64,000 bases of DNA from Clostridia bacterium (lineage in GTDB: Bacteria; Bacillota; Clostridia; Oscillospirales; CAG-272): assembly GCA_017504205.1 (NCBI GenBank), contig JAFVRO010000022.1, positions 35,292-99,291 of the forward strand, written 5' to 3'. Below the pieces are notes generated by a model, which was not told the DNA's origin, ran no database searches, and saw only the letters and a list, made by a program, of their open reading frames with translations. How positions within the stretch are numbered: the first letter of the stretch is position 1; the number at the start of each line of letters is the position of its first letter. Of this stretch, positions 1 to 64,000 are shown piece by piece. A program made the translations under genes and the position numbers.

Positions 1-1247
1 CAGACCATAATCAGCTCACTATGGAGATTATGCAAAAAATCGCCAAAAAGCACGGCCTCGTCTGCCTGCTTGCCGAAAAGCCCTTTGAAGGTGTCAACGG
101 TTCCGGTAAGCATAATAACTGGTCTATCTCAACCAATACCGGCGTAAACCTATTCGAGCCGGGTGATACTCCCTATGAGAACGCACAGTTTCTGCTCTTC
201 CTTTGCGCAGTTATCAAAGCGGTGGATGAATACCAGGACCTTCTTCGCATGTCGGTTGCATCTGCGGGTAACGACCACAGACTCGGTGCAAACGAAGCCC
301 CTCCTGCGATCGTATCAATGTTTCTTGGAGCGGAGCTTAACGCCATTCTCGACGCAATAGAACAGGACGGAGAATACGGCACGAGAGAGAAGGAGCTGAT
401 GCGCGTAGGCGTACATACTCTTCCAAAGTTCCCGAAGGACAGTACAGATAGAAACAGAACATCCCCATTTGCCTTCACCGGTAATAAGTTTGAATTCCGA
501 ATGCTCGGATCGTCTGCCTCCATTTCTGACGCTAACGTAGTCATTAACACCGCAGTTGCGGAGGCACTCAAGCAGTATGCAGACGCTTTGGAAGGCGCAG
601 AAGACTTTGAGGCCGCTATTCATGAGCTGATAAAATCAACCATTAAAGAGCATAAGCGTATAATATTCAACGGTAACGGATATGATGAATCCTGGACTAA
701 GGAGGCGGCAGCCAGAGGATTGCTTAATCTTAAAAGTACTCCGGACGCAATTCCTTGCCTCCTCGATGAAAAAAATATACGTCTTTTTACCACGCATAAA
801 GTTTTTAGCGAAATCGAACTGCGCGCAAGGCATGAGATCATGCTCGAAAGCTACTGCAAGATCCTGCGCATTGAGGCTTTAACAATGCTTGATATGGCTA
901 AAAAGGATATCCTTCCGGCGATAAGCGCTTTCTCAAAGACCGTTGCAGAGTCGGGTGTGGCAAAAAAAGCGCTGGTTCCAAATGCCGACGTGACTTATGA
1001 AACCGAGACGGTATCGCAGATATCGCGCCTCAGTAGAGAGATGCTTGATACAATAAAATTGCTCGAAACGGATCTGGAGCACTCAGCAACGATCCCATGC
1101 GTCAAGGATAAGGCATTCTTCTATAAAGATGTTATTCTTACCGCCATGGCAAAACTGCGTGCCGCGGCTGACGAGCTTGAGACCGTCACTGATTCAAAAT
1201 ACTGGCCCTATCCGTCATACGGTGAGCTCCTCTTTGGGGTTAAATAA
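1..1247 (+). CDS. glnN: Glutamine synthetase type III, C-terminal part (5' end lies upstream of the window)
   Basis: Frame is open from the window edge. The motif KPFEGVNGSGKHNNWS and the long C-terminal region are typical of GSIII enzymes. Confidence 0.75.
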   Translation, partial: DHNQLTMEIMQKIAKKHGLVCLLAEKPFEGVNGSGKHNNWSISTNTGVNLFEPGDTPYENAQFLLFLCAVIKAVDEYQDLLRMSVASAGNDHRLGANEAPPAIVSMFLGAELNAILDAIEQDGEYGTREKELMRVGVHTLPKFPKDSTDRNRTSPFAFTGNKFEFRMLGSSASISDANVVINTAVAEALKQYADALEGAEDFEAAIHELIKSTIKEHKRIIFNGNGYDESWTKEAAARGLLNLKSTPDAIPCLLDEKNIRLFTTHKVFSEIELRARHEIMLESYCKILRIEALTMLDMAKKDILPAISAFSKTVAESGVAKKALVPNADVTYETETVSQISRLSREMLDTIKLLETDLEHSATIPCVKDKAFFYKDVILTAMAKLRAAADELETVTDSKYWPYPSYGELLFGVK

Positions 1248-1311
1248 TTAGATACTGTTGCGCGGTGCCTGTCGCATAATTACGGCGTAATATAAAAACA
1301 AGGAGAATTTC

Positions 1312-2328
1312 ATGGATCATACCAAAGATTATTTTTCCGTCAATACACTCGCTCCTGAGTGCGAGGAATACGTTACCGTGTTTTTTAAAAAGGTTGTTGG
1401 ATCTAAATCCGACGGATTTGCAGTGATCAACAACGGAAAGGTTTTTGTGATTGACGTCGGCACAAAAAACGACGTTGAACTGATCAGTTTTCTACTTGAT
1501 CTGCGCCGTAAATGGATCGGAGATAGTCTTGACCCAAATGACGTCACTGCAAAGCTTGAGCTTACAGTGATCATATCGCACGCACACCCCGACCATATGG
1601 GAGCACTCCCCCTTCTTATAGACGACGAACGCTTTTGCATAACGAAGCTTTATGCTCCGGAGCGCTCATGTTTGAGTTATGACGTGCCCGGAATGCTCCT
1701 TCCTCTTGCAAGATACGAAAACAGATTCGACAGTATTTGTGAGGAGCTTCCGAAAAAAGGCCACACGGCAAACGGTATTACGCGGATACCTTACGGCATG
1801 CCTTACTTTGTTTCGTCGGAAGGCGAAGACTTCGTCTTGAAAATATATCCTTCGCATATCGATTGGTCAGAGGACCGTCATTCTGATAAAGAGGGTCTTC
1901 GTTTTATCCTCTCCAATAATTCGCCCACCTATAAGGACCATCCTGAAAACGGTTACACAAACGGGATTCTCAACGGAAATTCGCTTTGGGTCAAGGTGGT
2001 AAAGGGACCTCATTCCGTGCTTATCACAGGAGACCAAAGATCCTCCGATGAAATGCTTGGCTCCATGATCCGCTACTACGGCGAGTATGAATTCGTTTGC
2101 GACGTACTAAAAATACCGCATCACGGCGAAAAGAACTACTCACCGTACCTACTCAGCGTGGCAAACCCCAAATTTACCGTGTTTACCACGTCTATTGAAA
2201 ATGCAACCCCCGATACGGTCAAGCTCTGTGAGAAAATGGGATGCGTCAATTACTACACTCGCGATGGAGATCTGCTCCTCCGTATAGGTCAAAAAGAGAT
2301 CGAGGCCTTCGGCGTCGAACCCCGTTAA
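1312..2328 (+). CDS. MBL-fold metallo-hydrolase
   Basis: HAHPDHMGAL (HxHxDH) motif and a distal PHHGE motif. RBS aaggag lies upstream of the ATG. Confidence 0.7.
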   Translation: MDHTKDYFSVNTLAPECEEYVTVFFKKVVGSKSDGFAVINNGKVFVIDVGTKNDVELISFLLDLRRKWIGDSLDPNDVTAKLELTVIISHAHPDHMGALPLLIDDERFCITKLYAPERSCLSYDVPGMLLPLARYENRFDSICEELPKKGHTANGITRIPYGMPYFVSSEGEDFVLKIYPSHIDWSEDRHSDKEGLRFILSNNSPTYKDHPENGYTNGILNGNSLWVKVVKGPHSVLITGDQRSSDEMLGSMIRYYGEYEFVCDVLKIPHHGEKNYSPYLLSVANPKFTVFTTSIENATPDTVKLCEKMGCVNYYTRDGDLLLRIGQKEIEAFGVEPR

Positions 2329-2367
2329 CCGAAGAAAGTTGACAGAATTTTTTCACATAAAATATAA

Positions 2368-2407
2368 ATCAGCAGTAAATCGTACTTCAGTTTACTGCTG
2401 ATTTTTG
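2368..2407. terminator. Hairpin terminator between convergent genes
   Basis: atcagcagtaaa / tttactgctgat 12-bp stem followed by TTTT. An A/T-rich run on the other side could serve the minus-strand gene. Confidence 0.6.
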
Positions 2408-2485
2408 GCGTTGTTTTGAATCCGCGCCTTTTAAACTGCTTTTTGCCTGTCCTCAGAAAATCACGTTTTGCTTGACAGAATGCAA

Positions 2486-3160
2486 TTACAATACCCCAAA
2501 CAGAATAAACCCAACGGTATTAATCGCAAAATTAGCAAACATATGAACGAACCATGACGGATATATATTATCATTTAACTCGTTAAGATAATTAAAAATG
2601 CATCCGCCAATAATCAACCCTGAAAGCAGTAAAATTATCATACCCGGATTGAACATCTCTATCAGCATCCCAACGTGATAGACGGCAAACAAAACGGAGC
2701 TGAATATATAAGCAATCCCTCTCGTTGTGTACTTTTTCAATGTGATAAAGCCGTAGCCCCTGAAAAAGAATTCCTCAAGAAATGAATTCATCAGTGAAAT
2801 GTATAAGGATACATAGATAAAATTATCAGCCGTGATCCCCATGCCGTCAGTCAGCGCGGATGTGACGTTGGAGTAATCAAATAAATTTCTCGTCAGAAAA
2901 TAACCGCACAAAATGACTGCATATACCCCGATGCCGAGCAGTAATGCTTTGCATATTCCACTCCACTTGAAAAGAAATAATGATTTAAAGTCCTTGATTG
3001 CATCTCTGTTCCTGATAATAAACAGTATCGGCAGAGCAAGAAAGAAAATTATTTTGATCGGTACCTTGACGAAATAACTCGGACGTACAAAGGCGTCGAT
3101 CAAAGTGACCGAAATGGAGAATATAAAAACCGATATCATAATTGCTGCTTTTCTGTTCAT
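2486..3160 (-). CDS. CPBP family intramembrane glutamic endopeptidase (CAAX protease-like)
   Basis: Multi-TM protein with EEFFFRGYGF and FAVYH motifs. Confidence 0.75.
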   Translation of the reverse strand: MNRKAAIMISVFIFSISVTLIDAFVRPSYFVKVPIKIIFFLALPILFIIRNRDAIKDFKSLFLFKWSGICKALLLGIGVYAVILCGYFLTRNLFDYSNVTSALTDGMGITADNFIYVSLYISLMNSFLEEFFFRGYGFITLKKYTTRGIAYIFSSVLFAVYHVGMLIEMFNPGMIILLLSGLIIGGCIFNYLNELNDNIYPSWFVHMFANFAINTVGFILFGVL

Positions 3161-3177
3161 GGTACATCCTCCGTGCG

Positions 3178-3894
3178 TCAGACCGCCTTTGATCCTGCTG
3201 CGCGTGAAAGCGCATCAAAGCCCTCTTGGATAGCTTCGTTTATTATCTTCTGTCCTTGCTCATTTGGGTGAATTCCGTCTACGCAGATAAGCTCTTCAAT
3301 GCGGCGATGCGAAAGGAAGGCATCACGAAGGTTTATAAGCGGAGTTCCCGTGTCTCTTGAGATCTCCTCGATTCTGCGAGAATACGTCTCCTGGTATCTG
3401 TATATCGCATTTTCATCGCCAAGCCATTCAAGAATACTGTCACGGGATAATCCGTCGCGACATATCCATCTAAGATACCTGGAGGCCGATACGGGCGGAA
3501 GGTTTGCCATTACGGGTTTGATTCCTTCTGAACGAAGATAGCTTATCAGCTCATAATAGGAACATGTAAATTTGTCAAGCGGAGTGAAGGGAAGATGCTC
3601 GTCCCTCGGAGATGCCGCAACCGCCTTCCAGTTGAAATCACAGTCGTTTCCGCCGTACTCAAGAAAAATGTAATCGTATTTTGCCCCCTCGTCGATTCTC
3701 CTTTTTATCATTGCAACACCCTTGTCAATGGTGCAGCCGACTCGTGAAAAATTTTGTATCTCAATGGAGTACCTGTCAGCAAGCTCGGGTATTCTCAAAC
3801 CGTCCGACAAAATGTATCTCTCCCTTGACGGACTGAATACCAGCCCCTTCATTATCGAATCTCCAAATATTGACAGTATCTTTTTTGCGTACAT
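3178..3894 (-). CDS. SGNH/GDSL hydrolase family protein
   Basis: N-terminal FGDSIMKG (GDS block), GGNDC block and DGIHPN block. Confidence 0.75.
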   Translation of the reverse strand: MYAKKILSIFGDSIMKGLVFSPSRERYILSDGLRIPELADRYSIEIQNFSRVGCTIDKGVAMIKRRIDEGAKYDYIFLEYGGNDCDFNWKAVAASPRDEHLPFTPLDKFTCSYYELISYLRSEGIKPVMANLPPVSASRYLRWICRDGLSRDSILEWLGDENAIYRYQETYSRRIEEISRDTGTPLINLRDAFLSHRRIEELICVDGIHPNEQGQKIINEAIQEGFDALSRAAGSKAV

Positions 3895-4176
3895 GTCGCA
3901 CCTCCGTAAGTATTTTTGCTCTGTGATTACTGATACACAGGAGCCCTATCTGCTATTATTGTACCACGGAACGCACAAAAAATCACCCTACTGTTTAGTT
4001 ACACGATTATACTATTAAGAATTCATAAAATAGAAAAAATATTCTTGACAATAGAGCCAAAAATCCGTATAATAGAGCATATCACAGTAATTCTACCGCC
4101 AATAGACCTAATTTTGAGCCTTTGAATGCGATTTCTACGCACAGTAGATACGCATATGACGGAGAAAGGAGTCGAA

Positions 4177-4848
4177 ATGGAAGAAAACTTGCTTAAAACT
4201 AACGTAGCAAACAACCTCGTAAAATACAGAAAAGCCTGCGGAATGACGCAGGCGGAGCTGGCAGAAAGAATAAACTATTCAGATAAATCAATATCAAAAT
4301 GGGAAAGAGGAGACGGAGTTCCCGATGTTTTTGTGCTCTGCAGTATTGCTGAACTTTTTGGAATAACCGTAAACGAGCTTGTCTACGCGCCGGGTGACCC
4401 CACCGCTAACGCCTCTCCTATATCCGCCGAAAAGGTAAAAAAGGGAAAACTGAAAAGGCGCGCGGTTGTTACCATGCTTGCATGCGGCGTTGTCTGGCTT
4501 GTCGCCGCAATAACTTTCGTGCTGACTTTGATGCTTGGTGACGGCTTTACCGCTTCAAAAGCATGGCTCTCATTTATTTATGCAATCCCGGTGTGCGCAA
4601 TAGTTTTTCTCGTGCTTGCTGCCCTGTGGTTTGGCCGTCACGCAAGCTTTTGCGCCGTTAGCGCACTTACCTGGTCTCTTGCGCTCGCCACTCATCTTTC
4701 TCTTACTACCTTCGCAGCGAATAGCGTGAATTATACATACCTGATTTACATAATAGCCGCAGTCTTTCAGCTCCTCGTTGTGCTTTGGTATATTCTGCGC
4801 TCGTTTCCGAAATTCGATAAACTATTCGTAAAAACAACAGATAAATAA
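4177..4848 (+). CDS. XRE-family helix-turn-helix regulator with C-terminal transmembrane domain
   Basis: HTH segment CGMTQAELAERINYSDKSISKWERG followed by about 4 hydrophobic helices. Start moved to the ATG at 4177 behind RBS aaaggag. A consensus promoter lies at about 4044-4072. Confidence 0.7.
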   Translation: MEENLLKTNVANNLVKYRKACGMTQAELAERINYSDKSISKWERGDGVPDVFVLCSIAELFGITVNELVYAPGDPTANASPISAEKVKKGKLKRRAVVTMLACGVVWLVAAITFVLTLMLGDGFTASKAWLSFIYAIPVCAIVFLVLAALWFGRHASFCAVSALTWSLALATHLSLTTFAANSVNYTYLIYIIAAVFQLLVVLWYILRSFPKFDKLFVKTTDK

Positions 4849-4880
4849 TCTTGCCGTCTTCATCGGAAAGCAAATAAATC

Positions 4881-4914
4881 AATAAGGAGTATCCGAGAAA
4901 AGATACTCCTTATT
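4881..4914 (-). terminator. Hairpin terminator downstream of secG
   Basis: aataaggagtatc / gatactccttatt 13-bp stem. A U-rich tract follows on the minus-strand transcript. Confidence 0.5.
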
Positions 4915-4952
4915 GCTTACGATATTGTGTATTCAATAGCAATATTTAAAGC

Positions 4953-5195
4953 TTATGAAACAACGATGTACATAACAATGATGAGAACTGCAAAAACGAT
5001 GGAAAGAATAGCCGTAAGCTTTGTGAGCATTGCATCAGTCTTTCCGGACTTATTTTTGGAAAGGAAGGAATCCGAACCGCCGGCAATAGCACCGGAAAGC
5101 TTCTTGTCCTTGCCGGATTGCATCATAACGAGAACTGTCAGAACTACTGCAAGTACGATAATAAGGATACCTATAATAATCTCAAAAGGGTTCAT
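4953..5195 (-). CDS. secG: Preprotein translocase subunit SecG
   Basis: About 80 aa with two TM helices and a central MQSGKDKKLSGAIAGG loop typical of SecG. Start trimmed to MNPFEII. Confidence 0.75.
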   Translation of the reverse strand: MNPFEIIIGILIIVLAVVLTVLVMMQSGKDKKLSGAIAGGSDSFLSKNKSGKTDAMLTKLTAILSIVFAVLIIVMYIVVS

Positions 5196-5368
5196 TTTAT
5201 AATCCTCCATTTTAATAACTGAATTACGGAATATTGCCAAGCGGCATAACTATCGAATATTTTACCACAATACCGATCAAAATGCAATAGGTTTTTTTGA
5301 AAAAATAAAAAAATATCCTGAGAATTAGCACATTTTTTTGAAAAAAACTAAAAAATTCTAAAAAGCTC

Positions 5369-5397
5369 TTGACAAAATCATTGGCATATGTTAAAAT
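5369..5397 (+). promoter_or_regulatory. Sigma-A type promoter for tRNA-Ser
   Basis: TTGACA, 17 nt, TAAAAT, about 20 nt upstream of the tRNA 5' end. Confidence 0.6.
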
Positions 5398-5417
5398 AAT
5401 CAGGTCATCGAGCGTAT

Positions 5418-5503
5418 GGAGAGATATCGAAGTGGTCATAACGAGACGGTCTTGAACTCCGTTCATCCGCAAGGATGCGTGGGTTCGAATCCCACTCTCT
5501 CCG
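5418..5503 (+). tRNA. tRNA-Ser (anticodon UGA)
   Basis: Cloverleaf read by eye: acceptor GGAGAGA/TCTCTCC, anticodon loop CTTGAAC, long variable arm, T-arm GTGGGTTCGAATCCCAC. No encoded CCA. Confidence 0.9.
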
Positions 5504-5517
5504 TTTTCTGATGTCGT

Positions 5518-5552
5518 AGGCTATTGCGCTTCGGTGCAATAGCCTGTTTTTA
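5518..5552 (+). terminator. Rho-independent terminator after tRNA-Ser
   Basis: aggctattgc / gcaatagcct stem capped by a ttcg loop, then GTTTTTA. Confidence 0.75.
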
Positions 5553-5579
5553 TTTACACAGATAATATGGAAGTGCTTT

Positions 5580-6761
5580 ATGGTAAGATTGTTTGCAAGC
5601 AAAAGAGGAATAACGGAAGAGCTCCTCAATATAGTGATGCTCGTCGTCGTCGCACTCGCAGTGATTTCGATCACACTGTGTATTTTTGTTATAGGACGAT
5701 CTATGCCCTCCGATACTCCTGAAGATTCCGACCCCGTTGCGGATTTTCCTTCGTCGGAAAGCACCGACCCCTCCGTTGAATTCCCCGAAGATTCAACCAC
5801 CGTAACTGACGAACCTGAGTCAGATACCGTTGCCATAACCGATACCGATACCGATACCGAACCATCCTCGGAATCTGATAAGCCTACCGAGCCACCTACG
5901 GAGAGCGAGACGGAGCCCACTGCTCCTCCAATGCCGGAATCATTCGTGCCGGTTACCCCGGATAATGTGTCTGTCATAAGCGCCAACGCCATATATTCCG
6001 ATCACGCAATACTCGTTGAGTGTTCTACCAATAAGGTTTTGGCACAACGGCTTGCTGATTATAGAATATATCCTGCTTCAATGACCAAAATAATGACGAT
6101 AATTGTTGCCTGTGAGCAAATTAAGGATCTTGACGCACGCCTGACTATACCGTCTGCAATAATAACTCAATGCCGCGCCGAGGGGGCATCCGTTGCAGGA
6201 TTTACCGCAGGACAGTCTGTTACCGCGCGTGATATGCTGTACGGAGCCGCTCTTCCATCCGGAGCTGATGCAACATTCGGCCTTGCAATGCTCGTGACGG
6301 GCAAAACGGATATTTTTGAGGCAGAGTCTGAATTTGCAAAGCTTATGAACCAAAAGGCAAAAGACCTTGGAATGACAAAGACCACCTTTGTGAACGCAAG
6401 CGGCTTGCACAATGATAACCACGCCTCAACCGTCAGAGATGTAGCAACGATGATGAACTACGCAATGCACGTCCCACTTGTAAAGCAAATACTTTCAACG
6501 GTTCAATACACTACATCATACGGTAAAACTCTCACAAGCTCTGTGTTTTCGAAAACGTCTTACGCTCACCAGACGTATTCTAACGGTGTTACTATGGTTG
6601 CAGGAAAATCGGGATTTACCTATCATGCGATGTATTGTCTTGCCTCTTATCACGAAGCTGAAAATGGTAAAGGCTACGTTCTTGTTACCGCCCTCTCATA
6701 TCAGAATTCTTATCAACCAATATCCGATGCGAAATATATCGTTGAAAACTATATAAAATAA
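5580..6761 (+). CDS. D-alanyl-D-alanine carboxypeptidase (peptidase S11, serine-type) with low-complexity N-terminal linker
   Basis: N-terminal TM anchor, a D/T/E/P/S-rich linker, the SMTK (SxxK) active-site motif in PASMTKIMT, and a later SGL(H)N region. Confidence 0.75.
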   Translation: MVRLFASKRGITEELLNIVMLVVVALAVISITLCIFVIGRSMPSDTPEDSDPVADFPSSESTDPSVEFPEDSTTVTDEPESDTVAITDTDTDTEPSSESDKPTEPPTESETEPTAPPMPESFVPVTPDNVSVISANAIYSDHAILVECSTNKVLAQRLADYRIYPASMTKIMTIIVACEQIKDLDARLTIPSAIITQCRAEGASVAGFTAGQSVTARDMLYGAALPSGADATFGLAMLVTGKTDIFEAESEFAKLMNQKAKDLGMTKTTFVNASGLHNDNHASTVRDVATMMNYAMHVPLVKQILSTVQYTTSYGKTLTSSVFSKTSYAHQTYSNGVTMVAGKSGFTYHAMYCLASYHEAENGKGYVLVTALSYQNSYQPISDAKYIVENYIK

Positions 6762-6840
6762 CAGAATATAACAGAATATAGTAAATACGGCTGTCCCGAT
6801 CGCTTGGGGCAGCCGCTACTGTATCTGCTATATCAGTGAT

Positions 6841-6880
6841 AAAGAAAAAGAAGATCTCCGTTTTTTAACGAAGATCTTCT
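6841..6880 (-). terminator. Rho-independent terminator downstream of the tRNA-Met/tRNA-Glu pair
   Basis: agaagatctccg / cgaagatcttct stem. The plus-strand A-run at 6841-6849 gives a U-tract on the minus transcript. Confidence 0.65.
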
Positions 6881-6881
6881 A

Positions 6882-6953
6882 TGATCTGTAGGGGAATCGA
6901 ACCCCTGTTACCGCCGTGAAAGGGCGGTGTCTTAGCCGCTTGACCAACAGACC
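6882..6953 (-). tRNA. tRNA-Glu (anticodon UUC)
   Basis: Reverse complement GGTCTGTTGGTCAAGCGGCTAAGACACCGCCCTTTCACGGCGGTAACAGGGGTTCGATTCCCCTACAGATCA folds as a cloverleaf with anticodon loop CTTTCAC. Confidence 0.9.
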
Positions 6954-6956
6954 AAA

Positions 6957-7033
6957 TGGTAGCGGAAGTTGGACTTGAACCCACGACCTATCGGGTATGA
7001 ACCGATTGCTCTAGCCAACTGAGCTATTCCGCC
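6957..7033 (-). tRNA. tRNA-Met (anticodon CAU, elongator type; tRNA-Ile2 with lysidine cannot be excluded)
   Basis: Reverse complement GGCGGAATAGCTCAGTTGGCTAGAGCAATCGGTTCATACCCGAT...CCGCTACCA has anticodon loop TTCATAC and an encoded CCA. Confidence 0.85.
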
Positions 7034-7055
7034 ATCGCCCATAAAGGACTTCGTT

Positions 7056-7084
7056 ATTATATCACAATAAAACTGTATTGTCAA
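7056..7084 (-). promoter_or_regulatory. Sigma-A type promoter for the tRNA-Met/tRNA-Glu unit
   Basis: Minus strand reads TTGACA, 17 nt, TATAAT, about 20 nt upstream of the tRNA-Met 5' end. Confidence 0.6.
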
Positions 7085-7224
7085 TAGCTTTTTTCAAAAA
7101 AATCAAAAAAGTTGCATATTTTTTTGATGTGTTATATTGAATTTCTCAATCGGTGAAAAAACGCCCAAATATACTCATTTCCCTCATATCACAACACAAA
7201 AAATGACGAAACTTCACACACATC

Positions 7225-7253
7225 TTGACACATCTTTTGGTGTGTGATATAAT
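7225..7253 (+). promoter_or_regulatory. nadABC promoter (consensus -35/-10) embedded in an inverted repeat
   Basis: TTGACA (7225-7230), 17 nt, TATAAT (7248-7253). TCACACAC (7214-7221) and GTGTGTGA (7240-7247) bracket the -35 and the spacer. Confidence 0.65.
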
Positions 7254-7292
7254 ATGGTAAATATACTTTCATTTATACATATAGAGGTTATA

Positions 7293-8204
7293 ATGAAAAC
7301 TGATATTCAATCAAAGATTTTAAAACTTAAGAAGGAAAAAAACGCAGTTATACTGGCGCACTATTACACTCCGGATGAGGTTCAGGCTATAGCTGACTTC
7401 GTGGGGGATTCATTCTATCTTGCCAAAATTGCCAAGCAAAGCCAGGCAGATATCATCGTATTTTGCGGCGTATCCTTTATGGGAGAAAGCGCAAAAATTC
7501 TCAACCCCACAAAAAAGGTATTAATGCCCGACATCACGGCGGATTGCGCTATGGCACATATGGCATCACCTGATAGAATAGCAGAGCTTCGTGCAATATA
7601 TCCTGACCTTGCCGTAGTTTGCTATATCAATTCAACCGCCGCACTTAAATCAATGAGCGATGTGTGCGTAACCTCATCAAACGCAGTAAAAATCGTAAAC
7701 GCTCTGCCAAATCAAAATATTTTCTTTATTCCCGATAAGAACCTTGGCGCGTTCGTTGCAGCTAAAGTGCCTTCGAAAAATGTTATACTGAACGACGGTT
7801 GTTGTCCGATACATGCAAAAATGTCATTCGAGGAGGTAATCAAAGAAAAAAAACTGCACCCGACGGCTCTCGTGCTTACACACCCGGAATGTGAGAGCGA
7901 AATAGTCGAAATATCCGATTACGTCGGAAGCACCGCAGATATAATCAAGTACGCTTCTGCAAGTGATTGCTGCGAATTCATCATCTGCACAGAAGAAGGC
8001 GTAAACTATAAGCTTGTAACCGAAAACCCCGGAAAGCGGTTTTATTTTCCCAGCACACGCCCATGTTGTAAGGATATGAAACTGAATACACTTGAAGCCT
8101 TACTTGAGGTGCTGACCACGGAAAAAAATGAAATAACCGTAAGCGAAGAGCTTTGCCGCAGTGCAAGCATTCCACTCGATAGAATGCTTGAGCTTGCAAA
8201 ATGA
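7293..8204 (+). CDS. nadA: Quinolinate synthase
   Basis: About 300 aa with ILAHYYTPDEVQ, FCGVSFMGESAKIL and THPEC blocks. First gene of a nadA-nadB-nadC cluster. Start trimmed to MKTDIQ. Confidence 0.9.
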   Translation: MKTDIQSKILKLKKEKNAVILAHYYTPDEVQAIADFVGDSFYLAKIAKQSQADIIVFCGVSFMGESAKILNPTKKVLMPDITADCAMAHMASPDRIAELRAIYPDLAVVCYINSTAALKSMSDVCVTSSNAVKIVNALPNQNIFFIPDKNLGAFVAAKVPSKNVILNDGCCPIHAKMSFEEVIKEKKLHPTALVLTHPECESEIVEISDYVGSTADIIKYASASDCCEFIICTEEGVNYKLVTENPGKRFYFPSTRPCCKDMKLNTLEALLEVLTTEKNEITVSEELCRSASIPLDRMLELAK

Positions 8205-8214
8205 GGATGAAAAT

Positions 8215-9489
8215 ATGAAAGCAGACATATTAATAGTAGGCTGCGGTGTCGCCGGCCTTTACTGTGCGCTTAATTTACCGCAGGACAAAAATATTATTAT
8301 TGTAACAAAAGCCGAAGCCCCAAAGAGTGATTCATTCCTTGCACAGGGGGGCATCTGCGTGCTTCGTGATGCTCAGGACTACGATTCTTTCTATGAGGAT
8401 ACCATGAAGGCCGGTCACTACGAAAACAACCCCGACTCCGTGGATATTATGATCAACTCATCAAGAGAGGTCATCGAGGATCTCGTCGCATGCGGTGTCC
8501 GCTTTGAAAAAAACGGCAAAGAATTTATATATACGCGCGAGGGCGCACATTCCAAGCCCCGTATCCTGTTCCACGAGGACGAAACGGGTAAGGAGATTAC
8601 ATCTCACTTGCTTGAGTGCGTACGTCAGAAAAGCAATATCCAAATAATCGAGTATTACACAATGGTGGATCTTGTGTGCAGTGACGGCGAATGCCGCGGA
8701 ATAATCGGACACAACGTAAGCGGGGAATACTCCGCAATACTTGCGGATTATACCGTTCTTGCTACCGGCGGCATAGGAGGGCTTTTCAAACACTCTACCA
8801 ACTACCGTCATCTGACGGGAGACGCGCTTGCGCTTGCACTTGAATACGGAATCAAGCTTCAGCATATTGACTACATACAAATACACCCAACCACGCTGTA
8901 TTCTCAGAAAAGCGGTAGGGAATTTCTGATATCCGAATCGGTCAGAGGCGAGGGCGCAATATTGCTCAATTCAAAGGGCGAGAGATTTGTCAACGAATTG
9001 CTCCCGAGGGATGTTGTCGCAAATGCAATTTACGCCGAGATGAAGAAAGAGGAAAGCGAGCATGTATGGCTCTCGATGGCGCCTATTCCCGAGGACGAGA
9101 TCAAAAGCCATTTCCCGAACATCTATCGCCATTGTCTCGAAGAGGGCTACGACGTAACAAAAGAACCCATCCCCGTCGTTCCGTCCCAGCACTATTTTAT
9201 GGGTGGCATCGACGTGGACCGATATAGCCGAACTTCTATGCCGAGGCTTTACGCCGTAGGTGAGACTGCCTGCAACGGCGTTCACGGAAAAAACCGACTT
9301 GCAAGTAACTCCTTGCTTGAAAGTCTCGTATTTGCCAAACGCTCAGCTCTGCACATAGTAAGCAATTATACCGCTGCGGATACAGATACCGCCGTTATAA
9401 TAGATCCCCAAAAATATACAGACTATAAAGCAAAATACAAGGCCGCAGTTCTGGCGGCAATAGAAAAGGAGAGACAAAGCCATGAATGA
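8215..9489 (+). CDS. nadB: L-aspartate oxidase
   Basis: N-terminal FAD fold DILIVGCGVAGL and flavoprotein blocks AQGGI and RLYAVGETACNGVHGKNRLASNSL. Start at the ATG at 8215, after the nadA stop. Confidence 0.9.
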   Translation: MKADILIVGCGVAGLYCALNLPQDKNIIIVTKAEAPKSDSFLAQGGICVLRDAQDYDSFYEDTMKAGHYENNPDSVDIMINSSREVIEDLVACGVRFEKNGKEFIYTREGAHSKPRILFHEDETGKEITSHLLECVRQKSNIQIIEYYTMVDLVCSDGECRGIIGHNVSGEYSAILADYTVLATGGIGGLFKHSTNYRHLTGDALALALEYGIKLQHIDYIQIHPTTLYSQKSGREFLISESVRGEGAILLNSKGERFVNELLPRDVVANAIYAEMKKEESEHVWLSMAPIPEDEIKSHFPNIYRHCLEEGYDVTKEPIPVVPSQHYFMGGIDVDRYSRTSMPRLYAVGETACNGVHGKNRLASNSLLESLVFAKRSALHIVSNYTAADTDTAVIIDPQKYTDYKAKYKAAVLAAIEKERQSHE

Positions 9490-10333
9490 GATAACTATGC
9501 TTATGAATGCGGATCAGTTTATTCTCAGTGCCCTCAGGGAGGATATCTCAAGCGAGGACGTTACCACCAACTCCGTGATGAGGGAATATAAGCTCGGTGA
9601 GGTGGACCTCATCTGCAAGCAGGATGGAGTAATTGCAGGTCTTGGCGTGTTCAGAAGAGTATTCGAGCTTCTCGACCCAACAACCGAGGTGACGTTTACT
9701 TGTAAGGACGGCGACAAGGTATCCAAAGGTGAAAAGCTCGGCGTGATAAGAGGTGACATAAGAGTGTTGCTATCAGGAGAGCGTACCGCACTTAACTATC
9801 TCCAACGTATGAGCGGCATCGCAACATACACACGGAATATCGTAGACCTCCTTGCAGGATCTTCAACTAAGTTGCTTGATACGCGAAAAACTACCCCGAA
9901 TATGCGCATTTTTGAAAAATACGCCGTAAAGGTTGGTGGGGGTAACAACCACAGATATAATCTGAGCGACGGTATACTCCTGAAGGATAACCATATTGGC
10001 GCGGCAGGCGGTATTCGTCAGGCTATCGCAATGGCAAAGGAATATGCCCCATTTGTGCGTAAAATCGAGATCGAGGTCGAAAATCTTGATATGCTGAGAG
10101 AGGCACTCGATGCGGGCGCCGACATCATTATGCTTGACAATATGAGCGTTGAGGATATGCGCGAGGCAGTAAGACTTGCAAAGGGAATGGCAGAGACCGA
10201 ATGCAGCGGCAACGTCACAAGAGAGAATATCGCAAAACTTGTTGACATCGGCGTTGATTATATCTCCAGTGGCGCTCTTACCCATTCCGCGCCCATCCTT
10301 GATCTTTCTATGAAGAATCTCCACGCAATTTAA
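9482..10333 (+). CDS. nadC: Nicotinate-nucleotide diphosphorylase (carboxylating), also called quinolinate phosphoribosyltransferase
   Basis: ERTALNYLQRMSGIAT and LLDTRKTTP motifs. Overlaps the nadB stop by 8 nt. Confidence 0.9.
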   Translation: MNEITMLMNADQFILSALREDISSEDVTTNSVMREYKLGEVDLICKQDGVIAGLGVFRRVFELLDPTTEVTFTCKDGDKVSKGEKLGVIRGDIRVLLSGERTALNYLQRMSGIATYTRNIVDLLAGSSTKLLDTRKTTPNMRIFEKYAVKVGGGNNHRYNLSDGILLKDNHIGAAGGIRQAIAMAKEYAPFVRKIEIEVENLDMLREALDAGADIIMLDNMSVEDMREAVRLAKGMAETECSGNVTRENIAKLVDIGVDYISSGALTHSAPILDLSMKNLHAI

Positions 10334-10367
10334 TTTGTTCTTTAAAAATTGTTTATATTTGGAGGAT

Positions 10368-12149
10368 ATGATGAACAACATTATATTAAAAAAATCAGGC
10401 TACACCCTCAGAGCAATTCTCGTTTTGCTCTCAATTATCCTTGCATTGGCGGTATTCAGCTCATGTGATAAAGAGCCGGATACACCCCCAAAGGAAAGCG
10501 AATCCGAAAGCGAAACGGTTCCGGCAACAGAAAAGCTTGAATTAATAAAAAACGGCAAGGTTAATTGCCAGGTCATATACGGCTCCTCTCACGGTGGTGA
10601 TGCCGGTATTTCCTTTGCATTGCTTCAGGGCGCAGCACTTGGCGTGGAAATCCCGTTTGAACGTGATTTTGTAGATGAAGATTCAACAGATATTGAAATA
10701 TTGTTCGGAGAGACCGATAGGGAAGAGTCTGCCATTTTTAATGAACTGATCAAGGCGTCCGGTGACTGGATAGTGCAGGTTATAAATAATAAGCTTGTCG
10801 TTGTAGGAGGCTCTGCCTCTGCATACGCCGCAGCGGTTGAGTATATAGAATCAAATTACCTGGATATCGCATCAAAAACCTTGGAGATCCCCGGTGATAT
10901 GTGCCATACTTACCTACTATCGGATAGCGAGTTATTCAAACAATTCCAATCATCGGTTGTAGTTTATTCTGCAAAAGCCACAACGAGAGTAAAAGATTCC
11001 GCAAAAGTGCTTACCAATGAAATCAACAGGCTTAGCGGCGCAACACTTCAGGTATCAAATGATTCGGTGGGTAAGGCAGACCGCGAGATAGTCATCGGCA
11101 ACACTAATCGCCGTGAGAGCCCTGAAATGTTTCTTTACGATTACTCGATAATATTTGAAGGAAATAACGTATACATAGACGGAGGATGTTCACTGGCGGT
11201 TGAGCAGGCTATCAATAAGTTTGTTGAAATGATAAATAACAACAACTTTGAAAATTTCGAATACAAGTTTGATACGGCTCTCTTTAATCCTATAGCCTTT
11301 GACCAAAGCCTCTTCACTCCCGTGTGGGCGGATAGAGTGACTGTTCCCGAATGGATGACCGATTTCAATGAAAAACTATATGCTCTCACCAACCCCTCGG
11401 GACGTCCCATGTCGGTATCCCACAGAAGCGACAGAGTCAACTATCCCGAAAATTCTGTTGAAGGATGCCTCTCTGCTGCACTTCTCGGAGCTGATGTCAT
11501 TGAGATGGATCTCTACCTCACCAAGGATAATGTCCTTGTGTTATGCCATAACTCAACACTTGACGCGACTACAAATGTTAAGGAAATGAAGGGTAAAAAC
11601 GGACTTCCCGATTCAAACAAGGTATGCGATTGGACATATGCACAGCTTCAACAGCTTAGTCTACTCACAGTTCAGGATAAGACTGTTACAGAATATAAAA
11701 TGCCTTCATTCTATGAGATATTATGCCTGCTCAGAGACCGTTGCTTCATTATGGTAGACAGAAAGGCCGAAATATTTAACCAGGAAGATGTAATGGAGCA
11801 TCTCGCGGCGGCCGATAACTTTCAATCAGCTTTCTATTCCATGTTTGTTTCTGCCAAAGCCGGTCCCGGAACTTCCAATTCCCACACGGTAATTTCTCAA
11901 TACAGTAAAGCTCATCCGGAAAACACCAAGCTTGCTGACTATTGTCAGAAATTCGCGTCATATATGGCAATGCCGGGGCATTCAAAGCGCGGCAGGGGCT
12001 GGCTTACCGGTGATTCCACAACTAATCCGAGTATCGAAAATCTTGCGTTGTATAAATCAAAATATGATGGTGGCCTGCGCTTGATATACACGAACAATAT
12101 TGAGCTTATGTCTACCTTTGTAGCGAAATACGAACCTGATCTGAAGTAA
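10368..12149 (+). CDS. Lipoprotein: duplicated N-terminal module plus C-terminal glycerophosphodiester phosphodiesterase (GDPD) domain
   Basis: Lipobox AVFSSC. GDPD block HRSDRVNYPENSVEG..GADVIEMDLYLTKDNVLVLCHNSTLDATTNV. Start moved to the ATG behind RBS ggagga. Confidence 0.7.
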   Translation: MMNNIILKKSGYTLRAILVLLSIILALAVFSSCDKEPDTPPKESESESETVPATEKLELIKNGKVNCQVIYGSSHGGDAGISFALLQGAALGVEIPFERDFVDEDSTDIEILFGETDREESAIFNELIKASGDWIVQVINNKLVVVGGSASAYAAAVEYIESNYLDIASKTLEIPGDMCHTYLLSDSELFKQFQSSVVVYSAKATTRVKDSAKVLTNEINRLSGATLQVSNDSVGKADREIVIGNTNRRESPEMFLYDYSIIFEGNNVYIDGGCSLAVEQAINKFVEMINNNNFENFEYKFDTALFNPIAFDQSLFTPVWADRVTVPEWMTDFNEKLYALTNPSGRPMSVSHRSDRVNYPENSVEGCLSAALLGADVIEMDLYLTKDNVLVLCHNSTLDATTNVKEMKGKNGLPDSNKVCDWTYAQLQQLSLLTVQDKTVTEYKMPSFYEILCLLRDRCFIMVDRKAEIFNQEDVMEHLAAADNFQSAFYSMFVSAKAGPGTSNSHTVISQYSKAHPENTKLADYCQKFASYMAMPGHSKRGRGWLTGDSTTNPSIENLALYKSKYDGGLRLIYTNNIELMSTFVAKYEPDLK

Positions 12150-12178
12150 AAATATATGTAATTTTGAAAGGATTATTT

Positions 12179-13924
12179 ATGAAAAAATATTACGCCATAT
12201 TTCTTGTTTTGACATTGTTGTTTATACTTTTATTGACATCATGTCATAACCCGGTAGATCCGCCAAATGATTCTGAGAGTGATTCAAATTCTGATAAACC
12301 CGAAGAGCGCATTACTATTATTTCGAACGGATCTACAGATGTTTCGCTTGTTTGCGATGTCTCCGATGGCTTTAATGCATCCTATTTGTTGTCTGATGCC
12401 ATTTCAGACGAGCTCAACGTAAAACTTGAGCCATCCAGAGATACGTTTTCCGACCCCTCGCAAAATTTTGAAATACTTTTTGGTTTTACAAACCGCGCGC
12501 AATCCGAAAAGTATGCCGATAAAATAATTGCAAAAGGTGACTGGTTCATCAAGCTTGACGAAAATGCCCTCGTCGTACTTGCCGGTAGTATGCAGTCATA
12601 CGTCAGTGCTGTCGAATATATAAAAGATAATTATATTGATGAGCAGACCGGTGTTATGTCTGTTCCACTCTCGGCTGAAGTGGATCGCACACTGAAAAGT
12701 ACGGACTTTTATAAGCAGTTTGTTAGCGGAAATATCGTGTATGCTAAGGGGAATACTGGCTCCAAGACATCAGCGATGGCGCTTTGCGATGCAATCGAAG
12801 AATACTGCGGAGTCAAAATGAATGTTACGGACGATAGCGCGGAAAGAGAAGAGAACGAAATTGTAATAGGAAAGACAAATCGTTCCACCAAGGCTCCCGT
12901 TCTTTCATTTTACGATTACACTATAAAATCCGATAATAGTACGGTATATATAAACGCAGGCGGAAAATTAGCATACACCAATGCCATTACCGCGCTTCTC
13001 GAAAAAATGGATTTTGCTAACTCGATCAAAGAGTTGGAAACAGAAGATTTTGTAAGCGAGTTATTTAATCCACTAATTCACGATCAATCATCCTTCGTTC
13101 CGGTATGGTCAAAAGAGCTTACTGTACCTGAATGGATGCACGATTTTAATGAAAAACTCTATGCTATAACCAATCCCTCGGGCAGACCCATGTCTATGGC
13201 GCACAGAGGTGACATGGTAAATTACCCCGAAAATTCTATTGAAGGGTATCTGTCTGCCGCGTTGCTCGGAGCTGACGTTATCGAAATGGACCTTCAGTAT
13301 ACCAAAGACGGCATACTTGTAGTAATGCATGATCCTACTCTTAACCGAACCACGGATGTTGCCGATAAAAAAGGCAAAAACGGTCTGCCAAATTCCGTAC
13401 AAGTTGCAGATTGGACGTATGAGCAACTCAAACAGCTGAATTTGCTTGACAGAGAAAAGAATGTTACAGAGTACAAAATTCCGTCATATTATGAGATGCT
13501 GCTTGTGATGAGAAACCGTTGCTTCTTGTCGATAGATGCTAAAGTTGATATTAGCTTTCAATCAGTTCAGGAAATTATGATCGCGGCAGATGCATTACAA
13601 ACAGGTTTCTATTCTGTTTATCTTTCAAGCGGTCACGGCCCCGCAAGAAGTAATTCTTATACCACGATTATTACTATAAGCAAAGCACACCCTGAGCTTA
13701 AAGAGCTTCGCGGCTACTGCGATAAGATAGCATCGTATATGAAAATGCCCGGACATGCAATACGAGAGAGAGGCTGGTTGCGCGATACCCCATCTGCTGA
13801 CCCATCAATAGAAACGCATGAAATTTATAAATCGGACTACGAAGCAGGACTGAGGCTAATATACACGAATAATATTCATCTGATGTCTTCGTTTATCGCA
13901 AAATACGAGCCCGACCTGAAATAA
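12179..13924 (+). CDS. Paralogous lipoprotein with C-terminal GDPD domain
   Basis: Lipobox LLTSC. GDPD block HRGDMVNYPENSIEG..GADVIEMDLQYTKDGILVVMHDPTLNRTTDV. Colinear with the preceding gene. Confidence 0.7.
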   Translation: MKKYYAIFLVLTLLFILLLTSCHNPVDPPNDSESDSNSDKPEERITIISNGSTDVSLVCDVSDGFNASYLLSDAISDELNVKLEPSRDTFSDPSQNFEILFGFTNRAQSEKYADKIIAKGDWFIKLDENALVVLAGSMQSYVSAVEYIKDNYIDEQTGVMSVPLSAEVDRTLKSTDFYKQFVSGNIVYAKGNTGSKTSAMALCDAIEEYCGVKMNVTDDSAEREENEIVIGKTNRSTKAPVLSFYDYTIKSDNSTVYINAGGKLAYTNAITALLEKMDFANSIKELETEDFVSELFNPLIHDQSSFVPVWSKELTVPEWMHDFNEKLYAITNPSGRPMSMAHRGDMVNYPENSIEGYLSAALLGADVIEMDLQYTKDGILVVMHDPTLNRTTDVADKKGKNGLPNSVQVADWTYEQLKQLNLLDREKNVTEYKIPSYYEMLLVMRNRCFLSIDAKVDISFQSVQEIMIAADALQTGFYSVYLSSGHGPARSNSYTTIITISKAHPELKELRGYCDKIASYMKMPGHAIRERGWLRDTPSADPSIETHEIYKSDYEAGLRLIYTNNIHLMSSFIAKYEPDLK

Positions 13925-13950
13925 AAAAATTTTAAAAAATCTTATTTTCG

Positions 13951-13963
13951 GTGACTAAGTCAC
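13951..13963. promoter_or_regulatory. Perfect 13-bp palindrome GTGACTAAGTCAC abutting the predicted -35 of the dfx operon (candidate operator)
   Basis: Read directly from the sequence. A TATAAT lies at 13986-13991. Confidence 0.35.
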
Positions 13964-14033
13964 TGAAAGCATACTCAAAATAGGCTATAATTAAAGCACA
14001 ATAAAACAAAAAATTCTTTGGAGGTATTCAAAA

Positions 14034-14420
14034 ATGTGTGAGAACAGTAATAGATTTTATGTATGTGAGCATTGCGGTAATATCGTTGGTATGATCCACG
14101 ATTCAGGTGTTCCTATGATGTGCTGCGGTCAGAAGATGACCAAGCTTGAGCCCGGTACAGTTGAGGCAAGCCACGAAAAGCATATCCCCGTAGTAACCGT
14201 TGAAGGCAACACCGTAAAGGTGGTTATCGGATCCGTTGAGCATCCTATGGTTCAGGAGCATAGCATCCTGTGGGTATATCTCCAGACCGATAAGGGCGGT
14301 CAGCGTAAATGTCTTGAGGTAGGCTCCGCTCCCGTGGTTACCTTCGCAATCGGCGAGGAAAAGCCCGTTGCCGTATACGCTTATTGCAATCTTCACGGAC
14401 TCTGGAAAGCAGACGTTTAA
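14034..14420 (+). CDS. dfx: Desulfoferrodoxin (2Fe superoxide reductase)
   Basis: N-terminal CEHCGN...MCCG desulforedoxin-like centre, then EKHIPV, HPMVQEH and CNLHGLW ligand blocks. Confidence 0.9.
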   Translation: MCENSNRFYVCEHCGNIVGMIHDSGVPMMCCGQKMTKLEPGTVEASHEKHIPVVTVEGNTVKVVIGSVEHPMVQEHSILWVYLQTDKGGQRKCLEVGSAPVVTFAIGEEKPVAVYAYCNLHGLWKADV

Positions 14421-14445
14421 TTCAAGAGTAATTCGGAGGTAATAT

Positions 14446-14955
14446 ATGAACGCTACAGTGCATCAGCTGCTGAACCAACAGATAAACAAGGAGTTTTACT
14501 CCGCATATCTGTATCTTGAGTTTTCAAACTATTTCAAATCCCAGGACCTCGACGGCTTTGCAAACTGGTACTTCATTCAGGCACAGGAGGAAAGAGATCA
14601 TGCAATGCTCTTTTATACCTACCTTCAGAATGAAGATATGCCCATAACACTTGAAGCAATAGATAAACCAAATTTTGAATGGGTAGACCATATGACTACC
14701 CTTGAGGCAGGTCTTACCCACGAGAAATACGTTACATCTCTTATCAACGCAATATACGAGGCGGCGTATGACTCAAGAGATTTCCGCGCAATGCAGTTCC
14801 TTGACTGGTTCGTAAAAGAGCAGGGCGAGGAGGAGACCAACGCAAGAGATCTCATCTCTAAATTCAAGCTTTTCGGCAACGATCCCAAGAGCTTGTATAT
14901 GTTAAACCAGGAGCTGGCTGCAAGAGTTTATTCAGCGCCCTCTCTGGTACTCTGA
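14446..14955 (+). CDS. ftnA: Non-haem ferritin
   Basis: [19 protein letters not shown] and [13 protein letters not shown] ferroxidase-centre helices. 169 aa. Confidence 0.85.
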
Positions 14956-14981
14956 GAATAATAATGAACGAGGTAATTAAA

Positions 14982-15140
14982 ATGAAAAAATATGTATGTG
15001 AAGTATGCGGATGGGAATACGACGAGGCAGAGGGCGCTCCCGAGCACGGTATAGCCCCCGGTACAAAATTCGAGGATCTTCCCGAGGACTTTACCTGCCC
15101 CCTTTGCGGAGTAGATAAGGATAATTTCGCAGAAGCGTAA
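14982..15140 (+). CDS. Rubredoxin (52 aa; below the ORF-track cutoff)
   Basis: Manual translation gives [52 protein letters not shown], with CxxCG and CPxCG motifs. RBS gaggt lies upstream. Confidence 0.9.
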
Positions 15141-15141
15141 A

Positions 15142-15180
15142 ACAAAGAAGCAAGGCGCGAGCCTTGCTTCTTTGTTTTTT
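15142..15180 (+). terminator. Rho-independent terminator of the dfx-ftn-rubredoxin operon
   Basis: acaaagaagcaaggc / gccttgcttctttgt stem followed by TTTTTT. Confidence 0.85.
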
Positions 15181-15300
15181 ACTGCTATTCAATATTAAAT
15201 ATGTAAAATTTCTTAAGCCCTTCAAATTTCCACTTTACATTTTCAAGCAAATGTGGTATACTTTAGATAATATCTCATCACCCACTCAAAGGAGAATATC

Positions 15301-15537
15301 ATGAAAAAGAAAATGACAGTTTGGCTCGCTATAAGCTCGGTGCTCCTGATCCTCGTCAGCACCGCAGGCGTGATATATAAAATAATTCCCGAAAAAGTGG
15401 CATCTTTTCTTTCATCTCTCAACTTATCGTGGAGCTTCCCGATATATTGGATAGCATTTCTTATTACCATAGCAATGGTCATAACATTTGAGCAGCTTAC
15501 GGTGTACTACACGAAAAAAGAAGATAAAACCAAATAA
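15301..15537 (+). CDS. Small membrane protein, unknown function
   Basis: 78 aa with two hydrophobic helices. RBS aaggaga lies before the ATG. Confidence 0.5.
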   Translation: MKKKMTVWLAISSVLLILVSTAGVIYKIIPEKVASFLSSLNLSWSFPIYWIAFLITIAMVITFEQLTVYYTKKEDKTK

Positions 15538-15620
15538 TACCGACGTAAAAGATCCGACAACGCGCATTGGGCTCCCTATGCGCTTTTGTCATATTCAGTC
15601 ACAACGAAAGGCTTGCGCAA

Positions 15621-18026
15621 ATGAAAAACGACCGTAAAACAAAAACCAAAGGCTACAACGGATTTGACCGTGTGTTGACCCCAATAAAAAAGAATATCAA
15701 ACAGTACGTCTGCTTTTTCTTGGCGCTCTTGCTCGTCCAGACCGCAGTAATGTCATTGCAGCTGACGTTCTTTTCGGTTCGCTCCGATGTTGAAGCCCTC
15801 ATTTCTGACGGATATACCGTAACCGCTACCGCAATAATTGACGGCAAAGAAACGAACGTAACCTATACCCGACATATGCGCATAGATTACCTGACAGATC
15901 AGACGCGCACCTACCTCGAAAACGGTGTGAATTCCGCCGTCAGCATCGGACAGAACAACGAATTTTCCTTTATTGACTATGAGACCGTCATAGACGCCGT
16001 CGGTCGCAAAACCTTCAGTGCCTACGTCTCACTGAAAGAGCCGTTAAAAGAGAATGCCGCAAAATTTATCGAAAAATACGTAGATGTGCTCGATGTGTAT
16101 GTTCCCGGAACTAAGGATAACCTTGCAATATCTTATACCCCGGCATATACCGTAGATAACGAGCTCGCATCCATAACGGCGGATAACGTAAAGGCAATGC
16201 TCCTTGCAACACTCCTCTCTGTTCTTGCACTCACACTTCTGTATACAATAAATATCAACTCCTTTAAGCACAGATACGGCGTGTATATGTCATTCGGCGC
16301 AGATTTCAAAAAGCTACTCGTTATAGCCTCCCGTGAGCTTGCACTTATCAGCGCGTTAATTTTGCCGATTTCCGTCATAATTTCCGTTCTTGTTAACGCT
16401 TTGATTATAAAAGCTTTTACAGTAACCGTTACCGCGTTTTTTATAAGCCTTGCAGTAACTGTGGGCGTGAGCATGGTTTCCATTACCGTTGCGGCAATAC
16501 TTCCTATAAAACGCATTTCCGTTTCAGCCCCTGTTGATTTGATCGTCGCAAAGGATAACTCCGACCGCGTTTCCTCACCGAGATCGTCATACCGACTTTT
16601 CGGCGCATCATTCCCGTTCAAGTACGAATGGTTGACTACCGTCAGATTCAGAAAGCATTACGTTCAGACTATTATCAGCGCGGCACTGTTTTGCATCGTA
16701 TTCGTCTCCTGTATGTGCCTGTCGGATATGTCCCGTCAGGACGCCGATACAGTTAATACAGCATATGAAGTAGCCGTATATAACCAAAGCATAGAGGACG
16801 GCGACGCATATCAAAAATATCTTGACGGTGTTGAAAAAATATTAAAGCTTGAGCAAAAATATAACTTTATCGACCACGCATCTGCAGACAACTCGGTCGC
16901 ACTTCCAAGTCTCAATTCTCACGTCGTGCTTCCAATGTCATCGCTTGCATCATCAAAATCTCATTACGTCTCAACAAATGATCCCGAAGGACTGAAGGCT
17001 GCCGCCGCATCGGAATTCAATATCGCCTCATATAACGCAAGCACGCTGAAATATCTTGCCGAGAAGGGCGTTATCTCCATCGACGGTGATTATAGCCTTC
17101 TGGATTCCACAACCCTGGCTCACGGCTATGTCGTTGTCAGTGAGTATATCAATAACGAAAAAGCGTTCGATCTTTCTGTGGGCGATAAGATATATATCGC
17201 AACACACACAGGCGGTGAGATCCCCTCTGACTACCCGATCTATTCAACGCTTGACTCACTTGAAGCACAGCTCGAATATATGTCCTTTACTTATAAGACC
17301 TATACCGTCTGCGCCGTGATGAGAGAAGCGGATGATGTCGGCAACGCAACTATTATTATACCGCCCGACGATTACAAAAACCTGTGCGGCAGCTACCCCA
17401 TCGCCACACTCAAGCTGAATGTAAAAAACGGAAGCGATCTTCTTGAGGTTTATTCTGCTCGTACAGATATGGTACGCGATCTTCCCGCAGGCTTTAATTG
17501 GCGTCTTACCGACTCCACGGATTACTCCGGCGGCGTGCTTTTGACGAGCCGCAGACTTCCTACACTGTTCACAGTGTTCGGAATTATAATGCTACTGCTC
17601 TCACCGCTTGTCTGGATATGCGCTCAGACCGTGTTCTATAAAAAACGCGAGACCGAGATCAATACCCTTATCGCCCTCGGCTCACCGAAAAGCCGCATAA
17701 AAAGACTTTATACCTTCGGTGCTTGCATCGTAACAGTATGCGCGCTGATTTTGTCGTTTGCATTTGGTACCTTGGCATGCCTTGGACTTTATGCCGCCTC
17801 CGAAGCCTTGAGTGCTTACGGATTTGCCTCCCTCACAGGCGCAAAAAATGCAAGCTATGACTTCGCTGTGCCGTGGCTTGCCTTGACGGTAAGCGCCACC
17901 GTTTCCGCTTTAGGAGGCTTTGTCGCAACCGTCCTGCCATACGCAGAGCTTGAGTATACCCGAAACAAAAATCAAGTCAAGCATATGTCCCCAATTCCTA
18001 AGAAAAATGAAAGGGAAGAGAAATGA
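15621..18026 (+). CDS. ABC transporter permease, FtsX/MacB-like (large, two permease modules)
   Basis: Multiple TM clusters and the ETEINTLIALGSPKSRIKRLY block typical of FtsX-type permeases. 4-nt overlap with the following ATPase gene. Start trimmed to MKNDRK. Confidence 0.65.
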   Translation: MKNDRKTKTKGYNGFDRVLTPIKKNIKQYVCFFLALLLVQTAVMSLQLTFFSVRSDVEALISDGYTVTATAIIDGKETNVTYTRHMRIDYLTDQTRTYLENGVNSAVSIGQNNEFSFIDYETVIDAVGRKTFSAYVSLKEPLKENAAKFIEKYVDVLDVYVPGTKDNLAISYTPAYTVDNELASITADNVKAMLLATLLSVLALTLLYTININSFKHRYGVYMSFGADFKKLLVIASRELALISALILPISVIISVLVNALIIKAFTVTVTAFFISLAVTVGVSMVSITVAAILPIKRISVSAPVDLIVAKDNSDRVSSPRSSYRLFGASFPFKYEWLTTVRFRKHYVQTIISAALFCIVFVSCMCLSDMSRQDADTVNTAYEVAVYNQSIEDGDAYQKYLDGVEKILKLEQKYNFIDHASADNSVALPSLNSHVVLPMSSLASSKSHYVSTNDPEGLKAAAASEFNIASYNASTLKYLAEKGVISIDGDYSLLDSTTLAHGYVVVSEYINNEKAFDLSVGDKIYIATHTGGEIPSDYPIYSTLDSLEAQLEYMSFTYKTYTVCAVMREADDVGNATIIIPPDDYKNLCGSYPIATLKLNVKNGSDLLEVYSARTDMVRDLPAGFNWRLTDSTDYSGGVLLTSRRLPTLFTVFGIIMLLLSPLVWICAQTVFYKKRETEINTLIALGSPKSRIKRLYTFGACIVTVCALILSFAFGTLACLGLYAASEALSAYGFASLTGAKNASYDFAVPWLALTVSATVSALGGFVATVLPYAELEYTRNKNQVKHMSPIPKKNEREEK

Positions 18027-18769
18027 GCAATTACGATTTTAATTCTATAGAGCAAACACCGCTGCTTAAAGCAACCGATGTCATCAAGCAGTACCGTCAG
18101 TACGACGACGTAGTGACTGCCGTCAACCGCGCCACGTTCAATATCTTTGACGGCGAATTCGTGGTTATAATCGGAGCCTCGGGCTCTGGTAAAAGCACCC
18201 TGCTCAATCTCTGTGCAGGACTTGACCGCGTAAATTCCGGTACAATTACCATAAAAGGTCAGGAAATAACCGCAATGTCAGCCGATCAGCTTGGCAGATT
18301 TCGCGGCAATTTCCTCGGTACCGTCTTTCAGAACCATAATCTCATACCGCAGTTCACCGCACTTGAAAATATCCTCGTCCCCACACTTATGTGTAATAAA
18401 CCCGACGTAAGCTACGAGGAGACGATCAAAAAGCTTGTCTCCGTCCTCGACCTCGGTGACAGACTTCACCACCTCCCGAGCGAGCTTTCAGGCGGCCAGC
18501 AGCAAAGAGTGGCAATAGCCCGCGCACTGATAAATCGCCCTCTCGTCGTCTTTGCCGACGAGCCTACGGGAAATCTCGATAAGGATAACGCCGAGGACGT
18601 CCTCGAGCTGCTCCTTGAAACCAAGGAAGTAATGAACCAGACGCTGATCATGGTCACCCATGACCTCTCTATCGCCGAGCGCGCCGACAGAGTGTTCCTT
18701 ATGGATGACGGCTACCTCAAGCCCTGGAGACATAGCGATACCCTTATGTATCCCGCCAAAAAGCACTGA
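18023..18769 (+). CDS. ABC transporter ATP-binding protein (MacB/LolD-type)
   Basis: Walker A GASGSGKST, signature LSGGQQQRVAIARAL, Walker B VVFADEPTGNLD. Confidence 0.9.
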   Translation: MSNYDFNSIEQTPLLKATDVIKQYRQYDDVVTAVNRATFNIFDGEFVVIIGASGSGKSTLLNLCAGLDRVNSGTITIKGQEITAMSADQLGRFRGNFLGTVFQNHNLIPQFTALENILVPTLMCNKPDVSYEETIKKLVSVLDLGDRLHHLPSELSGGQQQRVAIARALINRPLVVFADEPTGNLDKDNAEDVLELLLETKEVMNQTLIMVTHDLSIAERADRVFLMDDGYLKPWRHSDTLMYPAKKH

Positions 18770-18831
18770 TCCGTAACGAAAAACGCAACGTAAAAAAACT
18801 CAAAATTTTTCAAAAAACTTGAAAAAAGGTA

Positions 18832-18859
18832 TTGACAAAAATAAAAAAAAGAGTATAAT
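18832..18859 (+). promoter_or_regulatory. Sigma-A type promoter for tRNA-Leu(GAG)
   Basis: TTGACA, 16 nt, TATAAT, about 14 nt upstream of the tRNA. Confidence 0.6.
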
Positions 18860-18873
18860 AATATATGTTGCAA

Positions 18874-18958
18874 GCGAGAGTGGCGGAACTGGCAGACGCG
18901 CACGTTTGAGGGGCGTGTGGTTTTCACCGTACGGGTTCAAGTCCCGTTTCTCGCACCA
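18874..18958 (+). tRNA. tRNA-Leu (anticodon GAG)
   Basis: GCGAGAGTGGCGGAACTGGCAGACGCG..., anticodon stem-loop CACGT-TTGAGGG-GCGTG, long variable arm, T-arm GGGTTCAAGTCCC, encoded CCA. Confidence 0.9.
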
Positions 18959-18960
18959 GA

Positions 18961-18994
18961 ATCGGAGGTTCAATAGAATCTCCGATCTTTTGTT
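18961..18994 (+). terminator. Rho-independent terminator after tRNA-Leu(GAG)
   Basis: atcggag / ctccgat stem followed by CTTTTGTT. Confidence 0.6.
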
Positions 18995-19051
18995 ATCCTA
19001 CATTTCAATCATATTGCAAACAAAACGTTTGGTCTAAGGAGGAAATCCCAA

Positions 19052-20491
19052 ATGAAAATTTGCGTAAACAGATCGCAAAAAATCGGGAAATACTATGATC
19101 CGACACGTTGGCAGAATAGTACTCTCAGATATTCTCCACCCGAGAATTTTCCCGCCCATATGGCAAAAGAGATCGGCAGGGCAGAGATCATGCGTACCTT
19201 TATAACTCTCGATGAATATTTTGATTACCGTACAGGTGAGTTTTTCCCGGATTACGATATCGGGGTTGCGCGTTATCCCGCAGATGAGCTTCACTACGCA
19301 TACGATTGGGGCAATATCGTTCCTGCACCCTCCGGCACACGTTTTAAGGCGTATCTTACTTCACATTCAAGACAGGCAGACGAGCTTTTGCTTAACGTAC
19401 GCCGCTATGAGCGCGAGGTTTCTGACGGTATCATAACGTATGAGGAATACGAACGTATTTTTGAGAAAGCAGTGGAATATTGCAAGGAGCTTGCGCCGAA
19501 TATCAGATATATTGAGTGCTGCAACGAGGTGGAGCTGAAATCCTTCGGTCTCCTCACCACGGACGAGTACATAAAAATATATCTGTGCGCCCACCGCGCG
19601 ATCAAGAGGTTGAACGAGAAGCATTCATATGCAGTTCCGCTTGAGCTTGGCGGTTACGCAGCGTCAAAGCCCATACCGCTGTGGGACTTTATGTTCAATG
19701 TTGTAAAAGGTCTTAAAAACGAAGGCGTCGAGATGGATTTTTATTCTTATCACTTTTACGCAAATTCGGCTACGTTGGGACTTATACGCGGCAAAAAATA
19801 TGATATCGCAAAGCTTTCAGCCACCGAGAAGCTCCGCAAATTACTGGAGCTTCACGAAAATATGCTGAGTGAGCTTAAGCTCCCAAAAAGAAAGATATTT
19901 ATAGACGAGTTGGGACAGGCACGTACAACAGGAATCGACGGAGACTCTATACATAATGCGTCAGGCATTATACCGCTCCTCATCTTTCTCGGTTGTGAAA
20001 AGGATCCTGCGATGTGTCCCTTCCCGTGGTGTACCTTCCACAATCCAAATCTCCAAATTTCATTCACGCAGTTCCTTCTTTGCGATGACGGAAGCTATGC
20101 TATGACACCTAACGGTATTGCTATTAAGATGCTTCATAGCATTAAGGGAACTCGCCTTGATACCAAGGTTACCGAAACCGTATCACGCGACGGTGAATAC
20201 TGTGCAGTTGCAACAGAGGATGAGAGCGGAATATATATCCTTTGCTCTAACCCCTCGGCGGAGGCTGTTATAGGTGAACTCGAAATATCCGGAATGCAGT
20301 CCGGAGACTATACCGTCAACTCATTCCTTTGCGATCCTCTGCATAATAACTGCGTTACGGGAAAGGACTGCACCGGAAAGCAGCTTGAACAGACCGGTAC
20401 AGCACTCCGACACGCTAATGAAGACGGTATGCTCAGGCATGTATTTTCTCTCGAAAAATTCTCCTTCGTGCTTTTCAAAATAGAACTCTGA
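19052..20491 (+). CDS. Putative cytoplasmic glycoside hydrolase, clan GH-A TIM barrel (GH39-like)
   Basis: Candidate acid/base NE in IRYIECCNEVE and candidate nucleophile E in KIFIDELGQ, at spacing typical of clan A. No signal peptide. Family not resolved by eye. Confidence 0.45.
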   Translation: MKICVNRSQKIGKYYDPTRWQNSTLRYSPPENFPAHMAKEIGRAEIMRTFITLDEYFDYRTGEFFPDYDIGVARYPADELHYAYDWGNIVPAPSGTRFKAYLTSHSRQADELLLNVRRYEREVSDGIITYEEYERIFEKAVEYCKELAPNIRYIECCNEVELKSFGLLTTDEYIKIYLCAHRAIKRLNEKHSYAVPLELGGYAASKPIPLWDFMFNVVKGLKNEGVEMDFYSYHFYANSATLGLIRGKKYDIAKLSATEKLRKLLELHENMLSELKLPKRKIFIDELGQARTTGIDGDSIHNASGIIPLLIFLGCEKDPAMCPFPWCTFHNPNLQISFTQFLLCDDGSYAMTPNGIAIKMLHSIKGTRLDTKVTETVSRDGEYCAVATEDESGIYILCSNPSAEAVIGELEISGMQSGDYTVNSFLCDPLHNNCVTGKDCTGKQLEQTGTALRHANEDGMLRHVFSLEKFSFVLFKIEL

Positions 20492-20596
20492 AAAAATACG
20501 TTTCCATATACCTTCATTTTCTTAAAGCCAGACCCATGAATATACATTTACTTTCCGGAATGCCTGGGCGCTGAAACTGAATTTGAGTATCCCTTA

Positions 20597-20625
20597 TGAC
20601 GCAATTATAATGATTGCGTCATTTT
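20597..20625 (+). terminator. Hairpin terminator after the GH-like gene
   Basis: tgacgcaat / attgcgtca stem followed by TTTT. Confidence 0.6.
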
Positions 20626-20705
20626 GCTTATTGTGAGTGAAAAGGTTGACTTATACGAAACAATATGATATAATGAGAGTGCAAAAAACTTTTTGGAGAA
20701 CTATT

Positions 20706-21509
20706 ATGGAGAATAAAAACATTATCGGCTTGCGACTTCACTTCTGTAAGCTCAAGCCCAATAACAGCTTCTATACCAATCAGTGCCCGAATCTATGCGA
20801 GTATACGATTATTGACTGCACGTCGCGAAACCAAGAGTTGTGTCAAGATCTGTCACCGTTTTTTCTCGGTCCTGTAACCGGTACGGACGGCGCAACGGCA
20901 TCAACAGTCGAAACCTTTTTCCAGTGCGGAAAGGTATATCCTTGCCACGATAACGGAGGCACTCCTACAAAGGCGTTTTTTGAGTGGAGAGATATGATGT
21001 ACAGAAAAGCGATCGGTGAGCTTTCAAAGGACGAGCTTCGCCATCCGCAACGTCAGCTTGGATATGAGGCAAGCGACTGCCTCTATTTCCCTTGGTATGA
21101 TGAAAGTCAGGGGAAATACATTCCCCTTGATTATGTAACCTCCCGAAAAAAGGTTTATATTCCGAATTATGCGCGTCTTGTAAGCCAAACCGAAACATTT
21201 AAAGAATTAAAAGCCCTTGTGGATAAAGGTAAAAAAATAGCCTTGGCTGACTTTGATACTTACAATTATTATGACGAGAACGCCATGAAAAAGAAATTCA
21301 TGTCTTATATAAACAAATGTAAAAAGGATCACGTTGAACCATCCGTCACACTGGATGATTTCTTGAGAATTAAAAGTATGAAAGATGTTTTCAGCTGCTC
21401 TTTCATGCCTGCCGGCCACGCGTTCGTGATCAAGGCTCTCCTGCAAGGTGACCTTGAGGTGACAGATAGCGGCGTGGTTATTGACCGTGGGATGGTTCTC
21501 GGTATATGA
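20706..21509 (+). CDS. Hypothetical protein with a possible divergent NADAR (YbiA/DUF1768-like) core
   Basis: DLSPFFLGPVTGTDGATASTVETFFQCGKVY aligns by eye with E. coli YbiA FSNFAAWPIKVDGKTWPTSEHYFQAQKF. Its own promoter is TTGACT-17-TATAAT at 20646-20674, so the start is the ATG at 20706 (RBS ggaga). Confidence 0.35.
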   Translation: MENKNIIGLRLHFCKLKPNNSFYTNQCPNLCEYTIIDCTSRNQELCQDLSPFFLGPVTGTDGATASTVETFFQCGKVYPCHDNGGTPTKAFFEWRDMMYRKAIGELSKDELRHPQRQLGYEASDCLYFPWYDESQGKYIPLDYVTSRKKVYIPNYARLVSQTETFKELKALVDKGKKIALADFDTYNYYDENAMKKKFMSYINKCKKDHVEPSVTLDDFLRIKSMKDVFSCSFMPAGHAFVIKALLQGDLEVTDSGVVIDRGMVLGI

Positions 21510-21649
21510 GAATTGACAGGATGTGATAGACGTGTTATGCAAAAATGCATTTGAAAAATCAAGCTATAAAGAACAGAGCATAAACGAAAGGATATAAGCA
21601 ATGCCCCGGCTCGAACTGTTAAAACAAAAGTGTCTGAGTGTGAAACCGC

Positions 21650-21678
21650 TTGAAAAAACGTACGAGGTGTGATATAAT
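21650..21678 (+). promoter_or_regulatory. Sigma-A type promoter of the EVE-nuclease gene
   Basis: TTGAAA, 17 nt, TATAAT. Confidence 0.55.
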
Positions 21679-21695
21679 TATAACAACGAAACGAG

Positions 21696-22856
21696 GTGAG
21701 CATTGTGGCTGAAAAGAAAGAAAAACAATATGCGAGCGATAATGCTAAACAATGGGATTTGGGCAAGAACGATGAGTTAAAGTGCGATTTTATTAATGCA
21801 CATATTAATAACATTAGTTTCCCTAAAACCATAGAGCAACTTGAAGATTTTATCTACAAACATGGTTGCTACAACGTAGAAGATGTGCTAAACGAAGCAG
21901 ATGAAGGTTATACCGTTTGGACAGTTCCTCGTAGCAGTGTTGTTGGCGATGTTGTCATATATTTCCATGCAAAAACTGCAATACAATGGATAAGAAAACT
22001 GGAAACCGCTACCAAGACTTTGGACCCTAAAATGCATGACAAGAATCTTTTGGTTGAATGGCTTCAACGGGCACGAGCTTTGTACTCATTATATGGTGGC
22101 AAAATTTTTGCTATAGGTCGGATTAGTAGCAGACCAGAAAAAGAGGACGAGCTCGAGTTTCAGCAACATTGGTCTGGTCGAATTTATGCTGATGTAAAAG
22201 ATTTGTATTTACTAGAAACTCCTATTGATATTTCGGAATTCAATTCTTATATTTTGGTTTCACGGCAAAGTGCAATAACTCCTTTACCTTCGAAGGAATT
22301 TGAAAAACTAAAATTGCTTATAGAAAGAAAAAACCCTAATGCCCCAAAATGGTTTTTAGAGAGTAATATTGGTGACAATATGCTCTCGAAGGTAAATCAA
22401 AACAACTTTTTAGAAATCACAAGTTCGTACCGAAAAAGATTCCCGTTAGAAATCAATTTTCGATCATATTATGTTGACTATTTTTTGAAAACGTTATCTG
22501 GCAAAAATGTTTATAGAGAATGTATATGCCACACAGCGAAAACACCTTTGGCACGTGTTGATAATGTGTTTGAGTTTGATGGTAAAAGGATATTGTTAGA
22601 GGTAAAGCTCAATATTGAGTTGGAAGATGACTTAATCTCTCAACTGCATCAATACATATATGCTGAATATATTTGTTTGTCAAATGTCCCCAACCATAGC
22701 ACAACGTACTTTGAGAGGGATTTTATGTTTGTCATAGATGTGTACTCAATGTATAGGTACGATGTAAAAGACAAAAAACTTAACAAGATATTTGACTTGG
22801 ATGAAATAAAAAGCAAAAACGATATTATAACCAAAATGCGAAATGCGACAATGTAA
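21696..22856 (+). CDS. Two-domain protein: PUA/EVE-like N-terminal half fused to a RecB/Cas4-type PD-(D/E)xK nuclease (candidate modification-dependent restriction enzyme)
   Basis: Nuclease motifs are D289 (ARVDNVF), E302-x-K304 (LLEVK) and Q316-xxx-Y320 (QLHQY). The N-terminal half has the pattern GDVVIYFH..IFAIGRISS..YADV..PIDISEF..PLPSKEFEKL. The gene is visibly AT-rich. The true start may be the GTG at 21705. Confidence 0.5.
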   Translation: MSIVAEKKEKQYASDNAKQWDLGKNDELKCDFINAHINNISFPKTIEQLEDFIYKHGCYNVEDVLNEADEGYTVWTVPRSSVVGDVVIYFHAKTAIQWIRKLETATKTLDPKMHDKNLLVEWLQRARALYSLYGGKIFAIGRISSRPEKEDELEFQQHWSGRIYADVKDLYLLETPIDISEFNSYILVSRQSAITPLPSKEFEKLKLLIERKNPNAPKWFLESNIGDNMLSKVNQNNFLEITSSYRKRFPLEINFRSYYVDYFLKTLSGKNVYRECICHTAKTPLARVDNVFEFDGKRILLEVKLNIELEDDLISQLHQYIYAEYICLSNVPNHSTTYFERDFMFVIDVYSMYRYDVKDKKLNKIFDLDEIKSKNDIITKMRNATM

Positions 22857-23129
22857 ATATATCGCATAAATTGGCAAACTAATCAAACAAAAGATAAGTG
22901 TCACATTATGCACCGCTTTTTTCACCGCATAGGCGGTTGTATCCAAATTATAATCAATATCCCCCCAAGCACCGCACCCTGATACCCCCAGTATCACAAA
23001 CCGGTGCTTATTTTTCTCCCCACCCGCTTGTACTTTTTCAATTTTTATGCTATAATATCATCGTCGCGCCCCAATTTATCCAATCACCGCGCACACCACA
23101 CACAAACATACTTTGAAACGGAGCAAACA

Positions 23130-23993
23130 ATGCTTAAAAAAATACTCAAGGAATATTCCATAATCACCTTCGGAACCGCTCTTTCGGCGGTGGCAATATA
23201 CTTTTTTATGTTGCCAAGCCACGTAGCCGTCGGAAGCGGCTCGGCTCTTGCTATGATACTCAGTACCTTCATACCTCTCCCCGTTTCGGTCATATCCCTG
23301 TTACTGAACGTCATCCTGCTTATTTTGGGATTTCTCTTAATAGGCCGCGAGTTCGGCGCAAAAACCGTCTATACCTGCATATTGCTTCCACTTATGATAG
23401 GCGTATGCGAAATGATATTCCCGAATCAACCTTCCCTTACCAACGATCCGTTGCTTGATACCCTCTGCTACGTCCTCGTCGTTGGTCTTGGAATGGCAAT
23501 ACTTTTCTCCTGCAACGCATCCTCCGGCGGCCTTGATATCATCGCAAAGATAATGAATAAATTTCTCAGAATACCGATCGGCACCGCACTGTCCGTATCG
23601 GGACTTCTTATCGCTTTTTCATCGGCATTTATCTATGACACCAAAACGGCAGTTCTCAGCGTGCTCGGTACTTACTTCAGCGGAATGGTAGTCGACCGCT
23701 TTATCTTCGGACTTAATATCAAACGCCGCGTTTGCATCCTGTCCGCGCGCATCGACGATATAACCGATTTTATTCTTCATACCCTCCATAGCGGTGCCAC
23801 TCTGTATGAAAGCATAGGCGCATACGATAATACCGTGCGCCGTGAAATAGTTACCATAGTCAATAACCATGAATACCGTCAGCTGATGGAATTCATACGC
23901 AAGACCGATCCTAAAGCCTTTGTGACCGTCATTTCAGTCAATGAACTAAGATATCAACCCAAGGTCGCATCGGACACCCAAAGGAAAAAATAA
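23130..23993 (+). CDS. YitT family membrane protein (DUF2179 C-terminal domain)
   Basis: 5-6 TM helices followed by a soluble C-terminal domain. Start trimmed to MLKKILKEY behind promoter TTGTAC-17-TATAAT. Confidence 0.65.
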   Translation: MLKKILKEYSIITFGTALSAVAIYFFMLPSHVAVGSGSALAMILSTFIPLPVSVISLLLNVILLILGFLLIGREFGAKTVYTCILLPLMIGVCEMIFPNQPSLTNDPLLDTLCYVLVVGLGMAILFSCNASSGGLDIIAKIMNKFLRIPIGTALSVSGLLIAFSSAFIYDTKTAVLSVLGTYFSGMVVDRFIFGLNIKRRVCILSARIDDITDFILHTLHSGATLYESIGAYDNTVRREIVTIVNNHEYRQLMEFIRKTDPKAFVTVISVNELRYQPKVASDTQRKK

Positions 23994-24018
23994 GCGTCAA
24001 AAAGAGGTTCACAGTAAA

Positions 24019-24438
24019 ATGAAAAAAGTAATCGTCAGTGCCTGCCTGTTGGGCGAAAACTGTAAATACAACGGCGGCAACAACTATTGCTCCGAAGTCA
24101 TAAAATATATTCAGGGCAGAGAAGTGATCCCCGTTTGCCCCGAGGTTCTTGCAGGCCTTGGTACGCCGAGAACTCCCATCGAGATCCGCGACGGCAAGGT
24201 GTATGATAAAAACGGCGTGTGCGTCGATGCCGCAATCTGCGGAGCAGTAAAAAGCATACTGGACTCCATCGAGCCCACCGAAATCGAATGCGCAATATTG
24301 AAATCCCGAAGCCCCACCTGTGGCGTAAAGCAAATACACGACGGCACTTTCTCAGGCACACTCATTGACGGTATGGGTACCCTTGCCCGCGCCCTCTCCG
24401 ACGCCGGAATAAAGGTTGTGGACTCCGAGGACGTTTGA
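24019..24438 (+). CDS. DUF523 family protein (2-thiouracil desulfurase-like)
   Basis: N-terminal VIVSACLLGENCKYNGG and a later CPE..GL..PR block typical of DUF523. Confidence 0.7.
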   Translation: MKKVIVSACLLGENCKYNGGNNYCSEVIKYIQGREVIPVCPEVLAGLGTPRTPIEIRDGKVYDKNGVCVDAAICGAVKSILDSIEPTEIECAILKSRSPTCGVKQIHDGTFSGTLIDGMGTLARALSDAGIKVVDSEDV

Positions 24439-24464
24439 TAACATGTATCAATAGATAAAAACAA

Positions 24465-24840
24465 CGAGAGTGCATATAGCGTGATGTCGTTAGCGGAGAA
24501 TTAAAAAAACACCATGAAGTGCGAGCATCGCATTTGACCGGTCAAACGTATTATGGGCTAAGCCCAAACCCTTATAACAAGCAGAAAAAGCAAACACGCA
24601 AGGCATAAGACCTTATGTGTCTGCTCTTTTTCTGTCGGTTTTAGTTTGGAGTTATGAGGCTCGCTATGCTCGCCGTTATGAATTTGATGCGCAATTGTTA
24701 TGATATGATTGCCCTACTAACCTATAACTTGGCGAAGCCAATCATAACTATGCGAAGCATATCATAACTCATAACTTGCCCTAGGGGCAATCATAGTTCA
24801 GCGTGATACTCCGTTAAGAGTATCACGCTATACACTCTCG
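24465..24840. repeat. 376-bp non-coding element bounded by 19/21-nt inverted repeats, containing heptad repeats and mini-hairpins
   Basis: Left end cgagagtgcatatagcgtgat versus the reverse complement of the right end, cgagagtgtatagcgtgat. 3x GTTATGA, 3x TCATAAC plus 2 degenerate copies, and two exact GCGAAGC cores. See findings. Confidence 0.6.
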
Positions 24841-24871
24841 CCATTTTTTATTTACTTTAACCGCAAAAATA

Positions 24872-26728
24872 TTACGGCACTTGTCGGTACTTTTCCGACT
24901 GCAGATAAAACATCTCGGCGTATTTTCCACCCTTTTCAAGCAACTCGGTGTGGCTGCCTTCCTCGACTAAACGTCCCGTATCAAACATATAGATACGGTC
25001 CGCAATCCGCGTGGTGGAAAGTCTGTGCGATATGAATATTACCGTCTTGTCCTTCGTGCCGTCCAGGATGGATTGATTGAGATTGTACTCCGCCATCGGA
25101 TCAAGCGCACTTGACGGCTCGTCCATAATGATTATCGGATAATCCCTTGCAAAAGTTCGCGCAATTGCCACCTTCTGAGCCTCACCGCCCGAAAGGTTTG
25201 TGCCCGTATCGTCGAACTCCCTCGTCAGATGCGTTTTGATACCCTTTTCCATCCGTCCAAGCCTCTCGGTAAAATCCGCCGACTCAAGCGCACGGTATAC
25301 GGTATCCTCGTCTCCGTCGACGTATTCTCCGTTCATTACGTTCTCAGCAACCGACGTCGCAAATATCTTGTAATCCTGGAAAACCGTGCCGATCATTTGC
25401 CTGTAAGCCGTCGGCTCGAATTCGCGTATATCGATGCCGTTGTAAAGTATTACGCCCTCGGTGGGATCGTACAGACGCATTATAAGCTTTATCAGTGTCG
25501 TTTTTCCCGCACCGTTGTATCCGACAAGAGCGATCTTATCACCGCGCCTGAAGCTGAGATTTACGTTCACCAATGCCTCACGCCCGTCACCGTCACTCTT
25601 TTGCACCTCGTGATCCTCGTCGTGATATTTGTACTTCGGGTGCGCCGAGAACTCGTAAGAGAAGCCGACTCCCCTGAATTCAAGACTTTCAAATTCGGGT
25701 ATGTCTGTGCGCCCCTTTTGTATGCGCGGCTCAAATCTCAAAAACTCAAGATACTTTTCTATGTACAGCGAATGCTTGGGGTATTTCGTCAACCTCTCGA
25801 TAAGATCGGTCAGCAACCAACGTATCTCCCATATGACCGATACGCTCGCCGCAAAGCCGCCCACCTCAAGGCTTCCCGCCGACAATAGCGTTATCATATA
25901 AATTATAATGGAATAAAAGGTAAGATCCCCGACCGTGTTCCATCCCACACCGTAAAGCCAGAAATAGAGCTTTCCGTACTTGCGCTCGCACGCTACCATT
26001 TTTTCGGTGTTTTCATCATACTCACGCATCAGAAGCTCGTCCGCGTGACGGATGCGTATCTCCTTTGCATAATCAGACAGATGATAAACACGGTTGATAT
26101 AATCCTTCTTGCGTTGAAGCGGATTCATCTCCTTGCTCTGCTTGAAGCTGACCTTGTTGCCTATAAGGTTGCAAACAACGGTTATACAGGACGATGAAAA
26201 CAGTATCAATGCAATTATCGGATCTATCGTGATAAGTATTCCAAAAAGCGTCAGGGACGAAACCGTGCGGCTTATCAGCTTTCCCGTGTCCTCAAGCACC
26301 TCGATGGCTCGCTTGTCGGACTCGTTCATTGCCCATACGAAGTCATTGTAAAACTCCGGATCATCAAAGCAGGAAAGATCAAGCGACTGCGATTTTTTGA
26401 ACAACTCCTCGTGCATCTTAAGATGCAGTCTGTCACGCATAAGCGGATTGTGTATTTTCCAATACCACCTGTCAAACGCATACGCAAAAGCGTAAAATAA
26501 CGCCATAACGCCAATAATTTTAAATGCGTACGAAAGCTCCGCTCCTCCGTCAACCGCGTTGAGAAGGGAATAAGAAAGCATTGCCGCCGCCGAATTGATG
26601 ATACCCCATACAAGCCCCTCTACTATCATAAGTAAAAAGTAGTCAGGCGTGTAGCGCGCGATTTTTCCAAGCATAATCAAATTGTTTTTGAATATTGAAC
26701 TTAATTTTTGCCTTTGCTTTTTAGCCAT
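24872..26728 (-). CDS. ABC exporter, fused TMD-NBD half-transporter (second subunit of a heterodimeric pair)
   Basis: 6-TM N-terminal domain, Walker A GYNGAGKTT, signature LSGGEAQKVAIARTF, Walker B IIIMDEPSSALD. Confidence 0.9.
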   Translation of the reverse strand: MAKKQRQKLSSIFKNNLIMLGKIARYTPDYFLLMIVEGLVWGIINSAAAMLSYSLLNAVDGGAELSYAFKIIGVMALFYAFAYAFDRWYWKIHNPLMRDRLHLKMHEELFKKSQSLDLSCFDDPEFYNDFVWAMNESDKRAIEVLEDTGKLISRTVSSLTLFGILITIDPIIALILFSSSCITVVCNLIGNKVSFKQSKEMNPLQRKKDYINRVYHLSDYAKEIRIRHADELLMREYDENTEKMVACERKYGKLYFWLYGVGWNTVGDLTFYSIIIYMITLLSAGSLEVGGFAASVSVIWEIRWLLTDLIERLTKYPKHSLYIEKYLEFLRFEPRIQKGRTDIPEFESLEFRGVGFSYEFSAHPKYKYHDEDHEVQKSDGDGREALVNVNLSFRRGDKIALVGYNGAGKTTLIKLIMRLYDPTEGVILYNGIDIREFEPTAYRQMIGTVFQDYKIFATSVAENVMNGEYVDGDEDTVYRALESADFTERLGRMEKGIKTHLTREFDDTGTNLSGGEAQKVAIARTFARDYPIIIMDEPSSALDPMAEYNLNQSILDGTKDKTVIFISHRLSTTRIADRIYMFDTGRLVEEGSHTELLEKGGKYAEMFYLQSEKYRQVP

Positions 26729-28571
26729 TGAAGTTCACCTCCTGACCAAGATAATTCTCTGCCTGACGGTGAAACATTTCAGCGTATTTGCCACCCTTGG
26801 CAAGCAGCTCCTCATGAGTACCAATCTCTGCAACCGTTCCACCGTCCATAAGTATCACCCTGTCCGCAAGAACTGCCGAAGAAAGACGGTGAGATATAAA
26901 TATCACGCTCCGCCCCTCCGTTGCCTTCATCATGCTCTCAAACATATTGTATTCCGCAATAGGGTCAAGCGCACTTGACGGCTCGTCAAGCAGTACGAAG
27001 GGACACTTGTCCGCAAATACTCTTGCAAGTGAAAGCTTTTGCTGCTCACCTATCGACAGATTTTCGCCCTTCTTATCAAATTCGCGTGTCAGTACCGTGT
27101 AAATACCCTTATCAAACGTGCCGATCTTGGTATAAGCACCGCTTTCCTTCAACGCCTCAATCACGTCCCCGTCCTCGTCATCCCCCGAAGGCCTCAGAAG
27201 CACGTTGTCCTTCACAGTCATAGAAAACATTTTGAAGTCCTGAAAGACCGTGCTGAAGCAGTCGCGCAGACCCTGAACCGGAAAGTCGCGTATGTCTCTG
27301 CCACCAATACTGATAGCCCCCGAGATCGGATCGTATAGCCTTAGCAAAAGCTTTACAAGCGTGGTCTTGCCCGAGCCGTTGCTTCCAACCAAAGCGATCC
27401 TCTCGCCCTTTTTCCATACGAAGCTTACACCGTGAAGCGTGTCGGTCGTGCTACCCTCATATCTGAAGCACAGATCCTTTACCTCCACGTCTCCGCCGTC
27501 GACGGGCGCAGGGGCGTCTCCGTCCTTTATGGTCGGCTCGTAATCAAGGAAATAACGAATGTCCTCAAGGAACAGAGCATGCTCTCCGAACTCGGCAAAA
27601 TTCTGTACCAGATTGTTCAGACAGTACGATATCGTGCCGATAGATCCAAGCACCACGATGCAGTCCCCGACACTCATTCCGCCATTTGCCACACCGACAC
27701 CGAGCGCACGGTATACCGAATACGCAGTGGCGCCGAGAACGGTCACTACCTCAAGCCCAATGCTTTGGATATACCCGAATACAGCCTGCCGCGTTCCGTA
27801 CTTCAAGGTAAGCTTTTTGAAATCACGAAACGTCTCTCTCAGGTCTCGTAGCATATTCACGTACATCCCACCTATACGCATCTCCTTTGCGTATTCGCCA
27901 AGATAGAATGTGCGCTTGACGTAGCTTACACGCCGCGTTATTGGCTTTTTGCCTGCCTCAAGATCGTGCTTCGCAATATTCTCAAGTCTGCGGAATATTC
28001 CAAGCACGAGAGGGAAGAGCGCGAACAGTATAAGATACGGGTCAATTACGAATAGCAGAATCGAGTTGGCAGCAAGTGCAACCACGCGAGCGATAAGATT
28101 ATCAAGCGTCTGCATGACCTTTATCATTCTGTCATACGCCTCGTCCATCGCCCTGACGTACTTGTCATAGAACGTCGGATTTTCATAACAGGCAAGCTCC
28201 ACCTGGGCGGACTTTTTGAATAGCATCTTCTCAACGTAAGCCCCGACACGCTTTCTTTGTATCGGAGCGGGAACGTTCCAGAACCAGCTGAAGTAAAAGT
28301 ACGCAAGCAGACATATCGTACCGAGTATTGCAACGCCCTTCATAATGATCGCAATATCAGTACCCGCCTCAAGCTCGTTGACTATCCTCCTGAGAAGGTA
28401 TCCGCCACTCAGAAAATCCAGCAGGCCGTATACGACGGACGACCCGAGATAGACCGCAAGATATATCGGCGAGGCACGTCCTATTGCCCTTAATGCGAAA
28501 AGATTGTTTGAGGCGCTTCTCCTGAACGGAAGCCGCTTCTTCTTTTCCTTGACTTTTTTCTCCTTTTTCAA
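26721..28571 (-). CDS. ABC exporter, fused TMD-NBD half-transporter (first subunit; TTG start)
   Basis: Walker A GSNGSGKTT, degenerate signature LSIGEQQKLSLARVF, Walker B FVLLDEPSSALD. 8-nt overlap with the downstream partner. Confidence 0.9.
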   Translation of the reverse strand: MKKEKKVKEKKKRLPFRRSASNNLFALRAIGRASPIYLAVYLGSSVVYGLLDFLSGGYLLRRIVNELEAGTDIAIIMKGVAILGTICLLAYFYFSWFWNVPAPIQRKRVGAYVEKMLFKKSAQVELACYENPTFYDKYVRAMDEAYDRMIKVMQTLDNLIARVVALAANSILLFVIDPYLILFALFPLVLGIFRRLENIAKHDLEAGKKPITRRVSYVKRTFYLGEYAKEMRIGGMYVNMLRDLRETFRDFKKLTLKYGTRQAVFGYIQSIGLEVVTVLGATAYSVYRALGVGVANGGMSVGDCIVVLGSIGTISYCLNNLVQNFAEFGEHALFLEDIRYFLDYEPTIKDGDAPAPVDGGDVEVKDLCFRYEGSTTDTLHGVSFVWKKGERIALVGSNGSGKTTLVKLLLRLYDPISGAISIGGRDIRDFPVQGLRDCFSTVFQDFKMFSMTVKDNVLLRPSGDDEDGDVIEALKESGAYTKIGTFDKGIYTVLTREFDKKGENLSIGEQQKLSLARVFADKCPFVLLDEPSSALDPIAEYNMFESMMKATEGRSVIFISHRLSSAVLADRVILMDGGTVAEIGTHEELLAKGGKYAEMFHRQAENYLGQEVNFNG

Positions 28572-28604
28572 TTATGTCACCTCCGTGAACTGAACTGCGC
28601 CGTA

Positions 28605-28666
28605 AAAAACAAAAAAGCACCCACGAAGGATGCACGAAAAAAGCACATCCTGATGCGGATGTGCAT
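28605..28666 (-). terminator. Two tandem intrinsic terminators in the 5' leader of the ABC exporter operon (attenuator); coordinates +/-1
   Basis: The minus strand reads GCACATCC-GCATCA-GGATGTGC-TTTTTT, then GCATCC-TTCGT-GGGTGC-TTTTTTGTTTTTT. Confidence 0.6.
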
Positions 28667-28702
28667 AAATAATAATCTATTCACCCGAAAAGAGAAAAGG
28701 CT

Positions 28703-28786
28703 TTAAAAGCAAAATACACGGGCGATAGATACGACATCCGAACTGTATGAAAAATAATTAACTGTTGCTAAAGACCTGAGCTTCAT
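28703..28786 (-). CDS. Candidate 27-codon leader peptide (MKLRSLATVNYFSYSSDVVSIARVFCF); coordinates +/-1
   Basis: Strong RBS AAAGGAGG 7 nt upstream of the ATG. It lies between a consensus promoter and the tandem terminators. Confidence 0.45.
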   Translation of the reverse strand: MKLRSLATVNYFSYSSDVVSIARVFCF

Positions 28787-28834
28787 ATCTGTCGCCTCCT
28801 TTCTCTGAATTTTGTTTTTTACAACGACCTCTAA

Positions 28835-28863
28835 AGTATATCACCGTATAACCGTTTTGTCAA
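28835..28863 (-). promoter_or_regulatory. Sigma-A type promoter of the leader/ABC exporter operon
   Basis: The minus strand reads TTGACA, 17 nt, TATACT. Confidence 0.6.
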
Positions 28864-28961
28864 TACTTTTTGGAAGATTTTTTCGTTATATATTGCAATA
28901 AAATAAAAAACTGCTCTCGGTAGCGCGGGAGCAGTCTTTTGATATTTGATCCGAGGTCAGA

Positions 28962-29135
28962 TTATAACTGACCCGTAATGAAGAATATAAAGTAAGTCAT
29001 AACTCCCAGAACCATAAGCGCCGAAAGCACCATGGCAAGTATGCGGTAGAATTTTTTTAATGCCGCCGCCTCGCGTGCCTTGGTTTCCTTTTCAGCTTGT
29101 CTTGGGTCAACGCCCTTTCTTTTTTTCTTGGCCAT
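28962..29135 (-). CDS. Small C-terminally anchored membrane protein (57 aa; below the ORF-track cutoff)
   Basis: Manual translation gives MAKKKRKGVDPRQAEKETKAREAAALKKFYRILAMVLSALMVLGVMTYFIFFITGQL. RBS GGAGG lies upstream and a hairpin terminator (actgctc/gagcagt plus T-run, about 28905-28940) lies downstream. Confidence 0.45.
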   Translation of the reverse strand: MAKKKRKGVDPRQAEKETKAREAAALKKFYRILAMVLSALMVLGVMTYFIFFITGQL

Positions 29136-29221
29136 CTCAAACGCCTCCGTTCAAATCAAAATTTGTTTATTATTGTCTTGTGATTATTCTTTCTAATTAC
29201 TTGTACGTTGATGTGAGAATA

Positions 29222-31456
29222 TTAAAGCCCCAGCTTTTCTGTCACCGCGTCGGGAAGTGCCGCTCCCGTCGCAGGAAGCTTGATTTTATTGAGCCCTTTT
29301 ACGCCGCCGATCACATCGTCATCGGGCTTCTTCATCACACTGACTACCTTGTGTCCACCCTTGAGCGAAATAACCGTGCTTCCTCCCGAGGTTCGCGTGG
29401 TTTTTTCGGGCAAAAGTGAAGGCTTTATTACGATCGCTTTTTTGTCAGATCCAACGATCATCATTTCAGTAATATCGCTTTCAAAAAACGCCCCAACTAT
29501 CGGAGAGGCATCGGAAAATGCCTTTACAAGCTTTTTCCTGGGAGTCTTTGTTTCATAACAACTCAACGGAACACGGACGCCCTTGCCGTTCTCAAAGACG
29601 AATACCATGTGCTTTTTTTCGCTGAATCCGTCAAGCAACATCATATATATGGGCTTTTCGCCACTCTCCATCCCAAGCTTTGCCGGCATAAAGTCGCCGA
29701 GTGCCGACGCCTTGGAACAGTCAAAATCACTTACCTTAAAACGGTAAAGATTGCACATAGATCCGAACAGAAGTATCTCCGCCGTGTTCGTTGCGTCAAA
29801 TACCTGGAGCAACTCATCTCCGTCCTTGTTGGCGGTGATCTCATCGTTACCTCTGAGTGATTGGAAGGTTATCTTCTTGAAGTATCCCTCCTTGGTGATT
29901 GCGAGACGCACCTTGTAATCGTCAATAAATTCCTCCTCGCGGTATACCTCAATGTCCTCCTCGGCCATTATCTGCGAAAGTCTCGGCTTGCCGTACTTCT
30001 TCTTGACCTCCTGAAGCTCCTTGATAATGTACGCCTTTTGCTTTAGCTCGTCCGCAATGGTAGCCTCAAGCTCTGCGATCTCCTTTTGAAGTCCCTCAAT
30101 ATCGGCAATACGGTTGAGAATATACTCGCGGTTAAGATTTCTGAGCTTTATTTCGGCAATGTAATCCGCCTGTATCTTGTCTATGCTAAAACCGGTCATA
30201 AGATTGGGAACAACGTCCGCCTCCTTTTCGGTGCGGCGTATAATGCGTATCGCCTTGTCAATGTCAAGCAGTATAGCACCAAGACCTAACAGCAAATGAA
30301 GCCTATCCTTCTTTTTGCCAAGCTCAAATATCAGTTTTCTCTTGAGACATTCAAGCCTGAATCTGATCCACTCGTTGAGTATTCCAACAACTCCAAGCTG
30401 CATAGGGACCGAGCCTACGAGAATATTGAAGTTGCACTTGAAGGAGTCCTCAAGTGGCGTCAGCTTAAATAACTTCAACATCAGCTTGTCGGGGTCAACA
30501 CCTTTTTTCAGATCGAGCGTGAGCTTGAAGCCACTCAGGTCTATCTCGTCGCGGAAATCACTGACCTCACGAAGCTTTCCCGCCTTTGCAAGCTCATCAA
30601 GCTTTTTCATTATCGGCTCTATCGTGGTCGATTCGGGAATCTCTATGATGTCAATACAGTTCTGCGATTTGTCGTAACGGTAACGCGCGCGGATCTTGAA
30701 AGAGCCTGTGCCGTTTTCATATATGCGCTCCATTCCCGCACGGTTGTATATTACCGTGCCACCGCCGGAAAGATCGGGAGCCTTGATGATCTCCATAATC
30801 TGCTCCGTCGTCGTTTTTGGGTTGCGTAATAGGGCAATGGTACCGTCACAAACCTCGCCGAGGTTGAATGAACAGATATTTGATGCCATACCGACCGCTA
30901 TACCCGTGTTTGGCATAACTAAAATGTTGGGGAAAGTAGTAGGAAGCAGTGTTGGCTCCTGAAGCGTACCGTCATAGTTGTCAACCATATCTACCGCGTT
31001 ATAGTCAATATCCTTGAAAAACTCCGCGCATATCTGCGCAAGTTTTGCCTCAGTGTATCTCGACGCCGCATATTTCATCTCCGTCGAATAGTGCTTACCA
31101 AAGCTTCCCTTTGAGTCAACAAGCGGATGAAGCAGCGTCTCGTTACCCTGCGTCAGACGTACCATCGTCTCATATATCGCCTGGTCTCCATGCGGGTTGA
31201 GCTTCATAGTCTGACCTACAATATTCGCGCTCTTTGTGCGAGGACCCGTCAGAAGTCCCATCTTGTACATTGTGTAGAGAAGCTTTCTGTGTGACGGCTT
31301 CAGTCCGTCTATCTCCGGGATAGCTCTTGATATAATGACACTCATAACGTATGGCATGTAGTTTTTCTCGAGCGTTTCCGTTATAGGTTGATCTTGTATA
31401 GGGGCGTGTACTATCTCTATTTCCTCTTCGGATTTTCCACGTCTTTTCTTTGCCAT
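29222..31456 (-). CDS. Type IIA DNA topoisomerase subunit A (ParC/GyrA-like, 744 aa)
   Basis: RAIPEIDGLKPSHRKLLY, NPHGDQAIYETMVRL and the active-site Tyr context AASRYTEAKL. Confidence 0.85.
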   Translation of the reverse strand: MAKKRRGKSEEEIEIVHAPIQDQPITETLEKNYMPYVMSVIISRAIPEIDGLKPSHRKLLYTMYKMGLLTGPRTKSANIVGQTMKLNPHGDQAIYETMVRLTQGNETLLHPLVDSKGSFGKHYSTEMKYAASRYTEAKLAQICAEFFKDIDYNAVDMVDNYDGTLQEPTLLPTTFPNILVMPNTGIAVGMASNICSFNLGEVCDGTIALLRNPKTTTEQIMEIIKAPDLSGGGTVIYNRAGMERIYENGTGSFKIRARYRYDKSQNCIDIIEIPESTTIEPIMKKLDELAKAGKLREVSDFRDEIDLSGFKLTLDLKKGVDPDKLMLKLFKLTPLEDSFKCNFNILVGSVPMQLGVVGILNEWIRFRLECLKRKLIFELGKKKDRLHLLLGLGAILLDIDKAIRIIRRTEKEADVVPNLMTGFSIDKIQADYIAEIKLRNLNREYILNRIADIEGLQKEIAELEATIADELKQKAYIIKELQEVKKKYGKPRLSQIMAEEDIEVYREEEFIDDYKVRLAITKEGYFKKITFQSLRGNDEITANKDGDELLQVFDATNTAEILLFGSMCNLYRFKVSDFDCSKASALGDFMPAKLGMESGEKPIYMMLLDGFSEKKHMVFVFENGKGVRVPLSCYETKTPRKKLVKAFSDASPIVGAFFESDITEMMIVGSDKKAIVIKPSLLPEKTTRTSGGSTVISLKGGHKVVSVMKKPDDDVIGGVKGLNKIKLPATGAALPDAVTEKLGL

Positions 31457-31469
31457 TTCTTACCTCATC

Positions 31470-32561
31470 TTAAATTAAATTGTTTCCCTTCATACCTGAA
31501 GGGATATATTTTACCGTGTGCGCCGCGGCGCGTATCATTCTGTTGTATAATGCAAGTCCTATCCCATCCTTTTGGGGTAAATGCGCGTAAATAATTGACG
31601 GGGAAAGCTTGTCCGCATCGCGCAGAGCAGAGAATAGCTTGTGTGCCTGCGCTTGCGCGTCATTCATTCGTCCTATGTCAATAATTCTCTCCGACGGCAG
31701 AAGCCCCGTTTCCTCGGTGTAACACAGTATCAGACAGTCCGAGCGCTGTGACTCCGCCTTCAGAAACTCAATAACGTCCTCCTCCTTGCCGTCAAGCAAT
31801 ACAACGGGCGCATCAGGAGCGTAGTGACGGTACTTCATTCCGGGAGATAGCGGCCGCTCGTCCTTTGCCAGCTGCTCGGTAACAGCACTAGCAATCTCAA
31901 CTCCGTCAGTAACACAGGAAAGTGCATCGTAGGTGATGCCTCCCGGACGCAAAAGCGTCACCGTCTTTCCGTCAATCTTTATTATCGTTGACTCAAGTCC
32001 AATATCGCTTTCACCGCCGTCTATGATCATATCAACTCTGCCCATCATGTCCTCAATAACATGCTCCGCGCATGTTGGTGACGGCTTTCCCGATAGATTT
32101 GCTGACGGTGCCGCAATAGGAACTCCGGCAAGACCGATCAATCTTCTTGCAACAGGATGCGACGGACACCTCAGCGCTACCGAATCAAGCCCGCCGGTCA
32201 CGGAAAAGGGAACTGTATCTTTTTTTGGCAGTATTACAGTAAGCGGCCCCGGCATAAACGCACGCGCAAACTTATAGTAAAGCTCACATGTCTTTGCATA
32301 AAGCTCGGCATCCTCAGGCTTTTCTATGTGGATTATCAAGGGATTGTCAGACGGTCGGTTCTTTGCCGCATATATTTTTCTTGCAGCATCCGCACTTGTT
32401 CCGTCAGCACCAAGACCGTATACAGTTTCGGTAGGAAAAACCACAAGTCCACCCTGCCGTATGACATCTGCAGCATTTTCAAGAGCCGTGACCGTTTCAT
32501 TTGAAAATGTTGCACTTGATATCTCTGCCGCATCTATCAGTAATATTTTGGTCTGTTTCAT
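31470..32561 (-). CDS. tsaC: L-threonylcarbamoyladenylate synthase (Sua5/YwlC type, with Sua5 C-terminal domain)
   Basis: GGLVVFPTETVYGLGAD and SANLSGKPSPT motifs. Start preferred at MKQTKIL (32561), which has a better-spaced RBS than the track start at 32594. Confidence 0.8.
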   Translation of the reverse strand: MKQTKILLIDAAEISSATFSNETVTALENAADVIRQGGLVVFPTETVYGLGADGTSADAARKIYAAKNRPSDNPLIIHIEKPEDAELYAKTCELYYKFARAFMPGPLTVILPKKDTVPFSVTGGLDSVALRCPSHPVARRLIGLAGVPIAAPSANLSGKPSPTCAEHVIEDMMGRVDMIIDGGESDIGLESTIIKIDGKTVTLLRPGGITYDALSCVTDGVEIASAVTEQLAKDERPLSPGMKYRHYAPDAPVVLLDGKEEDVIEFLKAESQRSDCLILCYTEETGLLPSERIIDIGRMNDAQAQAHKLFSALRDADKLSPSIIYAHLPQKDGIGLALYNRMIRAAAHTVKYIPSGMKGNNLI

Positions 32562-32586
32562 ATAATTATCTTCTTCCAAAGTAGAC

Positions 32587-33663
32587 TTATTCATTCTCCG
32601 CCTTCAGCTTCTCAGCAACGTCAGCGGTGATAAGCGCATCGATCATCGCACCTATGTCACCGTTTAAAAAAGCCTCCATCGAATAGACCGAAAGTCCTAT
32701 TCTGTGATCCGTTATCCTGCCCTGCGGATAATTGTAGGTGCGGATTCTCTCGCTTCTGTCACCCGTTCCGACCTGACTTCGCCGCTCGGATGCTATCATC
32801 TGGGATTGCTCTGTCTGCTTTATATCGTAAAGCTTGGCTCTGAGCATCCTCATCGCCTTCTCACGGTTCTTGAACTGACTCCGCTCCTCCTGACATTCAA
32901 TAACAATGCCACTCGGCTTGTGCGTGAGCCTGACCGCAGATTCAGTCTTGTTGATGTGCTGTCCCCCTGCGCCGCTGCTCTTGCAGCTTTCGATTTTTAT
33001 GTCGGCAGGATTGATTTCAATTTCGACGTCCTCAACCTCAGGAAGCACTGCCACCGTAACCGTTGAGGTGTGTATTCTTCCGGACGCCTCGGTCTCGGGA
33101 ACTCTTTGCACACGGTGCACTCCGCTTTCAAACTTGAATCTTGAATACGCACCGTCTCCCTCGACCATAAATGTGATCTCCTTGAAGCCACCAAGCTCCG
33201 TCTCATTCGCGTTCATAACAGACACCTTAAAGCCCTGCGTCTCGGCGTACATGTTATACATTCTGTAAAGCACCGACGCAAATAATGCGGCTTCCTCGCC
33301 ACCCGCACCGCCGCGTATCTCGACTATAACGTTTTTTTCATCGTTCGGATCTCGCGGAAGCAGCATGATCTTCAGTTCCTCTGATAACTCGTCAACGAGC
33401 GCGCGAAGTGACTTGAGCTCCTCGTTTATCATCTCATGCATGTCGGGGTCGCTTGTTTCCTCCGCCATCAGCAGCGTGTCCTCATATTCAGCCTTAGCCT
33501 TTTTTAACTGTCTGAATTTCTCAATGATGGGAGTCAATTGCTTGTATTCCTTCATTATTGCCGCGTGTCTCTCACGGTCGGAAAAAAGCTCCGGATCGGC
33601 AATCTCTGCCTCCAGACGCAAGTATTTTTCTTCTGCTTCCTGTAGCTTGTCAAACATAATCAA
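32587..33663 (-). CDS. prfA: Peptide chain release factor 1
   Basis: GGQ motif (SGAGGQHINKT) and RF1-type tripeptide region RVPETEASGRIHTS. Confidence 0.9.
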   Translation of the reverse strand: MIMFDKLQEAEEKYLRLEAEIADPELFSDRERHAAIMKEYKQLTPIIEKFRQLKKAKAEYEDTLLMAEETSDPDMHEMINEELKSLRALVDELSEELKIMLLPRDPNDEKNVIVEIRGGAGGEEAALFASVLYRMYNMYAETQGFKVSVMNANETELGGFKEITFMVEGDGAYSRFKFESGVHRVQRVPETEASGRIHTSTVTVAVLPEVEDVEIEINPADIKIESCKSSGAGGQHINKTESAVRLTHKPSGIVIECQEERSQFKNREKAMRMLRAKLYDIKQTEQSQMIASERRSQVGTGDRSERIRTYNYPQGRITDHRIGLSVYSMEAFLNGDIGAMIDALITADVAEKLKAENE

Positions 33664-33750
33664 AAACTCCCACTAAAATAAATTTGCCACTTGTAAAATA
33701 TAGTCGCTTCTCGGGAGAGCGGGCTCTCCCGAGATGCGTGAACAAACAGA

Positions 33751-35124
33751 TCAATATTTGCAGAATGCGCTGAATGCCCGATAGGTCTCGTAAAGATCAA
33801 CCTTTGAGATGACCTCGCACGGGGCGTGCATGGAGATTACAGGAACACCCAGATCAACCGTGTCAATGTTGTATTCCGCAATGAATTTTGCAACGGTTCC
33901 TCCGCCGCCAACGTCAACCTTTCCAAGCTCACCGGTTTGCCAGATAACGCCGTCCTTGGCCATTATCTGCCTGAGCCAACCAATGTATTCAGCACTTGCA
34001 TCACTTGTGCCACTCTTTCCGCCGGCTCCCGTGTACTTCATAAGAATTACACCGCAGTTAAGAAGAGCCGAATTGCGCTTTTCAAATACCTGTGAGAAAT
34101 TGGGGTCATACGCCGCAGAAACATCCGCAGACAGACACTTAGAGTTTGCCCTGACGATGGAAGGTGTGCCACCAAGCGCGTTGGCAATAATATCAATGAG
34201 ATCACTCATAAGCGAGTTTTTCATACCGGTTGAACCCTCACTTCCGGTCTCCTCTTTGTCTGCAAGTATGCACATAAGCGTATGCTCGCCACCTGCATTT
34301 TCGAATATCGCACTCATAGAAGGATATGCACAGACCTTGTCATCGTGACCGTATGCACCGATAAGTGAACGGTCAAATCCTATGTCACGCGCGTTAGCGG
34401 CAGGTACACAGCAAAGCTCTGCCGAAAGGAAATCCTCCTCGGTTATTCCGTACTTGTCGTTGAGTATCTTAAGCACGTTAAGCTTTATAAGATCAGAGCC
34501 CTCCTCGCCGTCAATCGGTCTGCTTCCAACGAGTATGTTGAGATTTTCCGCAGGGAACGCATCGGCTACGGTCTTGGCGTTGGTAGCACGTCCAAGATGG
34601 GGAAGAAGATCGTTTATATAGAATATAGGATCATCCGCGCTGTCGCCAATAGCAATATCTACCTTGGTACCGTCAGCCTTGATAACTACACCGTGAAGTG
34701 CTAAGGGAAGTGCCATCCATTGATACTTACGGATACCTCCGTAGTAATGAGTCTTGAAAAAACTCATTCCGTCTGCCTCGTAAAGAGGGCAGGGCTTAAG
34801 ATCTACTCTTGGAGAGTCTATGTGAGATGCCGCAATTCTTATACCGTTGTTAATATGCTCGGTTCCGATTGAAAAAAGGAAAAGATTCTTTCCTCTGTTG
34901 TTGAAATAAAACTTGTCGCCAACCGCAATAGGTGCGCCAAGCACGTATTCCTTAAATCCATTTTTCTCGGCAAGCGCGATAGCACTGATAACTGCCTCTC
35001 GCTCCGTCTTTGAAGCATCAAGATATTCAACGTATCCCTTAGCATATTCATACGCCGCCTCAATAATCTCATTTGACGCGCATTCATAGACGGTCTTCTT
35101 TTTGTAAACCAATTCTTCTCTCAT
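33751..35124 (-). CDS. M18 family aminopeptidase
   Basis: SHIDSPRVDLKP, HDDKVCAY and MHAPCE blocks. Start trimmed to MREELVY. Confidence 0.75.
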   Translation of the reverse strand: MREELVYKKKTVYECASNEIIEAAYEYAKGYVEYLDASKTEREAVISAIALAEKNGFKEYVLGAPIAVGDKFYFNNRGKNLFLFSIGTEHINNGIRIAASHIDSPRVDLKPCPLYEADGMSFFKTHYYGGIRKYQWMALPLALHGVVIKADGTKVDIAIGDSADDPIFYINDLLPHLGRATNAKTVADAFPAENLNILVGSRPIDGEEGSDLIKLNVLKILNDKYGITEEDFLSAELCCVPAANARDIGFDRSLIGAYGHDDKVCAYPSMSAIFENAGGEHTLMCILADKEETGSEGSTGMKNSLMSDLIDIIANALGGTPSIVRANSKCLSADVSAAYDPNFSQVFEKRNSALLNCGVILMKYTGAGGKSGTSDASAEYIGWLRQIMAKDGVIWQTGELGKVDVGGGGTVAKFIAEYNIDTVDLGVPVISMHAPCEVISKVDLYETYRAFSAFCKY

Positions 35125-35168
35125 GATAAAGCATCCTTTCTTTGCGTTGGTCCGCATTAAATTGTATG

Positions 35169-35753
35169 TTAATAATATAATTTCGTATAATTGTCTATAG
35201 CCTCATTTACGGACTTGACGTATTCATCTGTAGTGACCTGCGGATATTTAATAAGCGTTCCGTTTTCATCTACATTTGAGGCATCGGTATGCCATTCATT
35301 TACCGTATCAATTCCTGCGTCATACGCCGCAAAGCAGGTATCCCATACGCCGTAAATACCGTGAAGGTAGGAAATATAGTAGGTTCCGTATCTGATGTTT
35401 ATCTCAGGGGAGTAGAGCATCCCGCTTTCAAGCTCCTCCTTCAGAAGCTCGCGACTGATCCATTCAAAAGTATCTGCATTTATTTGCATTAACCCTATCT
35501 CACCGTTATCTGAGACAAGATCGCTTGCAAAATTACTCTCGACCTTGATTATTGAATAAATTATATGCTCGGGAATACCGTATTCTGCAGAATATTTTTG
35601 AATATATTCACCGTATGCCTCAGGCCTCGGATACTCCTTCTTCTCAACCGAGACCATGACCGCATCAAACGCAAATCCAAAGCCTATTGAAAGCCCAATG
35701 ACCAATACGACTGCGACACAACGGTATATGAATAACTTGATCGCCTGACTCAT
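35169..35753 (-). CDS. Lytic transglycosylase (SLT domain), membrane-anchored
   Basis: N-terminal TM helix. Catalytic block IIKVESNF..GEIGLMQI. Confidence 0.75.
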   Translation of the reverse strand: MSQAIKLFIYRCVAVVLVIGLSIGFGFAFDAVMVSVEKKEYPRPEAYGEYIQKYSAEYGIPEHIIYSIIKVESNFASDLVSDNGEIGLMQINADTFEWISRELLKEELESGMLYSPEINIRYGTYYISYLHGIYGVWDTCFAAYDAGIDTVNEWHTDASNVDENGTLIKYPQVTTDEYVKSVNEAIDNYTKLYY

Positions 35754-35771
35754 ATGATCCCTCCCGGCACT

Positions 35772-36389
35772 TTAACTGCGCATAATGCAATTATATATTT
35801 CTGCAACCTTCGCCTCTGCGGAATATATATCCGAGTTGTTTTCCACAACGTAGCTTGCGTGCGATATGTAAAATTCCATACTCGGTTGCGATTTAATGCG
35901 AGCCTCTGCGCGCTCACGACTTAATCCATCACGCTCCATAATGCGCTGAATACGTATATCTTCACTTGCAATCACTACTATAAGCTCATCACAATCTGTT
36001 AGAAATCCCGATTCGATAAGAAGCGGCGCATCAAAAACAACTCCCGAATATCCCATATCCTCATACTCGGAAATCAGTCTGCGAGCTTCCTTGATAACGA
36101 AGCCGTGAGTGATACAGTTCAACGTCTCAAGTCGCTCCTTTGCATCGGGCGCAAAAACAATGCTTGCCAAAGCCCTACGGTCAAGCTCACCGCTGGGGAG
36201 AATAACACCGTCACCGAATTCCCGCCGTATACTGTCAAGGCACCTTGATGGAGGTATGAGGAGGGAGTGATACACCTTGTCCGCATCAATTACCGCCCAT
36301 CCAAGCTTCGCAAGCTTTGAAGCTACTACACCCTTGCCCGCACCGCTGGGACCCGTCAGACCGATTATTTTGATATCAACTCTTCCCAT
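35772..36389 (-). CDS. coaE: Dephospho-CoA kinase
   Basis: P-loop IGLTGPSGAGKG. About 205 aa. Start trimmed to MGRVDIK, just after the upstream gene's stop. Confidence 0.85.
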   Translation of the reverse strand: MGRVDIKIIGLTGPSGAGKGVVASKLAKLGWAVIDADKVYHSLLIPPSRCLDSIRREFGDGVILPSGELDRRALASIVFAPDAKERLETLNCITHGFVIKEARRLISEYEDMGYSGVVFDAPLLIESGFLTDCDELIVVIASEDIRIQRIMERDGLSRERAEARIKSQPSMEFYISHASYVVENNSDIYSAEAKVAEIYNCIMRS

Positions 36390-36411
36390 AACGCGAATAC
36401 CTCCGTAAAAT

Positions 36412-37551
36412 TTAATGCTCGAAATTCCGTATCTTCTCGCATTTTCCATTTGCCGCAGATCTGTATGCGGCTTCGATAACGGCCTGAACATGCAAGGCGT
36501 CCCTGAATGATGGCGTAAATTTTTCGCCGCTTGCTACCGCACCGAGATAAGCTCCCATAGATCCAATATGACCGCGTACCCACCCTTGAGATGCTTTCAC
36601 TGCAGGAAAAGCAGGGGAGATACCGTAACGCTGAACGCATTCTATTCTCTTAAAGCCCCTGTCACCGCCAAAAGAATCGGACTTGTCAGCAGTATCGTAG
36701 AAATATATCCAATCCGGCTCCATAAGTGAGAATTTTATAGCTCCTTTAGTGCCGTATATACTGAAATTCAGATCGTCATTTGTTCCGGTAGCAAGCTTTG
36801 AGGCGGTGATGCTTCCACACGCACCGCATTTAAGACGCGCATTTATGTAAAACGCCTCGTCTGCATTTGTTTGCCATTCCTCTCCATTCTGACCGGGCCG
36901 CGTTGGAAACGCGATCTGCGCACGACCGAAAACACTCTCAAATTCACCGCATAAATAGTATATCAGATCAATAATGTGTGAGCCGAGGTCGTAAAGTACA
37001 CCCCCACCGTAATCCGAATTTTGCTTCCATCCGGCCTTCTTTTTCGTGTCAATCGCGGAATCGTGCAAATATTCTCCCGAGAATGAAATAATATCACCAA
37101 TACGCCCCTCGTCAATCAGCTGCTTTGCACGAATTATTGGAGACAAATGTCTGTTGTTGAAAACTATGCCGCATACCGTTCCTGTGCGCATGGATGCATG
37201 GTAAGCCTCCAACGCCTCGTCAACTGTCACGCATAGTGGCTTTTCGCAAAGCACATTCTTTCCTGCGGATAACGCCTCAAGAATGACCTCGTGGTGGAGA
37301 TAGTTCGGCGTGCATATATCGATCACGTCAATGCAGGGATCTGATATCATCTGATGAGCATCCTCATATATTTTTTTGAAGCCGTAGCGCTCAAGCACAT
37401 CCTTTGAATGCTCCAAGCTTGAGGTGCAAATGCCGTAAAGGCTTGCCTCAAATCCGCACCGCTCAAAATAATAGGGAAGTGAACTTACACAAAATGCATG
37501 GAGCTTTCCCATAGCCCCAAATCCAACAAGACCTATATTTATTGTTTTCAT
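36412..37551 (-). CDS. Gfo/Idh/MocA family oxidoreductase
   Basis: N-terminal Rossmann fold INIGLVGFGAMGKLHA and EKPL motif (VLCEKPLC). Confidence 0.75.
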   Translation of the reverse strand: MKTINIGLVGFGAMGKLHAFCVSSLPYYFERCGFEASLYGICTSSLEHSKDVLERYGFKKIYEDAHQMISDPCIDVIDICTPNYLHHEVILEALSAGKNVLCEKPLCVTVDEALEAYHASMRTGTVCGIVFNNRHLSPIIRAKQLIDEGRIGDIISFSGEYLHDSAIDTKKKAGWKQNSDYGGGVLYDLGSHIIDLIYYLCGEFESVFGRAQIAFPTRPGQNGEEWQTNADEAFYINARLKCGACGSITASKLATGTNDDLNFSIYGTKGAIKFSLMEPDWIYFYDTADKSDSFGGDRGFKRIECVQRYGISPAFPAVKASQGWVRGHIGSMGAYLGAVASGEKFTPSFRDALHVQAVIEAAYRSAANGKCEKIRNFEH

Positions 37552-37729
37552 GTTTTTATAAATGCCCATAAAAATGCCCCGGTTGAAAAAATATACTATA
37601 ATATAATATTATACCATACGTTTTTCAAAATTACAATAGCAAACCGCCACCTTTATGCAAAAAAGCAATGATACACAACGTAGTTATTTAACGGCATCAT
37701 ATATCTGACTGTTAAATTTGATTTTGCTG

Positions 37730-37758
37730 TTGACATTTATGCAATGAGATATTATAAT
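37730..37758 (+). promoter_or_regulatory. Consensus sigma-A promoter of the three-gene operon
   Basis: TTGACA (37730-37735), 17 nt, TATAAT (37753-37758). Confidence 0.65.
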
Positions 37759-37791
37759 TAAGTCAAATAAAATAACTTTTTACGGTGTAAT

Positions 37792-38808
37792 ATGAATAAC
37801 AATAGTATGACAATACACGAGCTGAATAGCATTATCTCCGATAGTACAGTGAAGGCGGATCTTGTTGCCGTTATCAGCTTTGACGTTAACGAGTGTCTTA
37901 TCAAAAAAGGACACATCAGGACGGAAATTATATCTTATTACCGTTCACAAAATGCACGCAGATCACGCAAACCGCTTTTGATGATGAAAAATGGGGATTG
38001 TCCTTTTCTGCGCCTCGGGCTAACGCCTGATGAGATATATTCGCTTGCGGTCGATGCACTAAGTGCAAATTCTCTTGCCGTGATAAATACGGAAAAAGGA
38101 TGCGCGGTACTGTCTCTCGGTCACCTTGCTCTCAACGGCTTTGCGATTATAGTTGTCCCCAATAAAAGATTTCAGCAACTTCTCCTGAAGCACTGCGAAA
38201 GAACCGAAAGAATATATCCACTCTCTGACGTTTTTATGGGAGTCAACAGAGAAATTGATGCATTTTTCAAGCTTACCGCTATAGCCCTGTCGGTTGGTAT
38301 AGATGAAAGCGATCTTATCAGCTCAGATTATATAAGATGTTCCGTACGCGCTCTGTGCGAGCTTATGGACTTCAGAGTAAGACTGAGATTTATCGACGAG
38401 GCGGATCAGTGCGGTGGTCTGTCAGCAAAACTGTTTTCAGCCTTATTGATAATTGCATCCGTGACTTCCTGCGAAAAAGGCGGTATACGGATACCGGACG
38501 TTGAGATCATCAGACATGAGGATATGTATCTTGCAAGATTTTACTTCCGTTTGTCTATCAGACCGAAGAGAACTGTAGATGATCTGATAAACGAGTCAAA
38601 CGGAATACGCGCGTTCAACAGAGTTTCCAAAGAAAGCGGAATAATGCTCAGGTCTACAATCAAGCATATAACGCCCAAACGCGTGGAGATTATGCTTGAT
38701 ACCTCGCTAGTACTTGCCAACAATGTGCCTGCGGGAGTTAAAAGAGCAAATTATGGGGATATGTGCAAATTATCTTCCATTCTCTGTTCAGACGGCGAAT
38801 CGCAGTGA
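37792..38808 (+). CDS. Hypothetical protein (338 aa), no recognisable motif
   Basis: Long ORF directly behind the consensus promoter. First gene of the operon with the 1745-aa ORF. Confidence 0.6.
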   Translation: MNNNSMTIHELNSIISDSTVKADLVAVISFDVNECLIKKGHIRTEIISYYRSQNARRSRKPLLMMKNGDCPFLRLGLTPDEIYSLAVDALSANSLAVINTEKGCAVLSLGHLALNGFAIIVVPNKRFQQLLLKHCERTERIYPLSDVFMGVNREIDAFFKLTAIALSVGIDESDLISSDYIRCSVRALCELMDFRVRLRFIDEADQCGGLSAKLFSALLIIASVTSCEKGGIRIPDVEIIRHEDMYLARFYFRLSIRPKRTVDDLINESNGIRAFNRVSKESGIMLRSTIKHITPKRVEIMLDTSLVLANNVPAGVKRANYGDMCKLSSILCSDGESQ

Positions 38809-38823
38809 TATGAGGAAATTTGT

Positions 38824-39258
38824 ATGAAAAAAAGAAATATTCAGATCTACGTTGCCATGAAGCACGCCGGTAATGTAACAAAAAGGGTAAAAGAATATCC
38901 GTTTATGCTCGGGAAAACACCGCGTACCCTCCGTGAACTGATTGAAGCGTCGGTTAATTCATGCATAGATGTATATAAAGCGCGAGCCATAAGTGCCAAA
39001 AGTCCGGTTCCGATTACGGACGAGCAGTATGAATGTATGCGCGAAATAGGCAAATTCGCGTTCGGCGTGCATTACAACGAAAACGTGATAGACGAGAATG
39101 AAGCTATTAAAACGGCGATTGATGCGGTTGCGGACGGACTTGTGCGCGTGTTCAAGGGTAACGTCGAAATTACAGATCTCGATGCCGAGATCGACATATC
39201 CGAGGACGATGTCTTTACGTTCGTAAGACTCACAATGCTTTCGGGCAGAATGTGGTAA
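38824..39258 (+). CDS. Hypothetical protein (144 aa), acidic C-terminal half
   Basis: RBS gagga. 15-nt gap from the upstream gene and 13-nt gap to the downstream gene. Confidence 0.6.
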   Translation: MKKRNIQIYVAMKHAGNVTKRVKEYPFMLGKTPRTLRELIEASVNSCIDVYKARAISAKSPVPITDEQYECMREIGKFAFGVHYNENVIDENEAIKTAIDAVADGLVRVFKGNVEITDLDAEIDISEDDVFTFVRLTMLSGRMW

Positions 39259-39271
39259 AGGAGGATGCAGA

Positions 39272-42200
39272 ATGGCAGATAAGCACGAAGAAGCCGCAAG
39301 AAAAAAAGCACTTGCCGCTAAATATGCAGATATCGCGCGCAAGCATGAGGAAACACTAAAAGAGCGCTTGAGCAATGCGCAATATGATTTTTTCAGAAAC
39401 CAAGGGCATTCCGTTGATCAGACAATATATTCAGAACTTGTTACGGCAATGAGAGATCCGAGCACAGTTCCCTCGGAATACGTATCAAAGAAATTGGGAT
39501 GGCTTTTTGACTTGGCAATTCCAATCCGCGAAAAGGATGTTATTCTATATTTTGCAGATAGACTACAAGAATATCCTTACTCGGATTCTTACGGCAGAAG
39601 ATCGTTCAGAGCAAAAGGAAACGGCGCATACGCATCTAAACTTGCGTATATTATTCGTGGGTACGGCTCGTCCTATATGAATCTGATTGACGAACCGATT
39701 GAAAAGGTTCTGAACAGAGAGCTTCCCGAAGAAGCCCAAGCCTTTCTTGATGAATATTCATGGCGCGGATGCGGATACACGGGTTGGCAGGTAGCATACG
39801 CGCTTGACCATCAAAACAGCAAGGTGGAAGAAGCAGTTCGTCGCATTCTGACCGAAGAAAACGGTTCGGGAATGATGACAAACGAGCTTGTGCGCGGTGT
39901 TCTTTTCAGCCACAGAGCTGATTTTCACGACCTTCTCGGAAAGCTGCTTCTTGCCGCAAGACTTCAAGAGGGACTCCGTCAAGTCATCTGCGAAAATGCA
40001 GACTACGGTACAAAGGCTGGCTTTCTCACCATATTGAAGGTAATTGCCGACAATAACCTGATCCGCTTTTCGTCCGTTAAACGCGCCGTTGGCACTTGGC
40101 TCGGTATCTTGACGGAAGAATCCCGCGACCTTGAACGTGTCAGCGAAAAGAGCGTGCGTCTGATTATCGATTGCCTTGAAAACGAAAGCGTTCGGGGTGA
40201 ATGTCTTGCATCCGAGGATGCGATGAAGATATATATCGCCCTTTGGAGCTACGGTCTTGATGATATTGACGATGCCGTTCAAAAAATCGTGGATATCGCA
40301 GATAACGGTTCTATCCATCAGTTACTCGTGGCGGGGTATTTTGCCGCAAATCTCGATCTGCCTTATATATCAAATCAGATCGCAAAGATCGTATTGAAGC
40401 AGCATTATGATAAAGACGAAGTTCTTGCCGTATGGCTTCCGTGCTTTATGCCCACAAGAGCATCTGCTTTGTGGAATGCTGTGAGATATGACAAGGATAT
40501 CGAATACAAGACTTGGTTTGATAGTAGGGCAGAGATACACGAACATTATCTTCTTATCAAAAAGCTGTTTTCCGCTTTCTCCGGAAAGACCAAGACCTTT
40601 TCACCTTGCGTTTTCCCGTGGTATGAAGCAACGATCAAAAAGAGCGACTTTGCTGAAATTCTTTGCACCTTGGCGGCACTGTCGGGCGATAATGAAAAGA
40701 TTGATGAAGCTTGTGATCTTATCAAAGAATGTAATTCCGATCAAAGACAGTATTATTTTTCCGTCCTCCTTCGTAACCCCAAGACTCCGATTCAACGAAA
40801 AACTGCGCTTGAAGTTATTGTGGATAGAGAAACATACACACGCAAAGCAGCTTACGACATTGTTTCAAAGATAACGCTGTCGTCTGATGAATATCGCTCA
40901 ATTGAGGATTATTTGCGCTTCAAGGGTGCGGATATCCGTAAATATGTAATAGAGTTTTTGCTGAAGCAAAACGATGGCGAGCTTACTGCGTGCATTGAGC
41001 GACTTCTTGGAAGTAATAAGGAAGAAGTGCGCCTTGGCGGACTTGATATGCTGTTGCAGCTTAAAAAGGATGCAAACCGTAGCAAGATCACTGAATCCTT
41101 TGCAAGTGTTCTTTCCGAAAGAGCAAAAGCGGATAATCTTCCGTCAAAGGAAAAGATATTGCTTGACTCGCTCGTTCCTGCCGTAGAGGAATCGAAGATG
41201 GACGAGGTCGCATTGTTTAGTGCAGAGGACAAATATCTGCCCACGGAATTTGACGTGGAGTATATAGATCTCTGCGCAAAGACCTTTGCGGAATACTTCC
41301 CAGAATCGAAATTGCCGGAGCTGATTCGTGGCAAAAAATGCGGATTTAACATTTTTGGAAAGATCAAATCGGCGTTGACCGATAACGTTGCCTGCAAGTC
41401 TTCTATTGTTGCAGCAATAGACATTATGTCACTCTCAAAGCTTATTGATGAGCATAAAGGAGATTCGTTCGTAAATTCGTGGGGTGAAACTGAACTTTTT
41501 GGAAACGTACCACCGTATTCACCACGTCTAAAAGACAAAGACGGAAAATTCGTATTTGCAGAGCTTTGGGACGAATGGAAGAAGACAAATGGGATAACAA
41601 ATGTACGCCTTGTTCGTGCACTCGTTCTTTTCAAAGCATACAGACAAAAAACGCGCTTTTCCGAATCTTGTGAAGAAATGATAAGAACCGTATTCGGAAC
41701 AGGCTTTGAGCGTGGCGAAAATCTCCCTTATCCCGCTATTATAAGTATGATTCTAATTCATATGCTTGACTGTGTGCCAAAAGAAGAACTCACAAAGCTT
41801 GCATCGGCAATTGCAATGTGGTTTATCGCGTGTGTCCCCGATGATATGGTGATGATTCACGCTCCCACACAGCAAAAGTTGCCCGCTCAGCTTGAGATGG
41901 CTCATTTGCTTGCACACGAGCAGCTGAGTCTTGTTTACGGATGGCTGAACTGTAAAAATGCCGCTGATCTCAAAAATACATTCCCGCTTGCGGTGGCTTC
42001 TGCCGAACGTTGTGTTGCGGCTTTTAAGAAGATTCCCAAGGAAGAAACGAAAATCGGTCATTCTTATTATTACGTTGGCAATTCACGCACCCGTGTTCTG
42101 CACGAGCCGTATGAGGCTATGTACAGTGCTAATAACCCCCTTGTTGGCGTAAACGTATATTTGTTTGCGGCTTATCAAGGTATTATTACAGAGGCTCAGT

Positions 42201-44509
42201 TATTTGAATTCTTACTTGATGTCGATAATCTCCGCGAATCGATGGAAACCGTAACCGCTGTTGCAACGACCTATTATGAAAAGGGCAAACAGATCTCTGC
42301 TCACGATTCCTGTAAGGGAATCCGCAATGCGCGTAAGGCGAAGGAGTTCCTTGGCAAAGAGGATGAACCGAATACAGAGGATATGAAGCTCATCGAGTAC
42401 GTTGCTCATATTTACGAAACTGTTATTCCCGTAGTGCTTGCCTCCGAGCTCAGTCGTGGCGATAGCCCTGCAACCTATACCAAGGGTATTCACGGCATTG
42501 CGCGTATTTACGGCGCGAAGTATCTCTCGGAGATATTGTCTGCAATGGGTAACGATACCCTCGACAGAACCGCATATTACGGTTGGGGCGAAGCCGTTGA
42601 CCGCAAAGGCTCGCTTTCCTACCTTCTTTCTGTATGTATTCCGTCAGATGATGATTCAGTAGACACGCTCCGTGAGGCTCTTACAGGAAAGAAGATCACT
42701 ACCAAGCGTTTGATCGAAGCGGCATTGTTCTCCCCCGAGTGGATACCGATTATCGGCAAATATCTTGAGATCGATTCCTTTGAATCTGTGTGCTATTACT
42801 TTATGGCGCATATGAACGAAAGGTTCGACGATAAGCGCAAGGCAATGATCGCAAGATTTACACCTCTCTCGGACGATGAATTAAATCTCGGCGCGTTTGA
42901 TGTGAATTGGTTCCGCAGTGCATACGATTCTATCGGAGAAAAGGAATTTGATCTGATCTACGATGCCGCCAAGTATATCTCCGACGGCGCAAAGCATTCT
43001 CGCGCGAGAAAGTATGCGGATGCGACACTTGGTAAATTTGATGTAGATGAAACCGAAAAGGCTGTTTCCGATAAAAGAAACAAAGACCTTCTGATGGCAT
43101 ACGCCCTTATACCGCTTAATGGGGAAGAAGATCTTTGCCGCCGTTATCTCTATATTCAACGATTCCGCAAGGAAAGCCGTCAGTTCGGTTCACAGCGCGT
43201 AGCAAGCGAAGGCAAGGCGGTTGAAATGGCTCTCACCAATCTCGCAATCAATGCGGGCTATTCAGACTCTATGCGTCTTACCCTGCGTATGGAAACCAAG
43301 GTGATCGACGATAGCAGAATGCTCCTTGAAGAACAGATCATCGATGGTGTATCATTGAAGATCACGCTTGATGAAAACGGCAAGGCATCTCTCGTTTGCG
43401 CAAAGGATGGCAAGACGCTCAAGAGCGTTCCCGCAAAACTGAAAAAGAACGAAACGGTTGTGGCTCTTACCGATATGGTGAAGACGCTCACCGAACAGTA
43501 CAGACGCACAAGAGTGATGCTTGAAAGAGCAATGGAAGACAGCACCACCTTTACCTTTGGTGAGCTTTCGGCTTTGTCTGCACATCCCGTGGTTTATCCG
43601 ATGCTAAAAAGTCTTGTACTGATCAGCGGAGATGCCATAGGTTTCCTTGACGATAAAGGGCTTCGTACCGATGCAGGAGAAATACTGGCTCTCAATGATA
43701 GCGCTGAAATTAAAATCGCTCATCCCTTCGATCTTTACAGTAAAGGCTGTTGGAGAGCATATCAGAAGTATCTCTTTGAAAACAAGATCGCACAGTCCTT
43801 CCGTCAAGTATTCCGCGAACTGTATATCAAGACGGCAGAAGAAATGGCTATGCTTCACTCTCTCAGATATGCCGGCAATCAGATACAGCCTGCTAAAACG
43901 GTCGGCGCACTTAAGAGTCGCCGTTGGGTAGCGGATATTGAGGACGGTCTGCAAAAGGTATATTACAAAGAGAATATCGTAGCACAGATATATGCGATTG
44001 CCGATTGGTTCTCACCTGCGGATATTGAAGCTCCAACGCTTGAATGGGTCTGCTTTACCAATCGAAAGACAGGAGAGGAAATCAAGATCGCGGATATTCC
44101 CGATATTGTATTCTCGGAGGTTATGCGTGACGTAGATCTCGCGGTCAGCGTAGCACATGCCGGCGGTGTCGATCCCGAAACAAGCCACTCCACAATGGAA
44201 ATGCGCGCCGCTATCATTTCCTTCGTTCTGCCCATGTTCCGCATAGCAAACGTAAAAGTGGAAGGACACCACGCTATCGTGGAAGGCAAGCTTGCAGAGT
44301 ATTCGATCCACCTCGGAAGCGGCGTTGTGCATCAGATTGGCGGAGCAATGATTCCCGTCCTGCCCGTACATTCACAGCATAGAGGAAAGATATTCCTGCC
44401 TTTTGTGGATGACGATCCCAAAACAGCCGAGATCATATCCAAGGTTCTTCTGTTCGCAGAGAATGATAAAATTAAAGATCCGATGATACTGTCAAATATT
44501 ATCAAATAA
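39272..44509 (+). CDS. Giant 1745-aa protein: helical-repeat body plus a DUF4132-like C-terminal region (function unknown)
   Basis: RBS aaggagg. HEAT-like segments such as EEVRLGGLDMLLQLKKD. The C-terminal FRQVFRELYIKT...STMEMRAAII...YSIHLGSGVVH resembles, from memory, the YehH(MolR)/YehI DUF4132 family. Confidence 0.6.
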   Translation: MADKHEEAARKKALAAKYADIARKHEETLKERLSNAQYDFFRNQGHSVDQTIYSELVTAMRDPSTVPSEYVSKKLGWLFDLAIPIREKDVILYFADRLQEYPYSDSYGRRSFRAKGNGAYASKLAYIIRGYGSSYMNLIDEPIEKVLNRELPEEAQAFLDEYSWRGCGYTGWQVAYALDHQNSKVEEAVRRILTEENGSGMMTNELVRGVLFSHRADFHDLLGKLLLAARLQEGLRQVICENADYGTKAGFLTILKVIADNNLIRFSSVKRAVGTWLGILTEESRDLERVSEKSVRLIIDCLENESVRGECLASEDAMKIYIALWSYGLDDIDDAVQKIVDIADNGSIHQLLVAGYFAANLDLPYISNQIAKIVLKQHYDKDEVLAVWLPCFMPTRASALWNAVRYDKDIEYKTWFDSRAEIHEHYLLIKKLFSAFSGKTKTFSPCVFPWYEATIKKSDFAEILCTLAALSGDNEKIDEACDLIKECNSDQRQYYFSVLLRNPKTPIQRKTALEVIVDRETYTRKAAYDIVSKITLSSDEYRSIEDYLRFKGADIRKYVIEFLLKQNDGELTACIERLLGSNKEEVRLGGLDMLLQLKKDANRSKITESFASVLSERAKADNLPSKEKILLDSLVPAVEESKMDEVALFSAEDKYLPTEFDVEYIDLCAKTFAEYFPESKLPELIRGKKCGFNIFGKIKSALTDNVACKSSIVAAIDIMSLSKLIDEHKGDSFVNSWGETELFGNVPPYSPRLKDKDGKFVFAELWDEWKKTNGITNVRLVRALVLFKAYRQKTRFSESCEEMIRTVFGTGFERGENLPYPAIISMILIHMLDCVPKEELTKLASAIAMWFIACVPDDMVMIHAPTQQKLPAQLEMAHLLAHEQLSLVYGWLNCKNAADLKNTFPLAVASAERCVAAFKKIPKEETKIGHSYYYVGNSRTRVLHEPYEAMYSANNPLVGVNVYLFAAYQGIITEAQLFEFLLDVDNLRESMETVTAVATTYYEKGKQISAHDSCKGIRNARKAKEFLGKEDEPNTEDMKLIEYVAHIYETVIPVVLASELSRGDSPATYTKGIHGIARIYGAKYLSEILSAMGNDTLDRTAYYGWGEAVDRKGSLSYLLSVCIPSDDDSVDTLREALTGKKITTKRLIEAALFSPEWIPIIGKYLEIDSFESVCYYFMAHMNERFDDKRKAMIARFTPLSDDELNLGAFDVNWFRSAYDSIGEKEFDLIYDAAKYISDGAKHSRARKYADATLGKFDVDETEKAVSDKRNKDLLMAYALIPLNGEEDLCRRYLYIQRFRKESRQFGSQRVASEGKAVEMALTNLAINAGYSDSMRLTLRMETKVIDDSRMLLEEQIIDGVSLKITLDENGKASLVCAKDGKTLKSVPAKLKKNETVVALTDMVKTLTEQYRRTRVMLERAMEDSTTFTFGELSALSAHPVVYPMLKSLVLISGDAIGFLDDKGLRTDAGEILALNDSAEIKIAHPFDLYSKGCWRAYQKYLFENKIAQSFRQVFRELYIKTAEEMAMLHSLRYAGNQIQPAKTVGALKSRRWVADIEDGLQKVYYKENIVAQIYAIADWFSPADIEAPTLEWVCFTNRKTGEEIKIADIPDIVFSEVMRDVDLAVSVAHAGGVDPETSHSTMEMRAAIISFVLPMFRIANVKVEGHHAIVEGKLAEYSIHLGSGVVHQIGGAMIPVLPVHSQHRGKIFLPFVDDDPKTAEIISKVLLFAENDKIKDPMILSNIIK

Positions 44510-44513
44510 AACA

Positions 44514-44549
44514 AAAGGGGCTGTCACACGCAAGTGCGACAGCCCCTTT
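44514..44549. terminator. Bidirectional hairpin terminator between the giant ORF and gdhA
   Basis: aaaggggctgtcacac-gcaa-gtgcgacagccccttt, flanked by an A-run and a T-run. Confidence 0.8.
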
Positions 44550-44595
44550 ACCGTTTACTTATTCTGCGCTGTAACGCAAAACAACTTAAACTATA

Positions 44596-45951
<1,356 letters not shown>

Positions 45952-45995
45952 TTACCTCCAAAATAGATATAAAATAACCTTTTCGTTACAATGAT

Positions 45996-46024
45996 ATTAT
46001 ACACAAAAATGGTGCGTGTGTCAA
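45996..46024 (-). promoter_or_regulatory. Sigma-A type promoter of gdhA
   Basis: The minus strand reads TTGACA, 17 nt, TATAAT. Confidence 0.6.
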
Positions 46025-46120
46025 CTGTTTTTGCAAAAAATATGATATTTCAGTGCATAAATGCAACTAAAATGCAAAATTATGCAATGTGATGCTTCAA
46101 AAAAATCAAATTTATAATTA

Positions 46121-47254
46121 TCAGAGCATCCTGAGTCTGCTTACGGCTCCGACGCCCTCACCCGTGAATGCATCTGCTTCACGCTCGGTTACTTTTTTAA
46201 GAGATCCGTCTGTAAATCTGTATACTACCTCACAGACATATTCCTCAAACGGATATACACATTCTGCATCTGCAGATGTGATGCTACACGGCGCGGTTGC
46301 ACTTTCTCCGTTCATTGCCGCATCAATTATGTCCGCAACCACCGCACTTGCAGTGGGCAACTTTCCGGCTCCTCGTCCGTAAAACATTGCGCGTCCAAGC
46401 ATATCCGTGTCTACCGATATACCGTTGAAAACGCCACAAACACCGTGGAGAGGATCTCTTTCGCTGACAAGTCTCGGGGTAACCGCAATGAATATGCGTC
46501 CGTCGATCTCACAGGTGTGACCTATCAGCTTTATTGCACATCCAAGGGATTTCGCCGCCTCAATGTCAGCCGTGGTGATCTTGGTGATGCCTTCTGTATG
46601 CACCATTGAAACAGGTATCATTTTACCGTATGCAAGAGATGCAAGTATTGCGATCTTTCTTGCCGCATCAGTGCCCTCTATATCGGCGGCAGGATTTGCT
46701 TCCGCATAACCCTTAGCCTGCGCATCCTTTAGTGTTTCGGAAAAATCTGCTCCGAACTCCGACATCTGAGTAAGAATGTAGTTGGTCGTTCCGTTAAGAA
46801 TGCCGCTGACGGATATTATTCTGTTTTGTGCAAGATCGTTTATCATCGGCCTGATTATCGGAATGCCTCCGCCAACACTTGCCTCAAATAAATAGCAAAC
46901 ACCGTTTTCGCGTGCGATCTGCAAAAGCTCAACGCCAAAATTCGCAACGACCTCCTTATTGGACGTTACAACGTGCTTTCCCTCCATTAAAGCTGCCTTT
47001 GAAAAATCATACGCGGGATGAGATCCGCCCATCATCTCGGCAACCAGATCGATTTCCGGGTCATTCAGGATGACACTGTAATCGTGAACAACTCTGTCAC
47101 CGTACGGATGATCGGGAAAATCTCTCAAATCAAGTATATACTTGATGTTGATCCTGTCGCCAACTCTTTTTTCAATGATAGAGGCGTTTTGTGTAAGCAC
47201 TTCATAAGTTCCTTGTCCTACAGTACCAAATCCGAGAATAGCTATGTTGAACAT
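46121..47254 (-). CDS. hom: Homoserine dehydrogenase (with C-terminal ACT-like domain)
   Basis: IAILGFGTVGQG NAD fold and EASVGGGIPII block. Start trimmed to MFNIAIL behind RBS aggagg. Confidence 0.85.
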   Translation of the reverse strand: MFNIAILGFGTVGQGTYEVLTQNASIIEKRVGDRINIKYILDLRDFPDHPYGDRVVHDYSVILNDPEIDLVAEMMGGSHPAYDFSKAALMEGKHVVTSNKEVVANFGVELLQIARENGVCYLFEASVGGGIPIIRPMINDLAQNRIISVSGILNGTTNYILTQMSEFGADFSETLKDAQAKGYAEANPAADIEGTDAARKIAILASLAYGKMIPVSMVHTEGITKITTADIEAAKSLGCAIKLIGHTCEIDGRIFIAVTPRLVSERDPLHGVCGVFNGISVDTDMLGRAMFYGRGAGKLPTASAVVADIIDAAMNGESATAPCSITSADAECVYPFEEYVCEVVYRFTDGSLKKVTEREADAFTGEGVGAVSRLRML

Positions 47255-47443
47255 GATTTTGACCTCCTGCCGACCGAGATGGCCCCGGTCGAATGAATTA
47301 TTGAATAATGATTTAATATTATAGCATATTTTTTGAGATAAATCAAATATTATATTGAAAAAAATAAAAAAATGTGGTATAGTATATATGAAAGTGTTAA
47401 AAACTCCGTTTTTTAGCCAATTTTCCATATATGGAGGTCGTAA

Positions 47444-48004
47444 ATGAGAACATCACCCATAGGCGGCAAGGATAATGTAAAGATTTATATCCTTTATTTA
47501 ATGAACAACATTGGATACCCACTTGACAGCGTAATGATAAACGATATCGTTCTGCAGGCAGGTTATGTAGTATTTCTCGATTTTGCCGAATGCTTCAATG
47601 AACTGATCGACGGAGACCTCATTGAGGTGGCATATACGGAAAAGGACATCGACTACTATCAGGTAACCTCTAAGGGACGACTCGTCGCTGAGGAGCTGAA
47701 GGGTGACGTCATATATTCCGTTCTTGAGCAAAGTCTTGAGGAGGCACTCAGATATATCGATTTCCAGAAGCGTAAGGTCGAAACCGGTTGCACTATCGAA
47801 AGACTCGGCGACGGAAGCTATAACGTTACAGTTTTCCTCAAAGAACGTCAGAAGACTATAATGCAAAGCTCCATAGTAGTAGATAGCAGGATCAGAGCAG
47901 AGAAGTTCAAGCGAAACTTCTCGGAACGCCCCGACGTAATCTACCGCGGCATTTGTGCCTTGCTTGCAGGAAATGTAAATTACCTTTTTGATAAGCATAT
48001 GTGA
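47444..48004 (+). CDS. DUF4364-like protein (putative winged-helix regulator)
   Basis: The N-terminal KIYILYLMNNIGYPLD... pattern resembles DUF4364 proteins of Clostridia. Assignment is from memory. Confidence 0.45.
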   Translation: MRTSPIGGKDNVKIYILYLMNNIGYPLDSVMINDIVLQAGYVVFLDFAECFNELIDGDLIEVAYTEKDIDYYQVTSKGRLVAEELKGDVIYSVLEQSLEEALRYIDFQKRKVETGCTIERLGDGSYNVTVFLKERQKTIMQSSIVVDSRIRAEKFKRNFSERPDVIYRGICALLAGNVNYLFDKHM

Positions 48005-48013
48005 TCTGAATGT

Positions 48014-48043
48014 ACAAAACCCGTCCGACAGGACGGGTTTTGT
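48014..48043 (+). terminator. Rho-independent terminator
   Basis: acaaaacccgtcc-gaca-ggacgggttttgt. Confidence 0.8.
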
Positions 48044-48160
48044 ATATTTATATTAGTTGTGCATTTATACGAAATTTTGTCAAAATCACGCAAAACAATT
48101 GTGCAAATCAGCTCAAAACACAAAATAACCAATAAAAATATATGTAATCAAAATGATGTA

Positions 48161-48180
48161 TTTTGACAATATTGTCAAAA
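48161..48180. promoter_or_regulatory. Perfect 20-bp palindrome TTTTGACAATATTGTCAAAA (candidate operator)
   Basis: Read directly from the sequence. A related 13-bp palindrome ATTTTGTCAAAAT lies at 48074-48086. Both are upstream of the sigma-factor promoter (TTGACA 48228-48233, TATAAT 48250-48255). Confidence 0.4.
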
Positions 48181-48328
48181 ATGCGCTAATATAACAGATC
48201 GTGTTTGATATTTTTAACAAATTCCTATTGACAAAGTTTATTTGTATGATATAATTAACTTAGTTTATTGTAAATATTGTACGCATAACCGTCAATAATC
48301 AATAGTATTTCTCCCGAAAGGTATAGTA

Positions 48329-49027
48329 ATGGGCAATCAACCGAAAAACAATCCGACAGAGCTTATCGATCATCATGAAACAAGCGGACAAGAATCCGAA
48401 ATTCGTTCCATAGTTCTTGATGTTAAAGAGAATGATCAGGATTCGTTCTCAAGGCTTCTGGATATGTTTGAGCCCCTTATCCTTTCACTTGTAAATCAAT
48501 ACGGTACCGATCTCTCCGTTGAGGATAAAGAAGAGCTTGAGTGTGAAGCATCTCTTGGCCTTTACAATGCCGCGCTCAGCTATGATTGTGACCAGGATGA
48601 GGTTGGCTTTGGTCTGTACGCAAAGATCTGCATAAAAAACCGCCTTGCCACTGCTTGCCGTGTCTATCGAAAAAGAGATAAGATCAGAACAGTTTCCATA
48701 GAGGGGATCGATGCCGATGAGCAGGAGCGTATGCTCCCCGGCTCAAGATCGGATGAAAACCCTGCAGATTCAATAATTGCCGAGGAAAGCCTTGAGAGAT
48801 TGAAATACGCAATCAATAAGCTCCTTTCTCCTTATGAGAGCAGGATCTGGTGGATGTACGTTTCAGGACTTTCTGCCAAGGAGATCGCAGCAAGAGAATG
48901 TGCCGAATGTAACGGTCTTCCTGATACCAGAATGATACGTTCCGTCAACAACGCTCTGTACCGTATCCGTACAAAGCTGAAGCTTTCACTTTCCGACAGG
49001 ATGGATGACAGCTCCCACACAACTTGA
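48329..49027 (+). CDS. Sigma-70 family RNA polymerase sigma factor
   Basis: Region-2-like LGLYNAALSYD...YAKICIKNRL and region-4 HTH MYVSGLSAKEIA. Confidence 0.65.
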   Translation: MGNQPKNNPTELIDHHETSGQESEIRSIVLDVKENDQDSFSRLLDMFEPLILSLVNQYGTDLSVEDKEELECEASLGLYNAALSYDCDQDEVGFGLYAKICIKNRLATACRVYRKRDKIRTVSIEGIDADEQERMLPGSRSDENPADSIIAEESLERLKYAINKLLSPYESRIWWMYVSGLSAKEIAARECAECNGLPDTRMIRSVNNALYRIRTKLKLSLSDRMDDSSHTT

Positions 49028-49106
49028 TTATATGCTTTCCGTCGTTCGCGGATCGGGCGCGGGGCTATAATATATTTACTCAATCAATAAAAAGCGAGGT
49101 AAAATC

Positions 49107-49451
49107 ATGTACGAAGAAGAAAAAATCGAAGGAACCGCTGAAGTTGAGGTTGAAGCAGAGGTTGAAACTCTGGAAGATATCGCTTTAGTTTGCAGAACCT
49201 GTGGAAAGGATTTCACCTTTACAGTAGGCGAACAGCTTTTCTATAAGGAAAAGGGCTTCAAGAACCAGCCCAAGGACTGCAAGGCTTGCCGTGATGCAAA
49301 AAAGAACGGCGGTCAGGCTCCCGTTGAACGTCAGTACTTCATCGCAACCTGCGCGGATTGTGGCGGCGAGGCTAAGCTCACATTCCAGCCCTCAAGCGAT
49401 AGACCTGTGTACTGCAGTGCTTGCTTCGAAGCAAGAAGATCAAAGAAATGA
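49107..49451 (+). CDS. Zinc-ribbon protein (two CxxC pairs, zf-trcl-like)
   Basis: CRTCGKDFTFTVGEQLFYKEKGF..CKAC and CADCG...CSAC motifs. Acidic N-terminal tail. Confidence 0.55.
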   Translation: MYEEEKIEGTAEVEVEAEVETLEDIALVCRTCGKDFTFTVGEQLFYKEKGFKNQPKDCKACRDAKKNGGQAPVERQYFIATCADCGGEAKLTFQPSSDRPVYCSACFEARRSKK

Positions 49452-49546
49452 TTATTCTGAGATCGCGCTGATATCGGTATCATTATTGAATCGCTGGGAC
49501 GCTTTTGCTAACATATTATTGAATAATTGATATAGATTTACGGTCG

Positions 49547-49582
49547 AAAAACCACCCGTTGCTTTCAACGGGTGGTTTTTTT
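49547..49582. terminator. Bidirectional hairpin terminator
   Basis: aaaaaccacccgtt-gctttc-aacgggtggttttttt. Confidence 0.8.
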
Positions 49583-50348
49583 AGAAATATACGGCTGATT
49601 CTTCTGTTGCTTCGTCGATAACTACGTCTGCAGCAGATCTGATACCGCCGACAGTGTTCAATATCGGATGATATTTACCTCCCGATATGACGAAGTGCTC
49701 TGCGAGATATGCTCCCATCTTCGCGATCCAATTTTTCAGCTGATGCGTTGACTGTATGTCTTCAACTGAGGGTAACGGCGACGAATGTATGTGATTGTGC
49801 GCAAGTATAATGTTTTGCGTATTTTCATTCTTTAAAACATATGACGCTATCTTTCTCTCAGAGATCCTTGCCGAGCAGTTATCACCCTCATGAAGCAGTA
49901 CGCAATCAATTATGCGCATTTCACCGTCAAACAGAAGAAGGTATACTGTCTCTACTTCTGCGCAAAAGAACAGGTGCGTCAGTGACTCCCCGACCTCCTC
50001 CAGCGTTGCGGTCTTACCTACAATGCTCTCGGATAACCGCCTCTTTGCAATCTGTTGAAAGAGCGCCGAGATAAACTTAATATGAGTCGCAGAATTCTCC
50101 GATATACCCTCAATTTTTGTTAGCTCTGATATCGGAGCTGAAAATACACCTTGAAGATCCCCGAAACACTTGATCAATCTGTGTCCGATCTCGTTGGTGT
50201 TCTTTTGTGGAATTGAGTAGAAGAGCAACATCTCGAGTATTTCATGCGGCGCAAAGCTGTCAAGCCCCGCCTCAAGAAATCTCTCCTTCATTCTTTTTCT
50301 GTGTCCTGCGTGTAAGGGAACATCCTTTTTGATTTTTGTGTTGTCCAT
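49581..50348 (-). CDS. radC: RadC-like JAB/JAMM domain protein
   Basis: N-terminal GHRKRMKERFLEAGLDSFAPHEILEMLLF and C-terminal ILAHNHIHSSPLPSVED (HxH...S..D). Confidence 0.8.
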   Translation of the reverse strand: MDNTKIKKDVPLHAGHRKRMKERFLEAGLDSFAPHEILEMLLFYSIPQKNTNEIGHRLIKCFGDLQGVFSAPISELTKIEGISENSATHIKFISALFQQIAKRRLSESIVGKTATLEEVGESLTHLFFCAEVETVYLLLFDGEMRIIDCVLLHEGDNCSARISERKIASYVLKNENTQNIILAHNHIHSSPLPSVEDIQSTHQLKNWIAKMGAYLAEHFVISGGKYHPILNTVGGIRSAADVVIDEATEESAVYF

Positions 50349-50481
50349 AATGAAACCTACTTTTTTAGATTATTTATTGCTACCGGACTGTTGACAATAA
50401 GCGAAGTGTATGATATTATTATTGTAGTAAAGAAACTGTGTTAACCTCATAATTTTATCAATATGTCCGGATGTGCTCAAA

Positions 50482-51183
50482 ATGAAAAATAAAATTATTT
50501 GTATTTTACTGTTATTTTCAATGCTTTCGGTGTGCCTTTTGACCTCCTGCTCACGAGGAGAGCTTATAGACACCGTGATACCCGATAACTCAGATCTTAA
50601 GTTTGAACTGAGAGGAAACTCAAAACGTCTCACTAACATCACTGTCTATAAAAACGGAGAAAAGAAGGGAAGCTATAAGATCAAAAGTGAAAACTTCAGT
50701 GAGCTTGACGGCATCTCCGTCTTTGAGACGATAGACCTGAATTTTGACGGCCGACTTGATTTCCGTGTGGTATCCGACCTCACCAAAGAAAGCATATCGT
50801 ACCTTAACTTTATTTGCAATTCCGATGATACTTTCTATTCTCACAAAGACCTCGACGCTCTCGTCAATCCCACGGTCAATGCCGATGAAAAATGCATTAC
50901 CTCTACGTCGTATGTTAAGAGATTTGACAGCGCCATTACTTACGAAAACATCCCACGCACCTACTACGAGGTGTACTCAACACATAAATTCATATGGGAA
51001 CGGTTCGAACTCAAGGAGATCGCGCGCAACAGTGTTACATTCTATTCTGAAAGCACCATATATTGTGTAGGTACATATCGCATAGATTCCTACGGCGAGC
51101 TTTCTGCCGTCATTGAGGATTGGATGTCTCCGACAGAGGTAGAAGAAAAATACGGTTCGGACTTCTATCTCCCTATTGAATAA
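50482..51183 (+). CDS. Lipoprotein, unknown function
   Basis: Signal peptide plus lipobox LLTSC. A DLNFDGRLDF segment is reminiscent of FG-GAP/calcium-binding loops. Confidence 0.5.
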   Translation: MKNKIICILLLFSMLSVCLLTSCSRGELIDTVIPDNSDLKFELRGNSKRLTNITVYKNGEKKGSYKIKSENFSELDGISVFETIDLNFDGRLDFRVVSDLTKESISYLNFICNSDDTFYSHKDLDALVNPTVNADEKCITSTSYVKRFDSAITYENIPRTYYEVYSTHKFIWERFELKEIARNSVTFYSESTIYCVGTYRIDSYGELSAVIEDWMSPTEVEEKYGSDFYLPIE

Positions 51184-51196
51184 GTAAGGAGGGAGT

Positions 51197-51838
51197 ATGA
51201 CTGATATCAATTTGATGAATATGAAAAACGGAAAGCGTATCAGGCGTTTTGCCACCGTTAGATATGCAAAAAGAATTGTAGGACTTCTGATCTGGTATGT
51301 AATTTGGGGCGTCTCCATATATCAGTATGCCGCATATGATAACTATGTTCTCGATCTTAAATATCTTCTACTTTCTGTAGGAGTACTTGTGCTTGGATAT
51401 ATCCTATTCGGAATTCACGGTATCCTTATGGATAATTCCTACAAAGGACAAATAATCTCTGTGTCAGTGGCAAACGAGTTCACCATTTTCCGCGGCATAC
51501 CCGGTTGTAAAATGATGCCGTCAGATTATACGGTAATGACGCTGAAGATAAATACAGCAGATAAGGGAATACGTACACTTAAATTACCTCTGCACGAGGG
51601 CTATAATCTTTTGTTCCGTGAGAATGTTGAGATAATACATTATTTCGGGGTTCCGTTCCCAATTATACAGGAGAACGACAACGATGAAAATACACAGATC
51701 CGCGTGTGCTGTATCTGCGGAAAAGTCATCAAGGACAGGTGCGGCGATTGTCTTATAGGCATTGACCATGAGCTTGCGAGTGAAAATGACCTTTTGCACC
51801 TTGCGCGTATGCTCACCGGATCAGAACACAAGCATTAA
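51197..51838 (+). CDS. Membrane protein, unknown function, with C-terminal Cys cluster
   Basis: Two TM helices, then CCICGKVIKDRCGDC. 13-nt gap from the upstream lipoprotein gene. Confidence 0.5.
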   Translation: MTDINLMNMKNGKRIRRFATVRYAKRIVGLLIWYVIWGVSIYQYAAYDNYVLDLKYLLLSVGVLVLGYILFGIHGILMDNSYKGQIISVSVANEFTIFRGIPGCKMMPSDYTVMTLKINTADKGIRTLKLPLHEGYNLLFRENVEIIHYFGVPFPIIQENDNDENTQIRVCCICGKVIKDRCGDCLIGIDHELASENDLLHLARMLTGSEHKH

Positions 51839-51904
51839 CTGTTGACAAATCACAACCGGTGTTGTATAATAGTATATTAGAAGATATAAAGGAGGGCTTT
51901 GCGA

Positions 51905-52270
51905 ATGAGCTTGCAGGAATCAGGACAAATGTACCTTGAGGCGATCTTCGTTCTCTCAGGCACGCATAATTACGTAAGAAGCGTGGACGTCGGTGAGTAT
52001 CTCGGATACTCAAAGCCAAGCGTAAGCCGCGCCGTTGGACTGTTGAAGGACGGCGGATACGTCGTAACCAATGAATACGGCCACCTTGAATTGACGGAAA
52101 AGGGAAGACAGATCGCGCAGAAAACTTATGAAAGACATACAGTGCTTACAGAATTTTTCGTTTCCATCGGTGTTCCTAAGGATATAGCTACGGAGGACGC
52201 ATGTAAGATCGAGCACGATATAAGTAATGAGGCTTTTGAAGCACTTAAAAAGCATATGAACTCAAAGTAA
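51905..52270 (+). CDS. DtxR/MntR family metal-dependent transcriptional regulator
   Basis: MYLEAIF...VRSVDVGEYLGYSKPSVSRAVGLLKDGGYV wHTH plus the dimerisation helix HTVLTEFF. Promoter TTGACA-17-TATAAT lies upstream. Confidence 0.8.
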   Translation: MSLQESGQMYLEAIFVLSGTHNYVRSVDVGEYLGYSKPSVSRAVGLLKDGGYVVTNEYGHLELTEKGRQIAQKTYERHTVLTEFFVSIGVPKDIATEDACKIEHDISNEAFEALKKHMNSK

Positions 52271-52281
52271 CATTTTAGTGG

Positions 52282-52305
52282 GATGCGGCATCGCCGCATC
52301 TTTTT
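52282..52305. terminator. Hairpin terminator between convergent genes
   Basis: gatgcggc-atc-gccgcatc followed by TTTTT. Confidence 0.7.
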
Positions 52306-52308
52306 GTA

Positions 52309-52968
52309 TCAGTTGGATATCGGTTTGCGGAATATAAACTCCCACATATCCTTAGGCTCACCAAACCTTACGCTGTGCGTCAGCTCAAGCAGAATGCGCT
52401 CGTAATCACCGAAAAATTCGTCAAACTGCGCACGGTCAAACAAGCGTATGAAGCGATTTCCGCTCAGATAGAAATTGTCCTCAAGAGTTATTGCATGGTC
52501 TGCGATATACTTGTAAGCAAGACTTGAATTGACCGCTCCAATAAATATGCCACCGTCAACCAATACCCGAAGTATCTCCGCGCATAAACTCCTTGTATCC
52601 TTTCTGCTGAAATAATGAATTGAAAGACTTGCAACAACAATATCGAATGATTTGTCATCAAAAGGTAGTGGGGATGTCATATCAAGCGCAACCGTCTCAA
52701 TTTTCGGATTGCGACGCCTTAATTCACTAAGCGCTACTGTGGAAAGATCGGCACCAATAACACTAAACCCAAGCTCGGATAAATAATCGGAATTTTGTCC
52801 AATGCCGCACCCAAGATCAAGCGCGCGGCCGCTGAGTCCCTTCAGTACCGACTCGTGCCGCTTGATCCACATATCATCAAAGAGATCATTTCGCTCGGGC
52901 TGACTTAAGTGGCGCCCCCAGTATTCAGAATTCCAATCATATCCCATAGTTATAGCCTCCGCGTACAT
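52309..52968 (-). CDS. Class I SAM-dependent methyltransferase
   Basis: Motif I ALDLGCGIGQNS and post-I IGADLS. Confidence 0.75.
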   Translation of the reverse strand: MYAEAITMGYDWNSEYWGRHLSQPERNDLFDDMWIKRHESVLKGLSGRALDLGCGIGQNSDYLSELGFSVIGADLSTVALSELRRRNPKIETVALDMTSPLPFDDKSFDIVVASLSIHYFSRKDTRSLCAEILRVLVDGGIFIGAVNSSLAYKYIADHAITLEDNFYLSGNRFIRLFDRAQFDEFFGDYERILLELTHSVRFGEPKDMWEFIFRKPISN

Positions 52969-53171
52969 AGATAAGCTTGAATAACAACATAATATTATAT
53001 AATATATTTGTTAATATTTCTTCACCAATATGAAAAATATTGTAAAAATATCGGTTTATATGGGATAAAAAAGAAAATATTCAAAAAAAATAAATTTTTT
53101 TCTCTAAACAGTGGAAAAATTTATAGTTAGGTGGTATAATATAATCAAATAAATTATATGAGGTGAAGGAA

Positions 53172-54296
53172 ATGTCAAACTACATAAAGTATTCCTACAA
53201 ACAACTTGAAAAATTCTGCAACGACTGCTTCCAAAAGTTCGGTTTCTCTGAGGATGAAAGCCGCATTATCTCGGACGTGCTTCTGCTCTCCGACCTTTAC
53301 GGCATTGAGTCTCACGGTATGCAGAGACTTGCTCGCTACCATAAGGGGATTGAAAAAGGCCTTATCAAGATCGACGCCAAGCCCGAGGTAGTATTTGAAA
53401 CTCCCGTATCTGCGGTTATAGAGGGTAACGACGGTATGGGTCAGCTTATTGCACATAAAGCAATGAGCCTTGCAATCGAAAAGGCAAAAACCACCGGTAT
53501 GGCTATTGTTACCGTCCGTAACTCAAACCATTTCGGTATTGCCGGCTACTACGCAAAGATGGCTTGCGACGCAGGTCTTCTCGGTATGGCTATGACCAAT
53601 AGCGAAGCAATCATGGTTCCAACCTTCGGCAGACTTGCAATGCTCGGAAGTAACCCCATTGCTATCGCAATGCCCGCAGATCCCTACGATTTCTTCTTCG
53701 ATGCTTCAACCACCGTTGTAACCCGCGGAAAACTCGAAATCTATAATAAGCTCGGCAAGCCTCTTCCCGAAGGATGGGCTCTCGACGCAAACGGCCATGG
53801 CTCAACTGACGCTAAGGACGTTCTTGCTAACATCGTCGCAAAGAAGGGCGGCGGTATTATGCCTCTCGGCGGCGAAACCGAACAGCTCGGCGGTCATAAG
53901 GGCTACGGCTACGGTATGTTCTGCGAGCTCTTCTGCTCTATTATTTCAATGGGTCTTACCTCCAACCATACCCACGTTGGCGGCAAGGGCGGTACCTGCC
54001 ACGGCTTCATTGCTGTTGATCCCAAGATCTTCGGTGATCCCGCAGCGATCAAAGAGCACCTCTCCACCTTCTTGCGCGAGCTTCGTGAATCTCCTAAGTC
54101 CGAGGGCGCAACCAGAATCTACACCCACGGCGAAAAGGAAATCATCGCAAAGGCAGACAGACTTGAGAACGGCATCAACGTCAATATCAATACCGTTGCT
54201 GAAATGTTCGAAATGTGCAAATATGTCGGACTTAACCCCGTCGATTACCTCGGCGACGTTAAATTCGAAAACGCAGCACAGAGCTCATATAAATAA
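53172..54296 (+). CDS. Ldh family oxidoreductase (malate/L-lactate dehydrogenase family 2)
   Basis: GIESHGMQRL, NSNHFGIAGYY and GGHKGYGYGM blocks. Start at the ATG behind RBS gaggtgaagg. Confidence 0.75.
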   Translation: MSNYIKYSYKQLEKFCNDCFQKFGFSEDESRIISDVLLLSDLYGIESHGMQRLARYHKGIEKGLIKIDAKPEVVFETPVSAVIEGNDGMGQLIAHKAMSLAIEKAKTTGMAIVTVRNSNHFGIAGYYAKMACDAGLLGMAMTNSEAIMVPTFGRLAMLGSNPIAIAMPADPYDFFFDASTTVVTRGKLEIYNKLGKPLPEGWALDANGHGSTDAKDVLANIVAKKGGGIMPLGGETEQLGGHKGYGYGMFCELFCSIISMGLTSNHTHVGGKGGTCHGFIAVDPKIFGDPAAIKEHLSTFLRELRESPKSEGATRIYTHGEKEIIAKADRLENGINVNINTVAEMFEMCKYVGLNPVDYLGDVKFENAAQSSYK

Positions 54297-54302
54297 TAAC
54301 TC

Positions 54303-54329
54303 AAAGCGCGCCCTCGGGCGCGCTTTTTA
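54303..54329 (+). terminator. Rho-independent terminator
   Basis: aaagcgcgccc-tcg-ggcgcgcttttt. Confidence 0.8.
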
Positions 54330-54428
54330 ATTTATTTGTTATTGATCCGTTTTTTTAGCAAAAAGTCTTGACAAATCAACTCTTTTGTGGTATTATATTT
54401 TCGTTGCAATTTTAGATTGCAGTTATAC

Positions 54429-54512
54429 GCGGGTATGGCGGAATTGGCAGACGCGCTAGATTCAGGTTCTAGTGAGGTTACCTTCGTGCAGGTTCAAGTC
54501 CTGTTACCCGCA
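54429..54512 (+). tRNA. tRNA-Leu (anticodon CAG)
   Basis: GCGGGTATGGCGGAATTGGCAGACGCG, anticodon stem-loop CTAGA-TTCAGGT-TCTAG, long variable arm, T-arm GGTTCAAGTCC. Promoter TTGACA-17-TATTAT lies upstream and a hairpin terminator downstream (about 54514-54552). Confidence 0.9.
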
Positions 54513-54710
54513 TAAAAAGCAGAACAGGAGCTTGCTCCTGTGCTGCTTTTTATATGATAAATGGTTACGCCGAACTTTCCTGCCGTAACTTGAAGATAGT
54601 ATGTTATGTATTTTTTGTGCTTGGCTTGAAACGGCCTCATCATTTTGTCTCATACTTGACAGTACTCCCACATTGTGATATAATGTAAAAAAACGGAGGA
54701 GATAACAGAA

Positions 54711-55481
54711 ATGTTTTTGCAATTGAATTTAAACTCAAAGCAATTGGGCAAGAAAACACAGGTTAACATTTTGCTGCCAAACAAAAATAAAAACCCCGAC
54801 CGCCCATATAAAGTATTATGGCTTTTGCATGGTCTCGGCGGCGACAATAATTCATGGATGAGAAACACAGGAATTGAGCGTTATGTGACAAAATTGCAGC
54901 TGGCTGTCATAATGCCGAACGTAGACCGAAGCTGGTATGCAAATACTTCCTACGGTATGAATTATTTTAACTATATCACAAATGAATTACCGCAACTGTG
55001 TTACAGTACTTTGAAGTGCTTGAGCGAAAAACGTGAGGATAATATAATCGTAGGCCTTTCCATGGGAGGCTATGGAGCACTGAAAGCGGCGCTTACATAT
55101 CCGGATCGGTACGGCTTCTGTGCTTCGCTTTCGGGGGCACTCGATGTTACGCGGAAGAAAAAATCCTGTAATCTGGATGAATGGAGAAGCCTTTTTGGAT
55201 TCAACATCGAAAGTCCATTAGAACTTGAAGGCGGTGAGAACGATCTGTTCGCGCTTGCCAACCAATGCAAAAAAGAGGATAAAACCTTTCCGGAAATCTA
55301 CATGTGGTGCGGACTTCAGGACGCTCTGCTTCAGGAAAATCACGAATTTGAACAGCTTTTGGCAGAGCTTGACGTTCCTCACATCTATAAGGAATCCAAA
55401 GGAGGTCACTCGTGGACCTGTTGGGATATTCAGATACAGGACGTTCTGAAATGGATATTCAAGGATCCGACATGTATCTAA
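54711..55481 (+). CDS. Alpha/beta hydrolase, putative esterase (esterase D / tributyrin esterase-like)
   Basis: VLWLLHGLGGDNNSW and nucleophile elbow GLSMGGYGA. Confidence 0.7.
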   Translation: MFLQLNLNSKQLGKKTQVNILLPNKNKNPDRPYKVLWLLHGLGGDNNSWMRNTGIERYVTKLQLAVIMPNVDRSWYANTSYGMNYFNYITNELPQLCYSTLKCLSEKREDNIIVGLSMGGYGALKAALTYPDRYGFCASLSGALDVTRKKKSCNLDEWRSLFGFNIESPLELEGGENDLFALANQCKKEDKTFPEIYMWCGLQDALLQENHEFEQLLAELDVPHIYKESKGGHSWTCWDIQIQDVLKWIFKDPTCI

Positions 55482-55562
55482 TCTCTTAATAAAAAACGTC
55501 GCAGCTTTTGGATTTAGCCGCGACGTTTTTATTTTTCTCGGTAATTATTACCCAAGGTAACT

Positions 55563-56867
55563 CTATTTCACAAATCCTCTCTCTTCAATACGCGCCTTCA
55601 GAACATCAACGGGAAGGGAACAGACCGCCGCACCGCTCTCACAGTGCAGAGCTGCCATAATGCCCGCCGCCTCACCGATGCTCATCACAGTCGCCTGAAC
55701 TCTCAGAGACGCAAACGGCTCGCGCTCCGCTGAAATACAACGTCCCGCCGCAATCAGATTGTCATATCCGTACGCAACCATAGCGTCGTGCGGAACGTAA
55801 CAATCACGCTTCAATACTGTCAGACTTTGTGATGCACTGCTTGCGGAATGAATGTCCATCGGATGCGCACAGTGTGCCACGGGACATTCGGGAACAGTAC
55901 CGTCGATAAAGTCTTTAAATGTCATCGTGCGCACGCCTTTGATGTGCCTGCTCTCGCGTATACCGGCACTTACTGCGGATGCCACAAGCTCACAGCTTTT
56001 GAATTCATCGTATCTGTTTCTGAGCAATTCCACAATGCGGAGCATATCCTCACGCAATCTTCTTTCGGCGCTTGACAGCGCCGCCCTGTCGGTCGCATCG
56101 CATTCCGTACGCGTTACATTCACTGCAACGGAAGTTCCCGTAAGGATAGTGTTGAACCACGGGCCTCCGAATTTTGGGGCGCACTCCTTTTCTAACTCTC
56201 CCATAAGGTATGCCCTTATCTCCTCGTTGCACGAAGCTCCGCTTTTTCCGTCGTGATGAATACAATTACGAAGAAGCGGTGTATCCGTTTTGACACCGCT
56301 GAGAATGAAGCATAGCGACATTGGCTGGCACTCACCGCTTTGCGCAAGCATAGGCACACCGGCAATATAACAGAGATCTCCGTCTCCCGTAGCATCTATA
56401 AAACACTTACCGGCTATAGCCTCAATTCCGCTCTTGCTTACGATAACTGCATGCGTCAGATGTCGGTCAGACATTACACAGTCAACCAGACTTGCATTGG
56501 TATACAGATCCACACCGCTTTGAACGACCATTCGCTCCGCGATATATTTGTATAATTCGGGATCAAACGAGACATTCCCCTTCGGGTATTCTATCTGTGC
56601 TCCTTTTACCGCGACCAATTGCTCAACAATCTCCCACGCAATTCCGTCAACAACGCGATCACCTTTGAAATGGAATCCGCTTATCGGAACAACGTAGCCC
56701 GCAGTTGCCGCGCCCCCTAAAAAACCGAAGCGCTCAATAAGTGCAACCCTTTTCCCGCATCGCGCGGCGGATATAGCCGCCACGATCCCCGCAGGGCCGC
56801 CTCCGCACACGATTACATCATATTCCCCGACCGTGGGTATACTTCTGTTGAATTTTACGCTTTTCAT
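55563..56867 (-). CDS. FAD-dependent oxidoreductase (PF12831-like)
   Basis: YDVIVCGGGPAGIVAAISAAR dinucleotide fold. Start trimmed to MKSVKFN behind RBS ggagag. Confidence 0.7.
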   Translation of the reverse strand: MKSVKFNRSIPTVGEYDVIVCGGGPAGIVAAISAARCGKRVALIERFGFLGGAATAGYVVPISGFHFKGDRVVDGIAWEIVEQLVAVKGAQIEYPKGNVSFDPELYKYIAERMVVQSGVDLYTNASLVDCVMSDRHLTHAVIVSKSGIEAIAGKCFIDATGDGDLCYIAGVPMLAQSGECQPMSLCFILSGVKTDTPLLRNCIHHDGKSGASCNEEIRAYLMGELEKECAPKFGGPWFNTILTGTSVAVNVTRTECDATDRAALSSAERRLREDMLRIVELLRNRYDEFKSCELVASAVSAGIRESRHIKGVRTMTFKDFIDGTVPECPVAHCAHPMDIHSASSASQSLTVLKRDCYVPHDAMVAYGYDNLIAAGRCISAEREPFASLRVQATVMSIGEAAGIMAALHCESGAAVCSLPVDVLKARIEERGFVK

Positions 56868-56990
56868 AACTGTATCTCTCCTATGACAACAACAGCATAA
56901 CGAGCATATATCTACCGTTGATATTATAACATAAATGACGGTTATTGTCAACGATCCGTTTTGCCATAGTGACATAGCACATCAGGCTCA

Positions 56991-57006
56991 GTTAGCACAG
57001 GCTAAC
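56991..57006. promoter_or_regulatory. Operator-like palindrome GTTAGC-acag-GCTAAC (site 1)
   Basis: Read directly from the sequence. About 90 bp upstream of the feoA -35. Confidence 0.45.
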
Positions 57007-57095
57007 ATTTTTGTATATATTTCTGTGTATAATAATTAAGCGAAAAACAACTATTTGTTCAGACATACGAATTTACGGAAACTTGCCAAAAACCG

Positions 57096-57124
57096 TTGAC
57101 ATTTATCGTCATCGGTAGTATAAT
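57096..57124 (+). promoter_or_regulatory. Consensus sigma-A promoter of the feo operon
   Basis: TTGACA, 17 nt, TATAAT. Confidence 0.65.
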
Positions 57125-57130
57125 ATACCA

Positions 57131-57150
57131 CGGTTAGCAAATGCTAACCG
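57131..57150. promoter_or_regulatory. Operator-like palindrome cgGTTAGC-aaat-GCTAACcg (site 2) at the predicted transcription start
   Basis: 9+2+9 inverted repeat beginning 7 nt after the -10. Confidence 0.5.
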
Positions 57151-57191
57151 ATTGCATTTCCAACGTAGAATGTTGGAGAAAGGAGACCTCG

Positions 57192-57404
57192 ATGACTTTG
57201 CTCGAAGCACAGGATGGAAAAGAATATATTATAGCCGGTATAAAAACAGATGACGAGGATCTCAACGCGTTCCTTTTTTCGCTCGGATGCTATAGCGGTG
57301 AAAGCATAACCGTTATCCGCCACCTCAAAGGCGGATGTATCGTTGCTATCAAGGACGGCAGATACAATATAGATAATCAGCTTGCTGAAGCTATTATTAT
57401 ATAA
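57192..57404 (+). CDS. feoA: FeoA family protein
   Basis: 70 aa SH3-like protein, TLLEAQDGKEYIIAGI...RYNIDNQLAEAI. RBS aaggaga. Immediately upstream of feoB. Confidence 0.8.
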   Translation: MTLLEAQDGKEYIIAGIKTDDEDLNAFLFSLGCYSGESITVIRHLKGGCIVAIKDGRYNIDNQLAEAIII

Positions 57405-57466
57405 TTTTATAGTGTAAGATTGTATTATAAGCACGCAACAGCCGGCTGGTTGTTTTTTAGAGTATA

Positions 57467-57482
57467 GTTAGCCACCGCTAAC
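57467..57482. promoter_or_regulatory. Operator-like palindrome GTTAGC-cacc-GCTAAC (site 3) between feoA and feoB
   Basis: Read directly from the sequence. It is preceded by a small hairpin plus T-run (about 57436-57459). Confidence 0.45.
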
Positions 57483-57530
57483 TGAATTGTAATCAATATC
57501 CGAAAGGATTAAAATAGGAGGAAATCCAAT

Positions 57531-59546
57531 ATGAGAATTGCTTTGGCGGGCAATCCCAATTCAGGTAAGACCACCATGTATAACGCTCTGACCGGACGCA
57601 GTGAAAAGGTCGGCAACTGGGCCGGTGTTACCGTTGACAAGAAAGAACACCCCATCAAAAAGGCGTATGCAGGTAGCGAACAGCTCATCGCCGTTGACCT
57701 TCCGGGCGCATACTCCATGTCTCCCTTCACGAGCGAGGAAAGCATCACAAGCTCCTATGTGAAAAAAGAAAATCCCGACGTTATCATCAACATCGTGGAT
57801 GCTACCAACCTCAGCCGTAGTCTTTTCTTCACCACGCAGCTCCTTGAACTTGGTATTCCCGTTGTCGTTGCTCTGAACAAGAGTGACCTGAACGAGAAAA
57901 AGGAAACCAAAATTGACGTAGAGGCTCTGTCTGCAAAGCTCGGTTGTTCCGTAATCACTACTGTTTCCACCTCGGCAAAAGGACTTAAGGCACTTGTTGA
58001 AGCCGCCGCGTCCTTAGCAGGCAAATCACAGAAAGCTCCCTATCATCAGGGGGACGTCGACCTTTCCGATAAAGCAGTTGTTGAAGCTGCTGACCGTAAG
58101 CGCTTCGAGTTTGTAAACGGCATCGTAAAAGAGGTTGAAACCCGTAAGGTCTTTACTAAGGATAAAAACATTGGTGATAAGATCGACGCAGTCCTTACGA
58201 ATAAGTGGCTCGGTATCCCGATCTTCGCGCTTATTATGTGGGCTGTTTTCTGGATTTCCCAGGCAGGTCCCGGCGCGTGGCTTGCAGAAGGTCTTGATGT
58301 TGGCGAAACTCACCTCTGGGGTCTCGTTGATTGCATTGGCTGGTTCAAAGAACTTGTTGCCGGATGGCTCAGCGGTGCTCACGATCTGATCCAAGCAATT
58401 ATCCTTGAAGGTATTATCGAAGGCGTTGCAGCAGTTGTTGGCTTCCTGCCTCTCGTAATGGTTATGTACTTCCTCATCGCTCTTCTCGAGGATTGCGGTT
58501 ACATGGCTCGTGCGACTGTTGTTCTTGATCCTATCTTCAAGAAAGTCGGTCTTTCGGGCAAATCCGTTATCCCCTTTATCATCGGTACAGGTTGTGCTAT
58601 CCCCAGCGTTATGGCTTGCCGTACTATCCGCAACGAGCGCGAGCGCAGAGCAACCGCTATGCTTACTCCCTTTATGCCCTGCGGTGCAAAGCTCCCCGTA
58701 ATCTCACTCTTTGCAGGCGCGTTCTTCGAGAACTCTGAATGGGTTGGCGTTACGATGTACTTCGTAGGTATCGTTCTCATTCTTCTTTGTGCGCTTCTTA
58801 TCAACGCGCTTACAGGTCACAAGGCAAGAAAGTCCTTCTTTATTATCGAGCTTCCCGAATACAAAGCCCCTTCCTTCGTTCAGGCGCTCAAGTCTATGTG
58901 TCAGAGAGGTTGGTCTTACATAGTTAAGGCTGGAACTGTCATTCTTGTATGTAACTTCGTTGTTTACATGATGCAGACATACGGTTGGAACTTCCAAGCA
59001 GTTGAAGATCCGTCACAATCAATCCTCGCTACTATCGCTACTCCTATTGCATATGTGATCGCTCCTATCGTGGGTGTAGCTCTTTGGCAGCTCGCAGCGG
59101 CGGCTGTTACGGGCTTCATCGCAAAAGAGTGCGTTGTTTCCACTCTTGCAACCGTCTTTATGTTTGAGCATCTGATCAATGAGGATCTCGAGGCTGTTGG
59201 CGCAATCGGAGCATCCAACATGGGCGGCATTTCCGTTGTTGCAGGTCTTGCGTTCCTTATGTTCAACCTCTTTACTCCTCCTTGCTTCGCAGCTCTCGGT
59301 GCTATGAACTCCGAGATCAAGAGCAAGAAGTGGCTCTGGGCAGGTATCGGACTTCAGTTTGCGGTTGGATACACAATCGGCTTCCTCGTATTCTTCTTCG
59401 GTACGCTCTTCACGGGCGGAAGCTTCGGTGCCGCTTGGATGCCTATCCTCGGTTGGGCTATCACCCTTGCGATTGCCGCAGTCTTCACCTTCATGATTAT
59501 CAGAAAGAACAAGCAGCTTAAGGCTGAATACGCGCTTAACGCATAA
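57531..59546 (+). CDS. feoB: Ferrous iron transporter FeoB
   Basis: N-terminal G-domain GNPNSGKTT...DLPG...NKSD followed by a polytopic membrane domain. Confidence 0.9.
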   Translation: MRIALAGNPNSGKTTMYNALTGRSEKVGNWAGVTVDKKEHPIKKAYAGSEQLIAVDLPGAYSMSPFTSEESITSSYVKKENPDVIINIVDATNLSRSLFFTTQLLELGIPVVVALNKSDLNEKKETKIDVEALSAKLGCSVITTVSTSAKGLKALVEAAASLAGKSQKAPYHQGDVDLSDKAVVEAADRKRFEFVNGIVKEVETRKVFTKDKNIGDKIDAVLTNKWLGIPIFALIMWAVFWISQAGPGAWLAEGLDVGETHLWGLVDCIGWFKELVAGWLSGAHDLIQAIILEGIIEGVAAVVGFLPLVMVMYFLIALLEDCGYMARATVVLDPIFKKVGLSGKSVIPFIIGTGCAIPSVMACRTIRNERERRATAMLTPFMPCGAKLPVISLFAGAFFENSEWVGVTMYFVGIVLILLCALLINALTGHKARKSFFIIELPEYKAPSFVQALKSMCQRGWSYIVKAGTVILVCNFVVYMMQTYGWNFQAVEDPSQSILATIATPIAYVIAPIVGVALWQLAAAAVTGFIAKECVVSTLATVFMFEHLINEDLEAVGAIGASNMGGISVVAGLAFLMFNLFTPPCFAALGAMNSEIKSKKWLWAGIGLQFAVGYTIGFLVFFFGTLFTGGSFGAAWMPILGWAITLAIAAVFTFMIIRKNKQLKAEYALNA

Positions 59547-59548
59547 CT

Positions 59549-59725
59549 ATGAACACTGTTGATTATATTGCAATCGCCGTAATAATTCTGATCGTCGGGG
59601 CGGCAGCATTCTATATCATTCGCGCTAAGAAGCGCGGACAGAAATGTGTCAGTTGCCCGTACTCAAAGCAATGCGGCGAAAAATGCAACTGCGGAAACAA
59701 AAAAACTAAACAAGACGATCACTAA
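59549..59725 (+). CDS. FeoB-associated Cys-rich membrane protein (58 aa; below the ORF-track cutoff)
   Basis: Manual translation gives MNTVDYIAIAVIILIVGAAAFYIIRAKKRGQKCVSCPYSKQCGEKCNCGNKKTKQDDH. One TM helix plus a Cys cluster. It starts 3 nt after the feoB stop. Confidence 0.7.
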   Translation: MNTVDYIAIAVIILIVGAAAFYIIRAKKRGQKCVSCPYSKQCGEKCNCGNKKTKQDDH

Positions 59726-59728
59726 AGT

Positions 59729-60115
59729 ATGAAACGGAGATACACATTGGATAACGGTAGAACCTTCACCGCCTCGCAGATACGCTATATGATCTGGCTC
59801 TGCAGACTTTCGCGCGACAGAGTCGGAGTAAAAAACGTAGAGCTTTCAACGGCACTTGGCCTCAGCAAGCCGAGCGTCCACAATATGCTGAGATCCCTCT
59901 CGGATATGGGAGTGGTTGTGCAGGAGTCATTCGGACTTGCCCATCTGACCGACTGCGGACGCGCTGTGGCAGAGCAATATGAAAAATGCTACGTTATCCT
60001 TGAGCAGAAAATGGCCGAGCTTTGCGGCAAAGAATGTCTTACTGAAAATGCCGTATGCGCCATTCTTGCAGACGTACCGTATGAACGTATCAATATACTT
60101 TCAAAGAAAAGCTGA
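59729..60115 (+). CDS. DtxR-like winged-helix transcriptional regulator (last gene of the feo operon)
   Basis: VKNVELSTALGLSKPSVHNMLRSLSDMGVV wHTH resembling the DtxR/MntR N-terminal domain. Confidence 0.6.
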   Translation: MKRRYTLDNGRTFTASQIRYMIWLCRLSRDRVGVKNVELSTALGLSKPSVHNMLRSLSDMGVVVQESFGLAHLTDCGRAVAEQYEKCYVILEQKMAELCGKECLTENAVCAILADVPYERINILSKKS

Positions 60116-60125
60116 CATTAATATA

Positions 60126-60157
60126 AGGGGCTATCTCACTTGCGTGAGACAGCCCCT
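60126..60157. terminator. Hairpin with GNRA-type loop; near-copy (inverted) of the 44514-44549 terminator
   Basis: aggggctatctcac-ttgc-gtgagacagcccct. Confidence 0.55.
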
Positions 60158-60244
60158 GAAATCGAACTCGACGAATCAAATTCGTCGTTTTGGCACGAAA
60201 ATAGCATCAAATATCATTAAAATCTGCGCCAAAACCGTTCGAAA

Positions 60245-60280
60245 GGGCTGTCTTAATGAGACAGCCCGTCTTCCTTTTTT
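60245..60280 (+). terminator. Rho-independent terminator-like hairpin
   Basis: gggctgtct-taatg-agacagccc followed by gtcttccTTTTTT. Confidence 0.6.
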
Positions 60281-60429
60281 ATCTTGGGAATTTAAAAAAT
60301 ATTGCTTTTTTGATCGGTAATTTTTCTTGAGTTGCCATTTTTCTGCTTATAACGCTTCAACGCCGTTGCAAAAAATAAATTAATGTGTTATAATAGCTTC
60401 AGAACCTTAATGAGATAAGGAGAATCAAT

Positions 60430-61530
60430 ATGGCAGAATTATATCACGGAAATATCAGCACCAAAACCATTTGGACCCCGGCATCACACGGCGGAGTGTA
60501 TACACATCACCGTATTCCGGGCATTGTAATTACGAAAAAGGGTACTGTTATCATTTATTGCGAAGCAAGAGATACCACAGATACCGCCGGGACGTTCGGC
60601 AAAGGCGCGGATTGGTGCCGTATGGATATACTGCTTCAGAGATCCGAGGACGGCGGTAGCACGTTTGAAGATCCGATATATATAACACGCGGAGGTTGTG
60701 CCGAGGACGGAAACGCAGAGCATATAACCGTTAATAACCCCGTTATGATCGTGGGCAATGACGGATTGTTGCATCTTCTGTTCTGTAAAAGCTACGGCAT
60801 CTGCGGTGGGGGACTTTGGTATACATGCAGCTCCGATGACGGTAAAACGTGGAGTGTGGCACGCGAGATCACTGTCGGGATAAGTGATGAGATCGGATAT
60901 AAGTTCAATTGCTTTGCATTCGGCCCGACCCACGGAATATGCACGTCAAGCGGAATATTAATGAGCGCTGCGTGGGCAGTTCCCGCAGCAGAAGGAAGGG
61001 ATATCTTCCTTCACGTTCCGTCGTACGCTCATGTGGTGTATAGTGCAGATAACGGCAAAACCTGGCATATAACGAAAAAGATAAGTCAAAATACGAACGA
61101 AACGGATATTGCCGAGCTTGAGGACGGCGCGATTATCATCAACTCCCGCACGGGAATGGGATTTAGAGCTCTCAACGTATGCCGCAGTTTTACTGCAGAC
61201 GCAGAGCCCGTATGGTGGGGAACTGCATACCCCGATGAGCTTGTAGACCCCGGCTGCTGTGGCGGTATGGTGTCCTTTGCTCATCCGGACATACCTCGTG
61301 TGCTTCTGACCGTTAACTGCGCAGACCCTAAATACCGCCGATATATTACCGTAAAATGCAGTCTTGACGGCGGAATGACCTTCTCCAAAAAGCTGAAGAT
61401 CACCGAAAACTACGGCGGCTACTGTGATATTGCCGTCGATCCTTGCGGTAAGGTCTACGTGCTTTGGGAAACCGCTATGGGCGTAATGATGTCACTTACG
61501 ACCTTCAGTCTGTCAGACGAGCTGATCTGA
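60430..61530 (+). CDS. Exo-alpha-sialidase (GH33, BNR/Asp-box), no signal peptide
   Basis: RIP motif (HHRIPGIV) and four Asp-boxes: SEDGGSTF, SSDDGKTW, SADNGKTW, SLDGGMTF. Confidence 0.8.
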   Translation: MAELYHGNISTKTIWTPASHGGVYTHHRIPGIVITKKGTVIIYCEARDTTDTAGTFGKGADWCRMDILLQRSEDGGSTFEDPIYITRGGCAEDGNAEHITVNNPVMIVGNDGLLHLLFCKSYGICGGGLWYTCSSDDGKTWSVAREITVGISDEIGYKFNCFAFGPTHGICTSSGILMSAAWAVPAAEGRDIFLHVPSYAHVVYSADNGKTWHITKKISQNTNETDIAELEDGAIIINSRTGMGFRALNVCRSFTADAEPVWWGTAYPDELVDPGCCGGMVSFAHPDIPRVLLTVNCADPKYRRYITVKCSLDGGMTFSKKLKITENYGGYCDIAVDPCGKVYVLWETAMGVMMSLTTFSLSDELI

Positions 61531-61559
61531 TAACTTGCTTTCAAATATAAGGGGTTTAT

Positions 61560-62423
61560 ATGGAAAAGCTTAAAAAAAGCCGTGCCGCAAGCTTCGTTGC
61601 GGTCACCTTCGTTTACGTCCTTGCGTCAGTAGCAGGGATCGTTATATACGGTATGCTTCCGTTTGATTGGCGTCTCTCACTCTTGATAGCAGACGTTGCC
61701 GCAACCGTCATTACGTTCGTTTTCAGCCTGATATTTAAAAATGCATCAGTCTATGATCCGTATTGGAGTGTACAGCCACCTGTAATTCTTATCGCTTTTG
61801 CGTTTGATACCGAGTTGACCGCTCTTGGTATTTTGCTCATTGTTACAGTAACCTTCTGGGCGGTTCGCCTGACTGCAAATTGGGCATATACCTTTAAAGG
61901 ACTTGAGCATCAGGATTGGCGTTATTCAATGCTGAAGGATAAGACGGGCGCTGTTTATCCAATAATAAATTTCGTAGGGATACATATGGTTCCAACCTTG
62001 GTAGTATATGGATGCATCCTTCCTGCCGCTCACGCAATCGTGTATACGGTAGATCTTAAGCCTGCCTCTATAATCTTCATATGTCTTTCGATCGGTGCCG
62101 CGATAATGCAAGGAATAGCCGATATACAGATGCACAAATATCGTAAAAAGCGAAACGGTGCGTTTATCCGTAACGGCCTTTGGAAGCACTCACGCCACCC
62201 GAACTATCTCGGCGAAATTTTGATGTGGTGGGGAATAGCGCTCGCAGTGCTTTGTTCAGCTCCTACTGCCCGGTATCTCATCGCAGGCGCCGTTGCAAAT
62301 ACCGTCCTGTTCTTTGCGGTAAGTATCCCCATGGCAGACGGAAGACAGTCGCGTAAGGAGGGCTTTGCAGAATATAAAAACCAGACCCACGCTCTTCTTC
62401 CAATCAAAAAATTCAACGCGTGA
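61560..62423 (+). CDS. DUF1295 family membrane protein (steroid 5-alpha-reductase/ICMT-like)
   Basis: Polytopic protein with the WKHSRHPNYLGEILMWWG motif. Confidence 0.7.
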   Translation: MEKLKKSRAASFVAVTFVYVLASVAGIVIYGMLPFDWRLSLLIADVAATVITFVFSLIFKNASVYDPYWSVQPPVILIAFAFDTELTALGILLIVTVTFWAVRLTANWAYTFKGLEHQDWRYSMLKDKTGAVYPIINFVGIHMVPTLVVYGCILPAAHAIVYTVDLKPASIIFICLSIGAAIMQGIADIQMHKYRKKRNGAFIRNGLWKHSRHPNYLGEILMWWGIALAVLCSAPTARYLIAGAVANTVLFFAVSIPMADGRQSRKEGFAEYKNQTHALLPIKKFNA

Positions 62424-62545
62424 CATAATTGCTCGCGTGATTATAATTGCTTATCAATAAAAATGCATGTTTTTGCATAAAATGTGCATTTTTTCGTTTT
62501 TTTTGCATAAAAAACACTTTTTTAAAATTTTTATTCAAAAACCTA

Positions 62546-62574
62546 TTGACAATCGCCTCGAAAAGTGGTACAAT
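62546..62574 (+). promoter_or_regulatory. Sigma-A promoter with extended -10 driving the T-box leader
   Basis: TTGACA, 17 nt, (TGg)TACAAT. Confidence 0.65.
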
Positions 62575-62589
62575 ACATAGCAAATTAGA

Positions 62590-62853
62590 AAAGCGCTTGA
62601 GCGGAAGCAAGTAACCGTCCCACCGTGTCACAGAGAGCTGTTGGTTGGTGTAAAACAGTACACGAACTCGGTGAATACGTTCCGTTAGCTGCAGGTTGAA
62701 GAAAAATTGTGTAGGCCTTGCCGGTTGCAACCGTTATATTGCCAAGATGCCATCAGGCACCTTATGAGGCTCAACTCGCAAGGGCTGAGCGAAGCAGAGT
62801 GGTAACACGGTCTATGTGACTGTCCCTGTTCCTTTGGTGGAACAGGCTTTTTT
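62590..62853 (+). promoter_or_regulatory. T-box leader RNA (transcription antitermination), specifier UAC (Tyr)
   Basis: K-turn TGAG/GA, AGTA (62610-62613), AGAGAG bulge (62632-62637), specifier loop GAA-TAC-G (TAC at 62676-62678), T-box AGAGTGGTAACACGG (about 62796-62810), and terminator cctgttcc/ggaacagg plus T-run (62825-62853). Confidence 0.8.
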
Positions 62854-62929
62854 ATTGTTTTCACGGCGTAATAAACAACCGCTATGAATAAATACACAAA
62901 ATAATTCAAAAAACTAAGGAGTCCCTACC

Positions 62930-63898
62930 ATGAAAAAATTATTAGCGCTTATTTTAGCACTTGTCCTTAGTGTCGGCACCTGTCTGGCACTTACGTCTTG
63001 TAATAACGACAACGACGGTAAAAAATATAAGATCGGTATTTGTCAGCTCGTAGAACATGTAGCTCTCGACGCTGCAACCGAAGGCTTCAAGCAGGCTATC
63101 ATAGATGAGCTTGGTGAGGATGCGGTCGAGTTCGATTTTCAGAATGCTCAGAATGACATCAATACCTGTTCAACCATTATAAATCAGTTCGTTTCAAATA
63201 ACGTTGATCTTATTATGGCTAACGCAACACCGGCACTTCAGTCCGCAGCCTCTGCAACCGATACCATCCCGATACTCGGCACATCCGTTACCGAATACGG
63301 CGTGGCACTTGAAATTGAAAACTTCTCCGGAACAGTCGGCGGTAACGTATCCGGAACCTCAGACCTCGCCCCCCTTGACAAGCAGGCGCAGATGATCCTT
63401 GACTGGTGCCCCGATGCAAAGAAGGTCGGTCTCCTCTATTGCTCCAAGGAGCTTAACAGTGAGTACCAGGTTGCTGTTGTAAAAGCAGAGCTTGAAAAGA
63501 AGAACGTTGAAGCAATTCTCTATCCCTTCACCGATTCTAACGAGCTTGCGCAAATATGCACGACCGCCGCTGATAACTGCGACGCTATTTACGTTCCAAC
63601 CGATAATACTGTTGCAGAGAATACCGGTATAATCAACAATATCTGCGAGCCTAAGAAGATCCCCGTAATCGCAGGCGAAGAAGGTATCTGCTCAGGCTGC
63701 GGAATTGCTACTCTTTCCATCAGCTACTATGACCTCGGCTACACTACAGGTAAGATGGCAGTTAAGATCCTCAAGGACGGCGCCGACATCTCCACTATGC
63801 CCATAGCATACGCAGATAAGCAGACCCCTAAATATAATAAGGATCTCTGCGAGGCACTTGGCATCACTCCTCTTGAAGGATATGTAGTTATTGAATAA
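62930..63898 (+). CDS. ABC transporter substrate-binding lipoprotein (PF04392/COG2984 type)
   Basis: Lipobox LALTSC. YKIGICQLVEHVALDAA and the overall layout match the ABC_sub_bind family. Confidence 0.75.
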   Translation: MKKLLALILALVLSVGTCLALTSCNNDNDGKKYKIGICQLVEHVALDAATEGFKQAIIDELGEDAVEFDFQNAQNDINTCSTIINQFVSNNVDLIMANATPALQSAASATDTIPILGTSVTEYGVALEIENFSGTVGGNVSGTSDLAPLDKQAQMILDWCPDAKKVGLLYCSKELNSEYQVAVVKAELEKKNVEAILYPFTDSNELAQICTTAADNCDAIYVPTDNTVAENTGIINNICEPKKIPVIAGEEGICSGCGIATLSISYYDLGYTTGKMAVKILKDGADISTMPIAYADKQTPKYNKDLCEALGITPLEGYVVIE

Positions 63899-63977
63899 TA
63901 ACTTGTTGTAAATAATACCCGGAGGGAATTTTCTTCCCTCCGGTTAATTGCTAAATTTTGATTATAGGTGAATTTAA

Positions 63978-64000
63978 ATGAATATTATCACACAACTGTT
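63978..64000 (+). CDS. Start of the next ORF (probably the ABC permease), truncated by the window end
   Basis: ATG behind a purine-rich stretch. Only 7 codons are visible (MNIITQL). A hairpin ccggaggga/tccctccgg at 63920-63943 separates it from the binding-protein gene. Confidence 0.3.

Follow-up and report, generated by a model that had tools for sequence, protein, structure and literature searches.

IS1397/ISKpn1-type elements insert into the loops of REP palindromes, and class C group II introns have their homing sites beside terminator stem-loops. The homing of diversity-generating retroelements (DGRs) needs a hairpin or cruciform at the target. Other insertions reside in rRNA: The 23S rRNA intervening sequence (IVS) of Coxiella is 428-444 nt long, has terminal inverted repeats (TIRs) that form a 28-bp stem and contains heptamer repeats upstream of an ORF, while the origin and mobility of rRNA IVSs are unexplained (PMC4990558). 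Among the small mosaic repeats of bacteria, SPRITE has a terminator-like content (PMC10969869), as does the element described here.

This element is located in the window, i.e. the whole 64-kb stretch of clostridial DNA that was analysed, between the convergent DUF523 and ABC exporter genes, which are separated by 433 nt. The position between two convergent genes had been predicted and was borne out, and all features of the original prediction are present where they were placed. No rRNA gene is found in the region; the gap is flanked by two protein-coding genes. Judged by its sequence, the region is one copy, about 24473-24832 (~360 bp), of a repeat family and not a unique structure. With a probability of about three in four, we regard it as a gene-less, MITE-like copy of small selfish cassettes that occupy the apexes of intrinsic-terminator hairpins in gut Clostridia. 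Its features are as follows:

24019-24438, plus strand: DUF523 / 2-thiouracil desulfurase gene (Pfam PF04463, E = 6.5e-40), reads into the element
24455-24464: A-rich tract ATAAAAACAA before the host terminator stem
24465-24472: left arm of the host intrinsic terminator, CGAGAGTG, outside the repeated unit
24473-24501: left TIR, CATATAGCGTGATGTCGTTAGCGGAGAAT
24517-24546: highly conserved core, AAGTGCGAGCATCGCATTTGACCGGTCAAA, holding the hairpin GCATTTGA-CCGG-TCAAA
24554-24566: TGGGC-TAA-GCCCA hairpin (-7.0 kcal/mol), followed by a AACCCTTATAAC box; conserved in an alignment of 115 sequences
24581-24637: bidirectional terminator-like hairpin flanked by A and T runs (-23.6 kcal/mol on the plus strand, -27.6 kcal/mol on the minus strand)
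24643-24714, plus strand: motif arm with three copies of GTTATGA (24651, 24675, 24697) and short spacers or hairpins between them
24722-24797, plus strand: anti-motif arm with three copies of TCATAAC (24742, 24762, 24769) and degenerate copies at 24722-24728 and 24791-24797
24729-24741, 24749-24761 and 24776-24790: mini-hairpins of the anti-motif arm
24800-24832: right TIR, predicted to form a local 12-bp hairpin (24800-24829, -19.6 kcal/mol) or to pair with the left end
24833-24840: right arm of the host intrinsic terminator, CACTCTCG, complementary to 24465-24472; locus-specific in other copies
24843-24853: T-rich tract TTTTTTATTTA after the host terminator stem
24872-26728, minus strand: ABC exporter gene (Pfam PF00005), reads into the element from the opposite side

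Each copy of the family comprises 25-nt TIRs, a strongly conserved core, an internal two-way terminator hairpin and a motif/anti-motif arm. Across 60 copies, the left ends have the consensus AAaGGGTGATGTTCTTAGCGGAGAATT and the right ends, when reverse-complemented, TTAGCGTGaTAtcCTTAACGGAGaAta; the end sequence of the family is GCGTGATACTCTTAACGGAG. In the alignment fold, both ends are predicted to form a 16-bp long-range helix. The inverted repeat 24465-24485/24822-24840, which had been taken for the termini of the element, is present and extends to 44 nt at 70% complementarity, but its outer 8 bp are the arms of the host terminator. The 14-bp palindrome at 24533-24546 was confirmed. In copies found via the other end, the stem of the core hairpin covaries and its loop varies (TTTGACTAGTCAAA, TTTGTAAGTACAAA, TTTGTATGCACAAA). 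A resemblance of the core palindrome to CtsR or Noc/ParB sites was considered and dropped, because its central bases vary and its stem covaries. The hairpin 24554-24566 displays some compensatory variants in the 115-sequence alignment (TTGGC/GCCAA and GGGT/ACCC). A possible helix between the left end and the CCCTTAT box was rejected, and so was a CTTAGCGG/CCGCTAAG stem, as neither shows consistent covariation. Conservation of the core is far above expectation for junk DNA, which may indicate a further function.

The exact 20-mer 24527-24546 occurs at at least 119 loci in at least 80 assemblies (species-level genomes), so that the sequence is not unique. Among the matches listed, the carriers are nearly all uncultured gut Clostridia, mostly from ruminants, and 27 of 80 assemblies contain two to four copies with this exact 20-mer. 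Genes neighbouring the copies differ between loci. A right-end anchor yielded 71 metagenome loci. Family members are 246-538 nt long (median 370). Within the 64-kb window, only this one copy was found by pattern search, blastn and nhmmer. Five Logan contigs end at 24546, and Logan contigs coming from the ABC exporter side end at 24802/24803. These breaks arise because the 30-mers at 24546 and 24802 are common to other copies. An invertible segment was considered as their cause and discarded, as the break-point sequences are not inverted copies of each other. In practice, metagenome assemblies of ruminant-gut Clostridia are interrupted by the family at fixed 30-mers. Phage, plasmid and viral-contig collections contain no match to the element and nothing that would explain its spread between species. 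A literature search on the sequence, on terminator-targeting MITEs and on a link between heptamers and four-helix-bundle proteins retrieved no description of the family, which is apparently undescribed.

Members of the family may be confused with small RNA genes or small ORFs. All ORFs of the window copy comprise at most 38 aa and lack conservation. A small ORF at 24654-24767 (or 24666-24767) was evaluated as a real gene or toxin and rejected: It has matches on the same contig only and is not conserved as coding sequence. In one case, public annotation places a 33-aa gene within the element.

About three quarters of the copies have locus-specific inverted-repeat flanks. When the left flank was compared with the reverse complement of the right flank in 60 copies, the mean longest perfect run was 9.4 nt, compared to 6.2 nt in the control with flanks paired across different loci. 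An upstream A-run and a downstream T-run are consensus across these copies, and family homology stops inside the left arm. In almost all loci, a locus-specific A-run and stem precede the element and a stem and T-run follow it, which places it at the apex of an intrinsic terminator. Of 48 contexts that could be classified, 45 have a gene 3' end on at least one side of the element, and 25 are convergent. Tandem contexts display no orientation bias (8 vs. 12). The junctions are A/T-rich (AAA/TAA/ATA). They show no consistent direct repeat, so that a target-site duplication, which had been proposed as a check, was not seen; the palindromic context hides short duplications. Flanks of the 60 copies share no conserved target tetranucleotide.

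A plain terminator, AAAAAATAAATAGAGTG..CACTCCTTCTTT, is found at the same position in the closest related species (L015), where the syntenic gap next to a DUF523 gene with 88% identity measures only 93 nt. It reads AGAGTG...CACTC and has the same stem base as the window flanks. This site looks like the empty site whose presence had been suggested as a check, as judged from one comparison with a 6+5-nt shared stem base and a neighbouring protein that is about 12% diverged. It also bears on the idea that the element never moved, but is an expanded terminator hairpin that was passed on vertically and diversified where it stands, comparable to rRNA expansion segments. Such an origin would agree with an outer stem that is kept in every case, with the search for mobility enzymes, which found none, and with the identical copy on all contigs sampled from the window species. 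However, near-identical modules are located behind unrelated genes in at least 80 species, genomes contain several copies and module classes, nearly identical gene-carrying versions occupy different loci and the syntenic relative lacks the element. Expansion in place is, therefore, scarcely credible.

The selfish cassette that we propose has a terminator-like hairpin of its own. The hairpin 24581-24637 (z = -4.7 on the plus and -5.2 on the minus strand) combines a stable GC-containing stem with T-runs on both strands (tails CTCTTTTTCTG and GCTTTTTCTGC) and is predicted to act as an intrinsic terminator in both directions. The ordinary bidirectional terminator postulated here was thus borne out as a predicted hairpin. 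It was missed by a simple consensus terminator scan, presumably owing to its bulges. The hairpin is kept in nearly all copies and occurs in at least three stem versions; eight of its pairs have 4-5 compensatory double changes each. The remainder of the element had been considered dispensable for termination. This is correct, but overlooks that the terminator is a conserved module of the element itself and that the element sits within another, host-owned terminator.

Six of the 19 GTTATGA/TCATAAC matches in the 64-kb window are located inside 125 nt of the element, with 8.9 expected for the whole window. The three plus three exact and two degenerate heptads, the palindromes and the 12-bp-stem hairpin that had been recognized at first reading were all confirmed. 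Motif spacing is irregular (24, 22, 26, 19, 20, 7 and 22 nt), and the alignment fold predicts that motif arm and anti-motif arm pair. Throughout the family, the arms are composed of three to four copies of a short motif and three to four copies of its complement, with mini-hairpins between them. The motif comes in at least eight versions, and each of them is accompanied by its exact reverse complement; the window copy uses GTTATGA. The same layout with other 7-mers is found in other classes of the family, and several classes coexist in one genome.

Alternatively, the heptads might be operator, centromere or iteron-like sites in DNA, recognized by a DNA-binding protein or by the four-helix-bundle protein encoded in longer relatives (see below). 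All motif copies of an element have one and the same sequence, which is more than base pairing by itself would demand. Furthermore, the array of the long elements overlaps a TTGACT -35 box, heptamer arrays flank unrelated members of this protein's family in four phyla, and the Coxiella rRNA IVS has its heptamer repeats upstream of the ORF (PMC4990558). By contrast, eight motifs, several of them per genome, the irregular spacing and spacers that are well-formed hairpins with covarying stems, typical of single-stranded folding, argue against a binding array. Neither is a DNA-binding gene adjacent to the window copy, nor is a four-helix-bundle (S23p / PF05635) gene present in this copy or in the whole 64-kb window. 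We consider protein-binding sites improbable. A heptad operator of the ribbon-helix-helix type, which had been suggested, is not supported either: The heptads are non-contiguous, the motif differs between members in the same genome and a ribbon-helix-helix-type gene is not adjacent.

Two exact GCGAAGC cores are present at 24732 and 24752 as predicted, but the view that this heptamer is non-accidental did not hold. With 12 occurrences in the window and 11.3 expected, it is about as frequent as chance predicts, and both copies belong to a duplicated 20-nt unit. In homologues, the mini-hairpins read GCGTAGC, ACGAAGT, ACAAAGT or GCAAGGC, with compensatory stem changes; the second mini-hairpin alone has seven compensatory changes among 12 sequences. 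The comparison indicates that the mini-hairpin is conserved and not the heptamer GCGAAGC. A mobile element of the IS200/IS605 "palindrome-associated" kind or an ssDNA origin, operating through stable DNA mini-hairpins like d(GCGAAGC), would accord with the many C(GNA)G triloop hairpins, with hairpin apexes as single-stranded targets and with the symmetric mismatch statistics described below, which are compatible with structure at the DNA rather than the RNA level. However, true TIRs are present, which IS200/IS605 elements are not known to have. In addition, a target tetranucleotide is not conserved, neither a Y1 transposase nor a TnpB gene was found in or beside any copy, and the phage collections yielded no match. 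As the heptamer itself varies among homologues, an ssDNA origin or transposition site founded on exact GCGAAGC finds no support, and an ssDNA element is, in our opinion, very improbable.

More weight has to be given to a conserved structured RNA, either derived from a 3' UTR or a free-standing sRNA family, whose sequence would be selected for a role as RNA and whose copies would be paralogous RNA genes and not mobile DNA. Compared to shuffled sequence, the entire gap folds far more stably on either strand (z = -8.9 and -7.5). Covariation of the helices, an analysis proposed earlier, was found: Terminator stem, mini-hairpins and core hairpin have compensatory changes. The 30-nt core is nearly invariant across at least 80 species, the right arm has GNRA and C(GNA)G loops on one strand, the end-to-end helix contains three consensus G.U pairs, and promoter-like hexamers are located on the minus strand at 24817-24790. 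Against this, single mismatches in the helices are 132 of G.T type and 137 of A.C type, and this equality favours no strand. The copies are oriented randomly relative to neighbouring genes, the segment composed of GGGC hairpin and core occurs in both orientations, and in parts of the left module discrete blocks replace one another, without covariation. Promoter-like matches are at the level of shuffled sequence (2 found, 1.3 expected). An Rfam scan of the window, likewise proposed earlier, detected at gathering score only four tRNAs, all outside the element; at E up to 10, the best match in the region is a plant microRNA model on the terminator hairpin. Folding energy, a weak strand test, favours the minus strand by 2.6 kcal/mol in the right arm; mismatch type shows no asymmetry, and a strand-specific sign of a functional RNA was not found. 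The helices covary, but with strand-symmetric mismatches and no Rfam match we consider the structured RNA that had been suggested unlikely.

Longer relatives of 1.1-1.4 kb are colinear with the window family; they resemble it in their ends and likewise sit at a terminator apex. Four of them (L166, L158, L139 and L205) carry a PF05635/TIGR02436 gene encoding a "23S rRNA intervening-sequence protein", a four-helix bundle that matches PDB 2RLD (E = 3e-30, five chains). In these long elements, the gene is preceded by its own promoter, and a heptamer array is located directly upstream of its TTGACT -35 box and overlaps it. They also contain a variable small ORF. A stretch of 28 nt in the right-end hairpin is shared without mismatch by the window copy and L166, L158 and L157. 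Four-helix-bundle genes that are 86-99% identical are found at different loci (L216, L226, L227, L231). In L216, L227, L231 and L158 the element is situated between its own host arms, e.g. AAAAAACGGCCTG/CAGGCCGTTTTTT, while L226 runs off the contig. A gene-less, MITE-like derivative is the preferred reading of the window copy. Simple deletion from a long element does not account for it: Where the long elements have their gene, it has its terminator hairpin, whereas in the long forms termination lies further downstream. Genes for a transposase, a recombinase or a reverse transcriptase were found inside none of the copies and long relatives. Two candidates for autonomous copies were rejected: L101 holds an unrelated IS3-type insertion, and L093 consists of two separate ends around host genes. 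Inverted heptamer arrays were present at all six sampled TIGR02436 genes, and heptamer arrays flank unrelated genes of this protein family in four phyla. Heptamer-flanked four-helix-bundle genes were noticed in Cyanobacteria, Bacteroidota and Spirochaetes.

Based on these observations, we propose that a selfish cassette entered a pre-existing bidirectional terminator common to the DUF523 and ABC exporter genes. It may have been tolerated because it left both terminator arms intact and supplied a replacement terminator, so that both convergent transcripts would still stop. The strategy would be to hide in a terminator loop, to keep the host stem and to bring along a spare two-way terminator. 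Motif and anti-motif arrays with their mini-hairpins could fold the single-stranded form, be it transcript or DNA, into a rod, by analogy the architecture that makes rRNA IVSs substrates of RNase III. The element might move, or might once have moved, with functions supplied by other elements or the host. As no copy encodes a mobility enzyme, mobility is deduced from the distribution only.

A broader and clearly more tentative idea, which we regard as possible but rather doubtful, is that the window element is the miniature of a large unrecognised class of cassettes that invade hairpin apexes and are built on four-helix-bundle (S23p/TIGR02436, Avd-like) genes and inverted heptamer arrays. This class would comprise 23S rRNA IVSs, the terminator-embedded clostridial elements and the heptamer-flanked four-helix-bundle genes of Cyanobacteria, Bacteroidota and Spirochaetes. 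Its members would find stem-loop tips, be it in terminators or in rRNA helices, by structure and not by sequence and home to them, perhaps via an RNA or reverse-transcription step like the Avd-assisted one in DGRs. If correct, this would provide a testable common frame for the origin and movement of rRNA IVSs, for the role of the very abundant "four helix bundle / S23 ribosomal" proteins and for the heptamer arrays that recur beside their genes. The old puzzle of the cyanobacterial tandem heptamer repeats might find an explanation, too.

How does the element compare to known systems? An Omega-type ribbon-helix-helix operator (pSM19035) has contiguous heptads, whereas here they are 7-26 nt apart with hairpins between them. 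REP/REPIN sequences are 20-40-nt palindromic units, either single or as inverted pairs, associated with RAYTs, in contrast to a modular unit of ~360 bp. Clear TIRs and the lack of a fixed flanking tetranucleotide distinguish the element from IS200/IS605 derivatives, which have subterminal hairpins and insert 3' of a fixed tetra- or pentanucleotide, and no covariance model at gathering score assigns it to an Rfam family. With IS1397/ISKpn1 and class C group II introns it shares the hairpin or palindrome as a landmark, but these target a repeated REP sequence or a site just past the stem, not an apex, and encode a transposase or reverse transcriptase, neither of which is present here. Avd, the accessory protein of DGRs and a four-helix-bundle pentamer, presumably belongs to the same fold family as the protein of the long elements. 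The two would have their fold and an association with hairpin targets in common, while neither a reverse transcriptase nor template/variable repeats are found near any element.

The likeness to MITEs and mosaic repeats (pneumococcal BOX, RUP and SPRITE, Neisseria Correia, ERIC, bcr1) is closer. These are also small, ORF-less, multicopy, bordered by TIRs, intergenic at gene ends and strongly folding, with longer relatives that share their ends; BOX is also modular. The element is smaller than ~600 bp, has no coding capacity and conserved TIRs and, among the matches listed, multiple copies at unrelated sites. Together with the empty-site-like terminator in the relative, this fits the MITE-like non-autonomous element that had been one of the first interpretations. 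In contrast to MITEs, the long partners with the same ends encode the four-helix-bundle protein and no recognisable transposase, a target-site duplication was not seen, insertion at a locus-specific terminator apex appears to be defined by structure instead of sequence, and the core is conserved across many species and not within one genome.

23S rRNA IVSs (Coxiella, Leptospira, Salmonella; helix 25/45) resemble the element in layout, in their location at a stem-loop apex and in the PF05635 ORF of the long relatives. The host structure here is an mRNA terminator hairpin and not an rRNA helix such as helix 25/45, the window copy lacks an ORF, and its internal terminator would be intolerable in an rRNA insert. 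In both cases, however, an insert of a few hundred nt occupies the apex of a pre-existing stem-loop and is bordered by TIRs that form a long closing stem of its own, and some IVSs carry an S23p / four-helix-bundle ORF as the long relatives do.

The repeat between the convergent DUF523 and ABC exporter genes is, with a probability of roughly 75%, a non-autonomous member of a mobile family embedded in terminators. The 433-nt gap that contains it folds much better than shuffled sequence (z = -8.9 and -7.5 for the two strands).

Features of the gap region (window positions)
24019-24438, + strand: DUF523/2-thiouracil desulfurase gene
24465-24472 and 24833-24840: host terminator arms, the outer 8 bp of the originally predicted terminal repeat
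24654-24767, + strand: 37-aa ORF
24872-26728, - strand: ABC exporter gene

Inverted ends, three GTTATGA and three TCATAAC heptads, two degenerate heptads, mini-hairpins, a 14-nt palindrome and a 12-bp-stem hairpin are all found where the original prediction had placed them, as is its central hairpin, which has T-runs on both strands. Only the inner part of the terminal inverted repeat belongs to the element; the outer 8 bp are arms of the host terminator. Six of the 19 GTTATGA/TCATAAC occurrences in the 64-kb window are packed into 125 nt. The proposal that two GCGAAGC mini-hairpin cores are no accident did not hold. This heptamer occurs at chance frequency in the window, both copies are parts of one duplicated 20-nt unit, and homologues carry GCGTAGC, ACGAAGT or ACAAAGT instead, with compensatory stem changes. 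A site active as single-stranded DNA, for which these cores had been put forward, is very improbable. The 37-aa ORF spans the heptad arm and is called as a 33-aa gene in a public annotation (L002). No second contig with it was found and its coding is not conserved, so that it is most likely spurious.

Counting copies in genomes revealed that the region is one copy of a multicopy family. In a scan of one genome per species, the 20-mer 24527-24546 was detected at no fewer than 119 loci in at least 80 assemblies, with 2-4 copies in at least 27 of them. Nearly all carriers are uncultured Clostridia, Eubacteriales or Oscillospiraceae from sheep, goat, deer and yak gut. A second scan anchored at the right end added 71 metagenome loci, some from human gut. 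No further copy was found in the 64-kb window, and the element has no match in Rfam or in phage, plasmid and viral collections. Five independent contigs of the same organism from Logan (public assemblies of sequencing samples) that enter from the DUF523 side all end at base 24546, and three from the exporter side end at 24802/24803, as expected if the 30-mers there recur elsewhere. Indeed, the 30-mers adjoining both break points are common to other family copies. This means, the family systematically breaks ruminant-gut metagenome assemblies. The break-point contigs (loci L004-L009, L012-L014) are short-read assemblies with k=31 from several independent samples.

Homology to the window copy extends from about 24479 to 24838, and complete copies (n=60) measure 246-538 nt (median 370).

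Layout of the element, left to right on the window + strand
Left terminal repeat: consensus AAaGGGTGATGTTCTTAGCGGAGAATT (right terminal repeat, reverse-complemented: TTAGCGTGaTAtcCTTAACGGAGaAta)
Conserved core: AAGTGCGAGCATCGCATTTGACCGGTCAAA, then GGGC-TAA-GCCC hairpin
Internal hairpin: bordered by A and T runs; stem in three or more versions, with compensatory changes
Motif arm: 7-8-nt motif three to four times, then its exact reverse complement three to four times, small hairpins between all
Right terminal repeat: capable of folding on itself

The motif exists in at least eight versions, each paired with its own complement. Among 62 complete elements these are GTTATGA, the version of the window (11), GTGAAGT (11), TGAATTG (8), TGAAATC (7), TGATGTT (5), GCGATAT (4), TCGATAT (2) and TGATATT (2). 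Versions coexist within a single genome, e.g. RGIG5523 (L027, L065, L138). An array bound by a DNA-binding protein, which the packed heptads of the window might suggest, is quite improbable beside this diversity of matched motif and anti-motif arms. Right-end-anchored copies, which are free of the 20-mer anchor bias, keep the stem of the core hairpin and vary in its loop and apical pairs (TTTGACTAGTCAAA, TTTGTAAGTACAAA, TTTGTATGCACAAA). In these copies, the block of GGGC hairpin and core occurs in either orientation.

Some copies contain further sequences. A small insert (about 45 nt, ..GAACCCCCAAAGCTCATGCTTCGCTTCGGGGAACCCC..) is found at differing positions in one orientation (L023, L108, L110, L115, L124, L078) or the other (L074, L134, L135, L173), with a further case in L205 (860-900), as though an even smaller mobile hairpin were nested in the family. 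The motif arm of L096 (about 6300-6650 of the oriented copy) holds two sequences as an inverted pair, which terminate in what resembles the 3' end of a tRNA or tmRNA (GGGTTCGACTCCCGTGCGGCTACCA) and in its complement. In L101 (about 2090-3600), an IS3-type transposase gene is inserted into the internal terminator, in L119 (602-862) an 86-aa ORF of unknown function replaces the motif arm, and in L188 (5289-6176) a SUKH-3 immunity-family gene lies between two ends. A solitary right-end hairpin (GCGTGATATTCTCCGTTAAGAATATCACGC) with a T-run lies 3' of a gene in L163 (about 6329-6348, human gut) and L206, where it may be a simple terminator or a solo remnant.

Outside the terminal repeats the sequence is locus-specific, and the two flanks of a locus are reverse complements of each other, as in L021 (AAAAACTCTCCGT[...]ACGGAGAGTTTTT), L022 (AAAAGGCCGAAGCGC[...]GCGCTTCGGCCTTTT) and the window (AACGAGAGTG[...]CACTCTCGCCATTTTTT). 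The longest stretch of perfect complementarity is 9.4 nt on average for flanks of the same locus vs 6.2 nt for flanks of different loci. An A-run precedes the left flank and a T-run follows the right one. Gene 3' ends adjoin the element in 45 of 48 classifiable contexts, 25 of them convergent pairs; tandem contexts have no preferred orientation (8 vs 12). Therefore, the element sits at the tip of an ordinary intrinsic terminator, often a bidirectional one. In the only empty-site-like comparison, which is one between species, the nearest related species (L015) has the same gene order, a DUF523 protein with 88% identity and a gap of 93 nt with a plain terminator (AAAAAATAAATAGAGTGCCCCACGCCGGGACACTCCTTCTTT), whose stem base (AGAGTG/CACTC) and A-run match the window flanks. 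A second insertion/deletion difference from the otherwise syntenic L015 lies nearby: Two consecutive genes (window 20637-22856), one DUF6939-like and the next with 386 aa and no Pfam match, are absent there. The copies have no definable target duplication, and no transposase, recombinase or reverse transcriptase of their own was seen within or beside any of them.

When 12 copies of the class to which the window copy belongs are folded as an alignment, a 16-bp end-to-end helix, base pairs between motif and anti-motif arms and the small hairpins are predicted. Double compensatory changes affect 13 of the 102 predicted pairs. This pattern shows selection for complementarity, which could act in RNA or in DNA. 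A family of functional sRNAs could also be maintained in this way. However, single helix mismatches tolerated on the + strand (G.T-type, 132) and on the - strand (A.C-type, 137) are equally frequent, orientation relative to transcription is random and folding energies of the strands differ little. Hence, no functional RNA is claimed, and the sRNA alternative is considered unlikely. Judged from position, both convergent genes must presumably transcribe into the element, and the internal hairpin would be the first terminator-like structure for each polymerase.

The family has longer relatives. A search of all fetched loci for end pairs more than 600 nt apart yielded elements of 1.1-1.4 kb (L166 and L158 complete, L139 and L205 partial). 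In each of the four, a 118-128-aa gene matches PF05635 '23S rRNA-intervening sequence protein' (E = 5e-28) and TIGR02436 'four helix bundle protein'; the nearest solved structure is 2RLD. The protein is very abundant, with more than 7,500 clusters at E < 1e-20, the best 120 being at least 86% identical.

Layout of the long elements on the sense strand of the gene
1: A-run and host arm
2: end hairpin
3: degenerate motif four times, anti-motif four times, mini-hairpins
4: TTGACT-17-TATAAT promoter and ribosome-binding site
5: four-helix-bundle gene
6: immediately 3' of the stop codon, GGGGTATGGGC..GCCC and GCATTTG..CAAATGC core
7: variable second ORF
8: terminator
9: other end
10: host arm and T-run

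Near-identical genes reside at differing chromosomal sites (L216, L226, L227, L231), L226 having one end only as it leaves its contig after the gene. Every long element with both ends has its own host arms: L216 (GAGCATACGG / CCGTATGCTC), L158 (GATAACAC / GTGTTATC), L227 (AAAAAACGGCCTG / CAGGCCGTTTTTT) and L231 (AAAAGGCGCGCCA / TGGCGCGCCTTTT). Purely vertical expansion of a terminator hairpin is the least probable reading beside such relatives with the same ends at differing loci. L227 and L231 have an end hairpin of another kind, so that even the ends are modular. The L227 element (1536-3267) is the immediate upstream neighbour of another DUF523/2-thiouracil desulfurase gene; the fact that this gene family adjoins both it and the window copy may be coincidence.

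The window minus strand is colinear with the long layout (end hairpin, motif arrays, GGGC hairpin with core, other end), and 28 nt of the end hairpin are identical. A terminator hairpin replaces promoter and gene. Thus, the window copy is best seen as a miniature relative that lacks the gene, not as a simple deletion product. It might have entered a pre-existing terminator and be tolerated there because it leaves the host arms unbroken and brings a two-way terminator as a replacement. The motif arrays would turn a single-stranded form into a rod, perhaps resembling what RNase III acts on in rRNA intervening sequences, and the element would rely on functions provided in trans.

Heptamer arrays upstream and complementary heptamers downstream were found at all six sampled TIGR02436/PF05635 genes (plasmid records L210-L215, four phyla).

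Repeats flanking six four-helix-bundle genes (upstream / downstream)
Bernardetia: TTAGTGA, 15 times / TCACTAA
Euhalothece: ACCAGTG / CTGGTCA, 13 times
Nostoc: TAATTCG, four times / ACGAATT, four times
Planktothrix: AATCGTA / TTACGAT
Treponema: GAAAGNG / CTCTCCG
Monoglobus: decayed gene within a type I restriction operon, enclosed by a 24-nt inverted repeat

The cyanobacterial arrays look like classical tandem heptamer repeats. A link between four-helix-bundle proteins and heptamer arrays was not found in the literature covered, which is incomplete, and may be known elsewhere.

The 23S rRNA intervening sequence of Coxiella has been described in very similar terms: a selfish element of 428-444 nt that sits at the apex of helix 45, has a 28-bp stem of terminal inverted repeats that RNase III cleaves, and carries an S23p four-helix-bundle ORF with tandem heptamer repeats upstream; its origin is unexplained, and an old proposal has the ORF serve mobility (PMC4990558). 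It is tempting, if still doubtful, to see rRNA intervening sequences, the elements described here and heptamer-flanked four-helix-bundle genes as one class of cassettes homing to hairpin apexes, which would be of high interest if true. MITE-like repeats and rRNA intervening sequences are known kinds. What appears to be new is the apex of locus-specific intrinsic terminators as target, the built-in spare terminator with motif arms in eight versions, and the bridge from miniature repeats via four-helix-bundle gene cassettes to rRNA intervening sequences.

Follow-up and report, generated by a model that had tools for sequence, protein, structure and literature searches.

We found that the leader of the ABC1-ABC2 exporter genes, on the minus strand of a 64,000-nt stretch of Clostridia bacterium DNA (GCA_017504205.1 JAFVRO010000022.1:35292-99291, hereafter the window), is reasonably likely to be a ribosome-mediated transcription attenuator of the anti-antiterminator/antiterminator/terminator type, with two linked terminators, that is turned on by a ribosome held at the beginning of a short upstream open reading frame (uORF). 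The leader is one of a conserved family of RNA leaders from gut Clostridia that is so far uncatalogued. An earlier note on this DNA had proposed ribosome-dependent attenuation in front of a heterodimeric ABC exporter, with a logic like that of bmrB-bmrCD, and our comparative and folding evidence supports the proposal. The arrangement exceeds chance, because the 259-nt leader folded with a z-score of -4.36 (0 of 200 shuffles folded as well), because its uORF and hairpins recur in dozens of independent sequences (conservation in relatives was a check that the note had named), and because the leader is 94.3% identical to that of the closest relative (L144) while ABC1 is 80.5% identical. Every functional segment is identical between these two leaders.

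The consensus promoter, the very strong ribosome-binding site, the 27-codon reading frame and the TTG start of the first half-transporter listed in the earlier note were all recovered (Table 1), as were its two terminators, T1 and T2, in the form of predicted hairpins followed by U-tracts. The promoter matches the consensus at 11 of 12 positions, carries an extended -10 TG at 28843-28842 and was the top promoter-like site in a 9-kb scan; transcription is expected to start near 28828. Across the family, near-consensus -35 and -10 elements were present in 41 of 43 members (TTGACA in 36, TTGACT in 5; TATACT in 32), with an extended -10 TG in 39 of the 43, and the promoter was mostly located 25-35 nt 5' of the Shine-Dalgarno sequence (SD).

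Table 1 Features of the leader and of the exporter genes behind it, in window coordinates.
Feature	Position	Strand	Description	Basis
Promoter	28835..28863	minus	TTGACA (-35, 28863-28858), 17-nt spacer, TATACT (-10, 28840-28835)	sequence match
Segment a	28782..28802	minus	P1 5' arm: SD AAAGGAGG (28802-28795), 8-nt spacer, AUG (28786-28784)	MFE, covariation
uORF	28703..28786	minus	27 codons + stop, MKLRSLATVNYFSYSSDVVSIARVFCF; ATG 28786, TAA 28705-28703	ORF translation
Segment b	28734..28740	minus	CGGAUGU block, antiterminator 5' strand	conservation, footprint folding
Segment c	28719..28733	minus	CGUAUCUAUCGCCCG, P1 3' arm	MFE, covariation
Segment d	28656..28667	minus	UAUGCACAUCCG, T1 5' arm (28664-28657) and flanks	duplex energy, folding
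T1	28637..28664	minus	GCACAUCC, loop GCAUCA, GGAUGUGC (segment e, 28650-28643), U6 (28642-28637)	hairpin + U-tract
T2	28604..28633	minus	GCAUCC (segment f, 28633-28628), loop UUCGU, GGGUGC (segment g, 28622-28617), U6GU6	hairpin + U-tract
ABC1	26721..28584	minus	half-transporter, 616 aa; TTG start 28571, SD GGAGGUGA (28584-28577)	ORF, ABC_tran
ABC2	24872..26728	minus	half-transporter, 618 aa	ORF, ABC_tran

Searches with nhmmer located the leader at 14 related genome loci, and the family comprises at least 14 related genomes and ~57 metagenome contigs. The metagenome pattern specified segment b and T1 only and gave 63 hits; a uORF with a strong SD spanning b was found in ~57 of these 63 hits, although the pattern did not require one. 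Sixty-six leaders were analysed, of which 52 were metagenomic, 13 came from genome loci and one was that of the window. The members follow a clear sequence rule, AAGGAGGC-N-CGGAUGU-10 nt-GCC and then CAUCCG...GGGUG-U and GCACCC...GGGUGC-U, with which a covariance model could list the family regulon across gut Clostridia. In Rfam (release 15), a permissive cmscan of the window leader returned only two spurious eukaryotic hits (E ~8), and nothing relevant was returned for 16 related loci at the gathering threshold or for L001 in a permissive scan.

In the proposed mechanism, a strong constitutive promoter would start a transcript, and the first 225 nt of this transcript would determine if the polymerase gets as far as the exporter genes; the default state would be off. 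With no ribosome at the uORF start, segment a would pair with segment c to form helix P1, and because P1 occupies the 3' part of segment b, T1 (d:e) would form, with T2 (f:g) as a back-up. Under normal translation T1 would again form, with b and c lying beneath the ribosome during synthesis of d and e. Only a ribosome held at the uORF start, with its P-site on codons 1-6 in the window, would turn the leader on: P1 would be blocked, b and c would be free and would pair with d once d emerges, the unpaired segment e would capture f, and with neither T1 nor T2 formed the polymerase would read into ABC1-ABC2. Short family members have a segment b that starts 18-24 nt past the A of the AUG, so that their on position would shrink to little more than the start codon itself. 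The same logic was shown experimentally for vmlR (PMC9226507) and bmrB (PMC4191407).

Helix P1 is the part of this layout that the earlier note had missed; the five segments it described are present, and pairing of the SD/AUG region (a) with c adds a sixth. The minimum free energy (MFE) structure of the window leader pairs a with c, and RNAalifold found P1 without an imposed structure, four of the six pairs being compensatory. By pair counting, P1 was paired in 85% of cases with double-sided changes at 7 pairs, which none of 500 shuffles equalled; slid registers reached 27-59% paired, and anchored columns agreed with P1. The helix takes in both the uORF AUG and the 3' portion of block b, and the a:c pairing is likely to act as an anti-antiterminator in the model, with P1 probably being the ribosome-sensing step. 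Segment c has a predicted alternative role, in which it pairs with 28687-28675 and 28667-28664 and so lengthens the antiterminator.

Block b is identical in sequence to the 3' arm of T1 and complementary to its 5' arm, so that the antiterminator (b and the start of c with d) and T1 are predicted to be mutually exclusive in pairing. The earlier note had pointed to a leader-ORF segment able to pair with the T1 5' arm; we found that CGGAUGUCGUA, which spans b and the beginning of c, forms a duplex of -11.6 kcal/mol with UAUGCACAUCCG and that this complementarity is a conserved feature of the family. Segments b and d were fixed by the metagenome search pattern and are nearly invariant, which leaves no variation from which covariation could be read. 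Of the 66 leaders, 45 have block b in frame 0, 17 in frame 1 and 4 in frame 2, and its use in all three frames indicates a constraint on the RNA rather than on the peptide.

The two terminators appear to be linked by a second complementarity. The T1 stem (28664-28643) with its U6 scored -13.5 kcal/mol and the T2 stem (28633-28617) with U6GU6 -8.1 kcal/mol, with a gap of 3 nt between the T1 U-tract and the T2 stem in the window. T2 was found in 61 of 66 family members by a generic hairpin-plus-U-run finder, although it was absent from the search pattern. The pairing of the T1 3' arm with the T2 5' arm, noted earlier as 8 bp, came to 9 bp and -11.4 kcal/mol in the window and is likewise conserved. 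The mean energy of the e:f duplex was -11.3 kcal/mol in the family compared to -4.6 kcal/mol for 230 unrelated terminators, and values of -9 kcal/mol or better were reached by 84% of the family and 5.7% of the background. A compensatory change in the window, G to A in e with C to U in f, leaves g as G. Segment f being complementary to segment e, a relay from T1 to T2 may be drawn, which one subgroup (L083-like) lacks. Such a linked double terminator would combine a compact, tight off state with a single-event on state and could serve synthetic attenuators.

Equilibrium folding does not by itself yield a switch. In the window T1 remained the equilibrium structure (~8 bp) under every ribosome footprint, and the antiterminated fold was 4.5 kcal/mol worse even with the uORF start masked. 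An equilibrium switch was rejected, as masking of the start left the MFE structure at T1 in the window and in most members, and the model thus needs a kinetic trap. We therefore folded the transcript as it stands just before e emerges, with or without a ribosome footprint. In the free window RNA, P1 had 11.8 bp and b:d 0.1 bp; a ribosome at codons 1-6 abolished P1 (0 bp) and raised b:d to 6.9 bp; at codons 7-24 b:d was at most 0.5 bp, and at codons 25-28 at most 2.7 bp. Folding with and without a masked uORF start, a check named in the earlier note, gave a loss of P1 and a gain of b:d before e emerges, but not a change of the equilibrium fold. For the window, we rejected an on state set by a ribosome waiting at the stop codon, with b:d at 0.0-2.7 bp. 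Across the family, a ribosome at the AUG gave b:d in 52 of 52 leaders, compared to 54% of the free RNAs, and lowered the energy gap (antiterminator minus T1) from +6.5 to +1.6 kcal/mol. Because about half of the free leaders already show b:d, P1 is not a strong block everywhere. We infer that the antiterminator wins kinetically; a:c and b:d together have the topology of an H-type pseudoknot and could in principle coexist, a case beyond the scope of the folding program.

As P1 is probably the ribosome-sensing step, leaders of the vmlR type are closer analogues than bmrB. In the vmlR (Bacillus subtilis) and lmo0919-type leaders of ABC-F genes (PMC9226507; Dar et al. 2016, as summarised in PMC5418344), an anti-antiterminator hairpin holds the uORF initiation region, as in the window; a ribosome arrested at initiation stops this hairpin, the antiterminator forms and the intrinsic terminator is bypassed, with a default off state, as we propose here. 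On predicted structure the window leader is of this class, having a uORF with an SD, a terminator, an exclusive antiterminator and an overlapping anti-antiterminator. The vmlR geometry also fits: the toeprint of an initiating 30S subunit lies at +16 (PMC9226507), b starts at +19 or later in the family, and the floor of 18 nt for the AUG-to-b distance is just past that toeprint. There are differences as well. The vmlR/lmo0919 uORF has 3 codons, whereas those of the window family have 16-30 (with a single exception of 47) and, unlike in vmlR, run through the 5' strand of the antiterminator, so that elongating ribosomes would also enforce termination. The window family has two terminators with an e:f relay, its leaders precede membrane ABC exporters, PF09818 ATPases and others rather than ABC-F proteins, and the window leader has neither sequence similarity to the vmlR leader nor an Rfam hit. 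Unlike the vmlR class, the window leader gave no evidence of a hairpin sequestering the SD of the main gene or of a NusG pause; the TTNTTT pause motif 5' of T1 (TTATTT in the window) occurred in 9 of 43 family members against ~8% expected and was not clearly enriched.

The BmrCD-like logic of the earlier note holds in that a leader-peptide transcription attenuator precedes a heterodimeric ABC exporter pair, as for bmrB-bmrCD of Bacillus subtilis (PMC4191407), but the P1 helix over the uORF start places the window closer to vmlR. The bmrB leader has a constitutive upstream promoter and is read through only upon ribosome perturbation, with lincomycin, chloramphenicol and erythromycin as inducers (PMC4191407). 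Whereas bmrB is 162 nt long (~54 codons) and contains its single terminator inside the coding region (PMC4191407), the window uORF has 27 codons, ends 38 nt before T1 and is followed by two terminators. The erm(K)/erm(D) class also combines a leader peptide with two adjacent Rho-independent terminators before an inducible gene (Kwak et al. 1991, as cited in PMC4335068), and two adjacent intrinsic terminators are a feature that the window shares. The erm(K) class has an rRNA methylase downstream and a specific macrolide-arrest peptide on which induction depends; in the window, ABC exporters follow, the leader peptide varies across the family, and sensing apparently takes place at the first codons.

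By analogy with vmlR, lincosamides, pleuromutilins, streptogramin A or other translation inhibitors that stop the ribosome at initiation or close to it may be the natural trigger. It is rather unlikely that the same attenuator hardware instead serves a non-antibiotic signal, in which trouble in initiation or early elongation, or ribosome availability, tunes the expression of the exporter and of PF09818 genes; nutrient downshift, the stringent response, cold and lost formylation of the initiator tRNA would be examples. Such a signal would suit the short family members, which can respond only to a ribosome at the start codon, and the family uORF peptides, among which no conserved arrest motif was found. 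The controlled genes are also not known resistance genes, and in NCBIfam the ABC pair gave only generic sub-threshold hits, with resistance models far below their cut-offs. However, exporters are typical targets of drug-responsive attenuation, and the characterised leaders of this logic, vmlR, bmrB, lmo0919, ermK and mef/mel, are all responsive to drugs that target the ribosome (PMC9226507, PMC4191407, PMC5418344, PMC4335068).

The geometry of the uORF bears on whether a ribosome is the sensor at all. SD-AUG spacing was 7-9 nt in 36 of 44 leaders and 5-11 nt in all 44, 43 of the 44 had an AUG that shares its frame with the uORF stop, and the stop always lay 8-38 nt 5' of T1; the uORF is presumably translated. 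These regularities, together with the 18-nt floor between AUG and b, make it improbable that the leader is a ligand- or protein-binding RNA switch with P1, the antiterminator and T1 as its expression platform, an incidental uORF and an 'SD' kept as an arm of P1. The conserved segments are indeed at the RNA level, the AUG and the 3' portion of the SD fall within P1, and an open frame of 16-18 codons is not improbable per se, but the 5' Gs of GGAGG are conserved while mostly unpaired in P1 (column k=-4 was paired in 24%), and the P1 loop, the would-be aptamer site, ranges from ~10 to 90 nt without conserved sequence. Nor did any Rfam family match.

Very improbable is a true small-peptide gene (a signal, a bacteriocin or another exporter substrate), for which leaky T1 and T2 would set a high ratio of peptide to transporter transcript. 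Leaky terminators after lantibiotic structural genes are a precedent for the control of this ratio, and the strong promoter and SD, the ABC exporter directly downstream and the hydrophobic, Cys-containing C-terminus of the peptide in the window and a few relatives (L004 and L016) would agree with it. The peptide sequence, however, is not kept across the family: its conserved nucleotides occur in each of the three reading frames, and all three uORF substitutions between the window and its closest relative are non-synonymous. A conserved S-D-V peptide, first met in five relatives, was rejected since the same nucleotides read R-M-S or G-C-R elsewhere, and the codons S-D-V named in the earlier note are incidental. 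The same leader also stands before cytoplasmic ATPases and an AMP-binding enzyme, and a domain search found no peptidase domain in either exporter. Control of read-through by ribosomes that stall where the uORF encodes a scarce amino acid, as in a classical amino-acid attenuator, is scarcely credible despite a uORF-plus-terminator layout like that of the trp, his and leu leaders, as no codon run or enrichment is conserved among the family peptides, the downstream genes are not biosynthetic and the predicted on codons 1-6 (MKLRSL in the window) differ between members.

The exporter genes behind the attenuator overlap by 8 nt. Both products match ABC_tran, and their membrane domains are too divergent to match Pfam ABC_membrane. 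Like BmrCD, TM287/288 and LmrCD (type IV, ABCB-like), they are two adjacent half-transporters, each with a membrane domain and a nucleotide-binding domain (NBD), and as in BmrCD-type exporters one subunit has a non-canonical signature, LSIGEQQ in ABC1 compared to LSGGEAQ in ABC2. This part of the degenerate NBD described in the earlier note stands, with LS[I/V]GE found in 100 of 120 ABC1 orthologues, but the Walker-B Glu is retained in ABC1 and ABC2 alike, unlike in BmrCD. Walker B DEPS and FISHR occur in both, neither window subunit has lost the Walker-B Glu or the H-loop His, and DEP is present in 120 of 120 ABC1 orthologues. Because the Glu (DEPS/T) is kept in all ABC1 orthologues and in the window ABC2, the classical degenerate site of BmrCD-type exporters is not evident. 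YheI (BmrC) matched ABC1 with E ~2e-48 over residues 242-604 only, mostly the NBD, a match that Sav1866 equalled or bettered and ABCB1 (P-glycoprotein) surpassed. ABC1-ABC2 as orthologues of BmrC/BmrD (YheI/YheH) was thus rejected, and the pair is an analogue. It is probably an inducible rather than a housekeeping exporter.

From its genomic contexts, the leader appears to be a portable module that is not tied to the window exporter. PF09818 ATPases are the commonest genes 3' of the family, the others including ABC exporters, an AMP-binding enzyme and unknowns; the window holds no PF09818 gene and no second copy of the leader. A literature search on bacterial PF09818 yielded nothing beyond T. 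brucei MRB1590. Ribosome-sensing leaders are reliable flags of genes that are switched on when translation is attacked, and Term-seq work reportedly used such leaders to find new resistance genes. To our knowledge, the sole characterised relative of PF09818 (the MRB1590-like P-loop proteins) is an RNA-binding ATPase, and the association with the leader provides a testable hypothesis for the role of PF09818 proteins in bacteria. A wider reading, which we regard as doubtful, is that this one portable module marks a so far unrecognised regulon of gut Clostridia that responds to translation stress, probably from antibiotics; by sensing ribosomes stuck at initiation, the module would switch on both PF09818 'ABC_ATPase'/MRB1590-like P-loop proteins and heterodimeric ABC exporters of a divergent kind. 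If so, PF09818 proteins would form a new class of tolerance or resistance factor directed at ribosomes or RNA, and the gut microbiome would have new intrinsic resistance pumps in these exporters.

Specificity of the leader for the exporter family was rejected, as most copies precede PF09818 ATPases and many ABC1 orthologues are without a leader of this family. An exporter and a PF09818 gene sometimes share one operon (L100 and L128), and other ABC1 orthologues are preceded by unrelated uORF-plus-terminator leaders.

The promoter, SD, 27-codon uORF, two terminators (T1 and T2) and TTG start of the first half-transporter gene (ABC1) claimed in the earlier note were each confirmed on the minus strand. 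A consensus scanner independently placed the leader promoter top in 9 kb, with a score of 11/12 plus TG, and recovered both T1 and T2. The 259-nt leader had a folding z of -4.36, with none of 200 shuffles as good, and no Rfam family matched it in the window. On its 5' side, a GyrA/ParC-like gene and a small ORF were closed by their own terminator. The gap between T2 and ABC1 was too short for a promoter; therefore, exporter transcription must pass both T1 and T2. The order of topoisomerase, small ORF, leader, and ABC pair was shared with locus L144 (upstream part, 1-1141), which encodes the closest relative of the window exporter (87% protein identity).

Coordinates of leader elements, neighbouring genes, and the second leader type (L-numbers, compared loci)
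Feature	Position	Strand	Details
Promoter	TTGACA 28863-28858; TG 28843-28842; TATACT 28840-28835	minus	17-nt spacer; read from window 28400-29100
uORF SD	28802-28795	minus	AAAGGAGG
uORF	ATG 28786; stop 28705-28703	minus	27 codons, MKLRSLATVNYFSYSSDVVSIARVFCF
T1	28664-28637	minus	GCACAUCC-GCAUCA-GGAUGUGC-U6
T2	28633-28604	minus	GCAUCC-UUCGU-GGGUGC-U6GU6
ABC1 SD and start	SD 28584-28577; TTG 28571	minus	GGAGGUGA
GyrA/ParC-like protein	29222-31456	minus	744 aa; below every NCBIfam equivalog cut-off
Small ORF after GyrA/ParC-like gene	28962-29135	minus	57 aa (75 aa as called in L144)
Strong terminator after small ORF	28910-28935	minus	
Second leader type	L001 3796-3958; L003 3755-3920; L008 3782-3947; L121 3224-3390		
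Second leader type	L029 and L034 3778-3937; L035 3792-3951; L036 3773-3930		
Second leader type	L039 2629-2790; L037 3765-3923		

In sequence comparison, the leader is a conserved RNA family. We fetched 80 loci encoding ABC1 relatives and searched them with an nhmmer profile; the leader was present in 14. Many ABC1 orthologues carried other leaders or nothing obvious. Alignment by eye and by tool gave a conserved 5' to 3' order of segments: a (SD, spacer, and AUG), b (CGGAUGU), c (~14 nt ending UCGCC), d/e (the arms of T1), and f/g (the arms of T2). A metagenome collection was then scanned with a pattern fixing only b and T1 and leaving the uORF, SD, T2, and gene content free, which yielded 63 matches against a few expected by rough estimate. 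A strong-SD uORF of 15-30 codons spanned b in ~57 of these, in all three frames. We analysed 66 leaders in all, namely 52 from metagenomes, 13 from genome loci, and that of the window; a second terminator was found in 61. Of 43 non-redundant leaders, 41 had a promoter close to consensus, with an extended -10. The frame of b within the uORF was divided 45/17/4, reading S-D-V in the window and R-M-S or G-C-R in relatives. The leader of L144 was 94.3% identical to that of the window, compared with 80.5% for the ABC1 gene. Because all functional segments were unchanged between the two while all three uORF substitutions were non-synonymous, constraint acts on the RNA and not on the peptide.

All segments listed in the earlier note were present, but a sixth, the helix P1 between the SD/AUG region and c, had been overlooked. 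It formed in the MFE fold of the window, and RNAalifold, given 29 diverse hairpin regions and no structural constraint, predicted it as well, with compensatory changes in 4 of 6 pairs. Extended P1, which also spans the AUG and the 3' end of b, was 85% paired with double-sided changes at 7 pairs; none of 500 shuffles reached these counts, slid registers gave 27-59%, and anchored alignment columns were consistent with P1. The region in which the uORF initiates is thus sequestered together with part of the antiterminator strand. A pseudoknot of P1 with b:d is possible. In the window MFE fold, GAGAAAGG, overlapping the 5' part of the SD, also paired with CCUUUUCUC, which directly follows the stop of the uORF (minus strand, 28692-28701 with 28798-28805); here L144 has one substitution; as modelled, this pairing extends SD sequestration past the family-wide P1 in the window copy.

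The proposed pairing of the T1 3' arm with the T2 5' arm (e:f) was present and far above background. The duplex averaged -11.3 kcal/mol in the family; for a background of 230 terminator arms that came from these loci but were unrelated, the value was -4.6. Duplexes of -9 kcal/mol or better were reached by 84% of family members and by 5.7% of the background. The window has GGAUG in e and CAUCC in f (GGGUG and CACCC in the family), and its g is still GGGUG; the change therefore preserved e:f but not f:g. An L083-like subgroup lacked this relay.

At equilibrium, the free leader formed P1 plus T1 in ~90% of members. We modelled the ribosome as a 31-nt mask at the AUG and then scanned it over all 28 codons of the window uORF. 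Masking the AUG abolished P1 and lowered the antiterminator-minus-T1 gap from +6.5 to +1.6 kcal/mol across the family (+10.3 to +4.5 in the window), although T1 was mostly still favoured. In transcripts from which d had emerged and e had not, the predicted pairing of the uORF segment with the T1 5' arm (b:d) formed in 52/52 unique leaders with a ribosome at the AUG versus 54% free (window, 6.9 versus 0.1 bp). In this model, the window antiterminator would have to win kinetically. In the scan, b:d formed solely at P-site codons 1-6, P1 returned at codons 7-16, and b and c were covered from codon 17. The window peptide begins M-K-L-R, similar to the +x+ motif at which macrolides cause arrest on ErmDL (MRLR). 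It would put arrest at codon 3, within the predicted ON range; this motif was not common to the family. The AUG-to-b distance was at least 18 nt throughout, just beyond the +16 toeprint of the initiating 30S on vmlR (PMC9226507), which agrees with the folding model. The uORF stop always lay 8-38 nt before T1.

Comparative and folding analysis thus supported a ribosome-dependent attenuator, with four corrections to the earlier note. Without a ribosome, P1 would form, followed by T1 and T2 (OFF); a translating ribosome would cover b and c (also OFF). Solely with a ribosome arrested on the first codons would b and c pair with d, and e would then be captured by f, letting polymerase read through (ON). 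The same logic operates in vmlR, where a 3-codon uORF lies within an anti-antiterminator hairpin and the antiterminator forms once the initiating ribosome is arrested by lincomycin or retapamulin (PMC9226507). The bmrB leader of BmrCD, induced by lincomycin, chloramphenicol, and erythromycin, shares the purpose but differs in anatomy, being a 162-nt ORF that itself contains the terminator (PMC4191407). The closer analogue is vmlR. Two adjacent terminators occur in erm(K) (PMC4335068). The window element belongs to this known attenuator class and is set apart by its longer uORF running through the antiterminator strand, its uORF initiation region within the anti-antiterminator, and its terminators linked as a pair. 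We infer the inducer and the exporter substrate by analogy.

The genes for ABC1 (616 aa) and ABC2 (618 aa), at window positions 24872-28571 on the minus strand, share 8 nt (26721-26728), an overlap suggestive of translational coupling. Both matched ABC_tran, and many type-IV exporter models matched below threshold. Neither membrane domain matched Pfam ABC_membrane at E <= 1e-3, the NBDs being typical; the membrane domains are too divergent for that model. The signature was LSIGE in ABC1 and LSGGE in ABC2. The claim of a degenerate NBD stood for the non-canonical LS[I/V]GE, kept in 100/120 ABC1 orthologues, but the Walker-B Glu was retained in all, so that by sequence the ABC1 NBD is only mildly non-canonical. 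Since BmrC (YheI) matched ABC1 no better than Sav1866 or P-glycoprotein did, the pair is not orthologous to BmrCD.

The leader precedes ABC1-ABC2 in the window, but most metagenomic copies (L081-L143, e.g. L118, L100, L128, and L105) precede genes for ~600-aa proteins with PF09818 'ABC_ATPase' and MRB1590_C, which have no known function in bacteria. In L100 and L128, genes for two ABC half-transporters lie after the PF09818 gene, their products sharing 25-31% identity with ABC1. Elsewhere, the leader precedes an AMP-binding enzyme (L117, L092/L094, L109) or uncharacterized proteins, among them one of 320 aa without a Pfam match (L102). In the window itself, the leader occurs once and a PF09818 gene is absent. 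The leader is portable and not specific to this exporter; the breadth of the family, its absence from Rfam, and the PF09818 link add to its interest.

Directly 5' of ABC1 orthologues, we observed a second structured leader type with its own promoter and terminator, an invariant closing stem GCUACACAAA...UUUGUGUAGC, and a CAACAAACGRAGGG motif. It formed two subgroups with different interiors, had no evident uORF or Rfam match, and could be a riboswitch or an RNA bound by a protein. It lay 3' of the uORF leader in seven loci (L001, L003, L121, L029, L034, L035, L037), which thus carry two attenuators in tandem. Loci L045-L054 had an unrelated 18-codon uORF with a conserved peptide, MKMHYRYDGDNYHSRL[T/I]V, ~130-195 nt 5' of the ABC1 orthologue start, and a terminator AGAGUCUUCG...GAAGACUCU-U located 26-34 nt after it. 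In these loci the exporter family seems to have another leader-peptide attenuator, one that apparently depends on the peptide sequence. L075-L080, from Eubacterium/Roseburia MAGs, carry yet another independent leader made of a uORF and a terminator: a 32-codon uORF (MIRTI[R/K]TTNHAHL...VTRA, SD AAGGAGG) followed by a 14-bp terminator lay 165-264 nt 5' of ABC relatives that are distant (25% identity).
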